From: Alphaproteobacteria bacterium
Lineage (GTDB): Bacteria > Pseudomonadota > Alphaproteobacteria > Rs-D84
Reading direction: 5' to 3'
NCBI GenBank assembly: GCA_017502865.1
Contig: JAFVUD010000002.1
Coordinates: 7,238 to 71,237 of the forward strand
Length of the DNA stretch: 64,000 nucleotides
How positions within the stretch are numbered: the stretch's first letter is position 1; every line of letters starts with the position of its first letter. This document shows positions 1-64,000 of the stretch, piece by piece. The position numbers and the translations under genes were made by a program. Under the pieces are notes generated by a model. The model did not search any database. It saw nothing but the letters and a program-made list of their open reading frames with translations, and was not told where the DNA came from.

Positions 1-1473
1 ATTGGGGCATTAAAATACGTTTGGCCAAAGTTTAGAAAGCCAATTTACTGTACACGATTCCCAGCAGAAATTCTGCGTCAGACGTTTGCAGGTGTTGAAA
101 TGGATTTCGATCCAAAGAAAGACATTGTCGAATTTGACCACAATGGTGCAACACTGGATTTGGCACCGTTCGAAGTGGAAACGTTCCATGTGACCCATTC
201 GGTTCCAGAAGCACAAATGTTGATTATTAAAACAGGTGCGGGGAAAATCCTGCATACGGGCGACTGGACATTCAATGATGATATTCCAATCGAAGCACCA
301 ACGGATTTCGCACGTTTGCGTGAAATTGGGTCTGATCCAAAATTGTTGGCATGTATGTGCGATTCTACGAATTCTGCGAAACAGACCAAGCAGACAACAG
401 AAACCCAGGTTCGTGATACATTAACCGAAATTATGAAAAATGCCCCAGGACGTGTTCTGGTGACGGGTTATTCACGCAGTTTGGCACGTATGAAAATGTT
501 TTCCGAAGCCGCACGTGCCGCCGGTCGTGTTGCAGCGATTAAAGAACGCAGTAATCCAAACCCAGTACCATATGTTGGTTTGCCAGAATTCCGTGAAATG
601 GGGATTAAATTTGGGTACCTGAACAAAGATGACGTGTATCTGCACAGCGAAATCAAAGATTTGCCAGCAGAAAAACAGGCAATATTCTTGACCGGGTCCC
701 AGGGCGAAAAATTTGCAATGTTGACACGTCTGTGCCATGGCCAGGTTAAAGAATTAAAACTGATGCCAACAGATACAGTTGTGTTCAGTGCAATTATTAT
801 TCCAGGTCGTGAACAGGATGTTTCGGCACTGTATAACAAATTGGCACGTATGGGTGTTAAAACACATACTATATTCGATACAGATAATCTGCACGCCAGT
901 GGTCATGCAGGTCGCCCAGAACTGGAAAAATTCTATGATATGGTTCACCCCCAGGTTTCTGTTCCAATGCACGGGGATTATATCAACGAAATGCTGAACG
1001 GTAAAATGGCAATGGAACGTGGCGGTGCCAAACACATGATGGTTGTGCATAATGGTGAAATGATTGCACTGAGTGATGGCAATGAACCATATGTCGCAGA
1101 AACAATCGAAACCAGTTATGTTGTTATGGAAGGCGAAACAGAACGCAGTGCCAACGACCAGGTTTATAAAAACCGTAAAAAGATTGCGTCAAACGGTGCG
1201 GTGTTCGTGACATTGCCAGTGGACAAACGTGGTTTCTTGAAAGGAACACCAGAAGTTTCCAGTGCCGGTGTGTTCGAAACAGACGAAACAGGCTTCATGA
1301 AACGCCAGATTCAAATTGAAATCACACGTGCGATTGATGGCCTGACCAAGGCAGAACGCAAGGACAAAAACAACCTGCATCGTGCAGTTCAGGTTGCATC
1401 GAACAAGGTTATTCGTGCATCACTGGGGGCGGACAAAAAGCCACAATACAGTGTTCACTTTGTTCAAAAATAA
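1..1473 (+). CDS. rnj: Ribonuclease J (5' end outside window)
   Basis: Frame open from base 1 (IGALKYVWPK..PIYCT, following the HxDH motif); THSVPE, LHTGDW, CDSTN, GSQGE, LHASGHA, PMHGD motifs. Confidence 0.93.
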   Translation: MGALKYVWPKFRKPIYCTRFPAEILRQTFAGVEMDFDPKKDIVEFDHNGATLDLAPFEVETFHVTHSVPEAQMLIIKTGAGKILHTGDWTFNDDIPIEAPTDFARLREIGSDPKLLACMCDSTNSAKQTKQTTETQVRDTLTEIMKNAPGRVLVTGYSRSLARMKMFSEAARAAGRVAAIKERSNPNPVPYVGLPEFREMGIKFGYLNKDDVYLHSEIKDLPAEKQAIFLTGSQGEKFAMLTRLCHGQVKELKLMPTDTVVFSAIIIPGREQDVSALYNKLARMGVKTHTIFDTDNLHASGHAGRPELEKFYDMVHPQVSVPMHGDYINEMLNGKMAMERGGAKHMMVVHNGEMIALSDGNEPYVAETIETSYVVMEGETERSANDQVYKNRKKIASNGAVFVTLPVDKRGFLKGTPEVSSAGVFETDETGFMKRQIQIEITRAIDGLTKAERKDKNNLHRAVQVASNKVIRASLGADKKPQYSVHFVQK

Positions 1474-1475
1474 AT

Positions 1476-1505
1476 AAAAACCCGCAGAAATGCGGGATTT
1501 TTATT
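1476..1505 (+). terminator. Rho-independent terminator
   Basis: cccgca-gaaa-tgcggg followed by T-tract after rnj stop. Confidence 0.8.
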
Positions 1506-1562
1506 TTTTATAAAAAAAGACTTGCATTCAGTTAAAAGATATGTCAATATATGTGTCGCAAT

Positions 1563-1639
1563 GCGAGCGTAGCTCAGTTGGCTAGAGCGCAACCTTGCCA
1601 AGGTTGAGGTCGAGGGTTCGAGCCCCTTTGCTCGCACCA
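1563..1639 (+). tRNA. tRNA-Gly(GCC)
   Basis: Cloverleaf GCGAGCG..caacc-tt-GCC-aa-ggttg..GGTTCGAG..CCA. Confidence 0.97.
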
Positions 1640-1777
1640 GAATTTACCACCCGAATGGGTGGTTTTTTATTAACCAAAGGGGCGAGAACCCGCAGGGTTG
1701 CGAGGCGAGACGGCACCGCCGGCGAAGTACTTTGCGGTGCACCAGTATTTACCACCCGAAAGGGTGGTTTTTTATTA
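1626..1777 (+). repeat. tRNA-linked direct repeat (tRNA-Gly 3' end + terminator duplicated)
   Basis: ctttgctcgcaccagaatttaccacccgaatgggtggttttttatta (1626-1672) vs ctttgcggtgcaccagtatttaccacccgaaagggtggttttttatta (1730-1777). Confidence 0.85.
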
Positions 1778-1779
1778 GA

Positions 1780-2856
1780 TTATTTTTGTTTTTGGAATAA
1801 TTTTTGCTGGGCGGCCATATTTTTGTCGTCCAGTATCAGGCGCATTATACAATCACCACAGCGTTCGTGTTTGCACTTTAAGCAGCCTTCGTTTGGAACG
1901 AATTCACGGTATTCGGGGGCAACGTACATTGACTGATTTGCATATGCACGCAGCCATTCTGTGTATAATGCCGACCAACGTGGGTCCGCAGCCAATGCAG
2001 GCAATAATTTCGAAAAACGCTGGATAATGGCACGGCTGTATTTTTGTTCGGATTCTGCAACATCTATGATATTTGATGCCGTCCCAGCGCAGCGATTATA
2101 AACGTATGCGGATTCAGGCACGGTGACAACGATATCTGCGTGCAATACCGCCAACATTGTGAACAGCATATCTTCGTCCAGGGGCATCGTGGTTTCAAAA
2201 CGCAAATTATTACCATCCAGGAATTCACGACGATACAGGGCGGCATTTGCAGTTTCACGGACATCTGCATGTAATAAAACAGCACGTTTGTTATCTACAA
2301 ATGAATCATATACGGCCGGTTTGTCATACATATGGCGACGAATGTAATTTTTTTCATAGTTAAATGTGATTTTGCCCCCCAGCGCAACATCTGCATTATA
2401 TTTCTGGGCCATGGTCAGCATACGGGCAAAATAATGATAATCTGGGGTCAGGTTGAATTCGGGCATTGTGGCAAATGCACGATGATTGATTTTCAGGCCT
2501 GAACGATTTGTAAAGTACGTATCAAATGAATCAAAGTGATGTTTAACAGAATCCCACGACAAGCCAACTGTGTCATCTGCATCAACGAACGAGATATATT
2601 TGCCACATGATATATCCACACCATTATTACGGGCCGTCGATACGCCGGCATTTTTTTGGGTTAATAATACGATGTTGGTATTGTTGGCCTGGTATTTACG
2701 TACGATTTTGCCGGTATCATCGGTCGAGCCATCGTTAACAACGATAATTTCATTATAGCACATACCGCTTTGTGATAAAACACTGTCCAGGCACGCCCCA
2801 ATCGTTTTTGCACCGTTATATACAGGAATGATTACAGATAAATCAGGTCTTGACAT
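1780..2856 (-). CDS. Glycosyltransferase family 2 with C-terminal Cys cluster
   Basis: SVIIPVYN, VVNDGSTD, GVSTARN, FVDADD, ED motif; tail CLKCKHERCGDC. Confidence 0.9.
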   Translation of the reverse strand: MSRPDLSVIIPVYNGAKTIGACLDSVLSQSGMCYNEIIVVNDGSTDDTGKIVRKYQANNTNIVLLTQKNAGVSTARNNGVDISCGKYISFVDADDTVGLSWDSVKHHFDSFDTYFTNRSGLKINHRAFATMPEFNLTPDYHYFARMLTMAQKYNADVALGGKITFNYEKNYIRRHMYDKPAVYDSFVDNKRAVLLHADVRETANAALYRREFLDGNNLRFETTMPLDEDMLFTMLAVLHADIVVTVPESAYVYNRCAGTASNIIDVAESEQKYSRAIIQRFSKLLPALAADPRWSALYTEWLRAYANQSMYVAPEYREFVPNEGCLKCKHERCGDCIMRLILDDKNMAAQQKLFQKQK

Positions 2857-2864
2857 AATGCCCC

Positions 2865-3959
2865 CTATTTCGTGTGTTGGTTACGGTTGGGTAATAATTT
2901 GGCCAGTCCACGTTCCAAGCGGGCCAAGTTTTTGTTATTATGCTGACATTCTTGACATGTTTGGGCCATACAAAAATTGCACGATGGTAATGGAAAATAT
3001 CGCAGGTGTGAACGGATGCCGGCATAAGACATTGCACAATATTCACGCATATACTTCTTGTACGTTTTGGCGTATTGCGGATATTTAGCCAATGCAGACA
3101 GGAACGAACCATAACGCTGGATAATTGCACGGGAATACATGCCACGGGCAGCGGCCGATGATACGTAATCCGAATAATTTGTTAATGACCCACAGTGACG
3201 GTTGTACAAATACAGACTGTCACGGACGGTTGATACACGATTGGCATGCAATGTGGCCAACATACAGAACAATATGTCTTCGTCCAGGGGCATATCTGGT
3301 TCAAAACGCAAATTGTGTTTATTCAGCAAATCACGACGATAGACTGCAAAATTCGCACTTTCACGTGTGTCCGACTGGGACAGTAATGTATGTTTTGTTT
3401 CAGGTGAAGAATCCATTACAGAATCATTAGAATACAGTAATGTGGACATAGAATATAATTCGCCATGAATACTGATTTTACCGCCAAATGCAATTTCTGC
3501 ATTGTTTTTCCGGGCAGAATCAATCAAACGAGAGAAATATTTATTATCACCCAGTGGGTTAGCGGGGCCATTATCACGGCACTGGCCATAAACAATGGTC
3601 ATATCGCCGCAATAAAACGGGGTGCCGGTATCGTATAAATACGGCAGGCAATTTTGGTACACTGCCCCAACCATGTCGTCGGCATCAACAAAACTGATAT
3701 ATTCGCCACGTGCCATATCCAGGCCGTGATTACGGGCGACGGATACGCCAGAATTTGGCTGACACGTCAATTCAATATTGGGATAGCGTAATGTATAGCC
3801 ACGAACAATTGCGGCGGTTGAATCTTTGGAACCATCGTCTATGACAATTACCTGGGATTGGGGGAAGCAATCCTGGGCCAAAATGCTGTTCAGGCACCCA
3901 CGAATGTATTTGGATGCGTTGTATGCAGGTATGATAATTGTTAGTAATGGTTCTTGCAT
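2865..3959 (-). CDS. Glycosyltransferase family 2, tandem paralog
   Basis: IIIPAYN, IDDGSKD, GVSVARN, FVDADD; tail CNFCMAQTCQEC. Confidence 0.9.
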   Translation of the reverse strand: MQEPLLTIIIPAYNASKYIRGCLNSILAQDCFPQSQVIVIDDGSKDSTAAIVRGYTLRYPNIELTCQPNSGVSVARNHGLDMARGEYISFVDADDMVGAVYQNCLPYLYDTGTPFYCGDMTIVYGQCRDNGPANPLGDNKYFSRLIDSARKNNAEIAFGGKISIHGELYSMSTLLYSNDSVMDSSPETKHTLLSQSDTRESANFAVYRRDLLNKHNLRFEPDMPLDEDILFCMLATLHANRVSTVRDSLYLYNRHCGSLTNYSDYVSSAAARGMYSRAIIQRYGSFLSALAKYPQYAKTYKKYMREYCAMSYAGIRSHLRYFPLPSCNFCMAQTCQECQHNNKNLARLERGLAKLLPNRNQHTK

Positions 3960-4095
3960 GACCTAAATATAGCCTAAAATATATTTTTGTCAATATAGAA
4001 ATCGGTTTTTCTGTGTTTTTGTGCTTTACTTTTGGGAAAACATATATAATAATCATGGTCACAAACACAAAAAGAACAAACAAGCGCGTATAACA

Positions 4096-4182
4096 ATGAA
4101 ATACACTTTGAAACGTTTTAATTGATACGGTGCGACCATCAGATTTAGTGACGGACGCACTGTTTTGGCGTCCGTTTTTTTA
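4096..4182 (+). promoter_or_regulatory. Putative lysS attenuator: leader peptide MKYTLKRFN (4096-4125), antiterminator and terminator
   Basis: uORF with two AAA codons; acggtgcg (4127-4134) can pair with cgcactgt (4156-4163); terminator acggacgc/gcgtccgt + T-tract. Confidence 0.6.
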
Positions 4183-4208
4183 AGTCAAAGAACAAGGGAA
4201 TGATAAAA

Positions 4209-5675
4209 ATGGCTGAAAACAAGACAATATCGACAAATGAATTAGAAGCACGTCTGCAAAAGGCAGAAAATATTCGTGAACGTGATGGTGTTGTATGGAA
4301 GGATAAATTTGATCGCACACATACAATCGAAGCAGCACGTGATTTGGATGATGGTACAGCCGTTAAACTGGCCGGGCGTGTGACAGCGTTGCGCTGGCTG
4401 GGGAAATTGATGTTTGGTCGTATCTATGACATCAATGGCGAAATTCAGTTTTCTATGTCCCGTGAAGAATTGGGCGAAGAAAATTACAAGTTTATGAAGG
4501 CAAATGTCGATTTGGGTGATTTTATTGGCATTACAGGTGAACTGTATCACACAACAGCCGGTGAATTGACAGTCAAGGTAAGTGCTTATGAAATCTTGGC
4601 CAAGGCATTACGTCCCCTGCCCGAAAAATATCATGGGCTGACCGATATGGAAACCAGATACCGCCAGCGTTATTTGGATATCATTTCTAACCCAGAAGCA
4701 CGCAATGCGTTGCTGGGGCGTTTCAAAATGACACAATACTGGCGTGATTTCATGAACAAAAATGGGTTCTTGGAAATCGAAACGCCAATTATGCAGAATA
4801 TTGCATCAGGTGCGGCGGCACGTCCATTTACCACACACCACAATGCGTTGGATACAGATTTCCAATTGCGTATTTCGCCAGAATTGTTCCTGAAACAGGC
4901 AATCGGTGCCGGGTTTGACCGTGTCTATGAAGTAGCCAAGGATTTCCGTAACGAAGGTATGGATGCAATGCACCTGCAGGAATTTACAATGGTGGAATGG
5001 TATGCGGCATACTGGGATTACAAAAAGAACATTCAATTCACATGGGATTTGATTCAGGATTTGATTATGAAGTGCCGTGGAACACTTCAAATCGAATACC
5101 AGGGTACAGCGTTGGATTTCAGTGAATATGAAATGATGGACTATACCGCAAAAATGAACGAATTCTTTGGTTGCAACATATTAGACTTTGACGATGTTGA
5201 TGTTCTGCGTCAAAAATTGGTTGACGAAGGCATGTTCCCAATGGCGGAATTGGAAGATTTGAAATCGATTCCAACATTGGTTGATTATGTGTACAAGCGT
5301 AAGATTCGTGGAAATATTGTTAAGCCTACTTTCCTGTACAATTATCCAGCGTACATGGTACCATTGGCACGCAGAAACGACGAAGACGTACGCCGTATCG
5401 ACATGTACCAATTGTTGGTATGCGGTGCAGAAATCTGCAAAGGATATTCCGAATTGGTTAATCCAATCCAGCAGTTGGCTGCGTTCGAAGAACAGGCCAA
5501 GAATATCGCAGATGGCGACGAAGAAGCATTTAACCCAGATAACGACTTTGTTCGTGCAATGGAACATGGGTTCCCACCTATTTCCGGCGTGGGCATGGGC
5601 GTAGACAGATTGGCCAGCATCATATTTGACCAGCCAACACTGCGTGACGTTATCTTGTTCCCAATCATGAAGTAA
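4209..5675 (+). CDS. lysS: Lysine--tRNA ligase, class II
   Basis: OB domain (LAGRV, LGDFIGITG), RYRQRYLD, LRISPELFLK, FRNEG, EFTMVEWY, GMGVDRL, RDVILFP. Confidence 0.97.
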   Translation: MAENKTISTNELEARLQKAENIRERDGVVWKDKFDRTHTIEAARDLDDGTAVKLAGRVTALRWLGKLMFGRIYDINGEIQFSMSREELGEENYKFMKANVDLGDFIGITGELYHTTAGELTVKVSAYEILAKALRPLPEKYHGLTDMETRYRQRYLDIISNPEARNALLGRFKMTQYWRDFMNKNGFLEIETPIMQNIASGAAARPFTTHHNALDTDFQLRISPELFLKQAIGAGFDRVYEVAKDFRNEGMDAMHLQEFTMVEWYAAYWDYKKNIQFTWDLIQDLIMKCRGTLQIEYQGTALDFSEYEMMDYTAKMNEFFGCNILDFDDVDVLRQKLVDEGMFPMAELEDLKSIPTLVDYVYKRKIRGNIVKPTFLYNYPAYMVPLARRNDEDVRRIDMYQLLVCGAEICKGYSELVNPIQQLAAFEEQAKNIADGDEEAFNPDNDFVRAMEHGFPPISGVGMGVDRLASIIFDQPTLRDVILFPIMK

Positions 5676-5699
5676 TACACAGCAGGAGGTGTGTACCCC

Positions 5700-7112
5700 A
5701 TGACAGATTCAGTACCAGAAGATTATGCGGCTATGATGGCTGCGGACTTTGACAGAAAAAATATGGCGAATATTGATAAAGCATTAGACGCCGGAAAAAT
5801 TAATCAAGACGCAGCCGATTATTTACGAAAACTGTATTCCAACAGCATGGTGCAGTTTCGTGAAGTGTTTTATTTTCTGGGGAAATGTTTGGGGGCACCC
5901 AAGGCTGCGGTTATGCCGTACGATTATGAAAATGACTGTGCGACAGACAACCCAACACGTATTGCAGATATTACACCATCATCACCATATATCGTTAATC
6001 ACCGATTGGATGCGGACCCAATGCGAAATCAATTCTTTTCCAGCGGTGATGGTCATAAAATTGACCTGTCGGTGTCGTCGATTGTGACGGTTATTGTGGC
6101 CGCACAAAAGAGTCTGGATCGTGCATTAGACAAGATTACAGGTAAATATTATACAGATTATGTGAATGAAGTTGCACAGACGGCACACCGTGTACTGGTT
6201 GCCGCAGGCCGTGATGCGTCTGGACGTGCAATCGAAGAAAAAATTCGTGAAAAATTCGCAGAAAAATATATTTCAAATGCATCTGAAACAGTGTTAACAC
6301 TGATTGGGCGTGGGCATGAAAAGATTGCTGTGGAAATGGTGCGTGCATTGGATAAAATCGAAACACCGCATGAACGGTTACAGGACGTATGGCGTGTAAA
6401 ATGCTTGTTCGATTTGGTACCCCAGGCACGTACATTTATGGAACGGTTATATGTTATGATGCCAGACCGTATTATTTCCAGTCGTGATAAATTCTATGAC
6501 ATGGAAAATCCACGAAATTATCGTGACGCAAAAATTATCATCAATATTTCCAAGAATCCAAACCAGGTTATTCCAATGGAAATTATTTGCCAGGTGCGTA
6601 CGTTCTTTGAATTTGAACGCAAGACCCATGGTGAATACGAAGCCGCACGAAAGAAAAAGTGTGCAAAATCCGACAGTATAGAAGCCAAAATGGCATCGTT
6701 CATGGAAGATGGCATCAAAGAATATAACAAGAAAATCTGTGACTGTCTGGAAGATTTGTTCGACCGTGTGGGTTGGAACATTTTGTATGGCCAAGACGGC
6801 ACAGTTTCTATGTTCGAAGGATTCCCAAAGGAATGTAAACTGTATTACCCGCAAAAGGTACTGGACAACATTATGGAGAAGTTAGAAGACGCCATAACAA
6901 ACGAAGTATTTCGTGTATGTGATGCACCCGCCAAACTGACCCCGGGGCAACAAAGCGAAATCTTTCGTTTTATGTCACGGTTCGTACTGGTTGCGGCAAT
7001 GCCGTATATGCAGCGTGACTGGGCCATGCCGGCGGATACCCAGGCGGGGAAATTATTTAACTTTGTCATGAAAGAAGTTCAGCGGTACTATAAAAAATCG
7101 TCACAGAACTAG
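5700..7112 (+). CDS. Divergent RelA/SpoT-like nucleotidyltransferase-domain protein
   Basis: KSLDRALDKI, RLQDVWR, NYRDAKIII, MEIICQVRT, HGEYEAAR resemble RSH synthetase motifs Syn1-4; SD aggagg upstream. Confidence 0.55.
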   Translation: MTDSVPEDYAAMMAADFDRKNMANIDKALDAGKINQDAADYLRKLYSNSMVQFREVFYFLGKCLGAPKAAVMPYDYENDCATDNPTRIADITPSSPYIVNHRLDADPMRNQFFSSGDGHKIDLSVSSIVTVIVAAQKSLDRALDKITGKYYTDYVNEVAQTAHRVLVAAGRDASGRAIEEKIREKFAEKYISNASETVLTLIGRGHEKIAVEMVRALDKIETPHERLQDVWRVKCLFDLVPQARTFMERLYVMMPDRIISSRDKFYDMENPRNYRDAKIIINISKNPNQVIPMEIICQVRTFFEFERKTHGEYEAARKKKCAKSDSIEAKMASFMEDGIKEYNKKICDCLEDLFDRVGWNILYGQDGTVSMFEGFPKECKLYYPQKVLDNIMEKLEDAITNEVFRVCDAPAKLTPGQQSEIFRFMSRFVLVAAMPYMQRDWAMPADTQAGKLFNFVMKEVQRYYKKSSQN

Positions 7113-7259
7113 CCATATGCCCCCATTGTTCAAATTAGGATTAAGGACAAATTGGGGGTATTCTTATTTCCTTGATTTTTGTATGTAAAAAATGAAATAA
7201 TTATATCAGGTTCTTAGGGAACACACAGAACCATAACAAGCATAAGAAAGGATACAATT

Positions 7260-7601
7260 ATGCGTCAGGGAAAAGTAAAATGGTATAACGGTAAAAAATG
7301 CTTTGGCTTTATTACCCCAGACACACCAAATGAAAATGGTAATACAGATGATGTATTTGTTCATTCTAGTTCATTGAAAGCAGCAGGCATTCGATTCTTG
7401 AACGAAAACGACATTGTCGAATTCGAAGAAGAAGTACGCAATGATAAATTATCTGCAACAACTATTACACTGATTCAGCGTGACGAAGAATCTGCAAAAC
7501 GTTTCCAGGAACGCCGTGCAGAACGCAGACGTGCAATCGAAGATCGCAAACAACGTGAAGAGAAATCTAGCCGTCGTGGTTTTGCGTTCTGGAAAAAATA
7601 A
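7260..7601 (+). CDS. Cold-shock domain protein with basic C-terminal extension
   Basis: GKVKWYN, CFGFIT (RNP1), DVFVHSS (RNP2). Confidence 0.92.
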   Translation: MRQGKVKWYNGKKCFGFITPDTPNENGNTDDVFVHSSSLKAAGIRFLNENDIVEFEEEVRNDKLSATTITLIQRDEESAKRFQERRAERRRAIEDRKQREEKSSRRGFAFWKK

Positions 7602-7619
7602 TTTAATAAATTGTTTTTC

Positions 7620-7644
7620 AATCCCCCGTTTGGGGGATTTTTAT
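7620..7644. terminator. Terminator hairpin (CCCC-GTTT-GGGG family)
   Basis: aatccccc-gttt-gggggatttttt. Confidence 0.8.
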
Positions 7645-7701
7645 TGAAAATATTTTCACATTGGCATACAATACACACAGACAAAAACGAAAGGATTTAA
7701 T

Positions 7702-8241
7702 ATGTGGACAGCAATCGCAATTATCGCAGTTATTTTTCTGTATATGGTCGCAGTATATAACGGTTTAATCGCACGTAAAAACCAAGCACGTGAAGCATGG
7801 GCAACAATTGATACACAATTAAAACGCAGATATGATTTGATTCCTAATTTGGTTGAAACTGTGCGTGGGGCGGCAAAACACGAAAAAGAAACACTGGATG
7901 CGGTTATTCGTGCACGCAATAATGCAATGGCGGCAAATGGTCCGGCCAGTGGTGACAAACAAAACAAGTTGACCGAAACACTGAAAAGTTTGTTCGCCGT
8001 GGCGGAAAGTTATCCGGATTTGAAGGCAAACCAAAACTTTATCGAACTGCAACGTGAATTGACAGATACAGAAACAAAAATTCAGGCGGCACGCCAATTC
8101 TATAACACAGTTGTAATGGGGTTGAACACACAGATTCAGCAATTCCCATCAAACATCGTGGCACGCATGTTTAATATTACCGAAGATAAAATGTTCGAAA
8201 TTGATGAAGCAGAAAAAGTCGCACCAAAGGTGGCGTTTTAA
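7702..8241 (+). CDS. lemA: LemA family protein
   Basis: N-terminal TM, YNGL, IDTQLKRRYDLIPNLV, AESYPDLKAN, ARQFYN, FPSNIVA. Confidence 0.95.
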   Translation: MWTAIAIIAVIFLYMVAVYNGLIARKNQAREAWATIDTQLKRRYDLIPNLVETVRGAAKHEKETLDAVIRARNNAMAANGPASGDKQNKLTETLKSLFAVAESYPDLKANQNFIELQRELTDTETKIQAARQFYNTVVMGLNTQIQQFPSNIVARMFNITEDKMFEIDEAEKVAPKVAF

Positions 8242-8243
8242 TC

Positions 8244-9086
8244 ATGGCACAAGATTTTACACTGCATACCCACACGAACATATTTGACGGGAAAAATTCT
8301 GCCCAGGAAATGATTGATGCAGCCAAGGCACACGGCATGCGTACAATTGGTATCTCAAATCATTTTATCGTGCACCCAATTATCCCAACAACTGCATCAT
8401 ATGCCGCCGCCACACGTGGTGGTTATGCAAAAATGTATATGGATAATTTTGATGGGGCGATTGCAGAATTCCAGGCACACTATGATGAACTGCGTCAAAT
8501 GGCGGAAAAAGAATCCATTCAAATCCTGTGCGGGATGGAAGTGGACTTCTTTGACAGTGCAGATTGGCATCGTGGATTTGAACGTGCGTTAAAGGTATTA
8601 AAACCAGACTATGTAATCGGGTCGGGCCATTTTATCGAATATAATGGCACACTGTGCAATATTCATGACATGGCAAACGCAGCACCAGATGAAAGCGACA
8701 AGATGCTGAACGAATACTGGGAAAAGATTCAACGAATTGCTAAATCAGGACTGTTTCATTGGTTGGCACACCTGGATTTGCCAAAAAAGCGTGGTCTGGG
8801 GCGGGACGACAAATGGATTGATGCAGAATCACGGGCGGTTCGTGCAATTGCGGAATCTAAATCACGCATTGAAATTAATGCCAAGGGATTCACACTGCCC
8901 ATTAGCGAGGCATATCCATCGCCACGAATACTGAAAATGGTGGCGGATGCAGATATTCCGGTTTTAATCAGTGATGATGCACATGCCGTTGACCAGGTTT
9001 GCAGAAATTTTGACGATGCAGAAAGACTGGCTGTACAATATGGTATAAAAAACCGCATAAAATTGCAGAATTTACTTGATTTTTAA
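8244..9086 (+). CDS. PHP-domain phosphatase (HisJ/HisK-like)
   Basis: LHTHT, GISNH, GMEVD, DYVIGSGH, AHLDL, EIN, SDDAH. Confidence 0.85.
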   Translation: MAQDFTLHTHTNIFDGKNSAQEMIDAAKAHGMRTIGISNHFIVHPIIPTTASYAAATRGGYAKMYMDNFDGAIAEFQAHYDELRQMAEKESIQILCGMEVDFFDSADWHRGFERALKVLKPDYVIGSGHFIEYNGTLCNIHDMANAAPDESDKMLNEYWEKIQRIAKSGLFHWLAHLDLPKKRGLGRDDKWIDAESRAVRAIAESKSRIEINAKGFTLPISEAYPSPRILKMVADADIPVLISDDAHAVDQVCRNFDDAERLAVQYGIKNRIKLQNLLDF

Positions 9087-9220
9087 TATAAAAAACTATA
9101 AACTTAGCCCCGCTGGGTAATCAGAACTGATTAAACGGCGGTGCTTTTTGGTCCCGCCCGCGATAAGGATTCTGTTAAATATCCGGCACCGAAAAAACCA
9201 AAAATAAAAGGAAATATAAT

Positions 9221-9853
9221 ATGGCAAGAGCTGGTGCAAAGCGTAGCACACGCAAACTGAAAATCGGACGTAGCCTGGGCGTCAATCTGTGGGGTCAGGC
9301 GAAATCTCCATTTAACAAACGTAAATACAAACCTGGTCAGCATGGTCCAACATCACGTGGTGGTAATTCTTCGGATTACGCAAAACAGCATCGTGCAAAA
9401 CAGACCCTGAAAGGTTATTATGGCAACATTGGCGAAAAGAAATTCCATAAATACTATATGGAAGCCACAAATATGAAGGGCGACACACCAGAAAACTTGA
9501 TTGGTTTGCTGGAACGTCGTTTGGACGCAGTTGTATATCGTGCAAAATTGGCACCAACTGTATTCTCTTCACGTCAGTTGATTAGCCATGGTCATATCTA
9601 TGTTAATGGCAAACGCGTAAAGATTGCATCTTATCAGGTTAAACCAGGTGATGTTATCACAGTCAGCGAAAAAGCAAAACAGATGCCATTGGTCGTTTTG
9701 GCTTTGGAATCTGCAGAACGCAACTTTGCAGACTATGTTTCTGTTGACAGTGCAAACTTCACAGCAACATTCGTACGTGTACCTGCATTCGAAGATGTTC
9801 CATATCCTGTTCAAATGTTCCCAGAATTGGTTGTTGAATTCTATTCACGCTAA
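9221..9853 (+). CDS. rpsD: 30S ribosomal protein S4
   Basis: PGQHG, SDY, LERRLDAVVYR, RQLISHGH, VVEFYSR. Confidence 0.98.
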   Translation: MARAGAKRSTRKLKIGRSLGVNLWGQAKSPFNKRKYKPGQHGPTSRGGNSSDYAKQHRAKQTLKGYYGNIGEKKFHKYYMEATNMKGDTPENLIGLLERRLDAVVYRAKLAPTVFSSRQLISHGHIYVNGKRVKIASYQVKPGDVITVSEKAKQMPLVVLALESAERNFADYVSVDSANFTATFVRVPAFEDVPYPVQMFPELVVEFYSR

Positions 9854-9884
9854 TCATGAACAGACGAACGGTATGTTCAATCGC

Positions 9885-9910
9885 TCCCGCCCATGTGGCG
9901 GGATTTTTTT
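9885..9910 (+). terminator. rpsD terminator
   Basis: tcccgcc-catgt-ggcggga + T7. Confidence 0.8.
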
Positions 9911-9934
9911 GTGGAATGTTCAATATTTGTGGGG

Positions 9935-10055
9935 TATAATAAATGTATGCAAAATAAATTTGTTATCTTTTCTGAAAATAAATGTTGGCGTGGACACGCC
10001 TGAACTGATTTATATGCCCATGGCCCAGGGGCGTGTTATTTTGGGCTTTCATTTA
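9935..10055 (+). promoter_or_regulatory. Putative Trp attenuator upstream of trpS (leader peptide MQNKFVIFSENKCWRGHA, 9947-10003)
   Basis: TATAAT 6 nt before ATG; Trp codon inside hairpin ggcgt/acgcc; acacgcct pairs with gggcgtgt; gcccaggg/ttttgggc followed by tttcattt. Confidence 0.7.
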
Positions 10056-10099
10056 ATTAATAAAAAGACTATTATAGACAACAAGAAAAGGTAATTATC

Positions 10100-11092
10100 A
10101 TGTCAGATAAAATTGTTTTAACAGGCATTAAACCAACAGGTATGCCGCATTTGGGAAACTATATCGGGGCGTTAAAGCCACTGATTGAACGGTCAAAGCA
10201 ATACAAGACGTTTATGTTCATTGCAGATTTGCATGCACTGAATACTATTCACGACCCAAAAGTCATTCGTGAACACACATACCAGGCGGCCGCAATGATG
10301 ATGGCGTTGGGGGTTGATTTGAATAATGCGGTGTTGTTCCGTCAATCAGATATTGTTGAAATCTATCAACTGAATACTGTGTTGATGAATGTCACGCCAA
10401 AGGGATTGATGAACCGGGCACATTCGTACAAGGCGGCGATGGACAAAAACATTGCAAATGGCACAGATGTTGATGCAGGGGTTAATATGGGGCTGTACAC
10501 ATACCCTATTTTGATGACAGCGGACATTTTACTGTATGATTCTGATATTGTGCCGGTTGGTGCCGACCAAAAGCAGCACGTGGAATTTGCACGTGATATC
10601 GCAGGATACTTTAACCACACATATGGTGAAACATTCAAATTGCCAGAACCTGTTATCGGTGAAGATACGGGTTTAATCCCGGGTCTGGACGGCCGCAAGA
10701 TGAGCAAGTCGTATGACAATACAATTCCATTGCTGGCACCGGAAAAGGAATTAAAGAAGAAAGTGATGCGTATTATCACAGATTCTAAAACACCCGAAGA
10801 ACCAAAAGATCCGGATACTTCGACCATTTATCAATTATACAAACACTTTGCCACAGAAGCGGAAGTTGCCGAATTTGCAGAAATGTTCCGTCGTGGTGGA
10901 ATGGGTTATGGGACCGCAAAAACAATGCTGTTTGAAAAGATGAATGCGGTGTTGGCGGGTCCACGTGCAGAATACGAAAGACTGATGGCGAATCCAGCAG
11001 AAATCGAAGCAGTATTGGCCAATGGTGCAGAACGTGCACGCAGCGTGGCCCAGGCTACGTTCGGTCGGGTAAAGAAAGCAATGCTGGGATAA
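10100..11092 (+). CDS. trpS: Tryptophan--tRNA ligase
   Basis: TGIKPTG.PHLGN, YPILMTADIL, VPVGADQKQH, KMSKS. Confidence 0.97.
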   Translation: MSDKIVLTGIKPTGMPHLGNYIGALKPLIERSKQYKTFMFIADLHALNTIHDPKVIREHTYQAAAMMMALGVDLNNAVLFRQSDIVEIYQLNTVLMNVTPKGLMNRAHSYKAAMDKNIANGTDVDAGVNMGLYTYPILMTADILLYDSDIVPVGADQKQHVEFARDIAGYFNHTYGETFKLPEPVIGEDTGLIPGLDGRKMSKSYDNTIPLLAPEKELKKKVMRIITDSKTPEEPKDPDTSTIYQLYKHFATEAEVAEFAEMFRRGGMGYGTAKTMLFEKMNAVLAGPRAEYERLMANPAEIEAVLANGAERARSVAQATFGRVKKAMLG

Positions 11093-11111
11093 AAATAAAA
11101 GGAGAGAGAAT

Positions 11112-11843
11112 ATGCGTAAAGCTTTTATTTGGGGTGGCAGTGTAATTGGGGCAGCAGCAGTGTTAGCGTTGGTATTTGGAACACTGGAACGCAATCACAC
11201 GGTACGGACAATTTCTGTGACGGGGGAATGCCTGACCACGGCACCAAAGGATAAAACAGCAATCACGTTACGTGTATCTACATTGGCGGATACGGCGGTT
11301 GAATCTATGCGTTTGGCGACGAATAAAATGGCCGACATCACAGATTACCTGAAAACACAGCCGGTGGAAATGCAGACCACGCAATTCAATTCATATGAAA
11401 AAACCGAATGGAATCGTGAAGCACAAAAATCAGAAACACTGGGAATTGAAACAACAATCGCAGTAGAAGTGTCTGCAAAAAGCATTGCGGAAATTGAAAC
11501 AGTTTTGGGCAAGTTTGCAGGTGACGCAAACGTGTTCACAGAAAATCTAAGAATGTATTCCAGTCCAGAAGTATTGAAGCCAATTACAGAAGAATGTTTG
11601 GCCGTGGCAACAGAAAACGCACGTGAACGTGCAGATGCGTTGGCCAAGGGGGACAAGGTTAAAACAGGCAAAATTCTGTCTTTGTCATATGGCACAACGG
11701 TTTCCGACAACGTACGACCAACCAATGGATTGTTGAGGACAAAAATGGTGATGGCAGAATCAACGTTTGATGCCGCAGGTTCTATTGTCGCCAAAGATAC
11801 CGAAGTTGCGGTTTCTGTATCCGCCGTGTTCGAAATAAAGTAA
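11112..11843 (+). CDS. SIMPL (DUF541)-domain periplasmic protein
   Basis: N-terminal TM, RTISVTGE..APKD.AI, AVATENARERADALA, VSVSAVFEI. Confidence 0.8.
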   Translation: MRKAFIWGGSVIGAAAVLALVFGTLERNHTVRTISVTGECLTTAPKDKTAITLRVSTLADTAVESMRLATNKMADITDYLKTQPVEMQTTQFNSYEKTEWNREAQKSETLGIETTIAVEVSAKSIAEIETVLGKFAGDANVFTENLRMYSSPEVLKPITEECLAVATENARERADALAKGDKVKTGKILSLSYGTTVSDNVRPTNGLLRTKMVMAESTFDAAGSIVAKDTEVAVSVSAVFEIK

Positions 11844-11846
11844 AAA

Positions 11847-12758
11847 ATGAATGATGCGATTGCATATTTTATCGAATATTTAACACAGACAAAAAAGTAT
11901 TCGGCACATACCGCCATTGGATACGAAACAGATGTGCGTGATTTTGTCACGTTCTGTGAACGGTTTAATGGCGGGCCGATTTTCCCAAAAGATTTGGCCC
12001 GCACAGACACATTGATGTTTCGGTCGTATTTGGCCGACCGACAACGGCGTGGTTTGGCACACAAATCGACTGCACGGGCATTGTCTTCGTTGCGGGGATT
12101 CTTTAAATTTATTGCAAAAAATTATGGTATTAAAAACGATGCAATTACACTGATTTCTTCGCCCAAGGTGCCACGAAAATTATCCAAGGCAATTGATCCA
12201 ATTGATGTTGAACATATGCATTCTGCCATTCGGGAAATTGGCAACAAAGACCCATGGATTGATGCACGTGATTGGGCGTTGGTTGTATTGATATTTGGAT
12301 GCGGCCTGCGTATCAGCGAAGCGTTATCACTGAAAAACAGTGATGTGCGTGGCCGACCAGAAGTTCTGCGTATTTGCGGTAAAGGCAATAAAGAACGATT
12401 GGTTCCTGTGTTGCCAGCAGTGTGGGATGCGATTGAAAAATACATTCGTGTGCGACCATTTGGCAATGCCGCCGAAGACGAACTGTTCCGCAGTGTGCGT
12501 GGTCTGCCGATGAGTTCGAGAATGGCTGAAAAAGTTATTGAGAAAATTCGCAATTATTTACAGTTGCCAGACTATGTGACACCGCACGCATTGCGACACA
12601 CATTTGCAACCGCATTGTTGGCGGGGGGTGCAGATTTGCGTACATTACAGGAATTGTTGGGACATTCTTCGTTATCCACCACACAATTATATACCAAAGT
12701 CAATATGGCCGAAATTTCCAACATATATGCAAACGCACATCCACGGGCAAAAGATTAG
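11847..12758 (+). CDS. xerC: Tyrosine recombinase XerC
   Basis: SAHT..Y..D, ARALSSLRGFF, GCGLRISE, GKGNKER, TPHALRHTFAT, QELLGHSSLSTTQLYT, HPRA. Confidence 0.92.
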   Translation: MNDAIAYFIEYLTQTKKYSAHTAIGYETDVRDFVTFCERFNGGPIFPKDLARTDTLMFRSYLADRQRRGLAHKSTARALSSLRGFFKFIAKNYGIKNDAITLISSPKVPRKLSKAIDPIDVEHMHSAIREIGNKDPWIDARDWALVVLIFGCGLRISEALSLKNSDVRGRPEVLRICGKGNKERLVPVLPAVWDAIEKYIRVRPFGNAAEDELFRSVRGLPMSSRMAEKVIEKIRNYLQLPDYVTPHALRHTFATALLAGGADLRTLQELLGHSSLSTTQLYTKVNMAEISNIYANAHPRAKD

Positions 12759-12762
12759 ATAT

Positions 12763-12791
12763 AAAAAATCCCCCGTTTGGGGGATTTTTAT
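12763..12791. terminator. Bidirectional terminator
   Basis: aaaaatccccc-gttt-gggggattttt between convergent genes. Confidence 0.85.
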
Positions 12792-13823
12792 TTAGAACCA
12801 TTGCCATGGCTGGAATACTTTTAACAGCCCCAGCGCAGTGCGTTTATCGGCATAGGTATGGCCACAGCGTGGACAAACGTTAAATGGTTTCAAAACAGCT
12901 TTGACTTTGCCAAAAATCATGTGCCAGATGTATAATCCCAATGCCCATGCAGCAATTACCAATCCCCATGCAACATAACCAAAATATTTATCAACTGTGT
13001 CGGTGATGACGGTGATGGTGCTGACATCTGATTTAGCCAGGTCATTATAGATTTTTGTTGCAACCGGCCATGTAGATGGACGCCATGGATAGACATGTTT
13101 AATACCATAGTTGGTCAACAATGTTGTCCCCAGACCGCCGGTCTGTTTATCCAACGCCGTTTTAACGGCCGAGTCAATCAGTTTATCAACTTCCAGCTGG
13201 GCGGTGCGGGTTAAGTCACCCTGAATCTTGTCCAGTTTTTCATTTACCAGTTTGGCGGTATTGTCAACCTTGGCAATGGCGGTGTTGGCTTTGTCGATTG
13301 CACCGTCAGCCTTGGCCACGCCTTTGTCCACTTCGGCGACCGCTTTGTCAACACCATCTGTTTTAATCCCCAACATATTTGCAAAGCCGGTCAGTTTTTT
13401 TACACCCGTGGTCTTTTCTGTGACAGCGGCTGTTTTTTCTTTGGCATCTGCGGTTGCCTGTTTAGCCTTGGCTGTGGTGTCGGTCACTTTGTCAACGGCA
13501 CCTTCGGCCATTTTTACACCCTTAATCGCAGTAGCAATCGGTTTTTCCAAATTAATAGAATCTGCGATGCCATCCAACAGGGCTTCGTATTGTTTTACAA
13601 TGCCACGCTGCAAGTCAAAGAACATAGACACAACAATAGATTTCTTAATCGGTTGGGAATATGTGTTTTTAATGTGTAATGGGAACCATATGACCAGCAG
13701 TATCCAAATAACACTGAAAATGCCGAATATGCGTTTAGTCCACGCAACGACAGACTGTTTCTTTTTCACGGTTTTTACGCCACCCATATCAATAACGGCG
13801 ACTTCTTTTTTCTGTCTGGCCAT
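12792..13823 (-). CDS. Hypothetical membrane protein with heptad-repeat region and C-terminal CxxC
   Basis: Two TM segments, repeats VDKAVAE/VDKGVAK/ADGAIDK, CPRCGH; SD aaggag. Confidence 0.8.
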   Translation of the reverse strand: MARQKKEVAVIDMGGVKTVKKKQSVVAWTKRIFGIFSVIWILLVIWFPLHIKNTYSQPIKKSIVVSMFFDLQRGIVKQYEALLDGIADSINLEKPIATAIKGVKMAEGAVDKVTDTTAKAKQATADAKEKTAAVTEKTTGVKKLTGFANMLGIKTDGVDKAVAEVDKGVAKADGAIDKANTAIAKVDNTAKLVNEKLDKIQGDLTRTAQLEVDKLIDSAVKTALDKQTGGLGTTLLTNYGIKHVYPWRPSTWPVATKIYNDLAKSDVSTITVITDTVDKYFGYVAWGLVIAAWALGLYIWHMIFGKVKAVLKPFNVCPRCGHTYADKRTALGLLKVFQPWQWF

Positions 13824-13887
13824 AAAAAAACTCCTTTGCTTGATATAAGGAGTTTAGACGATTGCAACACATAATTGCAATATGTTT

Positions 13888-16394
<2,507 letters not shown>

Positions 16395-16395
16395 T

Positions 16396-17292
16396 TTATT
16401 TTTTGAACTCCAACCCCTGGTCGATATAGTTTTCGGCCTTGTCTTCCCAGTCTGGTTCAACACGCACAAACAGGTGCAGTCGGGCATTTACATCCCACTG
16501 GTCCTGGATATCATGACGGGCAGCGGTGCCAATGCGTTTTAATTGTTCACCACCCTTGCCTACTACTATCTTTTTATGTGCATCGTTGCGAACGGCGATT
16601 TTCTGGTAAATATCCAGAACACCATCGGCATCAACATCAACACGTTCGGTCACAACATTGATGTGATATGGTAATTCCTGGTGAATATATTTATAAATCT
16701 TTTCACGGGTCAATTCCGACAGATACAGTTCATCGGGAACATCGGGTGCATCGACCGTGTCAAACAAATATGGCGATTCAGGCATTACATTTGCCAACGC
16801 AGTCAGCATTTTTTCAATACCGTCGTTCTTTAACGCAGAAATCATGAAAATTTCAGACCATGGTGCCAATTCATTCAATTCGGCAACCATTGGCAGTAAT
16901 TCCAGTTTGGCAATGGCATCAACCTTGTTCAGGGCAACAAAGATGTTGGGACGGTCTTTAATCTTGTCCGCCAGGGCACGGATTGTTTCGGTTATACCCT
17001 TTTGTGCATCAACCAACAGCAATACCGCATCTGCATCCGATACAGCATCCATTGCGGCGGCGACCATTGCACGATCCAGACGGCGTGAAGGCTTGAAAAC
17101 ACCGGGGGTGTCTACAAATATCAACTGACGCGCGCCAACCATTTTTACAGCCCGCAGGCGTGTGCGTGTGGTTTGCACTTTGTGCGAAACAATGGATACT
17201 TTGCGACCCATGATTTGATTTAACAATGTACTTTTGCCCGCATTTGTGGGGCCAATGATGGCAACAAAGCCAGAATAAGTCTTATTAGTCAT
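16396..17292 (-). CDS. era: GTPase Era
   Basis: GPTNAGKSTL, QTTR, DTPG, NKVD, KH domain IVVGKGG. Confidence 0.97.
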   Translation of the reverse strand: MTNKTYSGFVAIIGPTNAGKSTLLNQIMGRKVSIVSHKVQTTRTRLRAVKMVGARQLIFVDTPGVFKPSRRLDRAMVAAAMDAVSDADAVLLLVDAQKGITETIRALADKIKDRPNIFVALNKVDAIAKLELLPMVAELNELAPWSEIFMISALKNDGIEKMLTALANVMPESPYLFDTVDAPDVPDELYLSELTREKIYKYIHQELPYHINVVTERVDVDADGVLDIYQKIAVRNDAHKKIVVGKGGEQLKRIGTAARHDIQDQWDVNARLHLFVRVEPDWEDKAENYIDQGLEFKK

Positions 17293-17407
17293 GTGAAAAA
17301 TCATAGCACAGGGAAAATAAAAGTAAATAAAAAACCTTGCATTGCGAATACATTGTTGGTAAATAAGCAAATGTGTAGGTGGGGCAGAAATATAAAGGAA
17401 GTATAAT

Positions 17408-18124
17408 ATGCAATTGACAGGGCCCGAAATCCTGCGACGGATGCAGGAAAAAGAAAATCCAGATATCATCATTAGACCATTTGATGAAAGATGCCTGGGC
17501 AGTAATAGTTATGATTTACACTTGGGTGACACACTGAAAGTGTATAAACAGGCGATTCCAAAGGGAATGAAACCTGCGTTGCCATACAAAGGCAAACCAG
17601 ATGCACACAAAATGGAGGATTGGTTTGAATCTGATGCAGCCCATATGCAATTTCTGCATTGCCCAGAAGCCTTTGACATTCGCAACCCACAGTATTTGAT
17701 TGATCCAACAAATCCAACACATCACCAGACAATCACACTGAAAATCCCAGAAACAGGGCTGATTTTGTCACCAACAATTGGGTATTTGGGTTCAACAATT
17801 GAATACACAGAAACACGGAATTTATTCCCATATATTGATGGAAAATCCAGTATTGGCCGTAATTTTATATTGAATCATCATACCGCCGGTCGTGGCGATG
17901 ATGGTTTCTGTGGCGAATGGACATTGGAAATTCGTGTTCTGCACCCAACAGTTGTTTACCCATATATGCGTATTGGCCAGATTTACTATGAACAGTTTGT
18001 CGGCAAGCGTAAACCATATGACAAGAATAAAACCAGCCACTATAACGGCCAGTTTGGTCCAACACCAGCGGCACCGGTACCAGTGGACAAATTCTTGAAA
18101 GATTTGGTACAAAAACAGAAATAA
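17408..18124 (+). CDS. dcd: dCTP deaminase with internal insertion
   Basis: NSYDLHLG, GKSSIGR, HHTAGRGDDGF.G.WTLEI, RIGQI, YNGQ.GP. Confidence 0.88.
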   Translation: MQLTGPEILRRMQEKENPDIIIRPFDERCLGSNSYDLHLGDTLKVYKQAIPKGMKPALPYKGKPDAHKMEDWFESDAAHMQFLHCPEAFDIRNPQYLIDPTNPTHHQTITLKIPETGLILSPTIGYLGSTIEYTETRNLFPYIDGKSSIGRNFILNHHTAGRGDDGFCGEWTLEIRVLHPTVVYPYMRIGQIYYEQFVGKRKPYDKNKTSHYNGQFGPTPAAPVPVDKFLKDLVQKQK

Positions 18125-18153
18125 AAAACGCCCCGTTTGGGGCGTTTTGTTTA

Positions 18154-19041
18154 TTAGATGCTGTCAGCATTAATCCAGCGACCAGATTTCAACAAACCTG
18201 GGGCCATGCCTTCGTTTGCACGCAGGTTATCGATTACGCTGCGGGCCTTGGCTGCATCCAGATTGATGATGCGTACTTTGTACATGTCGCCTTCGTGGAC
18301 AACGGTTGCATCGCCGTATGCCTGCATACGCTGGGCCAATGTAGATGCACTGTCTTCGGCATAGAATGCACCGACCTGGACACTGTAATCGCCAGATGCG
18401 GTTGCAACAGGAACGGCAACTGGTACAGTTTCAACAGGTGTTGCGACAACTGTTTCTTGTTGCATTACGACAGGCTGTGCTGCGGCACCAATTGTTGCAT
18501 TTTTAACAGCCATAGATTCTTCGGCCATAACCTGGATCTGGACTTTGGCAGTGCCGTTCATGCCAATACGCTGGGCAGCGGCAGGTGACAAGTCCATCAA
18601 ACGTGTATTTACGAATGGTCCACGATTATTCACACGAACAACAACAGACTGGCCATTTTCCAGGTTGGTCACACGTGCGATTGTTGGCAATGGTAATGTT
18701 TTGCTGGTCGCAACCATCTGGGCGGCATCAAAGATTTCGCCATTGCTGGTCTGTTGACCGTTCAATTCTGTTGGTATAATACCTGCAACACCGGTCTGGT
18801 TATATGTCAAATCTTCGACAGGGATATACTGGACGTTTTCAACCTTGTACGCGTTGCCGACATAATATTTCGGGGCAGCCGCCATCAAATATGCATCATT
18901 CAAAGACTGGGATGGGGCAGAAACCAATGTTTCTTCGCCAAAACCGTCAGCCGAGCCATAGCCCGCATTGTTTGTAGCACCGTTGTTCATACAACCGGTC
19001 AACATAGCAGTCAAAACCGCCAGTGAGATTACTTTTTTCAT
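18154..19041 (-). CDS. rlpA: Septal ring lytic transglycosylase RlpA lipoprotein
   Basis: Lipobox LTGC, TSNGEIFD, TLPLP, VVRVNNRGPF, DLSPAAA, SPOR domain YSVQVGAF. Confidence 0.9.
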   Translation of the reverse strand: MKKVISLAVLTAMLTGCMNNGATNNAGYGSADGFGEETLVSAPSQSLNDAYLMAAAPKYYVGNAYKVENVQYIPVEDLTYNQTGVAGIIPTELNGQQTSNGEIFDAAQMVATSKTLPLPTIARVTNLENGQSVVVRVNNRGPFVNTRLMDLSPAAAQRIGMNGTAKVQIQVMAEESMAVKNATIGAAAQPVVMQQETVVATPVETVPVAVPVATASGDYSVQVGAFYAEDSASTLAQRMQAYGDATVVHEGDMYKVRIINLDAAKARSVIDNLRANEGMAPGLLKSGRWINADSI

Positions 19042-19117
19042 GATTTTAGGACTCCTTACATTCTTGATAATTTTATTTTATCATAAAAAAGTCCATGTTT
19101 CAAATTTTATTTTACCA

Positions 19118-20578
19118 TTATAATTTTCGGTCCAGCACATATGCAACGGGCAAATACAAGATACCGTATGCCGCAATAGATGCGCCCAATACCCAAATGC
19201 TGGTAATCGGCACAAACCACAGTCCAACACCCAACAATGTGGCATATGCACCAAACAGTACAACCGAACGCACGGTTTTAGAATCGTGATGCACCAATTC
19301 ACGTTTGCGACACGCACGCCCCAACAGATAGTTTTTCAAATAACCACTGGCCACAACACCGATTGGAATTGCCAGATACCCAAACAATGGGAACAATGCG
19401 ACATACAAAACGGCGGCAACACCCAATGATACCATACTGGTTTTAACGGGTGTTTTGACATCCTGGGCGGCGTACAGGGTTTTGCTGTAAATCTGGCTGA
19501 CCAGCATGGCGGGCAAAACAAACACCTGAATCATAATTGCGGTGGCAACTGCGTGGGTTGATGATGCGGTCCATGCACCATACTGGAACAGATATTTTAT
19601 GATTGGTTCGGCCAACACAAACAGGCCAACAACGCATGGCAATATCAGCATTAAACCACGACGCATGGACGAATTCTGTTGCAGATAGACACTGCGAAGA
19701 TTGTTATCGGCCAATGCGTTCGAAATTGATGACATCAAAACAGTTCCCACCGCCAGGCCAATCATCGCAAACGGCAACTGGATTATGCGGTCCGAATAAT
19801 ACAGCCATGAAACAGCCCCACTTTGGAAACTGGCAACCAGGGTGCCGACAATGATTGATATTTGGTAAAACCCACTGCCCACAATGCTGACCCCCAGGCG
19901 TTTGAACATACTTTTGATTTTTGGGGTCCAACGTGGTACGACCAGGTGCAGCCCAAAATGCCGGCGACGAATACGTGACCACAGAACACAGAACTGAATT
20001 ACGCCAGACAGAACAACGGTACCCGCCATCAGCATCAGTACATTTTCTGAACCGAACACCATCGCAATCAGCAATGCACCAATCAGCATGATGTTCAGCA
20101 ATACAGGCATAAATGCCGCCAACAAAAACCGTGAAAACGCATTCAAAATTGCAGACAAGAATGCAGAGCCGCAAATAAATATCACATACACAAACATTAT
20201 GCGGGAAATAAACACGGTCATTTCCATTTTGCCAGGGGTTGCATCAAAACCAGGCGCCAAAACCCACACGACCAACGGCATAAATATTTCAAATAAAATT
20301 GTTATTCCCAACAATACAACCAGCAACCATGAAAATACATTTTTCGCAAAGTTAGAATCTTTTTTAGAATCTGTGTACATGGGGATAAAGATTGCGGACA
20401 GTGCCCCTTCGCCCAGCAGGTCACGGAACAGGTTTGGTAATTTGAACGCCGCCAAAAATATGTCAGACAGGCGCCCTGCCCCCAGGACACGTGCAATTAA
20501 CATGTCACGAATAAAGCCGAAAATGCGACTGATGCCGGTCATGGCACCAACCCCGAAAATATGTTTGCCTAGTTTCAT
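19118..20578 (-). CDS. murJ: Lipid II flippase MurJ
   Basis: SRIFGFIRD, AFKLPNLFR.LLGEGA, YYSDRIIQLP, KTPVK. Confidence 0.96.
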   Translation of the reverse strand: MKLGKHIFGVGAMTGISRIFGFIRDMLIARVLGAGRLSDIFLAAFKLPNLFRDLLGEGALSAIFIPMYTDSKKDSNFAKNVFSWLLVVLLGITILFEIFMPLVVWVLAPGFDATPGKMEMTVFISRIMFVYVIFICGSAFLSAILNAFSRFLLAAFMPVLLNIMLIGALLIAMVFGSENVLMLMAGTVVLSGVIQFCVLWSRIRRRHFGLHLVVPRWTPKIKSMFKRLGVSIVGSGFYQISIIVGTLVASFQSGAVSWLYYSDRIIQLPFAMIGLAVGTVLMSSISNALADNNLRSVYLQQNSSMRRGLMLILPCVVGLFVLAEPIIKYLFQYGAWTASSTHAVATAIMIQVFVLPAMLVSQIYSKTLYAAQDVKTPVKTSMVSLGVAAVLYVALFPLFGYLAIPIGVVASGYLKNYLLGRACRKRELVHHDSKTVRSVVLFGAYATLLGVGLWFVPITSIWVLGASIAAYGILYLPVAYVLDRKL

Positions 20579-20630
20579 AGTTTAGATTATACTGCGATAC
20601 ATAAATAAAAATCAAGGCAGGAATAAAAAC

Positions 20631-21356
20631 ATGAAAAAATTATTTGCCATATTCGGTGCGACCGCAATGCTGGGGGCATGCGCCGGTACACCAGACACAG
20701 AAATTGTAGTGCAACAACCGTTGAATGAAATCTATAAAAAAGCATATGATGAGTTTAACGATGAAAATTATGAAATCGCTGCAACAGAATTTGCCAAGGC
20801 AGAATCACAATATCCCGCCAGTCCATGGGCCGCAGATGCGTTGATTATGTCGGCGTATTCACATTATATGGACGAAGACTTTGCCGGTGCAATTATGGCC
20901 GCAGACAGATTTATGCGTTTCCACCCAGGACACAAAGACGTGCCGTATGTTCTGTACCTGAGGGGTATGTGCTATTACCGCCAGGTCAGCGACGTTCGCC
21001 GTGAACCAGGTATGAGTGCATATGCACTGCAACAATTCCAGAATCTGGTCGAAAGATTCCCACGCAGTCCATATGCAAAAAATGCAGAAAACAAAATTAT
21101 GATTTTGAAAAACTATATCGCAGGCAAAGTTATGTTTTCGGCACGCAATGATATGAAACGTGAAAACTGGCCCAGTGCGATTTCACGTCTGCAACAGGTG
21201 GTCGAAACCGCCCAGGAAACAGTTATGACACCCGAAGCAATGTACAGATTGACCGAATGTTATACGGCGATTGGATTGCCAGAACAGGCAAATGGTTATT
21301 CACAAATGCTGAAACTGAATTTCCCAGACAATGAATGGACCAAGAAATTAAAGTAA
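20631..21356 (+). CDS. bamD: Outer membrane assembly lipoprotein BamD
   Basis: Lipobox LGAC, YPASPWA, RFMRFHPGH, YVLYLRGMCYY, FPRSPYA, EAMYRL. Confidence 0.93.
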   Translation: MKKLFAIFGATAMLGACAGTPDTEIVVQQPLNEIYKKAYDEFNDENYEIAATEFAKAESQYPASPWAADALIMSAYSHYMDEDFAGAIMAADRFMRFHPGHKDVPYVLYLRGMCYYRQVSDVRREPGMSAYALQQFQNLVERFPRSPYAKNAENKIMILKNYIAGKVMFSARNDMKRENWPSAISRLQQVVETAQETVMTPEAMYRLTECYTAIGLPEQANGYSQMLKLNFPDNEWTKKLK

Positions 21357-21400
21357 TAAAAAATCCCCAAATCGGGGATTTTTTATTTTGATATATTTTA

Positions 21401-21766
21401 TTATTTTGCCGCTTCTTCGGTTGTGACAGGTTCAGCAGGAACTTCGGCTGGGACTTCGGCCGGTGCGTCGCCGGTGCCGAACAATTCCTGGGCCATGATT
21501 TCCTGACGCAGTTCACTTTGCTGGGTTGAAACACTGGTTTTAGATGCAACCAACGCCAATGCAGCACACAAAATAAAGAAGATTGTTGCCAACCATGCAG
21601 TTGCACGGGTTAAAAAATTACCCGCCGCAGCCCCAGTCAAGGCACCGCCCAACATAGATGCCGCAGATGAACCAGACATGCCGGACCCTTCGGATTTTTG
21701 TAACAAAATCAGACCAATCATCAAAACGGCTACGATTATTAATAATACAAGTAAGATTGAAAACAT
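21401..21766 (-). CDS. secG: Preprotein translocase subunit SecG
   Basis: LILLQKSEG, NFLTRATAWLA. Confidence 0.92.
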   Translation of the reverse strand: MFSILLVLLIIVAVLMIGLILLQKSEGSGMSGSSAASMLGGALTGAAAGNFLTRATAWLATIFFILCAALALVASKTSVSTQQSELRQEIMAQELFGTGDAPAEVPAEVPAEPVTTEEAAK

Positions 21767-21815
21767 TTTATTCCCTTTGGGTTGTGTATTTGTGTTGATT
21801 TTATATGGCTGAATC

Positions 21816-22448
21816 CTAAATTGCAAGGATTTTCAGCAATTCTTCGGCGGCAGCCAGGCTGGCCATTTTTTTAGATGTGCCGGTGCCGGTTGCAGATTTG
21901 CCCAGTGCACTGACACGAACATTGAATATTGGGCAATGTGATGCACCCGTTGACGACAGGTATTCATAGACCGGTAATTCGCCCGATGCAGATTTTTGCA
22001 CCAATTCTTGTAATGCGGTTTTGGCATCTTTTGGTGCGGTCTGGGCCGACAATGCCAAATCACGCCACAGTTCCATTATCACAGCACGGGCGGATTCAAA
22101 CCCACCGTCGATAAAGATGGCACCAAATACAGCCTCCATCGCATCGGCCATTACGTGACGAATTCGACCGCCAGTCATGTGCCCATGGCGAATACGTTTT
22201 GCCAGCCCCAAATTTTCTGCAACAGATGCCAGTGTTTCTGTTGAAACCAGTACGGCATGACGACGTGCCAGGTCACCTTCGGGTTCGGTGGGAAACATTG
22301 TGTACAACATTTCTGCAACCGTCAGCCCCAGCACACGATCACCAATGAATTCCAACCGTTCATTATTATGTGTGGCATCGGCACCACTTTGTGTCAATGC
22401 CAATTCCAACAGTTCTGTGTTATTAAATTTGTAATTTAATTTTTCCAT
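21816..22448 (-). CDS. rnc: Ribonuclease III
   Basis: NERLEFIGDRVLGL, ADAMEAVFGAIFIDGG, dsRBD DAKTALQE. Confidence 0.97.
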   Translation of the reverse strand: MEKLNYKFNNTELLELALTQSGADATHNNERLEFIGDRVLGLTVAEMLYTMFPTEPEGDLARRHAVLVSTETLASVAENLGLAKRIRHGHMTGGRIRHVMADAMEAVFGAIFIDGGFESARAVIMELWRDLALSAQTAPKDAKTALQELVQKSASGELPVYEYLSSTGASHCPIFNVRVSALGKSATGTGTSKKMASLAAAEELLKILAI

Positions 22449-22449
22449 T

Positions 22450-23394
22450 TTATTTTACATCCATTCCAAATCTGTCCCAGCGCATTTTACGCCCCCAATT
22501 CCACAATGCCAGCATTGAAGAATAATAGTTATGTGAATACCATGTGAACCAAACACGGCCCAACAAATTATCACGGGAAACATCACGACTGAAAAAACGG
22601 CTGTCACGACTGTTGTCACGGTTGTCACCCATAAAGAAGTATGAATTTTCAGGCACGACATAGGCATCTGTGTTATCAGAATAATATTCATTGTCCGACG
22701 TTTCGATGATGCTGTGGGTGACACCGTTTGGTAAAACCTCGGTATATTCGGTCATTACAAAAATCCCGCATGGTATTTCCGATGGTTTCCAACCGCCGGT
22801 TCCCAATGGCAACCCGGCATGGTCGGTATTGTTTATCAAATATTTATATTCGTTTGTGCATTGGTCTGTGTATTGAATTGTGTAATTGAATTCGGCCGGT
22901 TTGTTATCAACATAGATTTTATTGCCGTCGATTTCAAAGTTGCCATTCTGGTAATGGCCACGTTTTGGTTCTTTGGGTAAAACCGCCCAAACGTATGGAC
23001 GTGGGTCACGACGTTCAACCATTGTGTCATTTATATACAGGCGACCACCAATAACCTGGATTTTGTCGCCAGGTTTCCCAATCAGGCGTTTTACGTAATC
23101 CTGGGATTCATCTTCGGGATTGCGAAAAACAACCACATCGCCAACATTGGGTTCAGTTGCCCAAAAACGACCATTCCACAATTTCCACGAACCAAACGGA
23201 AATGAATAACGGGAATAACCATATGACCATTTAGTCACAAAAATATGATCCCCAACGTGTAATGTTGGTATCATAGACCCAGACGGGATATTAAATGGCT
23301 CTAATAAAAAACTGCGAAATATGATGGCAATCAGTGCACCATAAAATATTGTATTAAACCATTCACGTGCGACATTTTTATTTTTTGCTGGCAT
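22450..23394 (-). CDS. lepB: Signal peptidase I
   Basis: IPSGSMIPTL, DYVKRLIG.PGD, FMGDNRDNSRDSR. Confidence 0.96.
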   Translation of the reverse strand: MPAKNKNVAREWFNTIFYGALIAIIFRSFLLEPFNIPSGSMIPTLHVGDHIFVTKWSYGYSRYSFPFGSWKLWNGRFWATEPNVGDVVVFRNPEDESQDYVKRLIGKPGDKIQVIGGRLYINDTMVERRDPRPYVWAVLPKEPKRGHYQNGNFEIDGNKIYVDNKPAEFNYTIQYTDQCTNEYKYLINNTDHAGLPLGTGGWKPSEIPCGIFVMTEYTEVLPNGVTHSIIETSDNEYYSDNTDAYVVPENSYFFMGDNRDNSRDSRFFSRDVSRDNLLGRVWFTWYSHNYYSSMLALWNWGRKMRWDRFGMDVK

Positions 23395-23464
23395 TTACTA
23401 TCCTTTCTTAAACGTGGGTATTTTAGAACTTGAATTGATTTAGTGCAAGTTCTAATATGCAAAT

Positions 23465-24991
23465 ATGATATCACTGAATTCAATTATTTTTAATGGAATG
23501 GACGCAACACAGATTGATGTCCAGGTACAGTTAGCAACAGGGTTTTCAAAACCTGAATTTAATATCATTGGATTGGCCGATCGTGCGGTCAAAGAATCTG
23601 CGGAACGCATTCGAAATGTTTTAAGTGCATTGAACCTGTCGTTGCCGCCAAAGCGGTTGACGGTTAATCTGTCGCCGGCAGACGTTGAAAAAAGTGGCTC
23701 GCATTTCGACCTGCCTATTCTGTGTGGAATTTTGTGTGCGATTGGGGTGTTGCCGGAAAATGAATTATCTAAATATGTAATTCTGGGCGAAGTGGGATTG
23801 AATGGTGCAATCGTACGAACAGATGCAGTTTTGCCGGCCAGTGTTTGGGCAAACAACAACGGTATGGGGATTATATGTCCTGCCACCCAAGGGGCCGAGG
23901 CACGATGGGCCGGACATACAAACATACTGGCACCGGGGCATGTTATGGATTTGATTAATCATTTCAAAGGAATCCAGATTTTGCCATTGCCAACATTGGA
24001 CAATCAAAGCGATGCAGCCCCAGAAAAAACATTAGACATGGCCGAAGTTCACGGTCAAGAAGCCGCAAAACGTGCGTTGGAAATCGCAGCGGCGGGTGGG
24101 CACGCAATGCTGATGGTTGGGCCGCCGGGGTCGGGCAAGACTATGCTGGCATCACGATTGCCGACAATCATGCCAGAAATGACCGCCGAAGAAATTTTGG
24201 AAACATCTATTATCTATTCCATTGGGGGACAACTGGACAATAAATCACTGATGGTCAAACGGCCATTCCGCAGTGTACATCACACGTCCAGTCCAGTCGC
24301 ATTGGCCGGCGGCGGTTCAGATGCACGACCAGGTGAAATATCACTGGCACATAACGGGGTGTTGTTTCTGGACGAATTGCCAGAATTTAATCGGGCAACA
24401 CTGGAAATTCTGCGTCAACCGATGGAAAGCGGCCAGATTTTAATTTCACGTGCAAAACGCAATGCGACGTATCCGGCACGCTTTCAATTAATTGCTGCGA
24501 TGAACCCATGTCCATGCGGGCATTTGGGAAATGCGGCATTGTCTTGTTCCAAGGCACCACGATGCGCCGAAGCGTACCAGAATAAAATTTCGGGACCATT
24601 ACTGGACCGCATAGATTTGCACGTAGATGTCGATGCCGTTAATCCATGGGAAATGAAAAATGACGATAACACACCACGTGAAACCAGTGCTGAAATTCGG
24701 GCACGTGTTGTGGCGGCACGCAATCGACAAATCGCCCGCCAAGGCATGGTGAACGCACGGTTGGACGGGGCAGATTTGGAAAAGCATGCACCGTTAAGTG
24801 ACGAATTAACAACATTCTTGAACACGGCGGCAGAAAAGATGTCTATGTCGGCACGTGGGTACAACCGAATTAAACGTTTGGCACGAACAATCGCCGATTT
24901 ACGTGGGGCTGAAAATATCGAAATGACCGATTTAGCCGAGGCTTTGTCATATCGCCCAATCAATCGGGGAAAGTACGGTGTGAAAATCTGA
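23465..24991 (+). CDS. comM: ComM/YifB Mg-chelatase-like AAA+ helicase
   Basis: VNLSPAD..KSGSHFDLPI, GPPGSGKT, PGEISLAHNGVLFLDE, AAMNPCPCG, SGPLLDRID. Confidence 0.94.
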   Translation: MISLNSIIFNGMDATQIDVQVQLATGFSKPEFNIIGLADRAVKESAERIRNVLSALNLSLPPKRLTVNLSPADVEKSGSHFDLPILCGILCAIGVLPENELSKYVILGEVGLNGAIVRTDAVLPASVWANNNGMGIICPATQGAEARWAGHTNILAPGHVMDLINHFKGIQILPLPTLDNQSDAAPEKTLDMAEVHGQEAAKRALEIAAAGGHAMLMVGPPGSGKTMLASRLPTIMPEMTAEEILETSIIYSIGGQLDNKSLMVKRPFRSVHHTSSPVALAGGGSDARPGEISLAHNGVLFLDELPEFNRATLEILRQPMESGQILISRAKRNATYPARFQLIAAMNPCPCGHLGNAALSCSKAPRCAEAYQNKISGPLLDRIDLHVDVDAVNPWEMKNDDNTPRETSAEIRARVVAARNRQIARQGMVNARLDGADLEKHAPLSDELTTFLNTAAEKMSMSARGYNRIKRLARTIADLRGAENIEMTDLAEALSYRPINRGKYGVKI

Positions 24992-25019
24992 ATCCACCCA
25001 AATAAACAGGAGAGATAAT

Positions 25020-26789
25020 TTGGCACGCAGACCAGCAGAAGAAATCGTGAACGAAAAACCGAAACCATCGTGGAAACGGCGGTTGGTGGTGTATATGTTT
25101 AATCTGGTCCTGATTGGATTAGTTGCTGTGGCGGGATATGTTGCGATTATATATTTACAGATGCCGTCATTGGATGCAATCTTGAACGAAACACGACCGG
25201 CGGCGTTGACATTTGTGGACAGGCACGGAAATGAAATTCGGTCATCTGGGCGAATTATGGGGTCGCCGGTTTCGGTTGAAAATCTGCCGCCACATGTATG
25301 GCAATCTATTGTCGCAATCGAAGATAAAAGATTTTTTCAGCACGGACCAATTGACGTTCGTGGAATTACACGGGCGATGATTTCGAACCTGGTCAAAGGA
25401 CGGGTGGCGGCCGGTGGGTCGTCTATTACCCAACAGACAGCGAAAAATATTTTTTTAAGCCGTGAAAAAAAGATTTCGCGCAAGGTTCAAGAACTGATTT
25501 TATCATACTGGCTGGAAAACAGATTTGATAAAAACCAGGTTCTGGATTTATATATGAACCGGGTGTCGCTGGTTGGGGGAATGCGTGGAATTGATGCGGC
25601 GGCACGTGTTATGTTTGGGGTGCCGGCAACAAAACTGACCATTGCCCAGGCAGCACAAATTGCAGCGATGCTGAAAGCACCAACTACATACAGCCCACTG
25701 AAAAATCCAGAAAAAAACATCACACGTGCACGTGTTGTTTTACAAGAAATGGTTCGCCAGGGATACATTACACTGAACCAGGCACGGATAGCCGCCCAAC
25801 AGATGAAACCAGCCCAGCAAATGGCCGATACAAATATGCATAGATACTGGACGGACTTTGTTAGCGACGAAGTAAAATCACGAATTGGAACATTTGAAAC
25901 AGATATGATTGTGCATACCACACTGGACACTAATTTACAGAATCGTATTGCCGCAATTTTACCACAAAAAACGGGTCAATATCAGGGGGCAGTTATCGCC
26001 ATGGAACCCGACGGTGCCATTCGTGCAATGAGTGGCGGCAACGATTACCAAATCAGTCAATTTAATCGTGTGACGGCACCACGTCAACCCGGCAGTGCGT
26101 TTAAACCGGTTGTATATCTGGTGGCATTGGAAAACGATATGATGCCGGACACATATGTAAATGATTCACCATTTGCGATTGGGGATTATAACCCAAAGAA
26201 TTATAACGAACGGTACTATGGCGACATAACATTGGCAACGGCATTTGCAAAAAGTGTGAATTCGGTTCCACTGAAACTGACCGAAACGTATGGGATTGAT
26301 TCTGTGTTGGACATGGCGAACCGATTGGGCGTTGGAACAAAACTGCGGCGTGAATACTCGACAGTTTTGGGGGCATCTGAAATGAGTTTGTTGGATTTGA
26401 CCAATATATACGCCGTGATTTGGAATGATGGGAATTCGGTACGGCCCTATTCTATTACAAAAATAACAGATACAAATGGCAACGTTATTTATGAACGCAA
26501 TCCGTCGGACCCAATCCAAGTTCTGCAACCACAGACGGTCGAATCTATGCAGACATTGTTGGCCAATGTTATTGAAATTGGTGGCACCGGGGGACGTGCA
26601 CGGGCGGAAAATGTTCTGGGGGGGAAAACCGGGACCAGTAATGAAAATCGTGATGCATGGTTTGTTGGTGCAACAGATGATTTAATTATCGGTGTGTGGA
26701 TGGGAAATGATGATTTTACGCCGATGGATTCTAAAATCACAGGTGGAACAATCCCAGCCGAGATATTCAAGGAAATTATTACTAAATAA
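25020..26789 (+). CDS. Class A penicillin-binding protein (PBP1A family)
   Basis: EDKRF, GGSSITQQTAKN, RKVQE, RQPGSAFKP, SVN, KTGT; TTG start with SD. Confidence 0.94.
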   Translation: MARRPAEEIVNEKPKPSWKRRLVVYMFNLVLIGLVAVAGYVAIIYLQMPSLDAILNETRPAALTFVDRHGNEIRSSGRIMGSPVSVENLPPHVWQSIVAIEDKRFFQHGPIDVRGITRAMISNLVKGRVAAGGSSITQQTAKNIFLSREKKISRKVQELILSYWLENRFDKNQVLDLYMNRVSLVGGMRGIDAAARVMFGVPATKLTIAQAAQIAAMLKAPTTYSPLKNPEKNITRARVVLQEMVRQGYITLNQARIAAQQMKPAQQMADTNMHRYWTDFVSDEVKSRIGTFETDMIVHTTLDTNLQNRIAAILPQKTGQYQGAVIAMEPDGAIRAMSGGNDYQISQFNRVTAPRQPGSAFKPVVYLVALENDMMPDTYVNDSPFAIGDYNPKNYNERYYGDITLATAFAKSVNSVPLKLTETYGIDSVLDMANRLGVGTKLRREYSTVLGASEMSLLDLTNIYAVIWNDGNSVRPYSITKITDTNGNVIYERNPSDPIQVLQPQTVESMQTLLANVIEIGGTGGRARAENVLGGKTGTSNENRDAWFVGATDDLIIGVWMGNDDFTPMDSKITGGTIPAEIFKEIITK

Positions 26790-26793
26790 AAAC

Positions 26794-26965
26794 TTGACAA
26801 AAAACAAGTTATTTGTTTATACTGCGACTGCATTTAGCAAAGAACATTTAATTTATTCAACCAAAAGGATTTTCTGATGTATTTGCTGGTTATGTAATAT
26901 TGTCCGTCTGAATTACAAATAATTGCGGTCGAATACGACCAATCGAGAGGGGCAATATATTTAAT
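26794..26965 (+). promoter_or_regulatory. Promoter and leader with uORF MYLLVM (26877-26897)
   Basis: TTGACA-18-TATACT; SD aaagga; atg tat ttg ctg gtt atg taa; atattgtcc/gggcaatat long-range stem with internal ggtcg/cgacc hairpin. Confidence 0.7.
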
Positions 26966-26989
26966 TTCAAACAAAAAAAGGATAATATT

Positions 26990-28804
26990 ATGTTACGCAG
27001 AAACATTGGAAAGTCGAAAGTTTCCAATAAAAAACAAAACGCACAACAACCGGCATTGCCGAAATCGTTGTGGAAATTTTATTTCAAGTATGCTGTTCCA
27101 GGTTCATGGGGGGCATTGATATGCTATGCGGTGGCTTTTTTGGCCGCACGTTCAGGCAGTGTTTTATTCCCGTACTGTGAACGGTGGTTCATTGCTATAT
27201 TTGAACAGCCGGTACCGGCGGGGGTTAACTTTGTACAATTTGCGTTGCCGACAATTTTGTTAATTGTTGGGGTGAATTTATTCCTGTCAATCAGTGCAGT
27301 TCTACGTGGAATGTTTCATGCACGTTGGTCGCCACAGATTAGCAACCGTTCATCAGTTATACTGAACGATTATGTACACAGTCAATCTATGTCGTTCTGG
27401 ACCGGACGCATGGCCGGCCAGGTGAACAGCCAGATTAACTATATCACCAATGGGTTTCATGCGGTTCAAGATTTCTGGCGAATCTTTGCTTCGTTGGCAT
27501 TTATGACGGTCAGTGTCGGTTTGATTTTCCAAATTAACATGTATGTCGCAATAATATTCGCAATCGTTTTTGTGTTGCGTGCAGCATACAGTTGGGCACT
27601 GATTAAACCAATGAGCAAGGCTTCAAAAGATGCCAGCAGTATTTCCAGCAAATTGTCTGGTAAGATTGTGGACAGTATTTCAAACTTTTCCGTGGTGAAA
27701 TTGTTTGCAGGTGCATCACGTGAACGTGAACATTTGGAACCGGTTCGCAACCAACATATTGCGGCACGTGTGTGGTCTTTCTTTGTCCAGCGTTTATTCT
27801 GGGGTGTGCCGTTGGTGGTATGGGATATTTGTTATGGGGCAACATTGTTGTTCTGTGTATATCTGTATATGAATGGTCAGATTACAGTGTCTGAAATCGT
27901 GTTCACGGTGTCTATTTATTTCAGCACGATGAACACCATCAGCAGCATTGTTGATTCAATCCCAGATATGACCGAACGCATCAGTTCTGCATCAAAAGCA
28001 TACGCAGAACTGGTTGTGCCAATTGCGGTTCAAGATGCACCAGATGCCGCCACATTAAATGTCACATGCGGGGAAATTGAATTCCGCAACGTTTCGTTCA
28101 AATATAAACGCAAGTGGGTTTTGCAGAATTTTAACCTGAAAATCAAGTGCGGGGAACGTGTCGGGTTGGTTGGTGCGTCGGGTGCCGGTAAAACGACACT
28201 GGTAAATCTGCTGATGCGTTTCTATGAACCGAACAAAGGACAAATTTTGATTGATGGCCAAGATATCAAAACCATTACCCAGGATTCTTTGCGTGAAAAT
28301 ATCGCATTTATCCCCCAAGACCCAACAATGTTTAACCGCACGTTGCGTGAAAACATTGCATACGGTAAACCGGGGGCATCAGACAAAGAAATTCGGGCGG
28401 CAGCAAAACGTGCAGCGGCCGATGAATTTATCATGGGCACGGATAAAAAGTATGATTCTATGGTTGGGGATCGTGGTATTAAGTTGTCTGGCGGGCAACG
28501 TCAACGTGTGGCGATTGCACGGGCGTTCTTGAAAAATGCACCGATATTGGTTCTGGACGAAGCAACATCGGCATTGGACAGCGAAACCGAGGTTGCAATT
28601 CAAAAATCGTTCGACGAATTGGCCAATGGACGTACCACAATCGCCATCGCACACAGATTATCTACGTTGCGAAACATGAACAAAATTGTCGTGATGAAAG
28701 ACGGGCATATTATCGAACAGGGATCGCATAACAGCCTGATAAAAAAGCGGGGTGAATATGCACGACTGTGGAAAATGCAGTCGGGTGGTTTCCTGCAAGA
28801 ATAA
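26990..28804 (+). CDS. ABC exporter (fused TMD-NBD, multidrug type)
   Basis: 6 TM region, GASGAGKT, LSGGQRQR, LVLDEATSALD, IAHRLST. Confidence 0.93.
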   Translation: MLRRNIGKSKVSNKKQNAQQPALPKSLWKFYFKYAVPGSWGALICYAVAFLAARSGSVLFPYCERWFIAIFEQPVPAGVNFVQFALPTILLIVGVNLFLSISAVLRGMFHARWSPQISNRSSVILNDYVHSQSMSFWTGRMAGQVNSQINYITNGFHAVQDFWRIFASLAFMTVSVGLIFQINMYVAIIFAIVFVLRAAYSWALIKPMSKASKDASSISSKLSGKIVDSISNFSVVKLFAGASREREHLEPVRNQHIAARVWSFFVQRLFWGVPLVVWDICYGATLLFCVYLYMNGQITVSEIVFTVSIYFSTMNTISSIVDSIPDMTERISSASKAYAELVVPIAVQDAPDAATLNVTCGEIEFRNVSFKYKRKWVLQNFNLKIKCGERVGLVGASGAGKTTLVNLLMRFYEPNKGQILIDGQDIKTITQDSLRENIAFIPQDPTMFNRTLRENIAYGKPGASDKEIRAAAKRAAADEFIMGTDKKYDSMVGDRGIKLSGGQRQRVAIARAFLKNAPILVLDEATSALDSETEVAIQKSFDELANGRTTIAIAHRLSTLRNMNKIVVMKDGHIIEQGSHNSLIKKRGEYARLWKMQSGGFLQE

Positions 28805-28856
28805 AATCTGTAAATTCTGTTTTTATCTGATTTAATTTTGTGATATAATAATGGGC

Positions 28857-29831
28857 ATGAGAAAGAGAATATTTACAATCATGCCCATTTTGTCTTGCCT
28901 GATGACCGTGCCGGCCATGGCAAATTGGCAATATGGCAGCGAAATGGTCAACAGTGGCTGGTACCAAGATGACGGAACACGTTTTGTAATTTCTGGACGT
29001 GGGGGTGCTTCGTTCGGTATGGCCAGCATTCAAAATAAAGTTGGGGCACTGGTGAACGAATACTATATCGAACCAGAAACCAATATTGTTATCACAGCCA
29101 GTTATTATGATGCCTGTGTCAAAGAAGGCGGATGTGGTTCATTCGTTTATGCAGGTATGGCGGCGTTGGAAAATCTGCCGGCCAAAGATGATTTTGGGTC
29201 TTTTGCATTTGCGGCGGGTGCCAGTATCGGGTGGACAATGCCAAATCGCCCACAATGGCGTATCGAAGTTGGCTGGGACCATATTTCAGAAAGTGAATAT
29301 AACGCATCACCATTGTTCGAAGGTAATTTGCCATTGACCGAAGGCAATGCAGAAGGTGAAATATTTGTTCAAAGTGGTGCGGTTCAATCAACAGTCACAA
29401 CAGATATCATCAGTGCGATGGCATTCTATGATTTCTTTGAAGGTTTGGAAAAGCCATTGAACCAGTGGATTCCGTATGTTGGATTGGGGCTGGGGTATGC
29501 AGATTCTAAGACCGTTATGGATTTGTCAGACCCATATGGTGATTTATCGACATCGGTTGATTTGCAGAACTTTGGCGAAACCGATGATTATGGTGTAATT
29601 CAATTTAACCGTTCAACACACAACACATCTAATATTGCGGCGGTGGCGGCGGTGGGTGTTTCATACGGCATAGGCGAAGGCATGTTCTTGGACCTGGGGG
29701 CACGTGTGGCATATATTCCAAAGATTAAGTGGGTATTACAAAATGCCGACGATACACGTGAACGTGATTGGTTCAATGCAGAAAATATGATTTATGCGAA
29801 CCTGATGCTGGGTGTGCGATTTGAATTCTAA
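28857..29831 (+). CDS. Outer-membrane beta-barrel protein (opacity/OmpA-TM-like)
   Basis: Signal peptide AMA, WRIEVGW, PYVGLGLG, LDLGARV, C-terminal GVRFEF. Confidence 0.8.
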   Translation: MRKRIFTIMPILSCLMTVPAMANWQYGSEMVNSGWYQDDGTRFVISGRGGASFGMASIQNKVGALVNEYYIEPETNIVITASYYDACVKEGGCGSFVYAGMAALENLPAKDDFGSFAFAAGASIGWTMPNRPQWRIEVGWDHISESEYNASPLFEGNLPLTEGNAEGEIFVQSGAVQSTVTTDIISAMAFYDFFEGLEKPLNQWIPYVGLGLGYADSKTVMDLSDPYGDLSTSVDLQNFGETDDYGVIQFNRSTHNTSNIAAVAAVGVSYGIGEGMFLDLGARVAYIPKIKWVLQNADDTRERDWFNAENMIYANLMLGVRFEF

Positions 29832-29856
29832 AAAAATCCCCGTTTTGGGGATTTTT

Positions 29857-31923
<2,067 letters not shown>

Positions 31924-32067
31924 TTACATTTATGATTTTTTTACTATAATTATTGTGTGGTGTGGTGATTCCACAAAAAACAAATTTTCCAATTTTATCG
32001 GTAATGACGGACAACTGCGATTTGCGGATTTGTTCGGCGTTCGAATAAAAAAGCAAAGGAGTGAAAA

Positions 32068-32616
32068 GTGAGTGACAAAATATTTAACGCATTGAAATTT
32101 GCAACAAATGCACACACGGGACAATATCGAAAAAGCACCCAGATTCCATACATTGTGCACCCGGTTGCGGTTATGCAGGAACTGATTCAAAATGGTGCCA
32201 GCGAAGATGCGATTGTGGCTGGAATTCTGCATGACACATTAGAAGACACACCAACAACCCCAGATGATTTGAGGGCGGCGTTTGGTGAACGCATCACACA
32301 ACTGGTTATGGGGGCATCTGAACCAGATAAAACCCAAACATGGGAAGAAAGAAAGCGGCATACAATTGCAGAATTATCACAGTGCAATGACACAGAACAA
32401 TTGATGATTATTTGTGCAGATAAATTAAGCAATATTTCCAGCATCTGGGCGGACTGGGTAAAATATGGTGATGCAATTTGGGGCCGTTTTAACCGTGGGG
32501 TGGAACAGCAAAAATGGTACTATTGCAGTTTGGCAAAAATCTTTGCACAACACACAGATAAATCGCCACTGTTTGAAAAATATATCAAAATGGCTCAGCA
32601 GGTTTTTCCAAACTGA
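32068..32616 (+). CDS. HD-domain Mesh1-like (small alarmone hydrolase) protein
   Basis: AHTGQYRK..IPYIVHP, AGILHDTLEDT, ADKLSN. Confidence 0.88.
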   Translation: MSDKIFNALKFATNAHTGQYRKSTQIPYIVHPVAVMQELIQNGASEDAIVAGILHDTLEDTPTTPDDLRAAFGERITQLVMGASEPDKTQTWEERKRHTIAELSQCNDTEQLMIICADKLSNISSIWADWVKYGDAIWGRFNRGVEQQKWYYCSLAKIFAQHTDKSPLFEKYIKMAQQVFPN

Positions 32617-32618
32617 TA

Positions 32619-32651
32619 AAAATGGCGACTGAAATTTCCAGTCGCCATATC
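32619..32651. terminator. Terminator between convergent genes
   Basis: atggcgactg-aaatttc-cagtcgccat. Confidence 0.7.
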
Positions 32652-32652
32652 T

Positions 32653-33582
32653 TTATTTACCAATCACCAGATATACCAGATATGCAATATAAATCAGTAC
32701 GAACAAAATCCCAGATTTGTACCCCATGCGACCATGGCGGACGGTGCACAACCACAGCAGCGCAACCGCTAATATCGCCATAATGCCATCGAATAAAAAT
32801 GCAGGATTAAATGGTATTGGCAAAATCACACCAGCAATCCCCAGCACGAACAGAATATTAAAGATATTAGACCCCACGATATTACCAATGGCAATATCTG
32901 ATTCACCGTGACGGGCGGCGATTACACTGGTCACTAATTCAGGCAGACTGGTCCCCAGGGCGATGATAGTTAAACCAATTACACGTTCAGACACACCGAT
33001 ATAGCGTGCAATATCACATGCAGCAGATACTGTTATATTACTGCCCAGGACCAGTGCGACCAGGCCCAAGACTATGCACAATATGATTTTTACAGCAGAC
33101 ATATGTTTAATGTTTGATGTGTCACATTCTGTGTTGCGTGATATTGCAAACAGATAGCCCAAGAACGCAACAAACAACCCCAACAATACAAACGCACTGG
33201 CACGTGAAATAACACCAAAACTGGCCCCCAACCAGCACAGCAGGATTGTTATAATTCCCACAAACGGAATTTCATAGCGAATGGTATTTTTCTGGACAGT
33301 CAATGTGGTAAATATTGCAGTCAGCCCCAGAATCAAAAATATATTTGCGATATTGGATCCAACAACATTACCAATTGCAATTGCGTTTGAACCATGCAGG
33401 GCCGATGAAATACTGACGGCGGCTTCGGGGGCACTGGTCCCCATGGCAACAACGGTTAATCCAATAATAATTGGTGGGATACACATGCGGTTCGCCAATG
33501 CAGATGCACCATCAACAAAATAGTCTGCACCACGTATTAATAAAACAAACCCCAGGATTAATAAAACCAGATTTAACAGCAT
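32653..33582 (-). CDS. Calcium/sodium antiporter (YrbG family)
   Basis: Two alpha repeats GTSAPE..GNVVGSNIAN and GTSLPE..GNIVGSNIFN. Confidence 0.93.
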   Translation of the reverse strand: MLLNLVLLILGFVLLIRGADYFVDGASALANRMCIPPIIIGLTVVAMGTSAPEAAVSISSALHGSNAIAIGNVVGSNIANIFLILGLTAIFTTLTVQKNTIRYEIPFVGIITILLCWLGASFGVISRASAFVLLGLFVAFLGYLFAISRNTECDTSNIKHMSAVKIILCIVLGLVALVLGSNITVSAACDIARYIGVSERVIGLTIIALGTSLPELVTSVIAARHGESDIAIGNIVGSNIFNILFVLGIAGVILPIPFNPAFLFDGIMAILAVALLWLCTVRHGRMGYKSGILFVLIYIAYLVYLVIGK

Positions 33583-33693
33583 CTTTCCCCCTTTTGATTC
33601 ATACGTGATGGGAATCATAGCATATGAAAAACATTCTTGGCAAGGGGGGCTTTTTATTTTGACAACACATGCACATCGGTTCATAATTTACCT

Positions 33694-34371
33694 ATGAACG
33701 TTGCGTTTGATGCACATTGCCATTTTTATGAATCTGACCTGCCCCAGGGGGTGGGTGGCGTGATTACCAATGCTGCACAGTACACAGACTGGGCCAAGGT
33801 TATAAACGTTGCAGATTCGTGCGGTGGAATATATGGTGCAATTGGAATTCACCCATGGTATGTTCAAGATATTCCAGATAATTGGGGGCAATTATTAGAA
33901 TCACATTTAATCAACAACCCAGATTTAATGGTTGGGGAAATTGGTCTGGACAAAAACCGTCCAGATACAGAAAAGCAAATTGCCATATTTATTCAACAAA
34001 TGCACATTGCGAACAAAACAAAACGTGGTGTTCATGTGCACTGTGTGGGAATGTGGCCAACAATGCGGCAAATTTTGACGGAACATGATTTTTCATCTGT
34101 TCCATTTATTTTGTTCCACAGATATTCGGGGGCATCGGGTGATATTGCGTGGCTGATAAAAAAATGCAATGCGTACTTTTCATATCGTGCGATTGACAGT
34201 ACAGGTAAAATTCGGGCGATACCGGTGGACAGGTTGCTGGTCGAAAGTGATTCAAGTTCCCCAGAACAATGCACAGAATGGACAGCCGGCATGGCCCAGG
34301 CGTGCGGTGTGCCCCCAGATACTTTTATAAACAATGCAAAACGGATGATAAAAAATGGACAGATTATTTAG
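33694..34371 (+). CDS. TatD family hydrolase
   Basis: DAHCH, GIHPW, GEIGLD, LLVESD. Confidence 0.88.
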   Translation: MNVAFDAHCHFYESDLPQGVGGVITNAAQYTDWAKVINVADSCGGIYGAIGIHPWYVQDIPDNWGQLLESHLINNPDLMVGEIGLDKNRPDTEKQIAIFIQQMHIANKTKRGVHVHCVGMWPTMRQILTEHDFSSVPFILFHRYSGASGDIAWLIKKCNAYFSYRAIDSTGKIRAIPVDRLLVESDSSSPEQCTEWTAGMAQACGVPPDTFINNAKRMIKNGQII

Positions 34372-35032
34372 AACACGTTTATTATTTGGTGATGTGGCGA
34401 TAAAAAAACTGAAAAATGCAACCGTTATGGTTGTGGGCTGTGGGGCGGTTGGGTCATTCGCAATCGAAGCATTGGCACGCAGTGGCGTTGGTCACATTGT
34501 GGTTGTAGATTTTGACACAGTCGAAGAAACAAATATAAATCGCCAACTGTTCGCAACATGTCGCACAATCGGCATGCCAAAGGTCGATGTGGCAGAATCC
34601 AGAATTCACGATATTTCACCAGATATTTTGGTTGATAAATTTAATATGTTCTGGGATGCAGACACAGACATAGATTTGCGACCAGACTTTATTATTGATG
34701 CAATAGATTCTGTCCCGTCTAAGGTTGCGTTGGCACAATGGGCCCAGGCACACAATATACCAATTATCGCCAGTATGGGGGCGGCACTGAAAACAGACAT
34801 TACAAAAATTCAGGTTGGGAATTTATATAAAACATCTGTTTGCCCGTTGGCGGGACGTGTTCGCAAATTGGCACGGGATGCGGGTGTTGCCGATTACCCA
34901 GTGGTGTTTTCAACCGAAAAATCGGCCCCGGTTGTTGGACACGCCAAGAATATGGGGTCGATTATCACGGTCACGGGCACATTTGGATTAATGCTGGGCG
35001 GGTATGTGATTGATAAAATAATTGGCGAATAA
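34355..35032 (+). CDS. tcdA: tRNA threonylcarbamoyladenosine dehydratase (TcdA/ThiF family)
   Basis: GCGAVGSFAIEALARSG, TNINRQ, DAID, SMGAA, CPLA, VVFSTE. Confidence 0.88.
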   Translation: MDRLFRTRLLFGDVAIKKLKNATVMVVGCGAVGSFAIEALARSGVGHIVVVDFDTVEETNINRQLFATCRTIGMPKVDVAESRIHDISPDILVDKFNMFWDADTDIDLRPDFIIDAIDSVPSKVALAQWAQAHNIPIIASMGAALKTDITKIQVGNLYKTSVCPLAGRVRKLARDAGVADYPVVFSTEKSAPVVGHAKNMGSIITVTGTFGLMLGGYVIDKIIGE

Positions 35033-35082
35033 AAAACGCCCCGGGATTTGGGGCGTGGACATGAAACTTTGTTTTGGAATAA

Positions 35083-35295
35083 TTATCGGTTGTTGCGAAC
35101 AGGCTGGTCCACAAACATCCAGATTAACCATACCAATGCTGCGATACCGATAATCGCATAGACAATGTTGCTGGCCAGGGTGGCTGGGCCAAACAGCCAT
35201 GCGACCAAGTCAAAACCAAAGATACCAATCAACCCCCAGTTCAGGGCACCGATGAATGTCAATGGTTTTAGAACATAGTTTGTTAGTCCTCTCAT
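35083..35295 (-). CDS. DUF378 family small membrane protein
   Basis: IGALNWGLIGIFGFDLVAWLFG, IVYAIIGIAA. Confidence 0.9.
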   Translation of the reverse strand: MRGLTNYVLKPLTFIGALNWGLIGIFGFDLVAWLFGPATLASNIVYAIIGIAALVWLIWMFVDQPVRNNR

Positions 35296-35496
35296 CTCTT
35301 TTTTCTCCTTTGCAAGGTTTTGATATGTTGTCTTGATAGACATTTATATTATACCGTGAAATAAAACACCGTGCAATATCAATAACGCACTTAGGAAAAG
35401 GTTCTAACCCGCAAAATACAAGGACTTTTATCACAAGCACAGGTACACATTGCCGAATTATGAGCAATAAAAAAAACGGGGCAAATGCCCCGATTT

Positions 35497-36309
35497 TTAT
35501 TCTTGGTCCAAACCTTTGAGCAGGATGTCTTTCAATTCGTTTGGCATCATGCCGGTTGTAGAATAACCACAATCTACGTGGTGGACTTCACCGGTGACGG
35601 CACTGGACAAATCACTGAACAGATACATTGCAGCACCTGATACATCGTCCAGGGTCATGTTACGACGTAATGGTGTTTGTTCCGAATTCAGGCGTAACAT
35701 AGCCTTGAACCCGCCAACACCACTGGATGCCAATGTCATAATTGGGCCGGCACTGATTGCATTAACACGAATTCCGTCACGTCCCAGGTCAGATGCCAGA
35801 TAGCGAACACTGCTGTCCAGGGCGGATTTTGCAACACCCATTACATTGTAATTTGGCACAGATTTTTCGCCACCATAGTATGTCAGGGTGACAATACTGC
35901 CCCCGTTGTTCATCAGGCGGGATGCACGACGTGTCAAATCAACCAATGAATACACGGAAATGTCCATTGTGTTCTTGAAATTGTCACGGGTTGTGTCTGC
36001 ATAGCGACCGGTTAATTCGTTTTTATCTGAAAATGCGATTGCGTGCAACATACCATCCAGGTGGCCCCATTCTGCTTCGATTTTATTGAACAGGTCGTCC
36101 AGTTGTTCATCATTTTGAACGTTGCATTCCTGGACAAATTTGGCACCAATGGATTCCGCCAATGGACGAACACGTTTTTCCAATGCAGGCATCGCATATG
36201 GCATTGCGATTTCAGCACCCATTTCATGTGCACGTTTGGCAATTGCCCACGCCATAGACCAATCGTTGGCAACGCCCGTGATTAAAATCTTTTTTCCTTT
36301 TAATAACAT
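35497..36309 (-). CDS. fabI: Enoyl-ACP reductase
   Basis: GKKILITGVAN, HAIAF, ISVYS, YNVMGVAK, RVNAISAGPI. Confidence 0.96.
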   Translation of the reverse strand: MLLKGKKILITGVANDWSMAWAIAKRAHEMGAEIAMPYAMPALEKRVRPLAESIGAKFVQECNVQNDEQLDDLFNKIEAEWGHLDGMLHAIAFSDKNELTGRYADTTRDNFKNTMDISVYSLVDLTRRASRLMNNGGSIVTLTYYGGEKSVPNYNVMGVAKSALDSSVRYLASDLGRDGIRVNAISAGPIMTLASSGVGGFKAMLRLNSEQTPLRRNMTLDDVSGAAMYLFSDLSSAVTGEVHHVDCGYSTTGMMPNELKDILLKGLDQE

Positions 36310-36418
36310 TATAATGTTCCTTTTGTTATTTCTATTGGACAGATTAAATATAGCACCAAAAAAAATCACCTGCAACAGGTATGTTTTTGGCATAAAAAAA
36401 CGGGCAATCGCCCGTTGG

Positions 36419-38206
36419 TTATTTTTTCTGGTCTTTTGTCTTGAACTGCATATCATACAGTGTTTTATATGCACCACCGTCAATTTGCACCAATTCATCG
36501 TGGGTGCCCATTTCGACAATTTCGCCATGGTTGACCACTACGATTTTAGATGCGTTGCGGATTGTAGATAAACGGTGTGCGATTACGAACACAGTTTTGT
36601 CCATCATCAGGTTTTCGATTGCACGTTGGACGACGGCTTCGGATTTATTGTCCAGGGCAGATGTCGCTTCGTCCAGAATCAGGATTGGGGCATTTTTCAA
36701 AAATGCACGGGCGATTGCGACACGCTGTTTCTGGCCGCCAGACAACAGGATTCCACGTTCGCCAATCTGGGTATCCAGACCATTTTTTAACGTGCCGACA
36801 AAGTCGTCCAGGCATGCCATTTTGATTGCAGTATCAACCATTTCTGGGGTGGCATCTTGGTTCCCCAGCATAATGTTTTCACGGATTGTGCCGGCGAACA
36901 GGAAGTTATCCTGGAACACGACCCCGATATTTTCACGCAATGACTGCAACGTAAAATCACGAATATCATGCCCATCGATTGTGATTTTGCCCGATGTCAC
37001 GTCATAGAAACGGGGCAGCAAACTGACCAACGTGGATTTACCACCGCCCGAATTACCGACCAGGGCGATTGTTTCCCCACGGTTCACCGTCAGGTCTATA
37101 TTTTTCAGCACAGGCACATTTTGAACATATTCAAATGATACATCGTGGAATTCGATTTTGCCGTGTGCACGTGGCATTTGTTTTGCATCAGGCTTATCAA
37201 TAATGGCGGGGCAACTGTCCAGGACATCAAACACACGATCGATTGCCATAAATGCCATGATAACAGAATTATAGTTGCTGCCCAGACTTTTCATTGGGGT
37301 GTACAGCATGATTAACGCTGTCAAGAAAGACACAAAACCACCACTGGTAATCGTGCCGTTCAAAATCAGGTATGAACCGTACCAAATCGCAGCCCCAATA
37401 CCCACCGACAGGATAATATGCATAACCGGTGACAGCCAACGGGTACGCTGTAACAGTTTGATACGCATGCGGAACACGCCGTCCAGAACGGTGTTAAATT
37501 TTTCTTTTTGATAATCTTCCAGATTATACGAAATGATGGTTTTATTGCCGGCGTATGATTCATTGTACACGGTCAACAATGCAGAATCCGCAACGACGGT
37601 TTTATCCATAACGGATTTAACCTTTTTCTTAATCGACATCATTGGGATAAATGCACAAATCAAGATTGCAACACACACCAATGCCAATTGCCATGAATTA
37701 TAGAACAGCACGAAAATCAGCGAAATGGCGGTAAAGAATTTCTGGACAAAGTTTTTCAGATTGGTCAACAGGCCGGCACATGCCATATCGGCATTATTGT
37801 TGAACATAAAAATAACATCACCAGAATTGCGTTGGTTAAAGAAATTGGTTTCGAAACACAACATCTTTTTATACAAATCGAATTTCAACAGGTTGGTGAT
37901 TTTAGCCCCGACCCATGTATTCAGGTAATTTACAGCGTATGTCAAACCGCCCTGGACCACGGTGAACAATATGATGGCCAATGGGATATACCATGCGGTC
38001 TGCAAAGATTTATCGACCATAACCAGGTCCATATATGGCTTTAACGACATGGCAATCAAGGCGTCCATCGACCCGATTGGAATCGCCAGCAACACAGACA
38101 TTAACGCACGGAACCAGTATGGTTTAACATACGGCCACATACGTTTATAGTTTTTTACGAACGAATTTTTCAGGACTGCGCCCTTAACATCAATTTTTTT
38201 TACCAT
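36419..38206 (-). CDS. msbA: Lipid A flippase-like ABC transporter (MsbA family)
   Basis: 6 TM + GNSGGGKS, LSGGQKQR, ILDEATSALD; FVSFLTALIMLYTPMK. Confidence 0.75.
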   Translation of the reverse strand: MVKKIDVKGAVLKNSFVKNYKRMWPYVKPYWFRALMSVLLAIPIGSMDALIAMSLKPYMDLVMVDKSLQTAWYIPLAIILFTVVQGGLTYAVNYLNTWVGAKITNLLKFDLYKKMLCFETNFFNQRNSGDVIFMFNNNADMACAGLLTNLKNFVQKFFTAISLIFVLFYNSWQLALVCVAILICAFIPMMSIKKKVKSVMDKTVVADSALLTVYNESYAGNKTIISYNLEDYQKEKFNTVLDGVFRMRIKLLQRTRWLSPVMHIILSVGIGAAIWYGSYLILNGTITSGGFVSFLTALIMLYTPMKSLGSNYNSVIMAFMAIDRVFDVLDSCPAIIDKPDAKQMPRAHGKIEFHDVSFEYVQNVPVLKNIDLTVNRGETIALVGNSGGGKSTLVSLLPRFYDVTSGKITIDGHDIRDFTLQSLRENIGVVFQDNFLFAGTIRENIMLGNQDATPEMVDTAIKMACLDDFVGTLKNGLDTQIGERGILLSGGQKQRVAIARAFLKNAPILILDEATSALDNKSEAVVQRAIENLMMDKTVFVIAHRLSTIRNASKIVVVNHGEIVEMGTHDELVQIDGGAYKTLYDMQFKTKDQKK

Positions 38207-38327
38207 AATACGCCTTTGTTCGGCCACATTATAAACATATTTACAAATAATGCAACAACACAAAAATCTGTGGTAAATATAGAAATATATGCTAGTATCG
38301 ATGCGCAAAATAAAAAGGAAAAAAGAA

Positions 38328-38729
38328 ATGCAAAATAAACTGGGGCTAAAATCGCAATACAGACTGACCATCGCTAATATCTGGGATATCGTGAACGCAG
38401 GGGTTATTGACCGCATGGATATCAATCGGGGCTGGACAAAATGTCGTGATTATCCGGCACACTGCGAATATTATTCTGTGGGCGATAATTTCAAAATCGA
38501 AATTCGTAACCAAACACACCCATGTATTCACAGTGTGGCTGTGCTGAAAAACAAGACATGCAATACGGTGCTGGCTGAAATTTATCACCCAGAATGGGTG
38601 GCAAATTTGGCAAAAACATTGCGTCTGCGGGCGGGCGACCCACACCAGGCCCAGGTGGCGGCGGTTGCGTCATATGCCAACACACTGATGCAGGCAAAAA
38701 AGATTGCACAGTTGGCACACGTTCATTAA
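38328..38729 (+). CDS. Hypothetical protein
   Basis: ORF with SD aagga, followed by terminator accgcc/ggcggt. Confidence 0.6.
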   Translation: MQNKLGLKSQYRLTIANIWDIVNAGVIDRMDINRGWTKCRDYPAHCEYYSVGDNFKIEIRNQTHPCIHSVAVLKNKTCNTVLAEIYHPEWVANLAKTLRLRAGDPHQAQVAAVASYANTLMQAKKIAQLAHVH

Positions 38730-38754
38730 AACACCGCCCATTCGGGCGGTTTTG

Positions 38755-38982
38755 TTTTTGGGTTCTCGTCCGGTGCCCCATTGCCAAAATAAAAAACCAC
38801 CATGCGGTGGTTTCTTATTTGTGGTGGGGACACAGGGACTGTAAATTCCCATGGTCGTTTACACTCCATGGGCCCCTTTCGCTTCGCCCCGAACCCTTTT
38901 TGGGTTCTCGTCCGGTGCCCCATTGCCAAAATAAAAAACCACCATGCGGTGGTTTCTTATTTGTGGTGGGGACACAGGGACT
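38755..38982 (-). repeat. 86-bp perfect direct repeat containing tRNA-Lys 3' end, with 56-bp spacer
   Basis: 38755-38840 identical to 38897-38982. Confidence 0.92.
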
Positions 38983-39039
38983 CGAACCCTGGACCCAATG
39001 ATTAAAAGTCATTTGCTCTACCAACTGAGCTATGTCCCC
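38964..39039 (-). tRNA. tRNA-Lys(TTT)
   Basis: GGGGACA..aatga-ct-TTT-aa-tcatt..GGTTCGAG..TGTCCCCACCA. Confidence 0.97.
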
Positions 39040-39142
39040 AAAACCGGACCTGGAAAGGGAGAACACGGGGTTCTGTTTCCAAGGTACGGGGGCAATTTTG
39101 ACACATTTAAAAACAAATTGCAAGAAAAAATCTAAAAAAATT

Positions 39143-39826
39143 TCATTTTTTATTTTTAGTGCCCTGCCCCGATGGCTGGGCGGTGGTTAAATGCTGGGCC
39201 AGGGTTATGGCAGACACACTGTCCACGTCCAGCCAATCCAGAACATGCAGCATGATTTTTTCCATGTATTTGGCCGATATCTGGCGACCGTGATGAAATT
39301 TTAATTCGGTTATCAAATGCCCCAGATCACGTGCCAGTGATGATAAAATCTGGGTCTGGTCCGGGGTCAGGATTTGGTCCTGGCCGTTGCGGTACAGTAA
39401 TGTATCCAGTTCGCTGTGGACGTCGTTCATGTGGTTCAATATGCGTGGACCTATATTCAGGCGGCGTGATATTTCTGGGCTGCGCATCGTCAACATGCGA
39501 TTCAGGTTTTCCAAGGTCAAACGTGACCGAACGCCCATGGATTCACGCAGCAATAAAACTATGTTCAGCATTATGTGATTCAATTTGTCGGCCAGGCTGT
39601 GGGCCATGGATTTTTTCATTTGGCGTGCAACACGGGAATTGGTGTAATCGTACAGCAAGAATACCAGCGGTATCGACAGCAATGATGCAGAAACATTTAT
39701 GATTAAATCACGAATATTTGGGTTGGGTGCATTGTCTATGGCGGCAGTGTACAAAACAATGCCACCGGCAATAGACATCAGGTATGGGATAGACTTTAAA
39801 AAAACTGTGCGTAATTTTATTTTCAT
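39143..39826 (-). CDS. Hypothetical membrane protein
   Basis: Two N-terminal TM segments; 227 aa. Confidence 0.7.
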   Translation of the reverse strand: MKIKLRTVFLKSIPYLMSIAGGIVLYTAAIDNAPNPNIRDLIINVSASLLSIPLVFLLYDYTNSRVARQMKKSMAHSLADKLNHIMLNIVLLLRESMGVRSRLTLENLNRMLTMRSPEISRRLNIGPRILNHMNDVHSELDTLLYRNGQDQILTPDQTQILSSLARDLGHLITELKFHHGRQISAKYMEKIMLHVLDWLDVDSVSAITLAQHLTTAQPSGQGTKNKK

Positions 39827-39878
39827 GTGCACAGTTTAATATATTTGTAATCAATCATATACAGGAACGTATGCCGGA

Positions 39879-41123
39879 CTAAATCATGTCGTCTGATGCA
39901 GGACGCAATGTTTTTACCGGACGTAATGATGGGTTGTGGGCCAATGCACATTTATCACGAATAACCAGCAATGCCCACAGACCGGTCGCAACCAATATTG
40001 CCCCCAGCAACAAAACACTGATACGCCAGGAACCCATTGAACCGCCCAGCCCAACCAGCAGGCATGTGATTACATAAATCATGTTATCGCCGATGCTGTA
40101 CAGTGACAATATGACCGAACGGTATGACGTTGGCAGAAAGTCCTGGAACCGAGAGTATAGCAGGACATAAATGCCTGCGAACAAGACATAACCCAATCCC
40201 AACAGCCACAGGCCAGACACCGAATAGAAAATCGAGAACATAACATAACTGAGCCCGGCGACACAGATAGTTGTGTATAAAATCCAATCTGGGACCGATT
40301 TGAAACGATATGCAAATGTTTGACCCAAAATAGTACAGCCCATAATAAAGAACTGGGCAATACCAACAAATGCCAGTGGCAGACCGATTTCAATTCCAAT
40401 GGGACTGATGTAATCGTCCAGATAGCAAATATTGCTGACCACCAGGGTCAAGACCATCATCAAAAATATGCACGGTGTACGCATACAGATACGGGTACCT
40501 GTCTTGAACACGGTCATAAAACGTGCCTTGCGTTTTGTGCGATGACTGTCAGAATGTGCCGGCAATTTTACACGGGCAATAAAGAATATCGACAACCCCA
40601 GAACTGCAATGGAAATATACGTAATTGCTGCATAATCCAGCCCCAGCAACAGCAGCAATGACCCACACGATGACAATGCCGCCCCAACCGCCGAGAAGTT
40701 ATAGCGTGTTCCCAGAACACGGGCATAAATTCCATGGTTGCGACGGGCCCGCAAACCTTCGTAAATTATGGATTCGTATGCGACGTTGTGGGCGGCATAC
40801 TGAATCCCCCAGATGAACATACCGACCGCAAATCCCCAAAAATTTGGCACCATCAGCCACAGGGCGAAAGCGGCAGCCTTGGCCAATTGGCCGACAATAA
40901 CGGTGTTTTTTTGACCAATTAAATTCATCAGCCATGTAGTTGGAATCTGCATACAGAATGTACCGACCGACAATAATATGAACAAAAATGACAACTGCAT
41001 ATCGGTCATGCCGTGTTCCTGCATAAAAATGGCATACAGTGGCGACAGCATCATTAAGCGATTAAAGAACGCATGCAGATAAATATTTGTTAAAAAACGA
41101 CGCAAAGAAGACTTCTTTTTCAT
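39879..41123 (-). CDS. MFS transporter
   Basis: About 12 TM segments, QIPT..L..LIGQK, SYRSVILS. Confidence 0.85.
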   Translation of the reverse strand: MKKKSSLRRFLTNIYLHAFFNRLMMLSPLYAIFMQEHGMTDMQLSFLFILLSVGTFCMQIPTTWLMNLIGQKNTVIVGQLAKAAAFALWLMVPNFWGFAVGMFIWGIQYAAHNVAYESIIYEGLRARRNHGIYARVLGTRYNFSAVGAALSSCGSLLLLLGLDYAAITYISIAVLGLSIFFIARVKLPAHSDSHRTKRKARFMTVFKTGTRICMRTPCIFLMMVLTLVVSNICYLDDYISPIGIEIGLPLAFVGIAQFFIMGCTILGQTFAYRFKSVPDWILYTTICVAGLSYVMFSIFYSVSGLWLLGLGYVLFAGIYVLLYSRFQDFLPTSYRSVILSLYSIGDNMIYVITCLLVGLGGSMGSWRISVLLLGAILVATGLWALLVIRDKCALAHNPSLRPVKTLRPASDDMI

Positions 41124-41237
41124 ACCCAATCCATCCTGAGTTCGATTATAGCGGATTAATTTATATTTTTGTACCGAAAATATTGAAAAATTCGACAAAA
41201 TGCACTATAATATCTGGGATAGATAAAGGGTGCAATT

Positions 41238-43619
41238 ATGGCCGACGTAAAGATGGAAGAATTTTTATCGCAATACTATATGCAGTTGCATTTCAACAAC
41301 ATGCCGGCTGAGGTTTTTGCACAATTTCTAGATTTTGCTAAAAAAGACGACTTTCGTGGCAATATGAAACATTGGAAAAAATTCCTGATGACGGTGGATG
41401 CCAATGGTAATTTGGTAAAGAAGGATTTACCAGATCCAGACGGCACGGAATATCATTTGGATATTGACCAGTGGCAAAAAATGTTCAAAGAATTTCGCAA
41501 CGCATTTCGCAAAATGTCTGCAAATCGTTCGACCTTTGATAATCCAAACAATTTTCAAACATATAATAAAGATGCAGCTAATTTCTTGGACGAATATTTT
41601 GGACCAGGTAAATTATTCGAACAGATATCAGCATCGCCAGAGGCAGACGTTCAGTTACAACAATTAAAATTGATACTGGAAGCGAACGAACCCGCATTCA
41701 CGGTAAAACTGGCTGAATGGGGACAGATTTCGTATAGAGACCTGGTAGATGGATTAAAAAACCAAAAATATAACACAGATGCAGAATTTCAAGAAAAGGT
41801 AAAAGCTGTTGCCCAGTATATAGAGTATTACAAGACTGAATTGAATATTCCTGCATTACAGTTGTTAGACTTTAAGAAAATACAAGATGGTTTTGAAGGT
41901 ACAACTGTTTCAGCAGCGCAATTGAATGCTTTTAGAACAGAATACGACAACCTGTTGCGGACACTGTATAAGAAAGATGGTATAAGAAAACTGTTCCCAT
42001 CGGACAAAATAAATTCTGTGCTGACAAATGCGAAAAGCGTTGTTGATTATGGCAACAGTAGCAGTGACGATTATGTTCCACCAAAACGCAAAGATGAATT
42101 GACACCATGGCAACAACTGCAAAAAGATGTTGGTGATACATATGCAGATACACTGGAAAAATATGTAAAATTTTCCGGGGACAGATTGTTCTTTTCGGAC
42201 CAGGCCAAACAAATTGTTTCCGCAATCCCCAAAAAAGTAAAACCTACGGATGGAATTGGTGCAATTTTGTCTGCCCAATCTGATATTGAAAAAAATCTTA
42301 AATTCAAATCACCCAAGGCATTGTCTCATTTCAAATGGTTTTGCAAAACAATGGGCGAACTGCAGAATACAATGAAAAAAGCCTTTGAGGGTGCGTTGCG
42401 TAATGGACGTCAGATGCGGGCACTTATCGAAGAAATGATTTTGATTGCGGTGCGCGACGGAAAAGAAGCAGAAGCAAAAACAGCGATGGAAATTTTGTCG
42501 GTGGCAAAGTATGGATACACCACTAGCAAGATTATGGATACGCTGGGCAAAGAACAGTTCACTATATTTTCAGACGGCAAATTGTCATGGAACAAAAGCG
42601 AAGGCGTCGCATTCGTTACCAAGGCTATGGATAAAAGTATCAAGGCTGCATTTATGGGGATTGGATATGGAATCACAACTGCGGTCAATGCAATTAACCT
42701 GTCGGGCAGCAAATTCAAAGGGAAACGTGGACGTTTAAAGGGTGCCCAAGAAGCATTTCAACAATCTTCGCAGGATGGTTTGGCAGATTTGCATCGCCAA
42801 CAGCAAGAAGATACCGATACACGCAATCTGCATCAGCAAACACTGAATGCAATGGCCAACGCACCGGTCAACATCGACGAAACAAATATTGATGCACACA
42901 GAACTGCATATGCACAAAATCAAGCCACCGCCGCTAGAATGCGTCAACGCGTAGCCGAAGCGAAACAGCGCCGTCAGGATTTGCCGGCTGAAATTCAGCA
43001 AAAACAGGCTGAAATTCAGCAAATTCAGCAAACCATTCTGCAGATTACAGACATGGAATCGCAGACGCACACACGCATTGGTGAAATAAACAGACGAATT
43101 GCAGATCCGACCACACCACCCGCAGAAATCCCAACACTGCAGGCAGAATTAAACTACTTACAAAATACACATCTGCAAGCACTGGCAGCAAACAAACAAG
43201 ATGCAAACAACCAAATAAACAACACCAATCGGGATATTACCAGACTGCAGGGAGTGCTGGCTAATATCGATAGCGTGATTCAGGCACGTGAAAATGCACT
43301 GCACGCACAAGAGAGTGCCAACTATCGTCAAGACATACGATTAACCGCATGGACCGAAGCAAAAAACACGGTTGACATGATGTCTGAACGCATTACCAAA
43401 CGTGATCAACAAATTAATAATTGGGATCAGGAACACAAAGATAAATATATGGAACTGATGGCATATTGGGATATGTTGGAAACCGGTCGCAATACAAAAA
43501 CAGGAAAGATGTATAACTGGTTTGGGAATCTGTCGAAGAAAAAAGCTGAAGATAAGTTTAAGGGCCAACGAGATACAATCGTCAACAACTATTTGTCGGG
43601 CTATGCCTATACCGCTTGA
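41238..43619 (+). CDS. Large hypothetical coiled-coil protein
   Basis: 793-aa ORF with promoter-like TATAAT and SD; Gln-rich heptads in C-terminal third. Confidence 0.8.
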   Translation: MADVKMEEFLSQYYMQLHFNNMPAEVFAQFLDFAKKDDFRGNMKHWKKFLMTVDANGNLVKKDLPDPDGTEYHLDIDQWQKMFKEFRNAFRKMSANRSTFDNPNNFQTYNKDAANFLDEYFGPGKLFEQISASPEADVQLQQLKLILEANEPAFTVKLAEWGQISYRDLVDGLKNQKYNTDAEFQEKVKAVAQYIEYYKTELNIPALQLLDFKKIQDGFEGTTVSAAQLNAFRTEYDNLLRTLYKKDGIRKLFPSDKINSVLTNAKSVVDYGNSSSDDYVPPKRKDELTPWQQLQKDVGDTYADTLEKYVKFSGDRLFFSDQAKQIVSAIPKKVKPTDGIGAILSAQSDIEKNLKFKSPKALSHFKWFCKTMGELQNTMKKAFEGALRNGRQMRALIEEMILIAVRDGKEAEAKTAMEILSVAKYGYTTSKIMDTLGKEQFTIFSDGKLSWNKSEGVAFVTKAMDKSIKAAFMGIGYGITTAVNAINLSGSKFKGKRGRLKGAQEAFQQSSQDGLADLHRQQQEDTDTRNLHQQTLNAMANAPVNIDETNIDAHRTAYAQNQATAARMRQRVAEAKQRRQDLPAEIQQKQAEIQQIQQTILQITDMESQTHTRIGEINRRIADPTTPPAEIPTLQAELNYLQNTHLQALAANKQDANNQINNTNRDITRLQGVLANIDSVIQARENALHAQESANYRQDIRLTAWTEAKNTVDMMSERITKRDQQINNWDQEHKDKYMELMAYWDMLETGRNTKTGKMYNWFGNLSKKKAEDKFKGQRDTIVNNYLSGYAYTA

Positions 43620-43706
43620 TTTTTTGGGGGATTTGTGATATAATTCGGTTATTCGACACCGCCGTGGGGCGGTGTTTTTTTGTTTATAAAATCAAAGGAG
43701 TTCTTT

Positions 43707-44297
43707 ATGTCACGAATTGTTCAAATTAGACGTGGTAATGCCGAAGACAACAATAATTTCACCGGGGCAATTGGTGAATTAACAATGGACACAGATGCCA
43801 AAACCATTCGGGTGCATGATGGGGAAACACTGGGTGGGTTTGCGTTGGCACGTGCCGACCAGGCCGCAGGCGGAAATGATGTTCCAGGTGGTTTTGATAT
43901 TACATCTGTGCCAGATGAATTCTGGGCCGGCACTGTGGAAAAACATACCCCGTGTCCGTTCACGATAATGGAATCGGCCAACATTGCAATTAACCCGAAT
44001 GCCGCCGGGGTGGTGTATAATTTCGAAACTGATTTGCGACCGGTGGTCGTGGATACGATGCTGGTGTGTCAGGTTCCCCAGGCAGGATACACCATTGGTG
44101 ACGAAGTTATGGCATTTGGCATTGGCAATCATTGGCACCCGTGTCCAAATGTTTGGCAAAATGAAAATGGTATTTATGTGCAATTATTCAGTGCCAAACA
44201 GGCTTTCTGGGTTGCCAATAAAACCGATGGAAATGTGACCAATATTACACCTGAAAATTGGGCGATAAAATTCCGAGTTTACGGTTGCAAGTGCTAA
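43707..44297 (+). CDS. Phage tail-fibre/major-tropism-determinant N-terminal-like protein
   Basis: VQIRRG....NNFTGAIGELTMDTD.KTIRVHDG.T.GG..LAR is a typical tail-fibre attachment motif; SD aaggag. Confidence 0.75.
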   Translation: MSRIVQIRRGNAEDNNNFTGAIGELTMDTDAKTIRVHDGETLGGFALARADQAAGGNDVPGGFDITSVPDEFWAGTVEKHTPCPFTIMESANIAINPNAAGVVYNFETDLRPVVVDTMLVCQVPQAGYTIGDEVMAFGIGNHWHPCPNVWQNENGIYVQLFSAKQAFWVANKTDGNVTNITPENWAIKFRVYGCKC

Positions 44298-44342
44298 AAT
44301 CATTTGCTATGCTGAACCGCATAGAAAACCAAGGGGATTAAA

Positions 44343-45584
44343 ATGTACATACTTGCACTGAATTGCGGTTCTTCATCGCTGAAATATCAGGTATTTGATG
44401 CAGATTCTAAACAGGCCATCGTTGGTGGTAATGTTGAAAAAATCGGTCTGCCAGATTCTTTTGTGACACAGAAATATCCAGATGGAACAAAACAGAAAAA
44501 AGAATGCAGCATGCAGAACCATAACGAAGCATTGAATGTTGTTATGTTTATGCTGCGTGAAGCGTCTGTGGACATGAATGAAATCAAGGGCGTTGGTCAC
44601 CGTGTTGTTTTGGGTGGTGAAAAGTTTGCTTCGTCCGTAGAAATCACAGATGAAGTTATCAAGACTATCGAAGAATTGTCGGAAATTGCACCACTGCATA
44701 ACCCAGCCGCATTGGTTGGTATCGTTGCCGCACAGCAGTTGTTGCCAAACGCAAAACAGGTTGCAGTATTTGATACAGCGTTCCACCAGACTATGCCAGA
44801 TTATTCATACCGCTATGCGGTGCCAGCGGCATGGTATCGTGAATTGGGTGTTCGTCGCTATGGGTTCCATGGGACCAGCCACCTGTATGTATCCAAGGTT
44901 GCAGCAAAAATTTTGGGCAAACCTGCAAATGAATGTAATTTGATTACACTGCACATTGGTTCGGGGGCATCTGCAACTGCAATCCGCAACGGCGTTTCTG
45001 TTGATACTTCGTTGGGTATGACACCATTGGCCGGTTTGACAATGGGCACACGTCCAGGTGATTTGGACCCAGGTGTTGTTCTGTATGTAATGCAGCGTTT
45101 GGGATTAACAGCCGACCAAATGCAGAAACATTTGAACAAAGATTCAGGGCTGTTGGGTTTGACAGAATGCTATGCCGACCGTCGTGACGTAGAAGGCAAC
45201 AAAGATACAAACGATGCATGCCGTTTGGCCATCGATATGGAAGCACACAATGTAAAGAAATACATCGGTGCGTTCATGGCTGAATTGGGTCATGTTGATG
45301 CGTTGGTATTCACAGCCGGTGTTGGCGAAAATGACGATTATCTGCGTGAAAAGTTCTGTGAAGGTCTGGAAGAACTGGGCGTGAAATTGGACAAAGAAAA
45401 GAACGCAGTTGCGTTGGCACGCAAAGGTGTTGACAGTGCAGTTATCAGCACAGATGACAGCCGTGTAAAAATCTTGATGGTGGCCACAAACGAAGAATTG
45501 GTTATCGTCGAAGATACTTTGGCAATTATGAACGGTACATATAATCCAAACCATTTGGAAATGGATTATTCGTTCGCAAAATAA
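44343..45584 (+). CDS. ackA: Acetate kinase
   Basis: LNCGSSSLK, GHRVV.GG, APLHNP, FDTAFHQT, RRYGFHGTSH, FTAGVGEN, TNEE. Confidence 0.97.
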   Translation: MYILALNCGSSSLKYQVFDADSKQAIVGGNVEKIGLPDSFVTQKYPDGTKQKKECSMQNHNEALNVVMFMLREASVDMNEIKGVGHRVVLGGEKFASSVEITDEVIKTIEELSEIAPLHNPAALVGIVAAQQLLPNAKQVAVFDTAFHQTMPDYSYRYAVPAAWYRELGVRRYGFHGTSHLYVSKVAAKILGKPANECNLITLHIGSGASATAIRNGVSVDTSLGMTPLAGLTMGTRPGDLDPGVVLYVMQRLGLTADQMQKHLNKDSGLLGLTECYADRRDVEGNKDTNDACRLAIDMEAHNVKKYIGAFMAELGHVDALVFTAGVGENDDYLREKFCEGLEELGVKLDKEKNAVALARKGVDSAVISTDDSRVKILMVATNEELVIVEDTLAIMNGTYNPNHLEMDYSFAK

Positions 45585-45601
45585 TTGCTGTGAACGATTG
45601 G

Positions 45602-45660
45602 AAAACGCCCCGATTTGGGGCGTTTTTATGTGCAATAAAAATCCCCCAAACGGGGGACTA
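45602..45660. terminator. Two back-to-back terminators
   Basis: aaaacgcccc-gattt-ggggcgtttt and tccccc-aaac-ggggga. Confidence 0.75.
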
Positions 45661-45668
45661 AATTTTGA

Positions 45669-45818
45669 TTAGCAGCCACCTGTGATGTTGCCAACAATTT
45701 TAGAAATTGAAATATCTTTGTGCAGCAAGAAATGATATTCACAGTTGCCTGATTTATAAGAACCTGTGCAGGCAGCCAATGTCATAACAGCAAACAATGC
45801 CAACATTACTTTCTTCAT
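45669..45818 (-). CDS. Small lipoprotein, YhfL/DUF4223-like (not in ORF track)
   Basis: MKKVMLALFAVMTLAAC-TGSYKSGNCEYHFLLHKDISISKIVGNITGGC; SD aaggag. Confidence 0.85.
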   Translation of the reverse strand: MKKVMLALFAVMTLAACTGSYKSGNCEYHFLLHKDISISKIVGNITGGC

Positions 45819-45889
45819 ATTTTTCTCCTTGGTGTTTTTGTTTATGAAAACATACGTATTATAAATTAGATTTTATTCTTATGCAATAA

Positions 45890-46243
45890 TTATATCGCAT
45901 TTTTGATATGGTGAACGTGCCAGCCACATACAAAGATAGCGTCAAAACGGGCATCGCCAGTCCATTGGTGATTTATCAAATATGTTTCACCGGCACGACG
46001 CAGGCGCACCGCCTGGTGTGAGGTTATTGCGTCCCATGCACCCGATATGGTGGGGCGATTTTTTACTTCGACAAAAACGATTGTGTTGCCACGGCGGGCA
46101 ATGATATCCAGTTCGGCCCGGTGGGTATTGCGGCCAGTGATATAGCGATTGTGTAAAATGCGATATCCGTGCAGTCGCAAATACATGCGGGCTATAAATT
46201 CTGCCCGCAGACCAGATTTATATGTGTTGGTTTTAGAAGGCAT
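45890..46243 (-). CDS. yraN: YraN family nuclease
   Basis: G..AE..A..YL...GY.IL, ELDIIA, IVFVEVK, RFD. Confidence 0.9.
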   Translation of the reverse strand: MPSKTNTYKSGLRAEFIARMYLRLHGYRILHNRYITGRNTHRAELDIIARRGNTIVFVEVKNRPTISGAWDAITSHQAVRLRRAGETYLINHQWTGDARFDAIFVCGWHVHHIKNAI

Positions 46244-47000
46244 ATGGTTTTGCCCGAAAGTTTTCACGTGATGACTGGATATTCTTGGATTCGTCAGATG
46301 TACGGCGACCCTTGTCCAATAAATCCAGGGCACCATAATACGCCGTCATCATTGGGTCGTATGCGTTGGTTGATGAAATCCATTTATCTGTGCCAGAATT
46401 TGGTGCACCGTATTTGTCCAAGACCCCTTCCCAGAAAGCCAGGATTTTTTTCTGGCGTTGATTTTCGAATTTTTCGGCATCACCTTCTAGTTCGTTCACG
46501 TCGTTTTTATAAACAACACGCCATACCAGGTTGTCTGTGGCATTACTGGTGAAATAAACGGTCATTGTTTCACCAGTCTGGGGACGTTCCAGGTGCAATT
46601 CAGATGCATATATCAGCCCACGATCACGTGCCAAGGAATTTATACACTGTTCCAATTTTTCTGGCACATAGATGCCCTGTTGGCGACATTCATAATCCAG
46701 ATTATATTTCCAATCACGATGAATGGTGTAAATAATGCTGTCTTTTTTGCGGGGGGAATACAGACCCTTGGTCTTGAAAAACAGGGTTTGAACATCTTCG
46801 AATGGCATGCCCAGCATAACACCGGCAATATCAAAAGAACCAACCGGTGCAATCGTTGCATCTGGATTCAAATCGACGGATTCTGCGACAAAGTCTGATT
46901 CAGTGTCGTCAACAATCGCAAAATTTTCAAAATCAAAATCATCACCAAATGCAACCAATGGTGTAAATAGAGCCATCAAAAATATCAACGTACGTTTCAT
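46233..47000 (-). CDS. Secreted/periplasmic hypothetical protein
   Basis: Signal peptide; FDIAGVMLGM motif. Confidence 0.8.
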   Translation of the reverse strand: MKRTLIFLMALFTPLVAFGDDFDFENFAIVDDTESDFVAESVDLNPDATIAPVGSFDIAGVMLGMPFEDVQTLFFKTKGLYSPRKKDSIIYTIHRDWKYNLDYECRQQGIYVPEKLEQCINSLARDRGLIYASELHLERPQTGETMTVYFTSNATDNLVWRVVYKNDVNELEGDAEKFENQRQKKILAFWEGVLDKYGAPNSGTDKWISSTNAYDPMMTAYYGALDLLDKGRRTSDESKNIQSSRENFRAKPYAF

Positions 47001-47022
47001 GTTTTACAGAACCCCCAGACCA

Positions 47023-47655
47023 CTATTGTTGGACATCTGTCACCATAAATTTGAACAAGACTGCGGGATCGCCGCCCTGCTCTAGATACGGGCCAACCTG
47101 GATAGATGGACGAAAACCATTTTCAAATCGCAATGACATGTACAGACGGCCATGTTCAACCACAGGTGCCACAGAAAAGTCATTTGGGCGTGGCCAGGTC
47201 TGCAATTCATAATCGATTGTCCAATAATCTGCAACACCGGGACGTGGAACAATGTTTATTACATGTGCGGTACGCATGGCTTTGTTTGCGACCAGGTCCT
47301 GGATTTTTGGCATTTCGGTTAACTGCCAATGCTCAAACACATTGGGGGTCACCATGTTGACCAATGCGGTTTTGCCAGCCATTCTGGATTCTAAATCTGT
47401 GGCATTGGGAATCACATAAAAATATTCCGCTATGAATTTATCAATCAGCATGCGACGAATTTCTTCGTCACCAATGTCGGCCACAGATTGTGGTGTACCT
47501 GGACGACGTTCCGATAAATTTGCAGGCTGGAAAAAGAATGTATCAACCGTCAATTTATTACCAGTGTCATAAATCGCAGCCGCAGCCAAAATCATGCCGA
47601 ATGTCAGCACCAGTAATAACAAGCCCATTAAAAATCTAATCAGTTTCTTCATCAA
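47023..47655 (-). CDS. VirB8-like bitopic protein
   Basis: N-terminal TM, FIAEYF, VF..W, W.IDYE; follows a similar gene. Confidence 0.45.
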   Translation of the reverse strand: MMKKLIRFLMGLLLLVLTFGMILAAAAIYDTGNKLTVDTFFFQPANLSERRPGTPQSVADIGDEEIRRMLIDKFIAEYFYVIPNATDLESRMAGKTALVNMVTPNVFEHWQLTEMPKIQDLVANKAMRTAHVINIVPRPGVADYWTIDYELQTWPRPNDFSVAPVVEHGRLYMSLRFENGFRPSIQVGPYLEQGGDPAVLFKFMVTDVQQ

Positions 47656-48332
47656 TTTAATCTGTATGCGTCAAAGTCTGTTATATAGTATCCCATTGTT
47701 TGTGGAAAATGTTGTTTATCCTGGGCGATGGTGGCATATGCGATAATATCTATTGGTCCGGTGACGTTTGATTCGATGGTGGCGTACACCTGCCATATGC
47801 CGCCAATGGGGGTTATGCCGTTTATCGGTGTCATCCGCAGGTCGTTCAGCGATATAGACCAGGTTTCACCATCTAGGATTCGTGTTTCATATCCAGGCAA
47901 TACGGTTTCTGTAAATTGTTTATATAAATCATCACTGATACTGCATGCAATCAGGCCATTTGGATTACCATCGGCACAATCATACCCATCGGGCAATGGT
48001 GCCCAACGTTTGGTGTTATATTCCAGATTTGGTGATATTGTGAACCAATTCCGGATAAAGTGGGCCAGAACAGATTCTTGGAGGGTTTGATTGGCGGTAA
48101 TTGTTTTTTCACCATGGTCGTGGCCGATAACAGACCACTGGCCCGTCATGTCGTTGATAGAAACCAAAAACGGATGAACCGTGCGGGAACGTGCCGCCCA
48201 GAAAATAAATACACACAGAAACGCAATCAACAGCAGTGATGCCATTATGCCAATTGACATTGTGCGTGACAATGCCACAGGGCGGCCCGCCGGAAATGTG
48301 GGCGTTTCAAAATTATCTGGATAGTTTAACAA
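47652..48332 (-). CDS. VirB8/TrbF-like bitopic protein
   Basis: TM then TVHPFLVSINDMTG, QESVLAHFIRNWF, WQV, C-terminal MGYYITDF; probable TTG start after ggggga. Confidence 0.6.
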   Translation of the reverse strand: MLNYPDNFETPTFPAGRPVALSRTMSIGIMASLLLIAFLCVFIFWAARSRTVHPFLVSINDMTGQWSVIGHDHGEKTITANQTLQESVLAHFIRNWFTISPNLEYNTKRWAPLPDGYDCADGNPNGLIACSISDDLYKQFTETVLPGYETRILDGETWSISLNDLRMTPINGITPIGGIWQVYATIESNVTGPIDIIAYATIAQDKQHFPQTMGYYITDFDAYRLN

Positions 48333-48357
48333 TATTCCCCCCGAATATGTGTTAAAA

Positions 48358-48504
48358 CTAGGCCTGGTATACCATGATGCAGGCACATGGGCTTAATTTC
48401 AATTCGTTGTTGTCATAGCCAACACCAACAGGTTCACGGTCATAAACCTGGCCACAGCCGGCCAATGCCAATGCAACGAAAACGCCTAGTAATACTTTTT
48501 TCAC
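48358..48504 (-). CDS. Small lipoprotein, VirB7-like (not in ORF track)
   Basis: GTG start after aaggag: MKKVLLGVFVALALAGC-GQVYDREPVGVGYDNNELKLSPCACIMVYQA. Confidence 0.7.
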   Translation of the reverse strand: MKKVLLGVFVALALAGCGQVYDREPVGVGYDNNELKLSPCACIMVYQA

Positions 48505-48564
48505 GTGATAACTCCTTCCCTGGTTTTATTTGATTATAAAAAAATCACACGCATGCCGTCAAGA

Positions 48565-50835
48565 CTAAAACTGGGTTTCAAATGACAGCAGGAATCTTTG
48601 TTCACGGTCATAGTCGGTCATCTTTAATGGCCAACCCCAACTGAAATTCATTGGGCCCATTGGTGTGTTCCAATAAATACCAACACCAACAGATGTGCGA
48701 ATGTTATCGTCTATGTGATTTGGACGGCCCATAAATGTATCTTCGGCGGCCGGCGGTTTGCCCAATATACCATAGTCTGCGAATACGAAACCTTTGACCT
48801 GGTATTCATCGGGGATAAAGATTGGGAAATTCAACTGGGTTGAACCATTGACTTTCCATAAGCCACCCAACGAATATGTTGTATAGAACCAGTTGCGGGA
48901 ACCAACGCCGGCAACATCAAAACCACGCAACGATTCACCGCCCAAGAAATATCGATAAACACGGGATACATAGTCATCATCCAGCGGCTGGATATAGCCA
49001 AATTCCAATGATGAACGCAATTGCCATTTATCGTTCCAGAAATTTACCATACCGATAATATCACCACTGTAACGCATGTATGTTTCGGTGCCACCAAAAC
49101 CGGTGTATGCCAACCCCAGGTTTGCAACAACCCCGGTGTGGGTGTTCTGTTCAAAATTGGTGTCCAGATTGTGATAGCGGAAATTCGTGCTTAACGTGTA
49201 CAGGTTTGCATCCTGCCAGCCGGATTCAGATTGCAGGTCGTAATTCTGGTCGAATGATGCAGACAGACGGACGTTCTGGGTCCAGTGGTCGGTCAGACGC
49301 CACCCCATACGGCCAGCGATTGTCAAAGAATCACGGTCGTAGCCAAAACCACCCAATGATGAATAGTTATACATTGTGTATGAAACATCAAATCCGGCGG
49401 ACAATTGACGACCAAACAGGTATGGTTCGGTAAAACTGAACAGTGCCTGTTTTTGATATTCTGCAATGGATGCACGCAGTTGGACAATCTGGCCACGGCC
49501 CATAAAGTTGTTTTCGGTAATACCTGCATCAACCATAAATCCGTTGATGTTTGACCAACCAAATCCACCAGATAATTCACCGGTTGGCTGTTCTTCGACA
49601 CGGATGTCCAACGCCATCATATTTTCACCCGCAATGCGTGATGGTACCATTTGAACATCTTTGAAATAGCGGGTACGCATTAATTTTTGACGGCCCTCTT
49701 CTATGGTTTGTAATGAAAATGGGTCGCCAGAACGCATTGGAATCAACTGTTCAATAACAGAATCAAATGTACGAACATTGCCCAATATGTTTATTGAATT
49801 CAAATAAATACGATTTGTTTTTTGAATCTGGAATTTCAAACCGATTGTGTGATTTGTCGAATCCTTGGTCGGGATTGGTTCAACATTTATAAATGCATAA
49901 CCATAGTCTGCAACACGACTGCGAAGGGCGGACATTGTTTGTTCAACCAGGTCAACATTGTATGTATCGCCAGATTTCATCACAATAACGTCTGTCAATT
50001 CGTCTGTGGGGATATCCGGGAACGGATTGTCCACAGTTATTTCGCCAAATTTATACTTTTGCCCTTCGTCAACGTTGAATTTTACAGAATAATATTGACG
50101 GTCTGGACTGAATGTGCCGACGGTGTCTGTGATTTGAAAATCGACATAGCCATTGCGCATATAGAATTGACGCAACATTTGTCCATCGTATTGAATGCGG
50201 TCTTCGTCAAATGTGTCGAATTGGGTCATGAAACGCCACCACGCATGTTCACGTGACAAAATTTCGCCACGCAATGTGCGGTCACTGAATTTTTTATTAC
50301 CAGAAAAATCAATGTCGGTTATCCAGGTTGGGTGACCTTCGCTGATTTCATAAACGACATTTACACGATTGTCGTCCAGTTCGATTTTCTTGGGCTCGAT
50401 TTTTGTGCCAAAGTAGCCCTGGCGTTGATACACGGTCAACATGCGTTGCACGTCGGCACCGATAACAGATTCATCGTATGATGTGCGTTCGCGTGTTTTG
50501 ATTTCTTTTTTCAAATCGTCTGTGGATACGGCATCGTTGCCTTCGACGGTGACCATGGAAATCAGGGGTGCTTCGGCAATGTCGATTTTCAGCACATTGC
50601 CCGACATGCGGACATTGATTTTGGAAAAATATCCACTTTCCTGTAATTTCTTGGCAATGGTGTTGGCACGTTCTGCGTTAACGTTGTCGCCAATTTTTAC
50701 ATCAGATAAAATACGTACAGATTCTGCATCCATACGTGTGTTACCCGACACATCAATGCGTGATACATTCGCCCCATATGCCGGTGCAATGCCAGATACC
50801 AGTGCCGCAATAAATAAACTGTGTTTGATATTCAT
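48565..50835 (-). CDS. bamA: Outer membrane protein assembly factor BamA
   Basis: POTRA repeats, E.PTG, NFMGRGQ, FTEPY, LRGF, TPMGPM, terminal F. Confidence 0.97.
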   Translation of the reverse strand: MNIKHSLFIAALVSGIAPAYGANVSRIDVSGNTRMDAESVRILSDVKIGDNVNAERANTIAKKLQESGYFSKINVRMSGNVLKIDIAEAPLISMVTVEGNDAVSTDDLKKEIKTRERTSYDESVIGADVQRMLTVYQRQGYFGTKIEPKKIELDDNRVNVVYEISEGHPTWITDIDFSGNKKFSDRTLRGEILSREHAWWRFMTQFDTFDEDRIQYDGQMLRQFYMRNGYVDFQITDTVGTFSPDRQYYSVKFNVDEGQKYKFGEITVDNPFPDIPTDELTDVIVMKSGDTYNVDLVEQTMSALRSRVADYGYAFINVEPIPTKDSTNHTIGLKFQIQKTNRIYLNSINILGNVRTFDSVIEQLIPMRSGDPFSLQTIEEGRQKLMRTRYFKDVQMVPSRIAGENMMALDIRVEEQPTGELSGGFGWSNINGFMVDAGITENNFMGRGQIVQLRASIAEYQKQALFSFTEPYLFGRQLSAGFDVSYTMYNYSSLGGFGYDRDSLTIAGRMGWRLTDHWTQNVRLSASFDQNYDLQSESGWQDANLYTLSTNFRYHNLDTNFEQNTHTGVVANLGLAYTGFGGTETYMRYSGDIIGMVNFWNDKWQLRSSLEFGYIQPLDDDYVSRVYRYFLGGESLRGFDVAGVGSRNWFYTTYSLGGLWKVNGSTQLNFPIFIPDEYQVKGFVFADYGILGKPPAAEDTFMGRPNHIDDNIRTSVGVGIYWNTPMGPMNFSWGWPLKMTDYDREQRFLLSFETQF

Positions 50836-50836
50836 A

Positions 50837-51907
50837 TTAATTCCACCCAAATACACGTGCTAAATCATTCCACATTGTCAATGCAAACAAACCAAGAATA
50901 AATACCCACCCCAGAATGATTGCAATTTCCATACCACGTCCCTGAAGTTTGCGACGGGTGATGCCTTCGATAATCAAGATTGTCAAATATCCACCGTCCA
51001 ACACCGGCAATGGCAACAGGTTGATTACCCCCAAATTCACCGACAACAATGCAATCAGGGACAAGAATGTAAAGAATCCCGCCAGCATCGCCGCCCCAGA
51101 ATACTGGGCAATGGTGATGAACGACCCCAGTTGTTTTGAAGAACGTTCACCGGTGACGATTTGTTTCAAAACAACAACCAATGTTTTTGATTCATAGTAT
51201 GTTTTGCGGGCACCAGAATACAGGGCCTGGAAAATATTTTGGCGGGCGGGGTCGGCACGTTTGCTGCCATCGGCGACCATGCCCCAACGTTCAGCCGGTG
51301 CCAACTTTACATTTACCAATTTGTCGCCACGAACCAACAAAACATCTGCATCACGGTTTGATGCCAATTCTTTGGCAATGATTAAATCGCCCCAGTTGGA
51401 AATCTTTTCATCATCTATGCGGACAATTGTGTCGCCGGCACGAACACCTGCGTTGAATGCGACGGATTCCTGGATAACCTGGCCGATGACGGGCAATTGT
51501 GAATTCCCAACCAAGCGGGGCTGGAACATAAACAGCGATGTGTAAATCAACCATGCCAAGATAAAGTTCATGGCAACACCAGCACCGATGATTATGAACT
51601 GTTTCCACGATGGGGCGGACAGATAATGACCACGTTTTTTATCAGCGGGCAGTTCTGCAAATTTTTTACGATTGAACATGTCTTCTTGGCCATAGATGGA
51701 AACATAACCACCCAATGGCAGACACGACAGTTTCCAAACGGTACCACGTTTGTCTGTCCATTTACACAGTGCAGGACCAAAGCCGATTGAAAATACATCA
51801 ACACGAACACCCGCCCAACGTGCAGCCAAGAAATGTCCCAATTCGTGAACAAAAACCACTATGCCCAATACAACCAACAATGCAATAATGGTCAAAATAA
51901 TTTGCAT
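50837..51907 (-). CDS. rseP: RIP metalloprotease RseP
   Basis: HELGH, FSIGFG, PLGGYV, PDZ, NLLPLPVLDGG. Confidence 0.96.
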   Translation of the reverse strand: MQIILTIIALLVVLGIVVFVHELGHFLAARWAGVRVDVFSIGFGPALCKWTDKRGTVWKLSCLPLGGYVSIYGQEDMFNRKKFAELPADKKRGHYLSAPSWKQFIIIGAGVAMNFILAWLIYTSLFMFQPRLVGNSQLPVIGQVIQESVAFNAGVRAGDTIVRIDDEKISNWGDLIIAKELASNRDADVLLVRGDKLVNVKLAPAERWGMVADGSKRADPARQNIFQALYSGARKTYYESKTLVVVLKQIVTGERSSKQLGSFITIAQYSGAAMLAGFFTFLSLIALLSVNLGVINLLPLPVLDGGYLTILIIEGITRRKLQGRGMEIAIILGWVFILGLFALTMWNDLARVFGWN

Positions 51908-51937
51908 ATCTTTCCGTCCTTTTGCGTTAAAAATTCA

Positions 51938-52591
51938 TTATATCATTGTCAACCATACCAATGGCAATGCATAAATCCAGCCATCAAATCTGTCCAGAAC
52001 ACCGCCATGACCCGGCAAGATTGTGCCGAAATCTTTGATACCCAGGCGGCGTTTAATCCAACTGGCCGTCAGGTCGCCATACTGGGACAATAATGCAACA
52101 CTGATACCCGTCCAAATCAATACAAACGCAGATGCGATTGGCATGCCACGGAATATGCCATAGGCGACGTAAACGGCCGCCCCACAAATGATGCCTGCGA
52201 TTTGGCCAGACCATGTTTTGCCAGATGACAGACGTTCCCACATTTTGTCACCGCCCAGCATTTTGCCAAACAGCCATGCACCAATGTCTGCGGAACAGAT
52301 AATCAGTAATAACTGCAAAACAATTTGGGGACGTGTGCCAACAGAATTTATCGCCGCCAGCATCACAAACAGCAACACCATAAAGAACACAAATGACAAC
52401 GCATTTTTTGCCAGTGTTTCAGCCGATGCACGACGCAGACAGAATATGAATTCTAGAATCATACCCAAAACAATTAGAATCCCCAGGTAACGCACCGCAG
52501 GAAAACCAAAGTATTGGGCAACGCCGGCACCAACCGCAATCAATGCCATAATTGCCGCCGCCATAATTCGTTTTGATGTTTCGTTTGACAT
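51938..52591 (-). CDS. cdsA: Phosphatidate cytidylyltransferase
   Basis: DIGAW, SSGKTW.G, GDL..S..KR..GIKD.G..LPGHGGVLDRFD. Confidence 0.96.
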   Translation of the reverse strand: MSNETSKRIMAAAIMALIAVGAGVAQYFGFPAVRYLGILIVLGMILEFIFCLRRASAETLAKNALSFVFFMVLLFVMLAAINSVGTRPQIVLQLLLIICSADIGAWLFGKMLGGDKMWERLSSGKTWSGQIAGIICGAAVYVAYGIFRGMPIASAFVLIWTGISVALLSQYGDLTASWIKRRLGIKDFGTILPGHGGVLDRFDGWIYALPLVWLTMI

Positions 52592-52618
52592 AAAAATCCC
52601 CTTTCCTTGGAATAAAAA

Positions 52619-53377
52619 TTATTTCTTTTTGCCGGAATAGTTTGCCTTTTTACCACCGCCGAAACGACGATTGCGTTTTGCAAATTCATCCAATGTGTGT
52701 TGCCACAGTTTTTCACTTTTTACCAAATCTGGCCAGTGTTCTGGGACAAACAGCAATTCTGCATATGCCAATTTCCACAACAGATAGTTGGAAATACGGC
52801 TTTCATTGCTGGTACGTACCATCAGGTCAACCGGCAATAAATCGCCAGTATCCAGATATGTTTCAAATGTTTCACGTGTGACGGGTTCCCCATTTGCAAT
52901 GGCCGCATTTACCGCATCAACGATTTCCTGTTGACCACCATAGTTCAATGCAAATGCAACTGTACCGCCGGTGTTTTCAGCGGTCTTTTCTTCCAATTCA
53001 TCGCACAGGGCCGCCAATTTTTCAGGCAGACGTTCACGTGAGCCAAGAACACGATAACGCAGATTTTTTTCCAATGCGTTTTTCATGTTTTTCTTTAATT
53101 CTGTATAGAACAAATCCATCAAGAAATCGACTTCTTCGGTGGAACGGTTCCAGTTTTCTGTCGAGAAAACAAAGAATGTAATCGTTGTGACACCACGTTT
53201 GAAATACCAATCAACCAGGTTTTCAAAGTTTGCAATGCCGGCCTGGTGCCCCATTAATGGGGGCAGACCACGATTTTCAGCCCAACGGCGATTGCCATCG
53301 CAAATAAATGCAATGTGTTGTGGAACGGCGGTTGATGTTGCGACAGGTTTCTGTTTTTTATTAAATAATTTGAACAT
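52619..53377 (-). CDS. uppS: Undecaprenyl diphosphate synthase
   Basis: HIAFICDGNRRWA, FSTENWNR, NYGG, RTSNESRISNYLLW. Confidence 0.96.
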   Translation of the reverse strand: MFKLFNKKQKPVATSTAVPQHIAFICDGNRRWAENRGLPPLMGHQAGIANFENLVDWYFKRGVTTITFFVFSTENWNRSTEEVDFLMDLFYTELKKNMKNALEKNLRYRVLGSRERLPEKLAALCDELEEKTAENTGGTVAFALNYGGQQEIVDAVNAAIANGEPVTRETFETYLDTGDLLPVDLMVRTSNESRISNYLLWKLAYAELLFVPEHWPDLVKSEKLWQHTLDEFAKRNRRFGGGKKANYSGKKK

Positions 53378-53413
53378 GTTTAGTATCCGAATTTTATTGT
53401 GAAACAGTTGGGT

Positions 53414-53974
53414 TTAGACAGACATGATGTCGGCTTCTTTTTCACGGGCCAGTGCATCAACTTCTGTGCCACGTTTGTCAAAGACTTTCTGGATATCGTC
53501 TTCGTATTTACGCTGGTCATCTTCAGAGATTTCTTTGTCGGTGACGGCACGTTTGATTTTGCCCATTGCGTCTTGGCGAATATTACGCATGGAAATCTTG
53601 GCTTCTTCGGCGTATTTACCGGCAACCTTGGTCAATTCACGACGACGTTCTTCGGTCAATGGTGGCATATTCAGGCGAATTACACCGCCGGCGGTCATTG
53701 GGTTCAGCCCCAGACCAGAATCACGAATAGCCTTTTCAACAGCAGGTGCATTTGTGATATCCCAAACAGTCACAGATAATGTCTGGTTATCAGGTGTGGA
53801 AACGGTTGCAACCTGGTTAATTGGCATTTCAGCCCCATATACCGGAACACGAATTGCGTCCAGCAAGTGTACAGATGCACGACCAGTACGCAGACCGGCG
53901 TATTCTGTCTTTAAAACTTCGATTGTTTGGGCGGTTTTTTGTTCGACTTCTGCCTTTAATAATTGATAATCCAT
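53414..53974 (-). CDS. frr: Ribosome recycling factor
   Basis: LRTGRAS, LGLNP, PPLTEERRREL, RNIRQD, KEADIM. Confidence 0.97.
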   Translation of the reverse strand: MDYQLLKAEVEQKTAQTIEVLKTEYAGLRTGRASVHLLDAIRVPVYGAEMPINQVATVSTPDNQTLSVTVWDITNAPAVEKAIRDSGLGLNPMTAGGVIRLNMPPLTEERRRELTKVAGKYAEEAKISMRNIRQDAMGKIKRAVTDKEISEDDQRKYEDDIQKVFDKRGTEVDALAREKEADIMSV

Positions 53975-54130
53975 ATTAAAACTCCATAGGTTATAGAAAG
54001 AGATTAGCAAATTGATTTCATAATTGGCAAGTATAAATGTAGAAAAATCCCATTGCAAAAAGAAATCGCAAAAAGTTGTATCAAATCGTTTGACTTTTTG
54101 TGTAAAGCAATATAGAATATGCGTCTGCAT

Positions 54131-54206
54131 GGGGTTGTAGCTCAGTTGGTAGAGCACTTGCATGGCATGCAAGGGGTCGTCGGTTCGAGTCCGATCAGCT
54201 CCACCA
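54131..54206 (+). tRNA. tRNA-Ala(GGC)
   Basis: GGGGTTG/CAGCTCC with G3:U70; cttgc-at-GGC-at-gcaag. Confidence 0.97.
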
Positions 54207-54235
54207 GGATTCTAAGGTCACAAGACCCAGAGTAT

Positions 54236-54313
54236 GGCGGATATAGCTCAGTTGGTTAGAGCGTTGGTTTGTGGTACCAAATGTCGCCGGTTCGAGTCCG
54301 GTTATCCGCCCCA
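54236..54313 (+). tRNA. tRNA-His(GTG) with G-1:C73
   Basis: G-GCGGATA..ttggt-tt-GTG-gt-accaa..TATCCGC-C-CCA. Confidence 0.96.
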
Positions 54314-54518
54314 TTATAAAACGTCCCTGTTGGGGCGTTTTTTAATTTTGGGCGGTTCGGACGAGAGCCGCAGGTTCGGAACGTCAGTTGGCGAGAACGA
54401 GCATTGGCGAAGTTCAAGCCTTACGTAGTGAAAGGGGCCCATGGAGAGAAACGACCATGGGAATATACAGTCCGGTTATCCGCCCCATTATAAAACGTCC
54501 CAATCGGGGCGTTTTTTA
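54295..54518 (+). repeat. tRNA-His 3' end + terminator duplicated around a 124-bp spacer
   Basis: agtccggttatccgccccattataaaacgtccc....ggggcgtttttta at 54295-54344 and 54469-54518. Confidence 0.9.
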
Positions 54519-54625
54519 TTGAAAAATTTGGTGGTTTGTGGTATAATACCTGGGTTCAGCGGACGACATTTGGTCGTCTTTTTTATTGCCCGCAATTGCG
54601 GGTGTTTTTTATGGAGATTTTTATT

Positions 54626-55129
54626 ATGAAATTTAGTGAGAATGGTATTAAATGGTTAAAAAAATTGGAAGATTCCGTCGTGGTTCGTGAAAGACACATT
54701 ATCTATGATGATGCCACAGGTAAACCGGTGCCGGTGGGGGTGCCATTGCCGGTGGGTGCAACAATTGGTTATGGGCATTTGATAAAACCGGGTGAAGATT
54801 TTAAAAGCGGAATTACAGAACACCAGGCGGTTGAATTATTACGGTCTGACATAGCCACAGCAGAACGTGCGGTACAAGACAATATTACAGCACAAATGTC
54901 GCAAAACCAATATGATGCACTGGTATCTTTGGCATACAACATTGGTGTGGGTGGTTTTAAAAATTCTACGGTTGTGAAATATATAAACAATCCAAATTTT
55001 CACAGTAATATTTATCCATGTCTGGAATCTGCATGGAAAGCGTGGAAACGAAGCCAGGGGAAAGTATCACAGGGTTTAATCAACCGCAGACAAAAAGAGT
55101 GGGACCTGTATGCCCGGGGGATATACTGA
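54626..55129 (+). CDS. Phage-type lysozyme (GH24)
   Basis: FSENGI..LK.LE, IYDD, TIGYGH, QNQYDALVSLAYNIG, GLINRR..E. Confidence 0.9.
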   Translation: MKFSENGIKWLKKLEDSVVVRERHIIYDDATGKPVPVGVPLPVGATIGYGHLIKPGEDFKSGITEHQAVELLRSDIATAERAVQDNITAQMSQNQYDALVSLAYNIGVGGFKNSTVVKYINNPNFHSNIYPCLESAWKAWKRSQGKVSQGLINRRQKEWDLYARGIY

Positions 55130-55133
55130 TATG

Positions 55134-56432
55134 TTATTTCTTTAATATGTCGCTGGATTTTATATATTCGGGGTCGGTTTTCTTTAATTTCTTTTGTGCC
55201 AGTTTGGCATAGCGATGGGCATCTTTGGTTTTGCCCATCATTTGATAATATTCAGCCATTGCCCAATCGGCACGACCATCGTTTTCATCGTATGCACGTG
55301 CCAATGTCCAATATGTCAATGGGGCTGGTTCGGTCAATAATGCACGTTTACATAATTCAATGGCACGGGGCAAATCATCGGGCCGTCTGCGTTCGGTCAG
55401 TACCAGCGCAAGTGCGGTCTGGATTTGCGGTGCATCGTCCGCCAGGGACAATGATTTTTCGTATGCATCAATACTGGTATCATAATGGCCGAATTGGTAT
55501 TCAATATCGCCCAATAATTCATAAAAATATGGATTGTCGGGGTGGCGTGATATTAATGTGCGTGTTCCAACGCCGGCCCCGGCCAGATTTCCACCACGCA
55601 TATTTGCAATGGCACGGGCATAAATTGCAGGGTCTGATTTATCGGTTGATGGATATTTGATTTTTACATTTTCAAATGTGTCCAGGTATCCAATCAATTT
55701 TGCACGGACCAATTCATAGCGGTCATCACGTGCAGTTGTTGATTTTGGGGTGTAATTTGGGGCATGCTTGGCAATATATTCGGTGGCATTTTTCAATCGT
55801 TCACGTGTCAATGGGTGGTTTATGCGATTTGGATTTATGCGTGATTCCATTGCACCGGTTATTTCATCCATTTGTTCAAAGACAGTTATAAATCCATTTG
55901 GGTTCAGGTTTGATTTTATCATCAAATCAATCCCCAGATTATCTGCAATGCGTTCTTCGTCACGGGAAAATGCCATCATAGACGATGTGGCAACGCCCCC
56001 TGCCCCGGCCAAGACGCCCGCCCCCAGTGATGGATTGCCACCTGCAACCATTAATCCAATCCCCAGTGCCTGAATCAGCATTGTGCGTTTCATTTCGGCA
56101 TCCATACGTGATGATAACTGGGCCATGTGACCGCCGATGGTATGCCCCAATTCGTGTGCGATAACAGATTGAAGTGCATCTGGGTTTTTAATCTGTGTTA
56201 ACAATCTGGTGTTCACAAACACATCTTCGCCACCACGGACGAATGCATTAAAATCGTTATCGTTTATTATATGAACAGACAGACGATCGGGGGCGATATC
56301 TGCGGCATCGGCCAATGGGCGAACCAATTCATACAACAGGCGTTCGGTTTCTGTGTCATTAATCAGGGTTGCCCCCCATGTGGGGACAGAAACAATTATC
56401 GCCATTAAAAATGCAAATATTTTACGCACCAA
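55134..56432 (-). CDS. M48 metalloprotease with TPR (BepA-like)
   Basis: FNAF, VIAHELGH, FSRDEERIAD, HPL. Confidence 0.9.
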   Translation of the reverse strand: MVRKIFAFLMAIIVSVPTWGATLINDTETERLLYELVRPLADAADIAPDRLSVHIINDNDFNAFVRGGEDVFVNTRLLTQIKNPDALQSVIAHELGHTIGGHMAQLSSRMDAEMKRTMLIQALGIGLMVAGGNPSLGAGVLAGAGGVATSSMMAFSRDEERIADNLGIDLMIKSNLNPNGFITVFEQMDEITGAMESRINPNRINHPLTRERLKNATEYIAKHAPNYTPKSTTARDDRYELVRAKLIGYLDTFENVKIKYPSTDKSDPAIYARAIANMRGGNLAGAGVGTRTLISRHPDNPYFYELLGDIEYQFGHYDTSIDAYEKSLSLADDAPQIQTALALVLTERRRPDDLPRAIELCKRALLTEPAPLTYWTLARAYDENDGRADWAMAEYYQMMGKTKDAHRYAKLAQKKLKKTDPEYIKSSDILKK

Positions 56433-58482
56433 AACTTACCCCACGGTCAAACATATACATTAAATCAAATGTCCATGAATCCATTTCATTGTCACGGGCG
56501 GCATTAGATGCCAATTTGAATAAATCACGATGTTCACGATAGTCTGCAAAATGGTAATGCATCCAGCCACTTTGACGTGTCCCCAGCAATTCACCAACGC
56601 CACGCATCATTAAATCCTGTTCGGCGATGACAAAGCCGTCGTCTGTGTCACATAAAATATCTAAACGCTGTAACCCGGTGTCCGACAAATTATGTCCGTA
56701 CAGCAATATACAGAAAGACTGGGTATCGCCACGGCCAACACGTCCACGCAACTGGTGCAGTGCGGCCAGGCCAAATCGTTCGGCGTTTTCAATTACGATG
56801 ATTGATGCACGGGGGACATCAATGCCAACTTCGATAACAGTGGTGGCGACCAGCAGATTCATATTGGAATTGTTGTCTGCAAATTCAGTCATTACATCGT
56901 CACGCAATTTTTTATCCATTTGGCCATGGACCAGGCCAGCATTTGGAAAATATTTGGACAACATTTTATGACGTTCAACGACCGCTGTAATATTGCTGTC
57001 GGGGGCGTCTTCGTTTTCTTCGACCAGGGGGCATATCCAGAAAACCTTGGCCCCGGAAGTAATCTGGGGGGATATGCGGGCAATCAAATCATTGATGCGT
57101 GATACAGATAATTTGGTGGTGCGAATTGGTTTTCGACCGGCGGGCTTTTCATTTATAATCGAAACATCCATATCGCCATAGACCGTCATGGACAATGTGC
57201 GTGGAATCGGCGTTGCAGACAGTGATAACAGGTCGGGGTTTTCGCCCTTGGCCCGCAGGGATTCACGTTGGGCCACGCCAAAGCGATGCTGTTCATCAAT
57301 TATAACCAGCCCCAGGTCTTTGTATTCTACATCGGTGGAAAACAATGCGTGGGTGCCGACAACAATGCGGGTACGCCCCGAACGCAGTGATGTCAATTTT
57401 TCACGACGGGCGACACCTTTGTCACGGCCGGTCAGGATATCACACACAATGCCAATTTTATCGCACATTGGTTTTAATTTTGCAAAGTGCTGCTGGGCCA
57501 ATGTGTCGGTTGGGGCCAGTAATGCGGTACAGGCACCCGTTTCGGCCATACGGACCGCCGCCGCCAGGGCGACAATTGTTTTACCACTGCCAACGTCACC
57601 CTGGACCAGGCGCATCATCGGGACAGGCCGGGCCAGGTCTGCGAATATTTCATCGCATGTGCGTTTCTGGGCGCCGGTCATTTCAAATGGCAGGCACGAC
57701 CAGAATTTATCCATTAAATTATATTTGCGGGCACGTGGTGTGCGGTGGTTGCGAACATCGCTGCGGTTGCGGCGACTGATTGCGATGGCGGATTGGTGTG
57801 CCAATAATTCAAAGTATGCCAATTTCGCCATATATGTTGAATTAGGCAATAAATCATCTGCAGTTGTGGGACAATGGACATGTTGCAGGGCATCGAAAAA
57901 TTCAACAACACGTTCATCGGTTTCGCCACGTAGTTTTTCAGGCAAAACGGCAAAAATCTGGTCACGAACATTGGCAAAGACACGCTGGGTCAAACCTTCG
58001 CCAGATGGATAGATAACCTGAAGCGATGGGATTTTTGATGCGTGGTCCAGGTCTTCGATAAAGTCGGGGTGGCTGATTGTGGGGCGGGATGTGCGTTCCA
58101 GTTTCCCAGACACCATACGCCATTGGCCAACCGGTAATTTTTTCAACCAGTATTCCAGATAATTCACATTAAAAAATTGAATAATAACGGTGCCACCCAT
58201 TTTGTCATTACACATAATCTGGGTCGGGCGACGACGGCCACGAAAGAATCCACCAACCTTGTGCGATTTGACCAGTAATGGAATCGTAATTATATCGCCC
58301 GGTGTCGCATCAGCAATATTTTCAGTAATGTCACGGGCACGGGTATAGGACGGACGGTGCAATAAAAAATCCAGAACACGGCGACCACCCAGAACATCTT
58401 CAAAACGTGAAGCCAATACAGGCCCCACCCCACGAATAAATTGCAGGTCTGTGTTTAGAAAATCTATTAGTGCGTTCTTCAT
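56422..58482 (-). CDS. recG: ATP-dependent DNA helicase RecG
   Basis: QGDVGSGKT, DEQHRFGV, SATPIPRTL, ERFGLAALHQLRGRVGR, DL..RG.GE.LG.RQSG. Confidence 0.97.
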   Translation of the reverse strand: MKNALIDFLNTDLQFIRGVGPVLASRFEDVLGGRRVLDFLLHRPSYTRARDITENIADATPGDIITIPLLVKSHKVGGFFRGRRRPTQIMCNDKMGGTVIIQFFNVNYLEYWLKKLPVGQWRMVSGKLERTSRPTISHPDFIEDLDHASKIPSLQVIYPSGEGLTQRVFANVRDQIFAVLPEKLRGETDERVVEFFDALQHVHCPTTADDLLPNSTYMAKLAYFELLAHQSAIAISRRNRSDVRNHRTPRARKYNLMDKFWSCLPFEMTGAQKRTCDEIFADLARPVPMMRLVQGDVGSGKTIVALAAAVRMAETGACTALLAPTDTLAQQHFAKLKPMCDKIGIVCDILTGRDKGVARREKLTSLRSGRTRIVVGTHALFSTDVEYKDLGLVIIDEQHRFGVAQRESLRAKGENPDLLSLSATPIPRTLSMTVYGDMDVSIINEKPAGRKPIRTTKLSVSRINDLIARISPQITSGAKVFWICPLVEENEDAPDSNITAVVERHKMLSKYFPNAGLVHGQMDKKLRDDVMTEFADNNSNMNLLVATTVIEVGIDVPRASIIVIENAERFGLAALHQLRGRVGRGDTQSFCILLYGHNLSDTGLQRLDILCDTDDGFVIAEQDLMMRGVGELLGTRQSGWMHYHFADYREHRDLFKLASNAARDNEMDSWTFDLMYMFDRGVSFGA

Positions 58483-58534
58483 ATATATAAAATTTAGTGA
58501 ATTTGGGGCATTTATTCAACATTAAAAATTTTAG

Positions 58535-59260
58535 ATGCTTGACAGTGACGGATTGTGTGCCTATTATTGCCCAGAAATGAAAGAAAGATATGATTTTCCG
58601 CCACATATTTGGAATTGGGACACGATGCCAGACGAAGAAGCACGCCATTGGGCACTGTGCGGGACGGTGTCGGGGAAACTGGTTGAAAGATGGAATTTAA
58701 ATTCGCAGCCTGGGGTGGCACCACGGGTGCTGGATCTGGGGTGTGGGATGGGACGCAATTCGTTGGCAATGGCACAAAGCGGAATGGATGTTTATGGGCT
58801 GGACATAGATGAAAAGCCATTGAATACGGCAAAGAATACGGCACGCAAAATGAAACAGGACATTAAATATGTTCAGGGGGATATGCGGGATATGCCATTT
58901 GAAAGTGGCTTTTTCGATGCGGTATTTGCAGATAATATATTAACACTGACGTCACATATGGGGTTGGCACAGACAATGGATGAAATTCACCGCGTATTAA
59001 GATTTGGTGGCGAAGCGTTTATGGTATTCACAGATAAAACGATGCCGGTGTTGCAAAACGGACGAATGGTTGACCAGAATACAATTATGTTAAATGTGCA
59101 GTATGGTTCGCACAGTGCAGTGGCAAATTTTGTTGATGACAACAGTTTGAAAAATGTTTTGCGTGGATTTTCGGTTCTGGATAAAACGGGAAAAATTCAT
59201 GGGTACAATCCAGATATATTTCATCACTTTATTTTAGCGTTAAAAAATAAGCAAAGATAA
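58535..59260 (+). CDS. Class I SAM-dependent methyltransferase (start uncertain)
   Basis: VLDLGCGMGRN, YGLDI, GDMRDMPF..FFD, EIHRVLRFGG. Confidence 0.88.
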   Translation: MLDSDGLCAYYCPEMKERYDFPPHIWNWDTMPDEEARHWALCGTVSGKLVERWNLNSQPGVAPRVLDLGCGMGRNSLAMAQSGMDVYGLDIDEKPLNTAKNTARKMKQDIKYVQGDMRDMPFESGFFDAVFADNILTLTSHMGLAQTMDEIHRVLRFGGEAFMVFTDKTMPVLQNGRMVDQNTIMLNVQYGSHSAVANFVDDNSLKNVLRGFSVLDKTGKIHGYNPDIFHHFILALKNKQR

Positions 59261-59286
59261 AACCGCCCGAAATGGGCGGTGTTTTG

Positions 59287-59544
59287 TTATTTAATGACGG
59301 CGGATTTAATAAGACGAATGTCTTCTTGGATGCCGTCTATTTTTATTTGAATTTGGCCAATACCGGTTTCCAGGACAGTGGTGCGATTTTCCAGCGCAGT
59401 TATGCGATGGTCTGCACGTTCCAGTTCCGCCAGGGATGAATCCTGGCGGGCAACCCAATATATCGCACCAGCAACAAAGGCAATTAAAAACCAACTGTCA
59501 CGCAGGGTGTCCAGAATACCGGCCGGCCCCATTTGTATCGACAT
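59287..59544 (-). CDS. Small TM + coiled-coil protein in phage-like operon
   Basis: WFLIAFVAGAIYWV then heptads RITALENRTTVLE. Confidence 0.7.
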   Translation of the reverse strand: MSIQMGPAGILDTLRDSWFLIAFVAGAIYWVARQDSSLAELERADHRITALENRTTVLETGIGQIQIKIDGIQEDIRLIKSAVIK

Positions 59545-59545
59545 T

Positions 59546-59737
59546 TTAAGGTTCCATTTTTGTTAAGTTTTCTATTTGATGAACCAATGCACGTTGTGAT
59601 TCCAGACTGCGTAATTGGGATTCTGTTGCGTTGGGGCCCAAAACACGTTCTATGGTTATTTTACGCAGGTGGGCCAATACCGCACGACCCGATGGGGTTG
59701 AAAATGTGCGGGCATAGTTTTTAGAAATGTTTTCCAT
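59546..59737 (-). CDS. Bbp19-like phage protein (portal-adjacent)
   Basis: YARTFSTPSGRAVLAHLR...EsQRalV..I pattern typical of the gene after podophage portals. Confidence 0.7.
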   Translation of the reverse strand: MENISKNYARTFSTPSGRAVLAHLRKITIERVLGPNATESQLRSLESQRALVHQIENLTKMEP

Positions 59738-59742
59738 ATTGT

Positions 59743-60972
59743 TTAGATTCCTGATACGCTTTCAATTGCAACCATCTGGGCGATTGGGGCAATGTATTTT
59801 AATTCGGCATCGCTGTGCAATGATATTGGTTCAATCACACCACGGCGGGATAATATCTGCAAACCACGTTCGCATAATGGGCGGATGAATTCGTGCAGCA
59901 ATCGGCCATATGTCGCCCCCAGGATTCGCATCATGTCTGAATTGCGGGCCATAATTTCGGTGGCGGTCATTTCTTTTTCACTTAGCAATCCCAGACGGTC
60001 TGCCAATAATGCATGGCGGATACGTTCACGCAGATCTTTAAGGATAATTTGTGAAACATCAAAGTCTGCACCACTGGCCAATGGGGTCAGGCCAGATGAA
60101 CCGACCGCTTTGGGGATAATCGCACCAGGGGTCAGGTTGATGTTATTCAGGTTGATAACACCATCATCGTCGGCCTGCCATATGCCAGATACGGCGATGG
60201 TTGCATTCTTTAACACCAATTCAACGACTTTGTTCGCGGTTTTTATGTCTGGCAATGCACGCAGCACTGGGCCACGACCGTACAATTCACCAGATACAAC
60301 CGACCAACGGAATATCAGGTATGGATTCGTTTCAAATGTGCCGGTTGCAACGATATTGTTTTCAAATTCACCACCAACATCCAGCCATGCGGTAAAGTCA
60401 CATCCAACCAGACTTTGTACCAAACGCAATGGGGTTTCTGGATTTTGTTTAATCGTATCACGCAGGCCCACCGGTGGTGTCCATGTTGGATATTTGGCCA
60501 TGACTTCGTGGGCGGGCATGGTTGCTGTGTGAAAGACGGCATTCGGTAAAATCGCAATGTCGTTCATCGGGATAGATGTAAATGTAAATGCAGATGATGC
60601 ACCAATTGGATTTTCAGCCATAAACAAACAGGCCGTTCCCAGAACGACTAAATCCATATAGCACTGGTGAATGGTTGTATAAAAATTTGAATCATTCAAA
60701 TTCGCACGCAATGCGTCTGTGGCAATCTGGGCATCGGGTGATTCCAGACTTTCTGGCACCAGATTCAGCCATAATGATTCAGGTGGTGTCAGCAATGTGT
60801 ACAATGATGCCGCCAGATTGTCTGCTGCATCGGCGGCGGTGGCATCAAACAGGGTTGCAGATTCATCATCGGCCGTTGGCATTGTATAGCGGCGGGCCGA
60901 TTCCCATCTGGAAATCCACGGGGCACGAATGTCCAATGCGTGGCGATACATCTGGGGCAAGTTTTGTTGCAT
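59743..60972 (-). CDS. Podovirus-type portal (head-tail connector) protein
   Basis: FDATA, LAASL, SNFY, DLVVLGTA, RW....GELYGRGP, MTATEI, LG..YGRL..E. Confidence 0.9.
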   Translation of the reverse strand: MQQNLPQMYRHALDIRAPWISRWESARRYTMPTADDESATLFDATAADAADNLAASLYTLLTPPESLWLNLVPESLESPDAQIATDALRANLNDSNFYTTIHQCYMDLVVLGTACLFMAENPIGASSAFTFTSIPMNDIAILPNAVFHTATMPAHEVMAKYPTWTPPVGLRDTIKQNPETPLRLVQSLVGCDFTAWLDVGGEFENNIVATGTFETNPYLIFRWSVVSGELYGRGPVLRALPDIKTANKVVELVLKNATIAVSGIWQADDDGVINLNNINLTPGAIIPKAVGSSGLTPLASGADFDVSQIILKDLRERIRHALLADRLGLLSEKEMTATEIMARNSDMMRILGATYGRLLHEFIRPLCERGLQILSRRGVIEPISLHSDAELKYIAPIAQMVAIESVSGI

Positions 60973-60996
60973 ATTAAATACTCCTTTGGTTGTTTT

Positions 60997-61845
60997 TTAG
61001 ATTTGAAAATTTGTATTTGCAGAATATGTGCGGGCGGTTGAACCCAATGGGTGGACGGTTATCGGCGGACATGAAATCGCACCGGCAACCGCATCCAGGC
61101 CATCGTCGTGCCCCACCCCACCCATTGGCGACCAACCCAACATTTCTGAAAACAGTGGGGTGGATGCCAGGTGGGCATGGGCATACAGGTGGCCAGATGA
61201 CAACAATGGTTCAATCGCATCCAAAATGCGGTCTGATTTATTGCGGGTGTTAATAATCTTGTGAACATAGATGTTCGCACCACGATTACTGGCGGCATCA
61301 CGCATAATTTCAGGTAATGCGTTTCCAATGCCGTTCGTTTCGATTGATATACGGCGAATGTTGTGTTGCATCATAAAATCCAGAACCATTTCACACTGGT
61401 GCATTAATGGGTGCGTATCGTTATCGTCAACGTTCATGTACAATATGTCATGAATGAACACATTGCGATTGTGGTCATCACGGTATATCAAAACACACAC
61501 ACTGTCGTCAGATTTGCGGCGACCGCTGGATGGGTCCCAATACATGGAAACGCCTGTTATTAATTGCCCATCCAGCCGGGCAGAATGTAAATCAAACACC
61601 GATTCGTATATTTTTAGCCCACCAGGATCCAAACGAATGCGATCAGGCGGCACAAATTCCAACAGCATTTGTGCAGAAAAGTGCCGGTGACCGACCGATT
61701 GACGCATTGTTTCGATACGACCTGGGGAAAACACTTCGGGCCAGACAGAATTCCCATCGGGGTCCAACACCGGAATCTTTAATGCCCGAAATCCGCCCAA
61801 AAAAGGCGTTGAAAAACGAAAATTTTTATATACTATATTTGACAT
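60997..61845 (-). CDS. Terminase large subunit C-terminal nuclease domain (no ATPase domain)
   Basis: WPE.F, F.AQM, WDPS..D.S, IETNG, K..RI, HDDGLDA; no Walker A/B in ORF. Confidence 0.8.
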   Translation of the reverse strand: MSNIVYKNFRFSTPFLGGFRALKIPVLDPDGNSVWPEVFSPGRIETMRQSVGHRHFSAQMLLEFVPPDRIRLDPGGLKIYESVFDLHSARLDGQLITGVSMYWDPSSGRRKSDDSVCVLIYRDDHNRNVFIHDILYMNVDDNDTHPLMHQCEMVLDFMMQHNIRRISIETNGIGNALPEIMRDAASNRGANIYVHKIINTRNKSDRILDAIEPLLSSGHLYAHAHLASTPLFSEMLGWSPMGGVGHDDGLDAVAGAISCPPITVHPLGSTARTYSANTNFQI

Positions 61846-63412
61846 GGACTTTACTCCCAAAACTTTGCCAACAAATCTTGAAGCAGAACAGGCGATTCTG
61901 GCGGCGGTGTTGATGAACAACCGTGCGTTGGAACGGGTGTCTGAATTTCTGCGGGCGGAACATTTTTCGCATCCTGCACACCAGGAAATTTACAAGTTGG
62001 CCGAACGTCAATTCGCAGCCGGTATCCCATTTGATATTATTACCGCCAAGACATACCTGGAACAGCAGGGAACACTGGAATCTGTGGGCGGGGTCGATTA
62101 TTTGACACAACTGTCCAGTGCCGGTGCAACTGTTGTGAACGTTGAACAGTGGGCACGGTGTGTGTACGAAAACGCACAAAGACGTGATTTGATTAACCTG
62201 GCCCAGGATATTATGGATGGTGCGTTTGTCGAAGATCTGGAAAACCCGGTGACCCGACAAATCGAGATGGCGGAACAAAAACTGTTCGATATGGCGTCCA
62301 AGGGTACGTCCGAACGTGATACAGTTTCTATTGCAACCGCATTGCAGGCCGCATTGGCAGAAGCAGAAACAGCATATAAAGCAGATGGACAATTATCTGG
62401 GTTGACAACAGGGTTGACGGCACTGGACCAATCAATCAGTGGGCTGCACCATTCCGATTTGATTATTATTGCGGGACGTCCAGCGATGGGTAAAACCACA
62501 CTGGCGATGAATATGGCGTTTAATGCCGCAAATGCAATTTATCATGGGCGGGCAAATAAAAATTACAAGGGTGCAGTTATTTTCTTTAGTTTGGAAATGT
62601 CACATTCACAGTTGGCAACACGTGTGCTGTCGTCCCAGGCCAAGATTTCAGCATCGTCTATTCGTGAAGGTAAAATTACAGACGAAGATATGCTGAAACT
62701 GACACAGTACGCAGAAATTATCAGTAAATTACCATTGTGCATCGATGACTATCCAGGGATGAGTGTTCCAATGATGCGAACACGTGCACGTAAAATTGCA
62801 CGTAAATATGGTGGGGTCGCATTGATTGTTGTTGACTATCTGCAATTGATGACATCACCAGGTGGCAAACACAATGACAATCGTGTTCAGGAAATTTCCG
62901 AAATTACCCGTGGACTGAAAATGCTGGCCAAGGAATTGGATGTGCCGGTTATCGCACTGTCCCAGTTGTCACGTAGTGTTGAACAGCGTGATGATAAAAG
63001 ACCACAGTTGGCAGACTTGCGTGAATCTGGTTCTATTGAACAGGACGCTGACATTGTTATGTTCACGTACCGTGAAGAATACTATTTACAGAATCGTAAT
63101 CCGTCTGAACGTATTTCAAATACAACCAACAATGCAATGGTTGAATCATGGCAAAAACGTTATGAACAATCCCGTGGCAAGGCTGATATTATCATTGGCA
63201 AAAACCGTCATGGACGTCCAGAAACAGTACGCACAGCGTTCTTGGGCGATTACAGTTTGTTCGACAATCTGCCAGATGATATGGAAGTGCGTGGGGGCAA
63301 TCCATTTGATGATGCCGCACCACCACCGGTGCCTGCGACCAGTTTGGGTGATGACGAAGTGGCACCAACGCCAATCGACATTGATGAAATCCCAGATGAT
63401 TTGCCATTGTAA
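61844..63412 (+). CDS. dnaB: Replicative DNA helicase
   Basis: AEQAIL, AGRPAMGKT, FSLEM, VDYLQL, ALSQLSR, DLRESGSIEQDAD, KNRHG. Confidence 0.98.
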   Translation: MDFTPKTLPTNLEAEQAILAAVLMNNRALERVSEFLRAEHFSHPAHQEIYKLAERQFAAGIPFDIITAKTYLEQQGTLESVGGVDYLTQLSSAGATVVNVEQWARCVYENAQRRDLINLAQDIMDGAFVEDLENPVTRQIEMAEQKLFDMASKGTSERDTVSIATALQAALAEAETAYKADGQLSGLTTGLTALDQSISGLHHSDLIIIAGRPAMGKTTLAMNMAFNAANAIYHGRANKNYKGAVIFFSLEMSHSQLATRVLSSQAKISASSIREGKITDEDMLKLTQYAEIISKLPLCIDDYPGMSVPMMRTRARKIARKYGGVALIVVDYLQLMTSPGGKHNDNRVQEISEITRGLKMLAKELDVPVIALSQLSRSVEQRDDKRPQLADLRESGSIEQDADIVMFTYREEYYLQNRNPSERISNTTNNAMVESWQKRYEQSRGKADIIIGKNRHGRPETVRTAFLGDYSLFDNLPDDMEVRGGNPFDDAAPPPVPATSLGDDEVAPTPIDIDEIPDDLPL

Positions 63413-63480
63413 TTATTTTACTTGCCAAAGTCCTGAAAATTGACTAATATTTTGTCAAGATTGCTTTAAGGAGTTATGCA

Positions 63481-64000
63481 ATGGCCCAAGAAGAAATTAT
63501 TTTTCCTAATAATATAAGAAATATTCGTTTAGCAAACGGTATGAAGATGACCGAACTGGCCCGCAGGGCTGGACTGTCGCTGTCGGCGGTGTCTAAAATC
63601 GAAAAAGGTGTTCGCCGTTTGAACCAAAAACAATTGCTGAATATTTGTAATATTTTGGGTTGCAAATTGTCTGATATTTTCATCAAAGAATCCGATGATG
63701 TCGCAGGACAATGGCAAAGCGAAATCAAACGCCGTTTGAACGATAACGAAAACAGCGGTTTGAAAATCTTCGGCAGTGGGCTGCGTAAAATCCGCCAGCA
63801 GACCGGTAAAACAATCGCCCAGGCAGCCAAAGATGCCGGAATGACATTGTCGGTTTATCATAAAATCGAAGTCGGTCAACGTGAAGTCTATGAAAACGAA
63901 ATCGAACCATTGGCGAAATCTTTTGCGATGGGCGTTGAAACCATGTTCGATAAAATTGCTAATTTATATAAATCAGGCGAACTGAACAAGCAAATCAGCA
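63481..64000 (+). CDS. Tandem XRE-family HTH regulator (runs off window; not in ORF track)
   Basis: MAQEEIIFPNNIRNIRLANGMKMTELARRAGLSLSAVSKIEKG...LRKIRQQTGKTIAQAAKDAGMTLSVYHKIEVG; SD aaggag. Confidence 0.88.
   Translation, partial: MAQEEIIFPNNIRNIRLANGMKMTELARRAGLSLSAVSKIEKGVRRLNQKQLLNICNILGCKLSDIFIKESDDVAGQWQSEIKRRLNDNENSGLKIFGSGLRKIRQQTGKTIAQAAKDAGMTLSVYHKIEVGQREVYENEIEPLAKSFAMGVETMFDKIANLYKSGELNKQIS

What the first reader, a model, noticed from the sequence alone, without database searches (positions are those of the whole stretch)
1563..1777. tRNA-linked mini-element carrying an antisense copy of its own tRNA T-arm (tRNA-Gly copy)
Seen: after tRNA-Gly and its terminator comes caaaggggc-GA-gaaccc. 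This is the reverse complement of the tRNA's own T-arm (caaaggggc-TC-gaaccc) with TC changed to GA. It is followed by a hairpin aaccc-gca-gggtt, a ggcgaag motif, and a second tRNA 3' end plus terminator. The same layout, with the same TC>GA change but a tRNA-specific antisense sequence, recurs behind tRNA-Lys (ggggcaccggac-GA-gaaccc) and tRNA-His (gggcggttcggac-GA-gagccg). Known: tRNA-linked repeats such as E. coli tyrT/rtT and integrase att duplications exist, but I know of no described form with a target-specific antisense segment plus shared scaffold. Inference: either a non-autonomous tRNA-targeting element with a variable target-complementary segment, or a cis-RNA that refolds pre-tRNA.
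Basis: partly seen in the sequence, partly recalled or inferred. Interest (0 to 1): 0.75.

Follow-up and report, generated by a model that had tools for sequence, protein, structure and literature searches.

The report
tRNA-matched foldback insertion elements
Behind many tRNA genes of these small-genome gut bacteria sits a gene-less, folded insertion unit carrying both an antisense and a spare sense copy of that tRNA's tail; no such unit was found described in the catalogues and papers searched, and how it moves or works is still open.

Summary
Window 1675-1691 is the reverse complement of tRNA-Gly 1614-1630 in 15 of 17 bases; the only changes are TC to GA. The layout recurs behind tRNA-Lys and tRNA-His.

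It is one case of a large family set in Enterousia-group gut Alphaproteobacteria. A covariance model of the Lys/His type hits 7 elements in this genome and 99 of 151 genomes of the order, behind at least 20 tRNA isoacceptors.

Each unit holds:
- a replacement tRNA 3' end with its own terminator
- an arm antisense to tRNA nt ~49-70
- a sense copy of the T-arm 5' half
- a conserved folded core placed between T-loop nt 57 and 58

The displaced 3' end and a terminator follow. Helices covary.

The Gly copy belongs to a different, smaller core family that shares only this chassis. No Rfam match, promoter or ORF was found inside. No HUH, TnpB or IS110 enzyme is found where searched, and integrases are not linked to the core.

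Sites are filled, empty or hold other core types in sister species.

Best reading (0.42): a non-autonomous, target-matched insertion element acting as a folded single strand. Main rival: a functional structured RNA.

Unchecked earlier notes of this scan describe look-alike elements in CPR bacteria, DPANN archaea and actinobacteria.

The parts
1563..1639 (+). tRNA-Gly(GCC), the intact target gene
   Evidence: ARAGORN; Rfam tRNA 65.9 bits
1646..1669 (+). First intrinsic terminator (proximal, belongs to the unit)
   Evidence: 7-pair stem followed by a T run
1675..1691 (+). Antisense arm: reverse complement of tRNA-Gly 1614-1630, with TC changed to GA at the bases facing T-loop nt 57 and 58
   Evidence: 15 of 17 identical
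1687..1699 (+). Hairpin P(a): the end of the antisense arm pairs with a sense copy of the T-stem 5' half. It is missing in 7 of 16 relatives.
1700..1729 (+). Gly-type core: invariant purine-rich box, variable hairpin (1709-1723), invariant box
   Evidence: Alignment A3. Hairpin: 4 of 5 pairs with compensatory changes.
1730..1744 (+). Second copy of the tRNA-Gly 3' end (from nt 63 to CCA), mutated at about 4 positions in this genome
1751..1773 (+). Second terminator
38964..39039 (-). tRNA-Lys(UUU)
38822..38926 (-). Type-1 element. Antisense arm 38921-38902 with GA at 38909-38908; sense T-arm half 38896-38890; core 38889-38841; tRNA 3' copy 38840-38822.
   Evidence: Model R1, 85 bits, E 1.5e-26 (genome coordinates minus 7237); sequence
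38755..38821 (-). Partial second unit: terminator plus antisense arm up to the hairpin loop. Together with 38840-38822 it is an exact 85-nt repeat of 38982-38897.
54237..54313 (+). tRNA-His(GUG)
54346..54487 (+). Type-1 element, long form. Antisense arm 54350-54369 with GA at 54363-54364; sense T-arm half 54373-54378; about 50-nt extra domain 54379-54429; core boxes 54430-54440 and 54459-54468 around hairpin 54438-54461; tRNA 3' copy 54469-54487.
   Evidence: Model R1, 61.3 bits, E 3.7e-18; sequence
54488..54520 (+). Distal terminator after the displaced tRNA-His 3' end
   Evidence: hairpin and T run read by eye; not listed by the scan

Best explanation
The stretch is one somewhat decayed copy of a non-coding, non-autonomous insertion unit that targets tRNA genes in Enterousia-group gut Alphaproteobacteria.

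Read from the T-loop of the live tRNA, a unit consists of:
1. A replacement tRNA 3' end (from nt 58; from nt 63 in the Gly family) with its own terminator, so the tRNA stays intact.
2. An arm antisense to tRNA nt ~49-70.
3. A short hairpin loop that can hold extra hairpins or cargo.
4. A sense copy of the T-stem 5' half and the start of the T-loop.
5. A conserved folded core.

Behind the unit lies the displaced older 3' end with its terminator.

On the tRNA-sense strand the antisense arm can pair with both sense pieces. This rebuilds a double-stranded image of the tRNA gene's T-arm and acceptor region, and the core branches out exactly between nt 57 and 58. The TC to GA change places tandem G-A mismatches at that branch.

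I infer that this folded single strand (DNA, or read-through RNA) is the active form. A trans-acting enzyme, from the host or a helper, would use it to insert the unit into the matching tRNA gene. Repeated insertion next to the tRNA would build arrays and push older units downstream.

Shown: anatomy, covariation, distribution, turnover, and the lack of any gene of the unit's own. Inferred: the single-stranded intermediate, the enzyme, and the direction of the reaction.
For: Anatomy
- It recurs behind about 11 of 44 tRNAs of this genome: 9 true repeats of the 3' end, plus Gly-GCC and Arg-ACG read.
- It is seen in 98 distinct elements from about 100 loci.

Structure
- 91.2% of 1991 cells pair, against 24-47% when partners are slid. 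18 of 22 pairs have compensatory changes. The alignment is model-fitted, which favours the structure.
- The hand-built set of 26 gives 90.4% against 22-47%.
- The Gly family gives 96.9% against 30-51%.

Junction
- The core always abuts A58 (93 of 98).
- The arm bases facing nt 58 and 57 are G (69 of 98) and A (77 of 98) instead of U and C.
- tRNA-Thr(GGU) elements copy that tRNA's unusual T-loop.

Mobility
- tRNA-Gly sites are filled in 15 and empty in 5 of 20 loci fetched; L191 (filled) and L198 (empty) are orthologous.
- The tRNA-Tyr sites of 29 species (sorted by eye) hold type-1 cores in 5, type-2 cores in 12, another type in 2, an island start in 3, nothing in 7 and an arm remnant only in 1. 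One locus holds both type 1 and type 2.
- Identical 25-nt core hairpins sit with 11 and with 9 different tRNA fragments.
- Tandem arrays occur.
- One unit carries about 650 nt with a 120-aa ORF in the hairpin loop.
- Across three species the unit, including its proximal terminator, is 92-97% identical. The distal terminator is 76-83% identical and the flanks 69-82%.

No enzyme or expression signal of its own
- No ORF and no promoter inside.
- Every one of 61 genomes has at least two tyrosine recombinases, of Xer-like size.
- ComEC and DprA, which import single-stranded DNA, are kept in this 0.9-Mb genome.
Against: - No enzyme is identified.
- The T-loop region does not resemble a dif site, and no clear dif was found (that motif was recalled, not from a tool).
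- Phage-type integrases of the genus are not next to the core: 0 model hits in 11 integrase loci.
- Strand asymmetry is only moderate: G-U 61 cells against A-C 40.
- The distal part of the antisense arm is poorly matched in several tRNA types (Pro, Ser-GGA, Ser-UGA, Leu-CAA).
- No free circular or single-stranded form was seen.
- The higher conservation of units than of flanks could equally be purifying selection on a functional RNA.
- How a unit acquires arms for a new tRNA is unexplained.
Confidence: 0.42

Rival explanations
1. The units are genes for a structured RNA. Two forms are possible: a small self-cleaving or self-ligating ribozyme acting at the nt 57|58 branch, or a processed small RNA that uses the tRNA-like helix and CCA end for processing and stability. 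In either case the RNA is kept because it serves the host or itself at the RNA level, and the duplication of the tRNA end is only how it got there.
For: - Covarying helices surround nearly invariant unpaired boxes.
- Tetraloops of the GNRA kind and tandem G-A motifs flank the helices (read by eye).
- One closing pair is A-U in 77 and G-U in 18 of 98 elements.
- Units at the same tRNA are 92-95% identical between species whose flanks are 69-82% identical, in 4 of 5 pairs.
- Every unit ends in a terminator.
Against: - There is no promoter inside, and a strong intrinsic terminator stands directly upstream of every unit.
- No Rfam family matches, including all catalogued self-cleaving ribozymes.
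- At least five unrelated core types occupy the same slot, which fits cassettes better than one enzyme.
- The proximal terminator, which need not keep its sequence, is as conserved as the core. That points to young copies rather than to selection.
- Many genomes and many tRNAs lack a unit.
Confidence: 0.27
2. Ordinary double-stranded attachment-site scars. The units would be minimal remnants (cis-mobilisable elements) of islands integrated by tyrosine integrases with a T-loop crossover, with incidental hairpins.
For: - The tRNA 3' end is repeated directly, starting in the T-loop, and the units accrete in tandem.
- Classical islands exist in this clade. Integrases of 360-460 aa lie next to tRNA-Arg(UCU) and tRNA-Met.
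- A 2.1-kb island at tRNA-Met ends in a 14-nt tRNA fragment.
Against: - 0 model hits in 11 integrase loci.
- This genome has only two Xer-sized recombinases (genome 78% complete).
- At least 20 different tRNAs are used, whereas one integrase normally uses one.
- Compensatory changes in the hairpins and a conserved mismatch pair at the branch are not expected of double-stranded sites or of decaying scars.
- Known att sites carry no antisense arm (recalled).
Confidence: 0.12
3. Miniature derivatives of single-strand transposons (IS200/IS605-type PATEs or REP-like elements), moved by a Y1 HUH enzyme that reads hairpins and a short guide and inserts 3' of the T-loop tetranucleotide.
For: - Sub-terminal hairpins lie on one strand, with a short tail before the junction.
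- The insertion point is fixed after the same T-loop bases.
- The unit contains a segment complementary to the target.
Against: - A Y1 transposase is found in 1 of 101 genomes of the genus and TnpB in 2 of 101, both marginal. The elements are in 90 of 107 genomes of the genus.
- These transposons make no target duplication (recalled), whereas here the tRNA end is duplicated.
Confidence: 0.06
4. The units encode a guide RNA for an RNA-guided recombinase (bridge or seek RNA of the IS110/IS1111 kind) supplied in trans.
For: A folded non-coding RNA-like core lies next to a segment complementary to the target and a segment identical to it.
Against: - No DEDD IS110 transposase in this genome (genome 78% complete; the genus was not searched).
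- No promoter.
- The complementary arm pairs within the unit itself.
Confidence: 0.04

Closest known systems
Integrative elements and cis-mobilisable elements at tRNA/tmRNA genes (tyrosine integrases, T-loop crossover class)
   Same: Insertion into the 3' part of a tRNA gene. The unit brings a replacement 3' end, the old end is displaced as a direct repeat, and units accrete in tandem.
   Different: No integrase in or beside the units. At least 20 tRNA targets are used. Each unit has an antisense arm, a sense T-arm half and a covarying core that branches from T-loop nt 57|58. The whole unit is 75-175 nt.
CTX-phi and other Xer-dependent integrating elements (folded single-stranded attP)
   Same: Works like (inferred): a single strand folds so that two inverted copies rebuild the double-stranded target site, with a mismatched centre. 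Host recombinases do the work, copies integrate in tandem, and the element needs no enzyme gene.
   Different: The target is a tRNA T-arm, not dif. No filamentous phage genes are present. The single-stranded form and the role of Xer are not shown.
Integron attC sites and cassette arrays
   Same: Imperfect palindromes whose structure rather than sequence is kept on one strand. Cassettes, some with one small ORF, are strung next to a fixed entry point.
   Different: The entry point is a tRNA gene. No integron integrase or R/L boxes were recognised. The arms copy the target.
IS200/IS605 miniature elements (PATEs) and REP/RAYT
   Same: Strand-specific hairpins, a fixed cleavage point a few bases from a hairpin, and an internal guide complementary to the target.
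   Different: The HUH enzyme is missing in 100 of 101 genomes. The complementary segment is 12-28 nt rather than 4-5 nt. The target end is duplicated.
E. coli tyrT-rtT repeats (recalled, not tested)
   Same: Repeats behind a tRNA gene that each end in a copy of the tRNA's 3' end.
   Different: As far as I recall, there is no antisense arm, no folded conserved core and no spread over many tRNAs.
Archaeal T-loop tRNA introns (lead from earlier scan note e1-2564914, not tested here)
   Same: A folded insert at almost the same T-loop position.
   Different: Here the insert sits in a spare partial tRNA copy, not in the working tRNA. Bacteria lack the splicing endonuclease (recalled).

Membership tests
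tRNA-targeting integrative element / CIME | Direct repeat of the tRNA 3' end flanks the insert, with the identity block starting in a tRNA loop | tested here: met
   the repeat starts at A58 in 93 of 98 type-1 elements
tRNA-targeting integrative element / CIME | A tyrosine or serine integrase lies in the element or in a helper element sharing the same att sequences | tested here: not met
   0 model hits in 11 integrase loci.: only two Xer-sized recombinases in this genome (78% complete).
Rfam RNA families, including hammerhead, hairpin, twister, pistol, hatchet and HDV-like ribozymes | Covariance-model match at the gathering score | tested here: not met
   only 4 tRNAs in 64 kb.: nothing but tRNA below E 0.2 on the His unit.
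IS200/IS605 PATE or REP/RAYT | A Y1 HUH transposase is present in the genomes that carry the repeats | tested here: not met
   1 of 101 genomes.: elements in 90 of 107 genomes of the genus.
IS200/IS605 PATE or REP/RAYT | Insertion 3' of a fixed short target, with no target duplication | tested here: inconclusive
   The insertion point is fixed after T-loop nt 57, but the tRNA end is duplicated.
IS110/IS1111 with bridge or seek RNA | A DEDD recombinase gene | tested here: not met
   none in this genome. The genus was not searched.
TnpB/IscB guide-RNA (omega RNA) ends | A TnpB-type nuclease gene | tested here: not met
   2 of 101 genomes, one below the cut-off
Xer-dependent integrating element (IMEX) | Host XerC/XerD are present | tested here: met
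   61 of 61 genomes have at least two tyrosine recombinases of about 290-340 aa
Xer-dependent integrating element (IMEX) | Integration at dif, with dif-like half-sites in the element | tested here: not met
   The target is a tRNA T-loop. The scan with a recalled dif motif found no convincing site.
Xer-dependent integrating element (IMEX) | A single-stranded folded form is the substrate | not testable with these tools
   Only the foldability and covariation of one strand are shown.
Integron cassette / attC | An integron integrase and conserved R and L boxes | not tested
   No IntI-specific search was run.

The most novel reading that the evidence does not exclude
A class of mobile element without any gene. 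Each copy carries an antisense and a sense copy of its target tRNA's 3' part, so its single strand folds into an image of the target gene. A small conserved nucleic-acid core sits at T-loop nt 57|58. The core is either itself catalytic or a handle for a universal host enzyme, and drives insertion there. The same design would have arisen or spread in reduced-genome lineages as far apart as gut Alphaproteobacteria, CPR bacteria and DPANN archaea; those other lineages are known only from unchecked scan notes.
Probability: 0.3. Interest if true: 0.9.

Novelty: categorically new. Interest (0 to 1): 0.78.

Why it matters
- It would add a kind of mobile or structured element that needs no gene of its own and is 'programmed' by copying its target. 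This bears on how tRNA genes become universal landing pads, and on how far nucleic-acid-guided insertion reaches beyond CRISPR-linked transposons, bridge RNAs and group II introns.
- The units are abundant in 0.9-Mb genomes that have shed almost all other mobile DNA: 1-16 per genome, behind about a quarter of the tRNAs here. They are therefore either very efficient parasites or useful.
- The small conserved core (about 50 nt) with a fixed junction is directly testable in vitro for cleavage, ligation or protein binding.

Tried and rejected
- **Rfam**, at gathering scores and at E up to 10 on the His unit: only tRNAs.
- **Hammerhead and hairpin-ribozyme likeness**, judged by eye from recalled consensus: local G-A/helix/G-A modules resemble them, but the defining core bases are not met. 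No model match.
- **Viral contigs** scan with the core pattern: 0.
- **Hits outside the clade.** About 20 genome contigs pattern hits fall in unrelated phyla without tRNA context. About 100 such hits are expected by chance from my own estimate, so I treat them as chance.
- **Duplex-energy test** of arm against own versus foreign tRNA fragment: small difference, poor discriminator.
- **Reads**. Only contigs of 2 RNA-library and 2 DNA runs could be laid. They show no transcript ends, and the depth at tRNAs is inflated by other organisms. One RNA-library contig and two DNA contigs show shorter forms at the Lys locus, but with sides of 30 letters or fewer and under 95% likeness. No conclusion drawn.
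- **dif search** with a recalled motif: one weak candidate, not used.
- **AbiP2-type reverse transcriptase**: a defence gene, not linked to the units.
- **Integrase next to a unit in G004**. The unit there is a chimera: Lys arm, His fragment and His flank. It arose by recombination between units, and the integrase belongs to a separate island cut in the anticodon arm.
- **Literature**, four searches. I saw only titles and the starts of abstracts. None describes such elements. No paper was opened and no supplement was seen.
- **Scan index by sequence**: nothing.

Full report
**Observation**

The window holds four tRNA genes. tRNA-Gly(GCC) lies at 1563-1639 and is followed by a terminator hairpin at 1646-1663. 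Next, at 1675-1691, comes a 17-mer that is the reverse complement of tRNA positions 1614-1630. Such a match is expected about 2e-5 times in 300 nt.

After that come a small hairpin (1687-1699), a purine-rich box, a second hairpin, a copy of the tRNA's last 15 nt (1730-1744, mutated at about 4 positions) and a second terminator at 1751-1768.

The same order of parts follows tRNA-Lys (minus strand) and tRNA-His. There the antisense match is gapped and, taken alone, weak.

**The thing is a large family**

The window lies in a 0.89-Mb, 6-contig assembly that is 78% complete, with 44 tRNAs and a permuted tmRNA.

- Ten tRNAs have a second copy of their last 14 nt within 400 nt downstream. One of these (Ala-CGC) is simply the next tRNA.
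- With Gly-GCC (mutated copy) and Arg-ACG (split over two contig ends), about 11 of 44 tRNAs carry such a unit.
- An exact pattern from the Lys/His core occurs in 9 of 41 relatives, own genome included, all in one genus. The reversed control pattern occurs in none.
- In the species collection the pattern gives 123 or more stretches. Nearly all real ones are in 'Candidatus Enterousia' or unnamed gut Alphaproteobacteria MAGs.
- A covariance model built from 26 hand-checked units finds 7 units in this genome (8 hits, one unit being split).
- The model also finds units in 99 of 151 genomes of the order. By group: 96 of 121 in the family (90 of 107 in the genus), 2 of 3 in a second family, and 0 of 26 in the other four families sampled. 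Copy number is 1-16 per genome.
- Of 98 distinct units, 78 have a same-strand tRNA within 500 nt upstream. Ten of the other 20 had too little flank. Twenty isoacceptor types are used.

**Anatomy**

Comparing units gives one plan. In order:
1. The intact tRNA.
2. A terminator.
3. An arm that is the reverse complement of tRNA nt about 49 to 62-72.
4. A short loop.
5. A sense copy of the T-stem 5' half and the first T-loop bases (nt 49-57/58).
6. A core.
7. A sense copy of the tRNA from A58 to CCA.
8. A terminator.

In the arm, the bases that would face A58 and G57 are G (69 of 98) and A (77 of 98) instead of U and C. About a tenth of units keep the unmodified bases.

Units behind tRNA-Thr(GGU) reproduce that tRNA's unusual T-loop in both arm and sense copy. 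The arm base facing position 59 follows the tRNA.

Its distal, acceptor-facing part is often degenerate, however.

**Fold**

On the tRNA-sense strand the arm can pair with the sense T-arm half (helix P(a)) and with the 3' copy (helix H1). The core then emerges between nt 57 and 58, flanked by two G-A mismatches: a three-way junction.

The core of the common type has a small hairpin, which is expanded by about 50 nt in the 'long form' as at tRNA-His. It also has a nearly invariant purine-rich box, a variable hairpin with an invariant three-pair base, and an invariant tail ending two bases before A58.

| Set | Cells paired | When partners are slid | Compensatory changes |
|---|---|---|---|
| 26 hand-aligned units | 90.4% | 22-47% | 7 of 22 pairs |
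| 98 distinct model-aligned units | 91.2% | 24-47% | 18 of 22 pairs, 242 cells |

The model-fitted alignment favours the structure.

G-U cells (61) outnumber A-C cells (40), which is only a moderate strand signal. The G-A branch pairs and the purine-rich loops also fit the sense strand better.

**The Gly element is a different core on the same chassis**

The model of the Lys/His type does not hit it. Fifteen of 20 tRNA-Gly(GCC) loci fetched from the genus carry the Gly type, and five are empty. One of the 15 (L185) is cut off before the core hairpin and was not aligned.

In 16 aligned copies from 15 genomes (the window plus 14 relatives), the boxes are invariant. The variable hairpin has compensatory changes in 4 of 5 pairs, with 96.9% of cells paired against 30-51% when slid. 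The P(a) hairpin is missing in 7 of the 16, and the junction with the tRNA copy is at nt 62|63.

The copy in the window is a variant with a mutated 3' copy. Two relatives keep the unmodified TC in the arm.

Further core types with the same chassis follow tRNA-Cys, tRNA-Pro(UGG) and tRNA-Gln(UUG) in this genome.

**Turnover**

- At tRNA-Gly, L191 (filled) and L198 (empty) share their downstream flank.
- At tRNA-Tyr, I sorted 29 species with readable downstream sequence by eye. Five hold the common core (one truncated into a chimera). Twelve hold a second core type on what is often the very same arm. Two hold a third type. Three hold the start of a larger island. Seven hold nothing. One holds an arm remnant only. 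One locus carries both the common and the second type.
- Identical 25-nt core hairpins are joined to 11 and to 9 different tRNA fragments, in short and long forms.
- Arrays of two or more units occur.
- The last unit is often followed by a partial one, cut at varying points in the arm.
- One unit holds about 650 nt with a 120-aa ORF inside the P(a) loop.
- In G004 a unit has a Lys arm but a His fragment and His flank, so units recombine with each other.
- Between three species the Ser-GGA unit is 92-96% identical and its proximal terminator 95-97%. The distal terminator is 76-83% identical and the flanks 69-82%. In 4 of 5 pairs units are better kept than flanks.
- The unit, with its own copy of the tRNA end and its terminator, therefore behaves as one young or constrained block. 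The distal fragment and terminator look like the host's older end.

**What could move it**

There is no ORF and no sigma-70-like promoter inside the units, and a strong terminator precedes each.

- This genome has two Xer-sized tyrosine recombinases.
- It has no IS110 transposase and no Y1 HUH enzyme.
- It has one reverse transcriptase, of the AbiP2 defence kind.
- In the genus, a Y1 enzyme is present in 1 of 101 genomes and TnpB in 2 of 101, marginally.
- All 61 genomes searched have at least two tyrosine recombinases, and many have extra integrases of 360-460 aa.
- Eleven integrase loci show no core. Where a tRNA lies beside the integrase, the arrangement is that of a classical island.
- ComEC and DprA are present. 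They are common in bacteria, so this is weak support for a single-stranded DNA entry route.

**Reading**

The conserved branch mismatches, the covarying helices, the fixed junction and the target-copying arms argue that a folded single strand is what matters. The absence of a promoter, the many interchangeable cores, the site polymorphism and the co-conserved proximal terminator argue for an insertion element rather than a host RNA gene.

The closest working analogy is the folded single-stranded attachment site of CTX-phi and the attC sites of integrons. In both, a strand folds into an image of a recombination site and host-type tyrosine recombinases act on it. Membership in those families is not met: the target is not dif, and no integron integrase was recognised.

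I put 0.42 on a non-autonomous, target-matched insertion element that acts as a folded single strand. I put 0.27 on a functional structured RNA or ribozyme, 0.12 on ordinary integrase scars, and about 0.1 on HUH-type or bridge-RNA-type systems.

**Relation to earlier notes of this scan**

Word look-ups show that other agents reported small gene-less elements with an antisense and a sense copy of the tRNA 3' end around a core in the T-loop. They were found in Patescibacteria, Woesearchaeota and actinobacteria. These are unchecked AI notes on other DNA, and I did not test them. My core pattern found none of those phyla, so any relation is one of design, not of sequence.

**Limits**

- Expression could not be judged, because only contigs were available.
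- No paper was read beyond search listings, and no supplements were seen.
- Comparisons with hammerhead, hairpin ribozyme, tyrT-rtT, dif and IS608 rest on recall.

Noticed in passing
L249:1611-1645 (= G000 contig 6, right after tRNA-Gly(UCC)); also after tRNA-Leu(UAA), Val(GAC) and Pro(GGG), plus dispersed copies on contigs 2, 5 and 6: A second repeat family. A roughly 30-nt motif starts directly at the CCA end, and its stem includes the CCA. The stem covaries between tRNAs. Reverse-oriented dispersed copies occur away from tRNAs.
   Followed up: no
L187, L193, L018, L191: A third module type is inserted between the CCA and the terminator. It is about 100 nt long and is bounded by a short direct repeat of the A/T-rich bases after the CCA.
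   Followed up: no
L201:910-2376 (-): A 488-aa reverse transcriptase of the AbiP2 defence class (E 6e-157). It lies beside an SRA-like domain protein in a 0.9-Mb genome.
   Followed up: partly
L202:600-2720 (G000 contig 6, 99900-102010): A 2.1-kb A+T-rich island sits behind a tRNA-Met gene and ends in a 14-nt copy of the tRNA end. It carries three opposite-strand ORFs (357, 109 and 67 aa) and has no integrase and no core.
   Followed up: partly
L204:3270-3700 (-): Chimeric unit with a tRNA-Lys antisense arm and a tRNA-His 3' fragment and flank. It lies next to a tRNA-Lys copy that starts in the anticodon arm, and to a 382-aa integrase gene. This is evidence that units mediate rearrangements between tRNA loci.
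   Followed up: partly
L029/L030 merged, positions 698-1063 of the minus-strand read: A 120-aa ORF of unknown family is carried as cargo inside the hairpin loop of a unit behind tRNA-Pro(GGG).
   Followed up: no
window 54519-54604 (+): A strong promoter-like site (11 of 12, with TG) lies right after the His unit. It is followed by two terminator-like hairpins before the ORF that starts near 54627. This is a possible leader or attenuator.
   Followed up: no
L270, L271, L274; distal parts of L266 and L277; left end of the cargo unit: A conserved left-end module recurs at the start of larger insertions behind tRNA-Tyr and tRNA-Pro. It consists of a terminator plus an A/T-rich stretch with repeated T-loop-like palindromes.
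   Followed up: no

Follow-up and report, generated by a model that had tools for sequence, protein, structure and literature searches.

Organisation of the tRNA-Lys locus

The window, i.e. the whole stretch of 64,000 nt that was analysed, carries an intact tRNA-Lys(UUU) gene at 38964-39039 on the minus strand (ARAGORN; Rfam tRNA model, 77.5 bits). A repeat search of the window revealed an 86-nt direct repeat at this gene, and its copies at 38755-38840 and 38897-38982 (spacing 142) are 100% identical, which confirms the perfect duplication claimed in the initial annotation. Each repeat copy is composed of the final 19 nt of tRNA-Lys, from A58 to the terminal CCA, and 67 nt of trailer. Tandem Repeats Finder gave no entry for the tRNA-Lys repeat because there are fewer than two copies; in the assembly 1.6 units stand in tandem, an exact number that could be an artefact.

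All features of the unit lie on the minus strand and are described here in tRNA orientation. The tRNA gene ends with the first copy of the 19-nt tRNA-end repeat, B (tRNA nt 58-76, 38964-38982, from the repeat search), with which the right copy of the 86-nt repeat begins; this copy (38897-38982) covers B, the terminator and the unit start. The trailer and terminator T follow at 38929-38963 (terminator scan; stem 38938-38950, then a U run), and the unit itself begins 42 nt past the tRNA gene. Its first element, X5 (38910-38921), was detected by local alignment to the reverse complement of tRNA nt 49-72 and is a degenerate inverted copy of the T-stem and the acceptor 3' strand, assigned as the 5' strand of a closing stem P1. 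At J1/2 (38908-38909) the letters GA replace TC, the exact complement of G57-A58, as read from the parsed inverted copies. The P2 hairpin (38891-38907; alignment and fold) contains first an inverted and then a forward copy of the T-stem 5' strand and the start of the T-loop (GAACCC / GGGUUC). A short P3 and a conserved purine-rich junction (..GCGAAAGGGG) occupy 38873-38890 and were delimited by the invariant columns of the core alignment. The P4 hairpin (38848-38872), defined by compensatory variation across 84 distinct P4 sequences, and J4/1 (AAUUUAC, 38841-38847; sequence reading and core alignment) complete the unit up to the point where J4/1 directly abuts A58 of B' (38822-38840). B' is the second copy of tRNA nt 58-76 and, according to repeat search and fold, provides the 3' strand of P1 and an NCCA tail. 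The terminator scan placed the second terminator copy, T', at 38787-38821 (stem 38796-38808). Finally, the repeat search assigned 38755-38786 to the truncated start of a second unit (spacer, X5, GA, P2 5' strand and loop), where the left 86-nt copy ends.

The 40-mer cassette that had first drawn attention lies at 38841-38880 (minus strand) and abuts the second tRNA-Lys end copy without a gap. Its cccatgg/ccatggg stem is real and corresponds to the variable hairpin P4 of the larger unit.

DNA of the window was present in animal-gut metagenomes of 9 studies among public runs. Contigs of three public DNA runs differ from the window by a G-to-T change at position 38854 in the P4 loop; thus, strain variants of the unit exist. 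Within the tRNA-Lys region, DNA contigs of public runs end at 38784 and 39083. One RNA-library contig with a variant joint from 38758 to 38886 was too weak to use.

A related unit behind tRNA-His

The tRNA-His(GUG) gene (54237-54313, plus strand; ARAGORN) is followed by a terminator at 54314-54349 (terminator scan; stem 54318-54341) and, 36 nt past the gene, by a unit at 54350-54468 that comprises X5, P2, a long P3, P4 and the junction (covariance model R1, see below, 78.1 bits). Sequence comparison identified behind it a 19-nt copy B' of tRNA-His nt 58-76 (54469-54487) and a second terminator copy (54488-54521) whose loop differs from that of the first, all on the plus strand. The last 39 nt of the unit (54430-54468) differ from the 40-mer at tRNA-Lys by one 1-nt indel and two or three substitutions. 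By BLASTN the two loci share 93% identity in a 45-nt and 90% in a 51-nt alignment (E ~4e-12 for the 889-kb genome), and a strict ungapped cassette pattern matched solely the Lys copy, with 0 matches in 100 shuffles. In both loci A58, which lies 19 nt from the 3' end, is the first position of the tRNA-end copy. A near-identical cassette common to tRNA-Lys and tRNA-His, and duplications that begin at the identical T-loop point, as the initial annotation had them, were therefore both verified.

Directly behind the tRNA-His unit, the stretch 54519-55129 holds a phage-type lysozyme gene (Pfam Phage_lysozyme, 3e-31) together with its near-consensus promoter-like site at 54519-54547, and two terminator-like hairpins lie between this site and the start of the lysozyme gene. 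Apparently the same lysozyme gene stands behind tRNA-Lys(UUU) at the loci L044, L045, L058 and L061 of the genus.

Architecture of the unit and fold of the sense strand

The cassette makes up only the 3' third of a unit of 100-140 nt (~105 nt at tRNA-Lys). In tRNA orientation the general order is tRNA, terminator, 5' arm, GA, P2, variable P3, conserved purine-rich junction, variable hairpin P4, a short junction ending in AC, tRNA nt 58-76 and a second terminator. Nt ~49-72 of the same tRNA recur as a degenerate reverse complement in the 5' arm plus the first P2 strand, and its nt 49-58 recur in forward direction as the second P2 strand. The 5' part of the unit is thus tailored to each tRNA, whose own T-arm and acceptor strand it carries in inverted form. 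Over 85 instances the median local score of the 5' arm was 16 for the cognate tRNA versus 12 for non-cognate tRNAs. In the 45 of these 85 instances where the inverted copy could be strictly parsed, the complement of G57-A58 was altered every time and the exact TC occurred in none; its replacements were GA (22), GC (9), TT (5), GAA (4), AA (3) and ATTC (2). Units of the Pro type showed no inverted copy by alignment. By eye, a nested pair of inverted and forward T-loop copies, again with the GA mismatch, could be recognized within the long form of P3.

Pairing in P4 is retained across many sequence types. Among 84 distinct P4 sequences, the five pairs beside the invariant CCC/GGG comprised 297 Watson-Crick, 23 G.T and 2 A.C combinations, with a further 93 unpaired, mostly in internal loops. 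Since G.T combinations are so much more frequent than A.C, the fold belongs to the tRNA-sense strand, either as RNA or as single-stranded DNA. On this strand the unit appears, from folding models, to be designed as a four-way junction of P1 to P4. P1 would form between the inverted acceptor/T-stem copy and the direct copy of nt 58-76, which leaves a free NCCA tail like that of a tRNA acceptor end. P3 and P4, the family-specific core, emerge from the T-loop position, with nt 57/58 on one side and the copied A58 on the other.

In minimum free energy (MFE) folds, the units of Arg(UCU), His and Glu(CUC) formed the four-way junction, with 10-13 bp of closing pairing between arm and tRNA copy and with the NCCA tail free. 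Six more units, Lys included, were folded and depart from it; in the Lys unit part of X5 pairs with B', without a full four-way junction. The lack of a clean junction in the Lys fold and of a strict inverted copy in 40 of the 85 instances counts against the reading as a TLR-type unit that is preferred below.

A scan of the Lys and His loci detected no promoter-like site inside the unit, which has terminators on both sides. When all unit classes were compared with 4227 Rfam models, nothing besides tRNAs came near its gathering score; a few rows below threshold overlap tRNA genes or terminators, none of them the unit core. A known ribozyme class was considered for the junction and dismissed for want of fit (letters compared by eye; Rfam negative).

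Occurrence in the source genome and in related genomes

The source assembly (G000) has 889 kb in 6 contigs, 44 tRNA genes and an estimated completeness of 78%. Units stand behind 8 of the 44 tRNA genes, namely those for Lys(UUU), His, Ser(GGA), Ser(CGA), Arg(UCU), Arg(ACG), Tyr and Cys. Seven of these units have a core of class A and the Cys unit has another core; the tRNA-end copy matches at 19 of 19 nt in seven units and at 16 of 19 in the Tyr unit. The Arg(ACG) unit was found by covariance model and is split over two contig ends: G000:C5:1-210 (reverse complement) and G000:C1:1-260 overlap by 120 nt inside it. Probably the contigs C5 and C1 are adjacent, and the assembly breaks at these repeats.

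With the covariance model R1, built from 35 cores, a match was obtained for 91 of the 108 genomes examined in the genus (Candidatus Enterousia-type gut Alphaproteobacteria). Of 14 genomes from the family's other genera 5 matched, and of 29 from the order's other families 3. The exact core pattern was found in 10 of 25 genus genomes and in none of 16 genomes of other families. A scan with one genome per species gave matches almost only in 'Candidatus Enterousia' and gut Alphaproteobacteria MAGs from ruminants and other animals; the handful of matches in other phyla are likely due to chance. Of the 149 parsed core instances, 107 have a tRNA gene at most 600 nt upstream on the same strand, and 23 tRNA species are represented. 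In 78 of these 107 instances the 19 nt equal the end of the tRNA. Of the remaining 42 instances, most are found where a contig or locus ends, and a few are chance matches.

At least two more core classes are held in the same tRNA-specific frame at the genus loci L029, L033, L045, L054 and L067. One of them reads ..GGGUUCGAC AAUGAGUA .. GUCAGGAAUG .. GCGAGGG. Some units of this set have shorter tRNA-end copies of 13 or 16 nt, and their core classes gave no Rfam match.

The perfect 86-nt repeat, the breaking of short-read contigs at this place and the overlapping contig ends in the sister unit at tRNA-Arg(ACG) might raise the suspicion of an assembly artefact or of chance similarity. As units with diverged repeat copies are found in many independent assemblies and shuffled sequences gave no pattern matches, such an explanation has next to no probability, and its reach is limited to the exact number of tandem units at tRNA-Lys.

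Turnover of units at orthologous loci

Filled and empty sites were both found at the orthologous tRNA-Lys(UUU) loci of the genus genomes: 12 of 29 sites are filled (two of them cut by contig ends) and 17 of 29 are empty. The filled sites combine one tRNA-specific 5' arm with at least three cores (class A in its short or long form, class B and class C). Across units the types of P3 and P4 combine in many ways; the modules have therefore been reshuffled. Double units are stacked at L009, L027, L030, L029 and L033.

At L044 and L045 one terminator type follows the intact tRNA-Lys, and behind the tRNA-end copy stands the terminator that is native to the empty locus L058, with the same lysozyme gene downstream. 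Such a layout is what an insertion at nt 57/58 would leave if it came with a tRNA end and a terminator of its own. It does not show that the units arose by insertion, because the empty sites are equally well explained by deletion between the direct repeats. Over evolutionary time, units have come and gone at tRNA loci, have been stacked in tandem and have had their modules reshuffled one by one. Host recombination via the repeated tRNA end and the terminator would be the likely route. Turnover proceeds with no dedicated enzyme in evidence, and mobility is unproven.

The initial annotation had proposed that one small mobile or scaffold sequence inserts at different tRNA genes and regenerates them. 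What stands of this proposal is that the tRNA is intact, that a shared module is joined to A58 of different tRNAs and that units come and go; the 40-mer, in turn, proved to be not the element but the last hairpin and the junction of the unit. Integrative elements are well known from tRNA genes, along with gene-less CIMEs, and their tyrosine integrases include a class with a T-loop sublocation. Like these elements, the units repeat the 3' part of the tRNA directly at both ends, keep the tRNA intact, leave filled and empty sites and are stacked. A miniature element of the CIME type would be a small circle with its own tRNA 3' end and terminator that is integrated at the T-loop by a tyrosine recombinase acting in trans, so that the native end is displaced downstream. 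The topology of L044 and L045, the terminator of the copy that is native in L058, the filled and empty tRNA-Lys sites, the stacked units and the perfect direct repeats all fit such an element. Unlike integrative elements and CIMEs, however, the units measure only 0.13-0.2 kb, have no integrase, contain an inverted copy of the target and conserve a strand-specific fold, which double-stranded att sites do not need. Additionally, the 23 tRNA species with tailor-made flanks count against an element of this kind, and deletion between the repeats could just as well have produced the empty sites. Together with the recombinase content of the genomes given below, these points make a CIME-like origin unlikely in our view.

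Enzymes sought in the source genome and its relatives

The statement that the unit has no enzyme gene in cis was borne out. For G000, two tyrosine recombinases were detected, best matched by the XerC and XerD models, and G023 (93% complete) has five or more units and only two recombinase matches. A cognate integrase in the element or in the genome, as expected for a CIME, was thus not found in G000 (78% complete). Crossover at the T-loop by a tyrosine integrase, which the initial annotation had drawn on, is not supported: this genome has only an XerC-like and an XerD-like recombinase, and the integrase islands found in relatives use the anticodon loop.

Units lying 0.9-5 kb from a tRNA gene (L157, L160, L176, L115, L074, L154 and L135) were taken as candidates for the autonomous version that had been postulated. 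The cargo of L157, L176, L115, L074 and L135 is without a recombinase. L135 has several kb of cargo directly upstream of the unit, with large ORFs and a methylase-like ORF (by eye); there was no tRNA within the 8-kb locus and no recombinase gene in the stretch read. In L157, several kb of ORF cargo without a recombinase in the stretch read lie between tRNA-Gln and the unit.

The islands of L160 (tRNA-Met) and L154 (tRNA-Asp), both in Enterousia-type MAGs, encode Arm-DNA-bind_3 and Phage_integrase domains, and L160 also has HTH_17 and a DUF3800 gene. The right end of both islands is a 45-nt tRNA copy that starts in the anticodon loop, and the unit lies behind the displaced tRNA end. Because the islands crossed over at the anticodon loop, upstream of a unit that has stayed attached to the displaced tRNA end, their integrases are unrelated to the unit and were rejected as its enzyme. 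Instead of an autonomous version, L160 and L154 hold separate integrase islands upstream of an older unit, and integrases of this type do not favour a CIME-like origin either. Extra integrases of ~400 aa occur in G016, G021 and G024, with no tRNA or unit in the flanks examined.

In the window, the stretch 59743-61920 between recG and dnaB contains a phage portal gene (Head-tail_con, 5e-79) along with a short RNaseH-like fragment of a terminase. This stretch is a remnant of a prophage or gene-transfer agent, and no integrase is found nearby.

The strand specificity of the fold would also suit an element that moves as single-stranded DNA or under RNA guidance, be it of the IS200/IS605 type, an attC- or CTX-like substrate of XerCD or an IS110 system with a bridge RNA, in which the inverted arm would be the guide to the tRNA gene. 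Together, the inverted and forward target copies look like a folded imitation of the target duplex; ..TTAC is a frequent ending of the junction, and XerC and XerD are both present. Three further enzymes of such systems did not turn up: the Y1 transposase (PF01797) was found in none of 5 element-rich genomes and IS110 DEDD (PF01548) in none of 61, and the TnpB domain PF07282 scored over threshold in none of 61 genomes. The junction letters moreover vary (TTAC, TTTAC, ATAC, CAGAC, TATAC), and action of Xer proteins on T-arms is without support. This class of explanation is therefore considered very unlikely. REP/BIME sequences and the palindromic elements derived from IS200/IS605 depend on HUH (Y1/RAYT) enzymes. 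Like the units, they are small, structured, protein-less and intergenic and lie behind genes or terminators; they differ in having no copy of the end of the neighbouring gene, and their Y1 enzyme is missing from the 5 genomes mentioned.

A non-autonomous retroelement would explain the inverted arm as the complement of a tRNA 3' end, comparable to a primer-binding site, and the copy from A58 as a product of reverse transcription of the tRNA. The arm is indeed complementary to the 3' part of the tRNA, A58 is the constant start of the copy, none of the 45 parsed inverted copies has the exact complement of G57-A58, and G000 has one reverse transcriptase. This sole enzyme, however, is of the AbiP2 defence type (PADLOC, 6e-157; G000:C2:5056-6519, corresponding to L038 910-2376, minus strand). 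AbiP2-type reverse transcriptases occur in 3 of 61 genus genomes, with a 99% identical copy in G016 and a 49% relative in G061, versus R1 matches in 91 of 108. A link between this enzyme and the units was rejected on these counts, and a retroelement is hardly credible.

Comparison with TLRs of E. coli

Background on the tRNA-linked repeats (TLRs) of E. coli was taken from Stenum et al. 2021 (PMC8144298). The repeats have been known since 1978 and are described there as having 'no known function'; the earlier works cited there are Egan & Landy 1978, Rudd 1999, and Bosl & Kersten 1991 and 1994. [quoted passage not shown] The authors link the repeated end to 3' processing. In the Enterousia genomes the units likewise stand behind a stable-RNA gene, end with a 19-nt identity to its 3' end and occur in tandem.

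We read the tyrT-tyrV locus of E. coli K-12 directly, and the E. coli comparison rests on this locus out of the 22 TLRs. It contains four units. In each, an inverted copy of the tRNA-Tyr T-arm and acceptor strand shows GA for TC and is followed by a forward copy of T-stem and T-loop, an insert and a final stretch equal to tRNA-Tyr from A58 onwards (19 nt). The annotated rttR RNA extends from 8 nt past tyrV to the CCA of the first copy. The same stem closes the structure of the Rfam family RtT (RF00391), whose model gave the four E. coli units, used as control, 133-138 bits.

The likeness between the Enterousia units and the tyrT TLRs (RtT/RttR; 178-bp repeats) extends over many features. Both lie directly behind the tRNA in the same operon, with a partial last tandem unit; both have the 19-nt end from A58, the closing stem formed by an inverted copy, GA at G57-A58 and the forward T-stem/T-loop copy before the insert; and both are protein-less. 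In contrast to the E. coli repeats, the Enterousia core (P3/P4, ..GCGAAAGGGGCCC..GGGAAU..AC) remains below the RtT threshold: the best score of RF00391 in the source genome was 18.8 bits (E 0.18, full-length, Ser(CGA) unit), versus a gathering threshold of 45 bits. The reverse comparison of R1 with the four E. coli units gave 5-13 bits, weak but in register. Unlike E. coli TLRs, the Enterousia units have a terminator on each side and are polymorphic between species; within one genus they go with 23 tRNA species, and their cores fall into at least three or four unrelated classes. With the RtT model below threshold and no family detected by cmscan at the loci, it is not shown that these units and the E. 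coli repeats share an ancestor, and the likeness may be convergent. Judged by sequence comparison, the Enterousia units would fall under the definition of TLRs and share the tyrT design, and they form a separate sequence family.

According to Stenum et al. 2021 (PMC8144298), RrA, RrB and RrF are rRNA-linked TLRs between the dual terminators of rrnA, rrnB and rrnD. They resemble the Enterousia units in their position between two terminators and carry an 18-bp copy of the upstream stable-RNA 3' end; they differ in being linked to 5S rRNA and in binding Hfq and CsrA via GGA motifs, and 19 tRNA-linked TLRs are scored there as CsrA non-binders. Our literature search found no account of such units outside enterobacteria. 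A 2026 preprint on bacterial tRNA mimics was set aside, as its abstract concerns other RNAs.

Interpretation

In our judgement the locus probably represents 1.6 copies of a TLR-type unit, i.e. a protein-less structured module whose read-through transcript would probably be trimmed in a tRNA-like manner. We assign the units to a new TLR family because their design matches that of the tyrT TLRs with their RtT/RttR RNA. [quoted passage not shown] Enzymes that process the ends of tRNAs and stable RNAs may then cut it to a stable small RNA ending in CCA. Read-through is an assumption here, since the first terminator at tRNA-Lys has a good hairpin and a U run and is identical to the second.

Counting against this reading, some features are more reminiscent of a selfish mobile element than of an RNA gene with a housekeeping role: units present or absent at orthologous sites, foreign terminator types beside the tRNA, stacking of units and shuffling of modules. 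It is a quite unlikely, speculative thought that TLR-type units, rather than being passive local duplications, are one ancient, self-propagating class of RNA-structured elements with the antisense arm as a programmable guide. In terms of design, the antisense arm to the 3' third of the tRNA, never perfectly matched at G57-A58, and the forward copy split at A58 by the core would then, just as speculatively, belong together. The route, again a rather doubtful one, could be copying onto tRNA genes by RNA-templated or single-strand-templated recombination with host enzymes. With as little confidence, the RNA might instead sense or sponge tRNA 3' fragments or misprocessed tRNAs through strand displacement of the interrupted cis strand.

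With the TLR-type unit as the preferred reading, the design of the E. coli tyrT repeats, with its inverted arm, GA mismatch, split at A58 and 19-nt tail, recurs in a distant, genome-reduced lineage. The Enterousia clade offers a far richer data set for it, with hundreds of units, 23 tRNA species, filled and empty sites, shuffled modules and covariation. Reduced genomes shed useless DNA, and the abundance of the units therefore argues either for a function in tRNA processing or for efficient spreading without an enzyme of their own.

Follow-up and report, generated by a model that had tools for sequence, protein, structure and literature searches.

We conclude that a compact, phage-derived cassette at positions 59287-61845 of the DNA analysed here (the window, a stretch of 64,000 nucleotides) is, on balance, one of the two arms into which a podovirus-derived set of about 14 genes is divided, and that this set is inherited vertically under purifying selection and probably functions in the manner of a gene transfer agent (GTA). 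Leaving GTA function aside, we are highly confident that this is a domesticated, selectively maintained set of particle genes. The DNA comes from an Alphaproteobacteria bacterium (GCA_017502865.1) of Rs-D84, an order of gut Alphaproteobacteria with genomes below 1 Mb, and the genus that carries the cassette is Candidatus Enterousia. An earlier note on the window had suggested a dispersed podovirus-derived GTA or other particle-forming machine. Our data support this suggestion: a capsid gene exists, the genes are not patchily distributed, and their dN/dS ratios lie far below 1. Our reading builds on the gene identities, the split of a terminase gene, conservation, selection, compositional amelioration and the absence of nearby integration and replication genes. 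The gene set probably builds DNA-carrying particles, and would then be a new kind of GTA.

The cassette lies on the minus strand and encodes a terminase component (TerL-C), a portal, a Bbp19-like protein and an 85-aa protein with a transmembrane stretch and coiled coil, all four where the earlier note had placed them. The note's terminator is also present, as a bidirectional hairpin (59262-59280; stem of 7-8 pairs, six of them G-C, with a T tract on both strands) that stands 7 nt past the stop codon of the 85-aa gene at the cassette's 3' end. The flanks are as described before, with a methyltransferase gene (58535-59260) and recG (56422-58482) on the terminator side and dnaB, encoding the host replicative helicase, on the other (61844-63412, plus strand; PF03796, E 2.6e-99; PF00772, E 1.6e-29). 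The dnaB and TerL-C genes are divergent, and their ATG codons overlap as CATG. The two starts are at most 31 nt apart in all 78 genus loci with both genes, and 44 of these have the CATG overlap. The count of promoter-like sites matched that in shuffled sequence (6 versus 6.1), and we therefore claim no promoter.

The portal, or head-tail connector, is of the T7/BPP-1 type, as had been proposed (59743-60972, minus strand; PF12236, E 4.8e-79, profile positions 2-441 of 489), and matches the solved T7 portal 6R21 (residues 243-404). It is found in 80 of 80 genus loci at 79-87% identity. Its short length of 409 aa, also remarked on earlier, arises because portals of this genus are missing several internal stretches and, at the C-terminus, 43 residues or more, all of which are present in other families (alignment A4). 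The next gene (59546-59737, minus strand) encodes a 63-aa protein whose assignment to the Bbp19 family holds (PF25181, E 6.4e-12). A Bbp19-like gene comes after the portal gene in the related clusters and phage that we examined: it lies 3' of the portal in clusters L098, L100, L112, L113 and L114, and within the head-gene block of Pelagibacter phage Hodr.

The last gene of the cassette (59287-59544, minus strand) is present in 78 of 80 genus loci and encodes the 85-aa protein, in which we see the predicted N-terminal hydrophobic, transmembrane stretch followed by a coiled coil. Its only matches are below threshold (XhlA, E 0.038; Rz-like spanin, E 0.091), and it is probably an XhlA-, holin- or i-spanin-like accessory for lysis or release. 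Family f6 carries a 95-aa transmembrane/coiled-coil gene in the corresponding position behind Bbp19, with a Hydrolase_2 gene next in line; the 85-aa and 95-aa proteins share no detectable sequence similarity and gave no tblastn match, and the 85-aa protein does not align with a 110-aa transmembrane/coiled-coil protein of cluster L112.

The terminase gene at the dnaB end of the cassette (60997-61845, minus strand) had been read as an intact terminase nuclease; the nuclease is indeed there, but the gene encodes only the C-terminal half of a large terminase that is divided in two. The 282-aa TerL-C comprises the end of the ATPase domain and the RNaseH-like nuclease, and matches PF22530 (E 2.3e-7) and PF17289 (E 2e-5), both above the family cut-offs. 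Its match to PHROG phrog_38, 'terminase large subunit' (E 2.7e-34), covers positions 479-701 of 760 only, so the gene lacks the ATPase part. In alignment A1, TerL-C is collinear with the intact TerLs (487-501 aa) of other Alphaproteobacteria from about residue 225 onwards to their end, and its nuclease motifs W-D-P, E-x-N-G and D-D-x-x-D are invariant in 15 sequences (alignment A3; W103, D104, P105, E169, N171, G172, D247, D248 and D251). The ATPase core half, TerL-N, is found in the second arm, so that two genes together make up the large terminase. TerL-N matches PF03237 (E 1.1e-4) and aligns to the T7-type terminases 8DGC and 4BIJ (residues 22-214), with GKS, DDVE and GTP motifs invariant in 16 sequences (alignment A2). 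The pair thus carries both the ATPase motifs (Walker A, Walker B and motif III) and the nuclease acidic residues of a large terminase; in each Rs-D84 genome that gave a match they are spread over two ORFs and not carried on one polypeptide.

We found the break at the same alignment column in four Rs-D84 families, with no sequence lost; TerL is one ORF of 487-501 aa in the four genomes examined outside Rs-D84. TerL-N occurs in 53 of 61 Rs-D84 genomes as an open frame of 197-251 aa, and in the same draw TerL-C also occurs in 53 of 61, always as an open frame of 268-412 aa; a frame of ~500 aa was never seen for either half among the 61. In Candidatus Enterousia, dnaB and two other genes separate the halves. 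Compared with solved structures by sequence, TerL-C gave nothing significant, and the A1 profile matched T7-type terminases significantly in its ATPase part alone, with weak stretches in the TerL-C region. We considered and rejected two explanations for the split: for an intron, an Rfam search returned only tRNAs in six loci, four of them with adjacent halves (gaps of 200-590 nt), and for an intein, we saw no room in the alignment for intein halves.

One of the two other genes between the halves encodes a 335-aa Cro/CI-type double-HTH protein, and only its start falls in the window (63481-64000, plus strand, running off the end). In full (L103:1719-2726) the protein matches PF01381 (E 6.4e-20) with two HTH stretches. 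The gene is present in 75 of 80 genus loci with a dN/dS of 0.041, and its product is a candidate regulator. It was not found in loci of other families, and comparison with the S24 repressor of cluster L114 gave no significant match. The other gene, for a 215-aa protein (orf215), gave no usable ESM Atlas match.

The second arm lies outside the window, ~1.8 kb beyond dnaB on the minus strand (G000:C1:72412-79529), where we located it by tblastn with ORFs of the closest phages. It contains the capsid, scaffold, tubular A and B and terminase ATPase genes that the earlier note had proposed to look for in the genome; the note's observation that the locus has no capsid gene is thus correct for the window and does not hold beyond it. 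The genes of this arm, all on the minus strand, encode a SleB-type cell-wall hydrolase (phrog_938, E 5.2e-6; PF07486, E 3.9e-7 in the family f6 homologue), a T7-type scaffold (PF05396, E 5.6e-8), a Lys/Ala-rich, histone-H1-like protein, the major capsid protein (MCP; PF19821, E 2.1e-71), a 76-aa protein, tail tubular A (PF17212, E 8.2e-5), tail tubular B (tubB; phrog_376, E 3.3e-80), a gp14-like protein, a tail-fibre stub and TerL-N. The gp14-like assignment comes from homologues that match PF24072 below threshold (23.1 and 20 bits, cut-off 27). The stub, a 193-aa N-terminal piece, covers only positions 10-120 of fibre profiles (phrog_1640, E 3e-13) and is found in just 51 of 80 genus loci.

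A T7-like structural module comprises a gp8-type portal, gp9-type scaffold, capsid, gp11/gp12 tubular proteins and gp19-type TerL. Each of these has a counterpart here (portal PF12236, scaffold PF05396, capsid PF19821, tubular proteins PF17212 and phrog_376, TerL-N against 4BIJ and 8DGC), and what the set falls short of is a full group of internal core/ejection proteins (gp14, gp15 and gp16), of which gp14 alone has a sub-threshold likeness, and a full-length fibre. For gp15/gp16-type ejection proteins we searched by tblastn with the large internal proteins of phages Hodr and MEP301 and found none. The ~100-aa ORFs that lie upstream of intact TerL genes in other Alphaproteobacteria, used as small terminase (TerS) queries, had no tblastn match in this genome, and neither did the holin and lysozyme of intact clusters. 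T7-type RNA polymerase (PF00940) had no match in five genomes, and none in control genomes either.

Near the set there is no integrase or replication gene, the nearest tyrosine recombinase being 47 kb away, and there are no att-like flanking repeats or tRNA genes within 15 kb, which bears out the earlier reading of the locus. The ORFs between and beside the arms encode DnaB, the HTH regulator, an uncharacterised protein, a lipoate ligase and a methyltransferase. Essential host genes lie inside the set, dnaB in Enterousia and ftsZ in families f3 and f5; with this interruption, and with integrase and att repeats absent nearby, the set does not have the makeup of a functional, inducible prophage. 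The lone tail-fibre-like gene reported at 43707 is real (43680-44297, plus strand) and encodes a 205-aa protein headed by the N-terminal domain of the BPP-1 tropism determinant, Mtd_N (PF18454, E 4.7e-11). It belongs to a multi-copy family, conserved over its first ~60 residues, that occurs in 36 of 61 Rs-D84 genomes and starts at most ~1 kb after the 85-aa gene in ~16 of 80 genus loci, with strand judged from match coordinates only. Its members may be exchangeable receptor-binding fibre tips, and their proximity to the cassette could tie them to the module. The lone lysozyme reported at 54626 is likewise a real gene (54536-55129, plus strand; PF00959, E 4.9e-31), but its membership in the system is doubtful because it is patchy (22 of 61 Rs-D84 genomes, 10 of 28 of the genus), and we rejected it as a fixed part. 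As weak evidence, one gut metatranscriptome, run X20, yielded near-identical contigs over parts of both arms, which may be carried-over DNA; 10 of 30 bins were uncovered, including those of the scaffold and hydrolase, a result not readable as silence.

The set is widespread in the order and is not patchy, in line with vertical inheritance. We identified MCP in 110 of 121 Rs-D84 genomes and 17 of 20 genera, as a single copy at 64-90% identity (one row at 54%), and the portal in 37 of 41 genomes, 8 of 10 genera and 24 of 24 other genomes drawn from the genus. MCP had no match in the remaining 11 of 121; one genome of the same genus, G078 (97% complete), lacks MCP, TerL-N and TerL-C, and TerL-C is found in 0 of 3 family f6 genomes. 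The gene set is thus dispensable and sometimes decays. Loci of the genus keep the order tubB ... TerL-N / orf215, HTH, dnaB / TerL-C, portal, Bbp19, 85-aa gene; between Rs-D84 families the order varies and the content is kept.

Purifying selection on the set is strong, with a portal dN/dS of 0.041 (far below 1) against 0.042 for dnaB. The other values are 0.030 for TerL-N, 0.112 for TerL-C, 0.107 for tubB, 0.166 for Bbp19 and 0.040 for the 85-aa gene (38 unsaturated pairs). All come from pairs with dS of 0.05-0.8; most pairs within the genus have reached saturation at synonymous sites. Pairwise protein distances track those of DnaB (r 0.46-0.82; 0 of 999 permutations reached the observed value in a Mantel test), a correlation that is also compatible with co-transfer of the whole segment, since dnaB is physically linked to the cassette. 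The avoidance of GAG and CTC that the earlier note saw in portal, terminase and host is clear: these are the two lowest trinucleotides of the genome (observed/expected 0.22 and 0.21), and the 2559 nt of the cassette hold 0 GAG and 1 CTC where ~14 and ~12 are expected.

The gene set is not confined to Rs-D84, and compact relatives occur in many other Alphaproteobacteria. Related capsid genes, 50-69% identical, are present in ~50 of 301 evenly drawn Alphaproteobacteria, about a sixth. The clusters of Azospirillum, Niveispirillum, Rhodovibrio, Defluviicoccus, Terasakiella and others consist of the same gene families (capsid 50-69% identical), but form one contiguous block of ~14-17 kb with an intact 487-501-aa TerL preceded by a ~100-aa ORF, and also carry a holin, a lysozyme and a longer fibre. 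In Azospirillaceae the cluster is present or absent by genus (9/9, 8/8 and 7/8 versus 0/9). One related cluster, L114, is flanked by host genes, shows no integrase, and encodes a divergent LexA/CI-type S24 repressor and a GTA_holin_3TM holin (PF11351). We found no paper naming these compact clusters. The chromosomal capsid genes form one clade, separated from the nearest phages by a long branch; a 5-kb record labelled 'Bacteriophage sp.' carries a capsid gene 64.6% identical. The nearest isolated phages are Pelagibacter phage EXVC031P Hodr (OQ414635) and Methylophilales phage MEP301 (MW452941), with Hodr closest in capsid protein (44.9%) and portals at 37% (Hodr) and 33% (MEP301). Both phages share the order portal, Bbp19-like, scaffold, capsid, small protein, tubular A, tubular B, but these are complete phages, whose genomes of ~34 kb also encode early functions, large internal virion proteins, fibres, TerS and an intact TerL; no match to any of these turned up in this genome.

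GTAs are phage-like particles made by a cell, carrying random host DNA in pieces too short to encode the agent and delivering them to recipients. Their genes are inherited vertically under purifying selection and have no replication, integration or excision functions of their own. Only a few independent domestications are known, and the only podovirus-like GTA in print, from 2026, is that of Faecalibacterium. The Rs-D84 set, known from its genes, includes a full complement of head, portal, tail-tube and terminase genes. It has no replication, integration or excision functions of its own nearby, and it shows both vertical inheritance and purifying selection (MCP in 110/121, dnaB synteny, dN/dS 0.03-0.17, the Mantel test and GAG/CTC avoidance).

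GTAs of the RcGTA/CcGTA type are described from Rhodobacter and Caulobacter and also from Rickettsiales and Holosporaceae (PMC9254644). Like them, the Rs-D84 set consists of host-inherited, selected head, tail and packaging genes without replication or integration functions, occurs in reduced genomes and may be spread over loci, and the related cluster L114 has a GTA_holin_3TM holin. The viral ancestry is nevertheless unrelated: the Rs-D84 set has a PF12236 portal, a PF19821 capsid, a T7-type scaffold, tubular A/B and a split terminase, and is without the HK97 capsid (PF05065), prohead protease and siphovirus tail of RcGTA. PF05065 had no match in this genome and five further Rs-D84 genomes, with a matching Caulobacter control, which sets the element apart from Rhodogtaviriformidae. 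By its description, FpGTA of Faecalibacterium prausnitzii resembles the Rs-D84 set as a near-ubiquitous compact operon with TerL, portal, scaffold and capsid in a gut bacterium, probably podovirus-like and with a second locus of fibre and lysis genes (Borodovich et al, 2026; PMC12946183). It differs in belonging to Firmicutes and in having demonstrated particles, with ~9 kb of packaged DNA and proteomics, while the Rs-D84 set is known from genes alone; the portions of that paper available to us mention no split terminase. BaGTA of Bartonella is likewise alphaproteobacterial, unrelated to RcGTA, vertically conserved and adjoining replication-related functions, but differs in its listed gene sizes (portal 1863 nt, terminase 1344 nt), a distinction drawn from the description only (Guy et al, 2013; PMC3610622). 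We found no description of the Rs-D84 element in the literature, where supplementary files may list such genes.

From this gene content we infer a possible course from assembly through pairing of the terminase halves and DNA packaging to release and transfer. Scaffold and capsid protein would form a procapsid on the portal ring, and TerL-N and TerL-C would pair non-covalently as a working terminase that pumps in and cuts DNA. The particle would be closed by the two tubular proteins and the fibre stub, to which Mtd_N-headed tips may be added, and its release may be aided by the transmembrane/coiled-coil protein and the hydrolase. The product would be a GTA-like particle with host DNA.

A particle might also be built without any gene transfer: it could serve for killing or adhesion, carry DNA or protein to a partner or host cell, or export DNA. 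PBSX particles, for instance, package DNA and do not deliver it. We consider this reading unlikely, though it carries real weight: no ejection proteins, full fibre or TerS turned up, the portal of the genus lacks its C-terminal segment, a dependence on partner cells is predicted for Rs-D84 bacteria (PMC12306168), and in the published text the FpGTA authors voice the same doubt about gene transfer by their own element (PMC12946183). Against it, both catalytic terminase halves are under strong selection (TerL-N 0.030, TerL-C 0.112), which argues for DNA packaging; ComEC and DprA are retained in 5 of 5 Rs-D84 genomes, although both families are widespread (10 and 11 of 14 control genomes), and we saw no toxin-like or effector-like gene in the set.

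That the set is instead selfish is improbable; it would then be a prophage lineage, defective or satellite-like, that persists through co-divergence with its hosts or through mobilisation by a helper phage. Such a lineage could account for related compact clusters in about a sixth of 301 Alphaproteobacteria, the S24 repressor in one of them and the 'Bacteriophage sp.' record, but not readily for essential host genes interrupting the set, an order that differs between families while content is kept, the absence of integrase, replication genes and att repeats, fully ameliorated composition, dN/dS equal to that of dnaB, the all-or-none pattern by genus in Azospirillaceae, or the long branch between the single chromosomal capsid clade and the nearest phages. 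We give still less credence to one-by-one co-option for non-particle jobs, with the terminase halves acting as a nuclease or ATPase in DNA metabolism beside dnaB, for example, and the portal as a channel. The split terminase beside dnaB or ftsZ and the differing scatter of the set among families fit that idea, but scaffold, capsid, portal, tubular A/B and both terminase halves are kept together across six families, which is hard to explain unless they form one working assembly, and loss of one part tends to go with loss of several, as in G078. A functionless, decaying prophage remnant is contradicted by the selection and conservation data: early, replication, ejection and full fibre genes are absent, the terminase is split and parts are lost in some genomes, but the frames are open and under strong purifying selection despite heavy deletion pressure in these genomes, catalytic motifs are invariant, and the set is kept across the order at 64-90% capsid identity.

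Returning to the GTA-like reading, that the set is kept as carefully as the replication helicase argues strongly that the particles repay their cost. The two-gene terminase, kept across the order, is a natural experiment on cooperation between the ATPase and nuclease of a packaging motor, and the related intact clusters in cultivable bacteria (Azospirillum and relatives) allow direct functional tests. A further joint reading is tentative, and as a whole we think it rather doubtful: Alphaproteobacteria may hold a second, ancient, undescribed GTA lineage of podovirus ancestry, fixed in the cell biology of Rs-D84, with a two-piece terminase pulled apart by cell-cycle genes (dnaB or ftsZ). In Enterousia the particle operon and dnaB have back-to-back starts no more than 31 nt apart, so that switching on the particle genes could shut down replication and commit the cell to making particles. 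If the GTA-like reading is true, this would be another rare domestication, and the only capsid system found in Rs-D84, a gut order stripped of most biosynthesis, where DNA exchange may counter genome decay.

The cassette at 59287-61845 consists of four closely packed genes, all on the minus strand, and Pfam and PHROG matches at these coordinates bear out the head-packaging cassette that an earlier note had read from the sequence. The gene at 60997-61845 encodes TerL-C, a 282-aa protein that matches PF22530, PF17289 and positions 479-701 of the 760 positions of phrog_38. It contains the terminase nuclease described in the note, of RNaseH-like type, but only that part: the product is not an intact large terminase (TerL) but its C-terminal half. 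A 409-aa T7/BPP-1-type portal (PF12236, E = 4.8e-79) matches the solved T7 portal 6R21; in the host genus, Candidatus Enterousia, this protein lacks at least 43 C-terminal residues. The third gene is Bbp19-like (PF25181, E = 6.4e-12), and the fourth encodes an 85-aa protein that is hydrophobic at its N-terminus, contains a coiled coil and matches XhlA and spanin-like profiles below threshold. The cassette ends in a hairpin followed by a T tract (59262-59280), the host-style terminator of the note. Both flanks are also as claimed: a methyltransferase and recG on one side, and on the other dnaB, which starts at 61844 on the opposite strand so that its ATG and the terminase ATG overlap as CATG.

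A tblastn search of the window's own genome (G000; 889 kb in 6 contigs, 78% complete), for which all ORFs of Pelagibacter phage Hodr and Methylophilales phage MEP301, the two phages closest to the set, served as queries, found a second cluster on the same contig (C1:74110-79103), just outside the window since it starts 1.8 kb past dnaB. The capsid, scaffold, tail tubular A and B and terminase ATPase genes that the note had proposed to look for are all in this second arm. Its minus strand encodes a major capsid protein (PF19821, E = 2.1e-71), a T7-type scaffold (PF05396), tail tubular A (PF17212) and B (phrog_376, E = 3.3e-80), a cell-wall hydrolase (phrog_938, with a PF07486 match for the homologue in family f6 of the order Rs-D84), a 76-aa protein (phrog_18004), a 115-aa protein in the T7 gp14 position whose homologues match PF24072 below threshold, and a 193-aa fibre stub with only the N-terminal anchor of a tail fibre (phrog_1640, E = 3e-13). 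The arm also encodes TerL-N, the 216-aa ATPase core of a large terminase, which aligns to the T7-type terminases 8DGC and 4BIJ. Between the scaffold and capsid genes sits a Lys/Ala-repeat gene for a 153-aa histone-H1-like protein (G000:C1:77562-78023, equal to L103:8563-9024 in the stretch carrying the arm; PF07382, E = 1.2e-14).

In the stretch L198, three second-arm genes (those for tubular B, the 76-aa protein and the Lys/Ala protein) have a common upstream stretch of 22-23 nt (L198:10141-10165, 10992-11016 and 12516-12538) that spans the ribosome-binding site and start codon (Met-Ala) and may be a shared translation-initiation signal. G000 also carries three small paralogous genes (C1:80783-81001, C1:125889-126092 and C5:174842-175048) with 45-51% identity over ~70 residues to the N-terminal DNA-binding part of an S24 (LexA/CI-type) repressor in L114, an intact cluster of another alphaproteobacterium; one of them, at a distance of 1.3 kb from the second arm, has an HTH_26 match just under the cut-off.

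The two terminase genes together account for a whole protein. TerL-N aligns to residues 22-214 of 8DGC/4BIJ, including Walker A, Walker B and motif III, and ends just past motif III; in an alignment of intact terminases and halves, TerL-C begins a few residues on, no sequence is missing, and the break falls at one identical column in four Rs-D84 families. Outside the order, the four Alphaproteobacteria compared have TerL as a single ORF of 487-501 aa. In one draw of 61 Rs-D84 genomes, TerL-N and TerL-C were each found in 53, in open frames of 197-251 and 268-412 aa, and a frame of ~500 aa never occurred. No substitution occurs in the ATPase motifs across 16 sequences, or in the acidic nuclease residues across 15. 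What separates the halves differs by lineage: they are adjacent in some families, with gaps of 200-590 nt in which we found no Rfam introns; family f3 has ftsZ and the portal between them; and Enterousia has dnaB, a double-HTH regulator and an ORF of unassigned function. In other Rs-D84 families ftsZ lies within the phage-derived set (L093:11434-13017, L095:11807-13327 and L100:6308-8059), and its place in f3, between TerL-N and the portal, parallels that of dnaB in Enterousia.

We conclude that the set is not a prophage. As the note had stated, integrase and att site are absent: G000 has only two tyrosine recombinases, each ~300 aa and by size possibly XerC/XerD-like, the nearer one 47 kb off, and the 15 kb around the set contain no att-like flanking repeats and no tRNA gene. 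Four other families do have a tRNA gene within the set or next to it (L093:13135-13207, L095:13480-13552, L096:6952-7024 and L097:13189-13261), which may be left over from the site where the set first integrated. Nor is the set of RcGTA type, elements of which have been described in Rickettsiales and Holosporaceae (PMC9254644). Six Rs-D84 genomes yielded no HK97/RcGTA-type capsid, so the podovirus-type set is the only capsid system detected there.

The named relatives of the host are Candidatus Enterousia and other gut Alphaproteobacteria MAGs. All members of Rs-D84 are described as genome-reduced and predicted to be partner-dependent, in a paper whose main text makes no mention of phage or capsid genes (PMC12306168). 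The capsid gene is present in single copy in 110 of 121 Rs-D84 genomes and 17 of 20 genera, at 64-90% identity save for one row at 54%, and the portal in 37 of 41 genomes (8 of 10 genera), including all 24 other genus members drawn. Across 80 genus loci the cassette remains linked to dnaB (at coverage ≥85%: portal 80, TerL-C 79, Bbp19 78, 85-aa gene 78, dnaB 76, with counts below 80 due mostly to contig ends), and the recG/methyltransferase flank is not conserved. Between families gene content is kept and gene order differs, which also speaks against a prophage. Extra cell-wall enzymes occur within the set in other families, at L100:5157-6305 and L098:12367-12894 (a VgrG3-like C-terminal domain, PF21277, E = 4.1e-19, and an M23 peptidase, E = 1.9e-9).

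The selection check proposed in the note (Nei-Gojobori, pairs with dS 0.05-0.8) revealed purifying selection: dN/dS was 0.041 for the portal (23 pairs) versus 0.042 for dnaB (21 pairs), 0.030 for TerL-N, 0.112 for TerL-C, 0.107 for tubB, 0.040 for the 85-aa gene and 0.166 for Bbp19, with synonymous sites saturated in most pairs and values of 0.07-0.24 in a wider pair set. Protein distances correlate with DnaB distances (r = 0.46-0.82; none of 999 permutations attained the observed value). Together with the capsid gene's wide presence, this speaks for vertical inheritance; because dnaB is linked to the cassette, the correlation is also compatible with co-transfer of the whole segment. The cassette shares the host's avoidance of GAG and CTC, as the note had observed for portal and terminase. 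These are the two lowest of all 64 trinucleotides genome-wide (observed/expected 0.22 and 0.21), and the cassette has 0 GAG and 1 CTC versus ~14 and ~12 expected; in four genes counted, the GAG codon is used 0-1 times versus 9-36 for GAA.

More widely, an even draw of 301 Alphaproteobacteria yielded capsid protein matches in 73 (E ≤1e-5), about 50 of them 50-69% identical; among the named carriers are many Azospirillum species, Niveispirillum, Rhodovibrio, Defluviicoccus, Terasakiella and Magnetovibrio. In eight such loci, portal, Bbp19, scaffold, capsid, small protein, tubular A/B, gp14-like protein, fibre, intact TerL and hydrolase form one block, though three of these loci lack portal and scaffold within 10 kb of the capsid gene. 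L114 adds a lysozyme, a GTA_holin_3TM holin and its divergent S24 repressor; it is flanked by housekeeping genes and contains no integrase. A capsid tree of 97 rows places all chromosomal copies in a single clade, which a long branch separates from the two phages, and copies from one genus fall together. Rs-D84 forms a group (SH-aLRT 90) nested in a larger, well-supported clade; the further members of that clade that were examined, genomes G241 and G242, have intact TerL. Among Azospirillaceae, 42 of 61 genomes carry the capsid gene, nearly all-or-none by genus (9/9, 8/8 and 7/8 versus 0/9 and 0/2, with one genus at 5/8). A 5084-bp record from a human faecal sample, MT838907.1 ('Bacteriophage sp.'), has the cluster gene order with capsid 64.6% and portal 41.5% identical, and may be a bacterial cluster fragment filed as phage.

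With the queries used, G000 yielded no match to a small terminase or gp15/gp16-type ejection proteins, nor to the holin and lysozyme genes of intact clusters. Only 51 of 80 genus loci have the fibre stub, one 97%-complete genus genome lacks the capsid gene and both terminase halves, and family f6 has TerL-C in 0 of 3 genomes. These missing parts and losses, with the stub and the shortened portal, count against a complete, working agent. Loose parts occur elsewhere in the window: a lysozyme gene of patchy distribution (54536-55129), and a gene matching the Mtd_N profile, the BPP-1 fibre tip domain (43680-44297). The latter belongs to a multi-copy family with conserved head and variable body, found in 36 of 61 Rs-D84 genomes and starting within ~1 kb after the 85-aa gene in ~16 of 80 genus loci, which suggests that Mtd_N-headed proteins may be exchangeable fibre tips. 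ComEC and DprA, both common families, are present in five of five genomes and lend weak support to a GTA-like reading. One gut metatranscriptome has near-identical contigs covering Bbp19 and the portal 3' end, the regulator, TerL-N, fibre stub, tubular B, capsid and the Lys/Ala gene, only a hint of transcription, as the contigs may be carried-over DNA. Depth among these RNA-library contigs is highest for the Lys/Ala gene, but may include other organisms' reads because the gene is repetitive.

Full-text searches, with supplementary files outside their reach, returned no paper that describes this element or a large terminase in two pieces. BaGTA differs from it in gene sizes (PMC3610622). A single podovirus-like GTA has been published, the FpGTA of Faecalibacterium, in its authors' words the first of that morphology (PMC12946183). 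The Rs-D84 system, known from its genes, is GTA-like by genomic criteria, and the capsid arm, conservation and selection support at this level the podovirus-derived GTA or other particle-forming machine that the note had proposed. The genomic evidence thus supports a candidate new podovirus-type system of the GTA kind, putative in function, with an unusual two-gene terminase.
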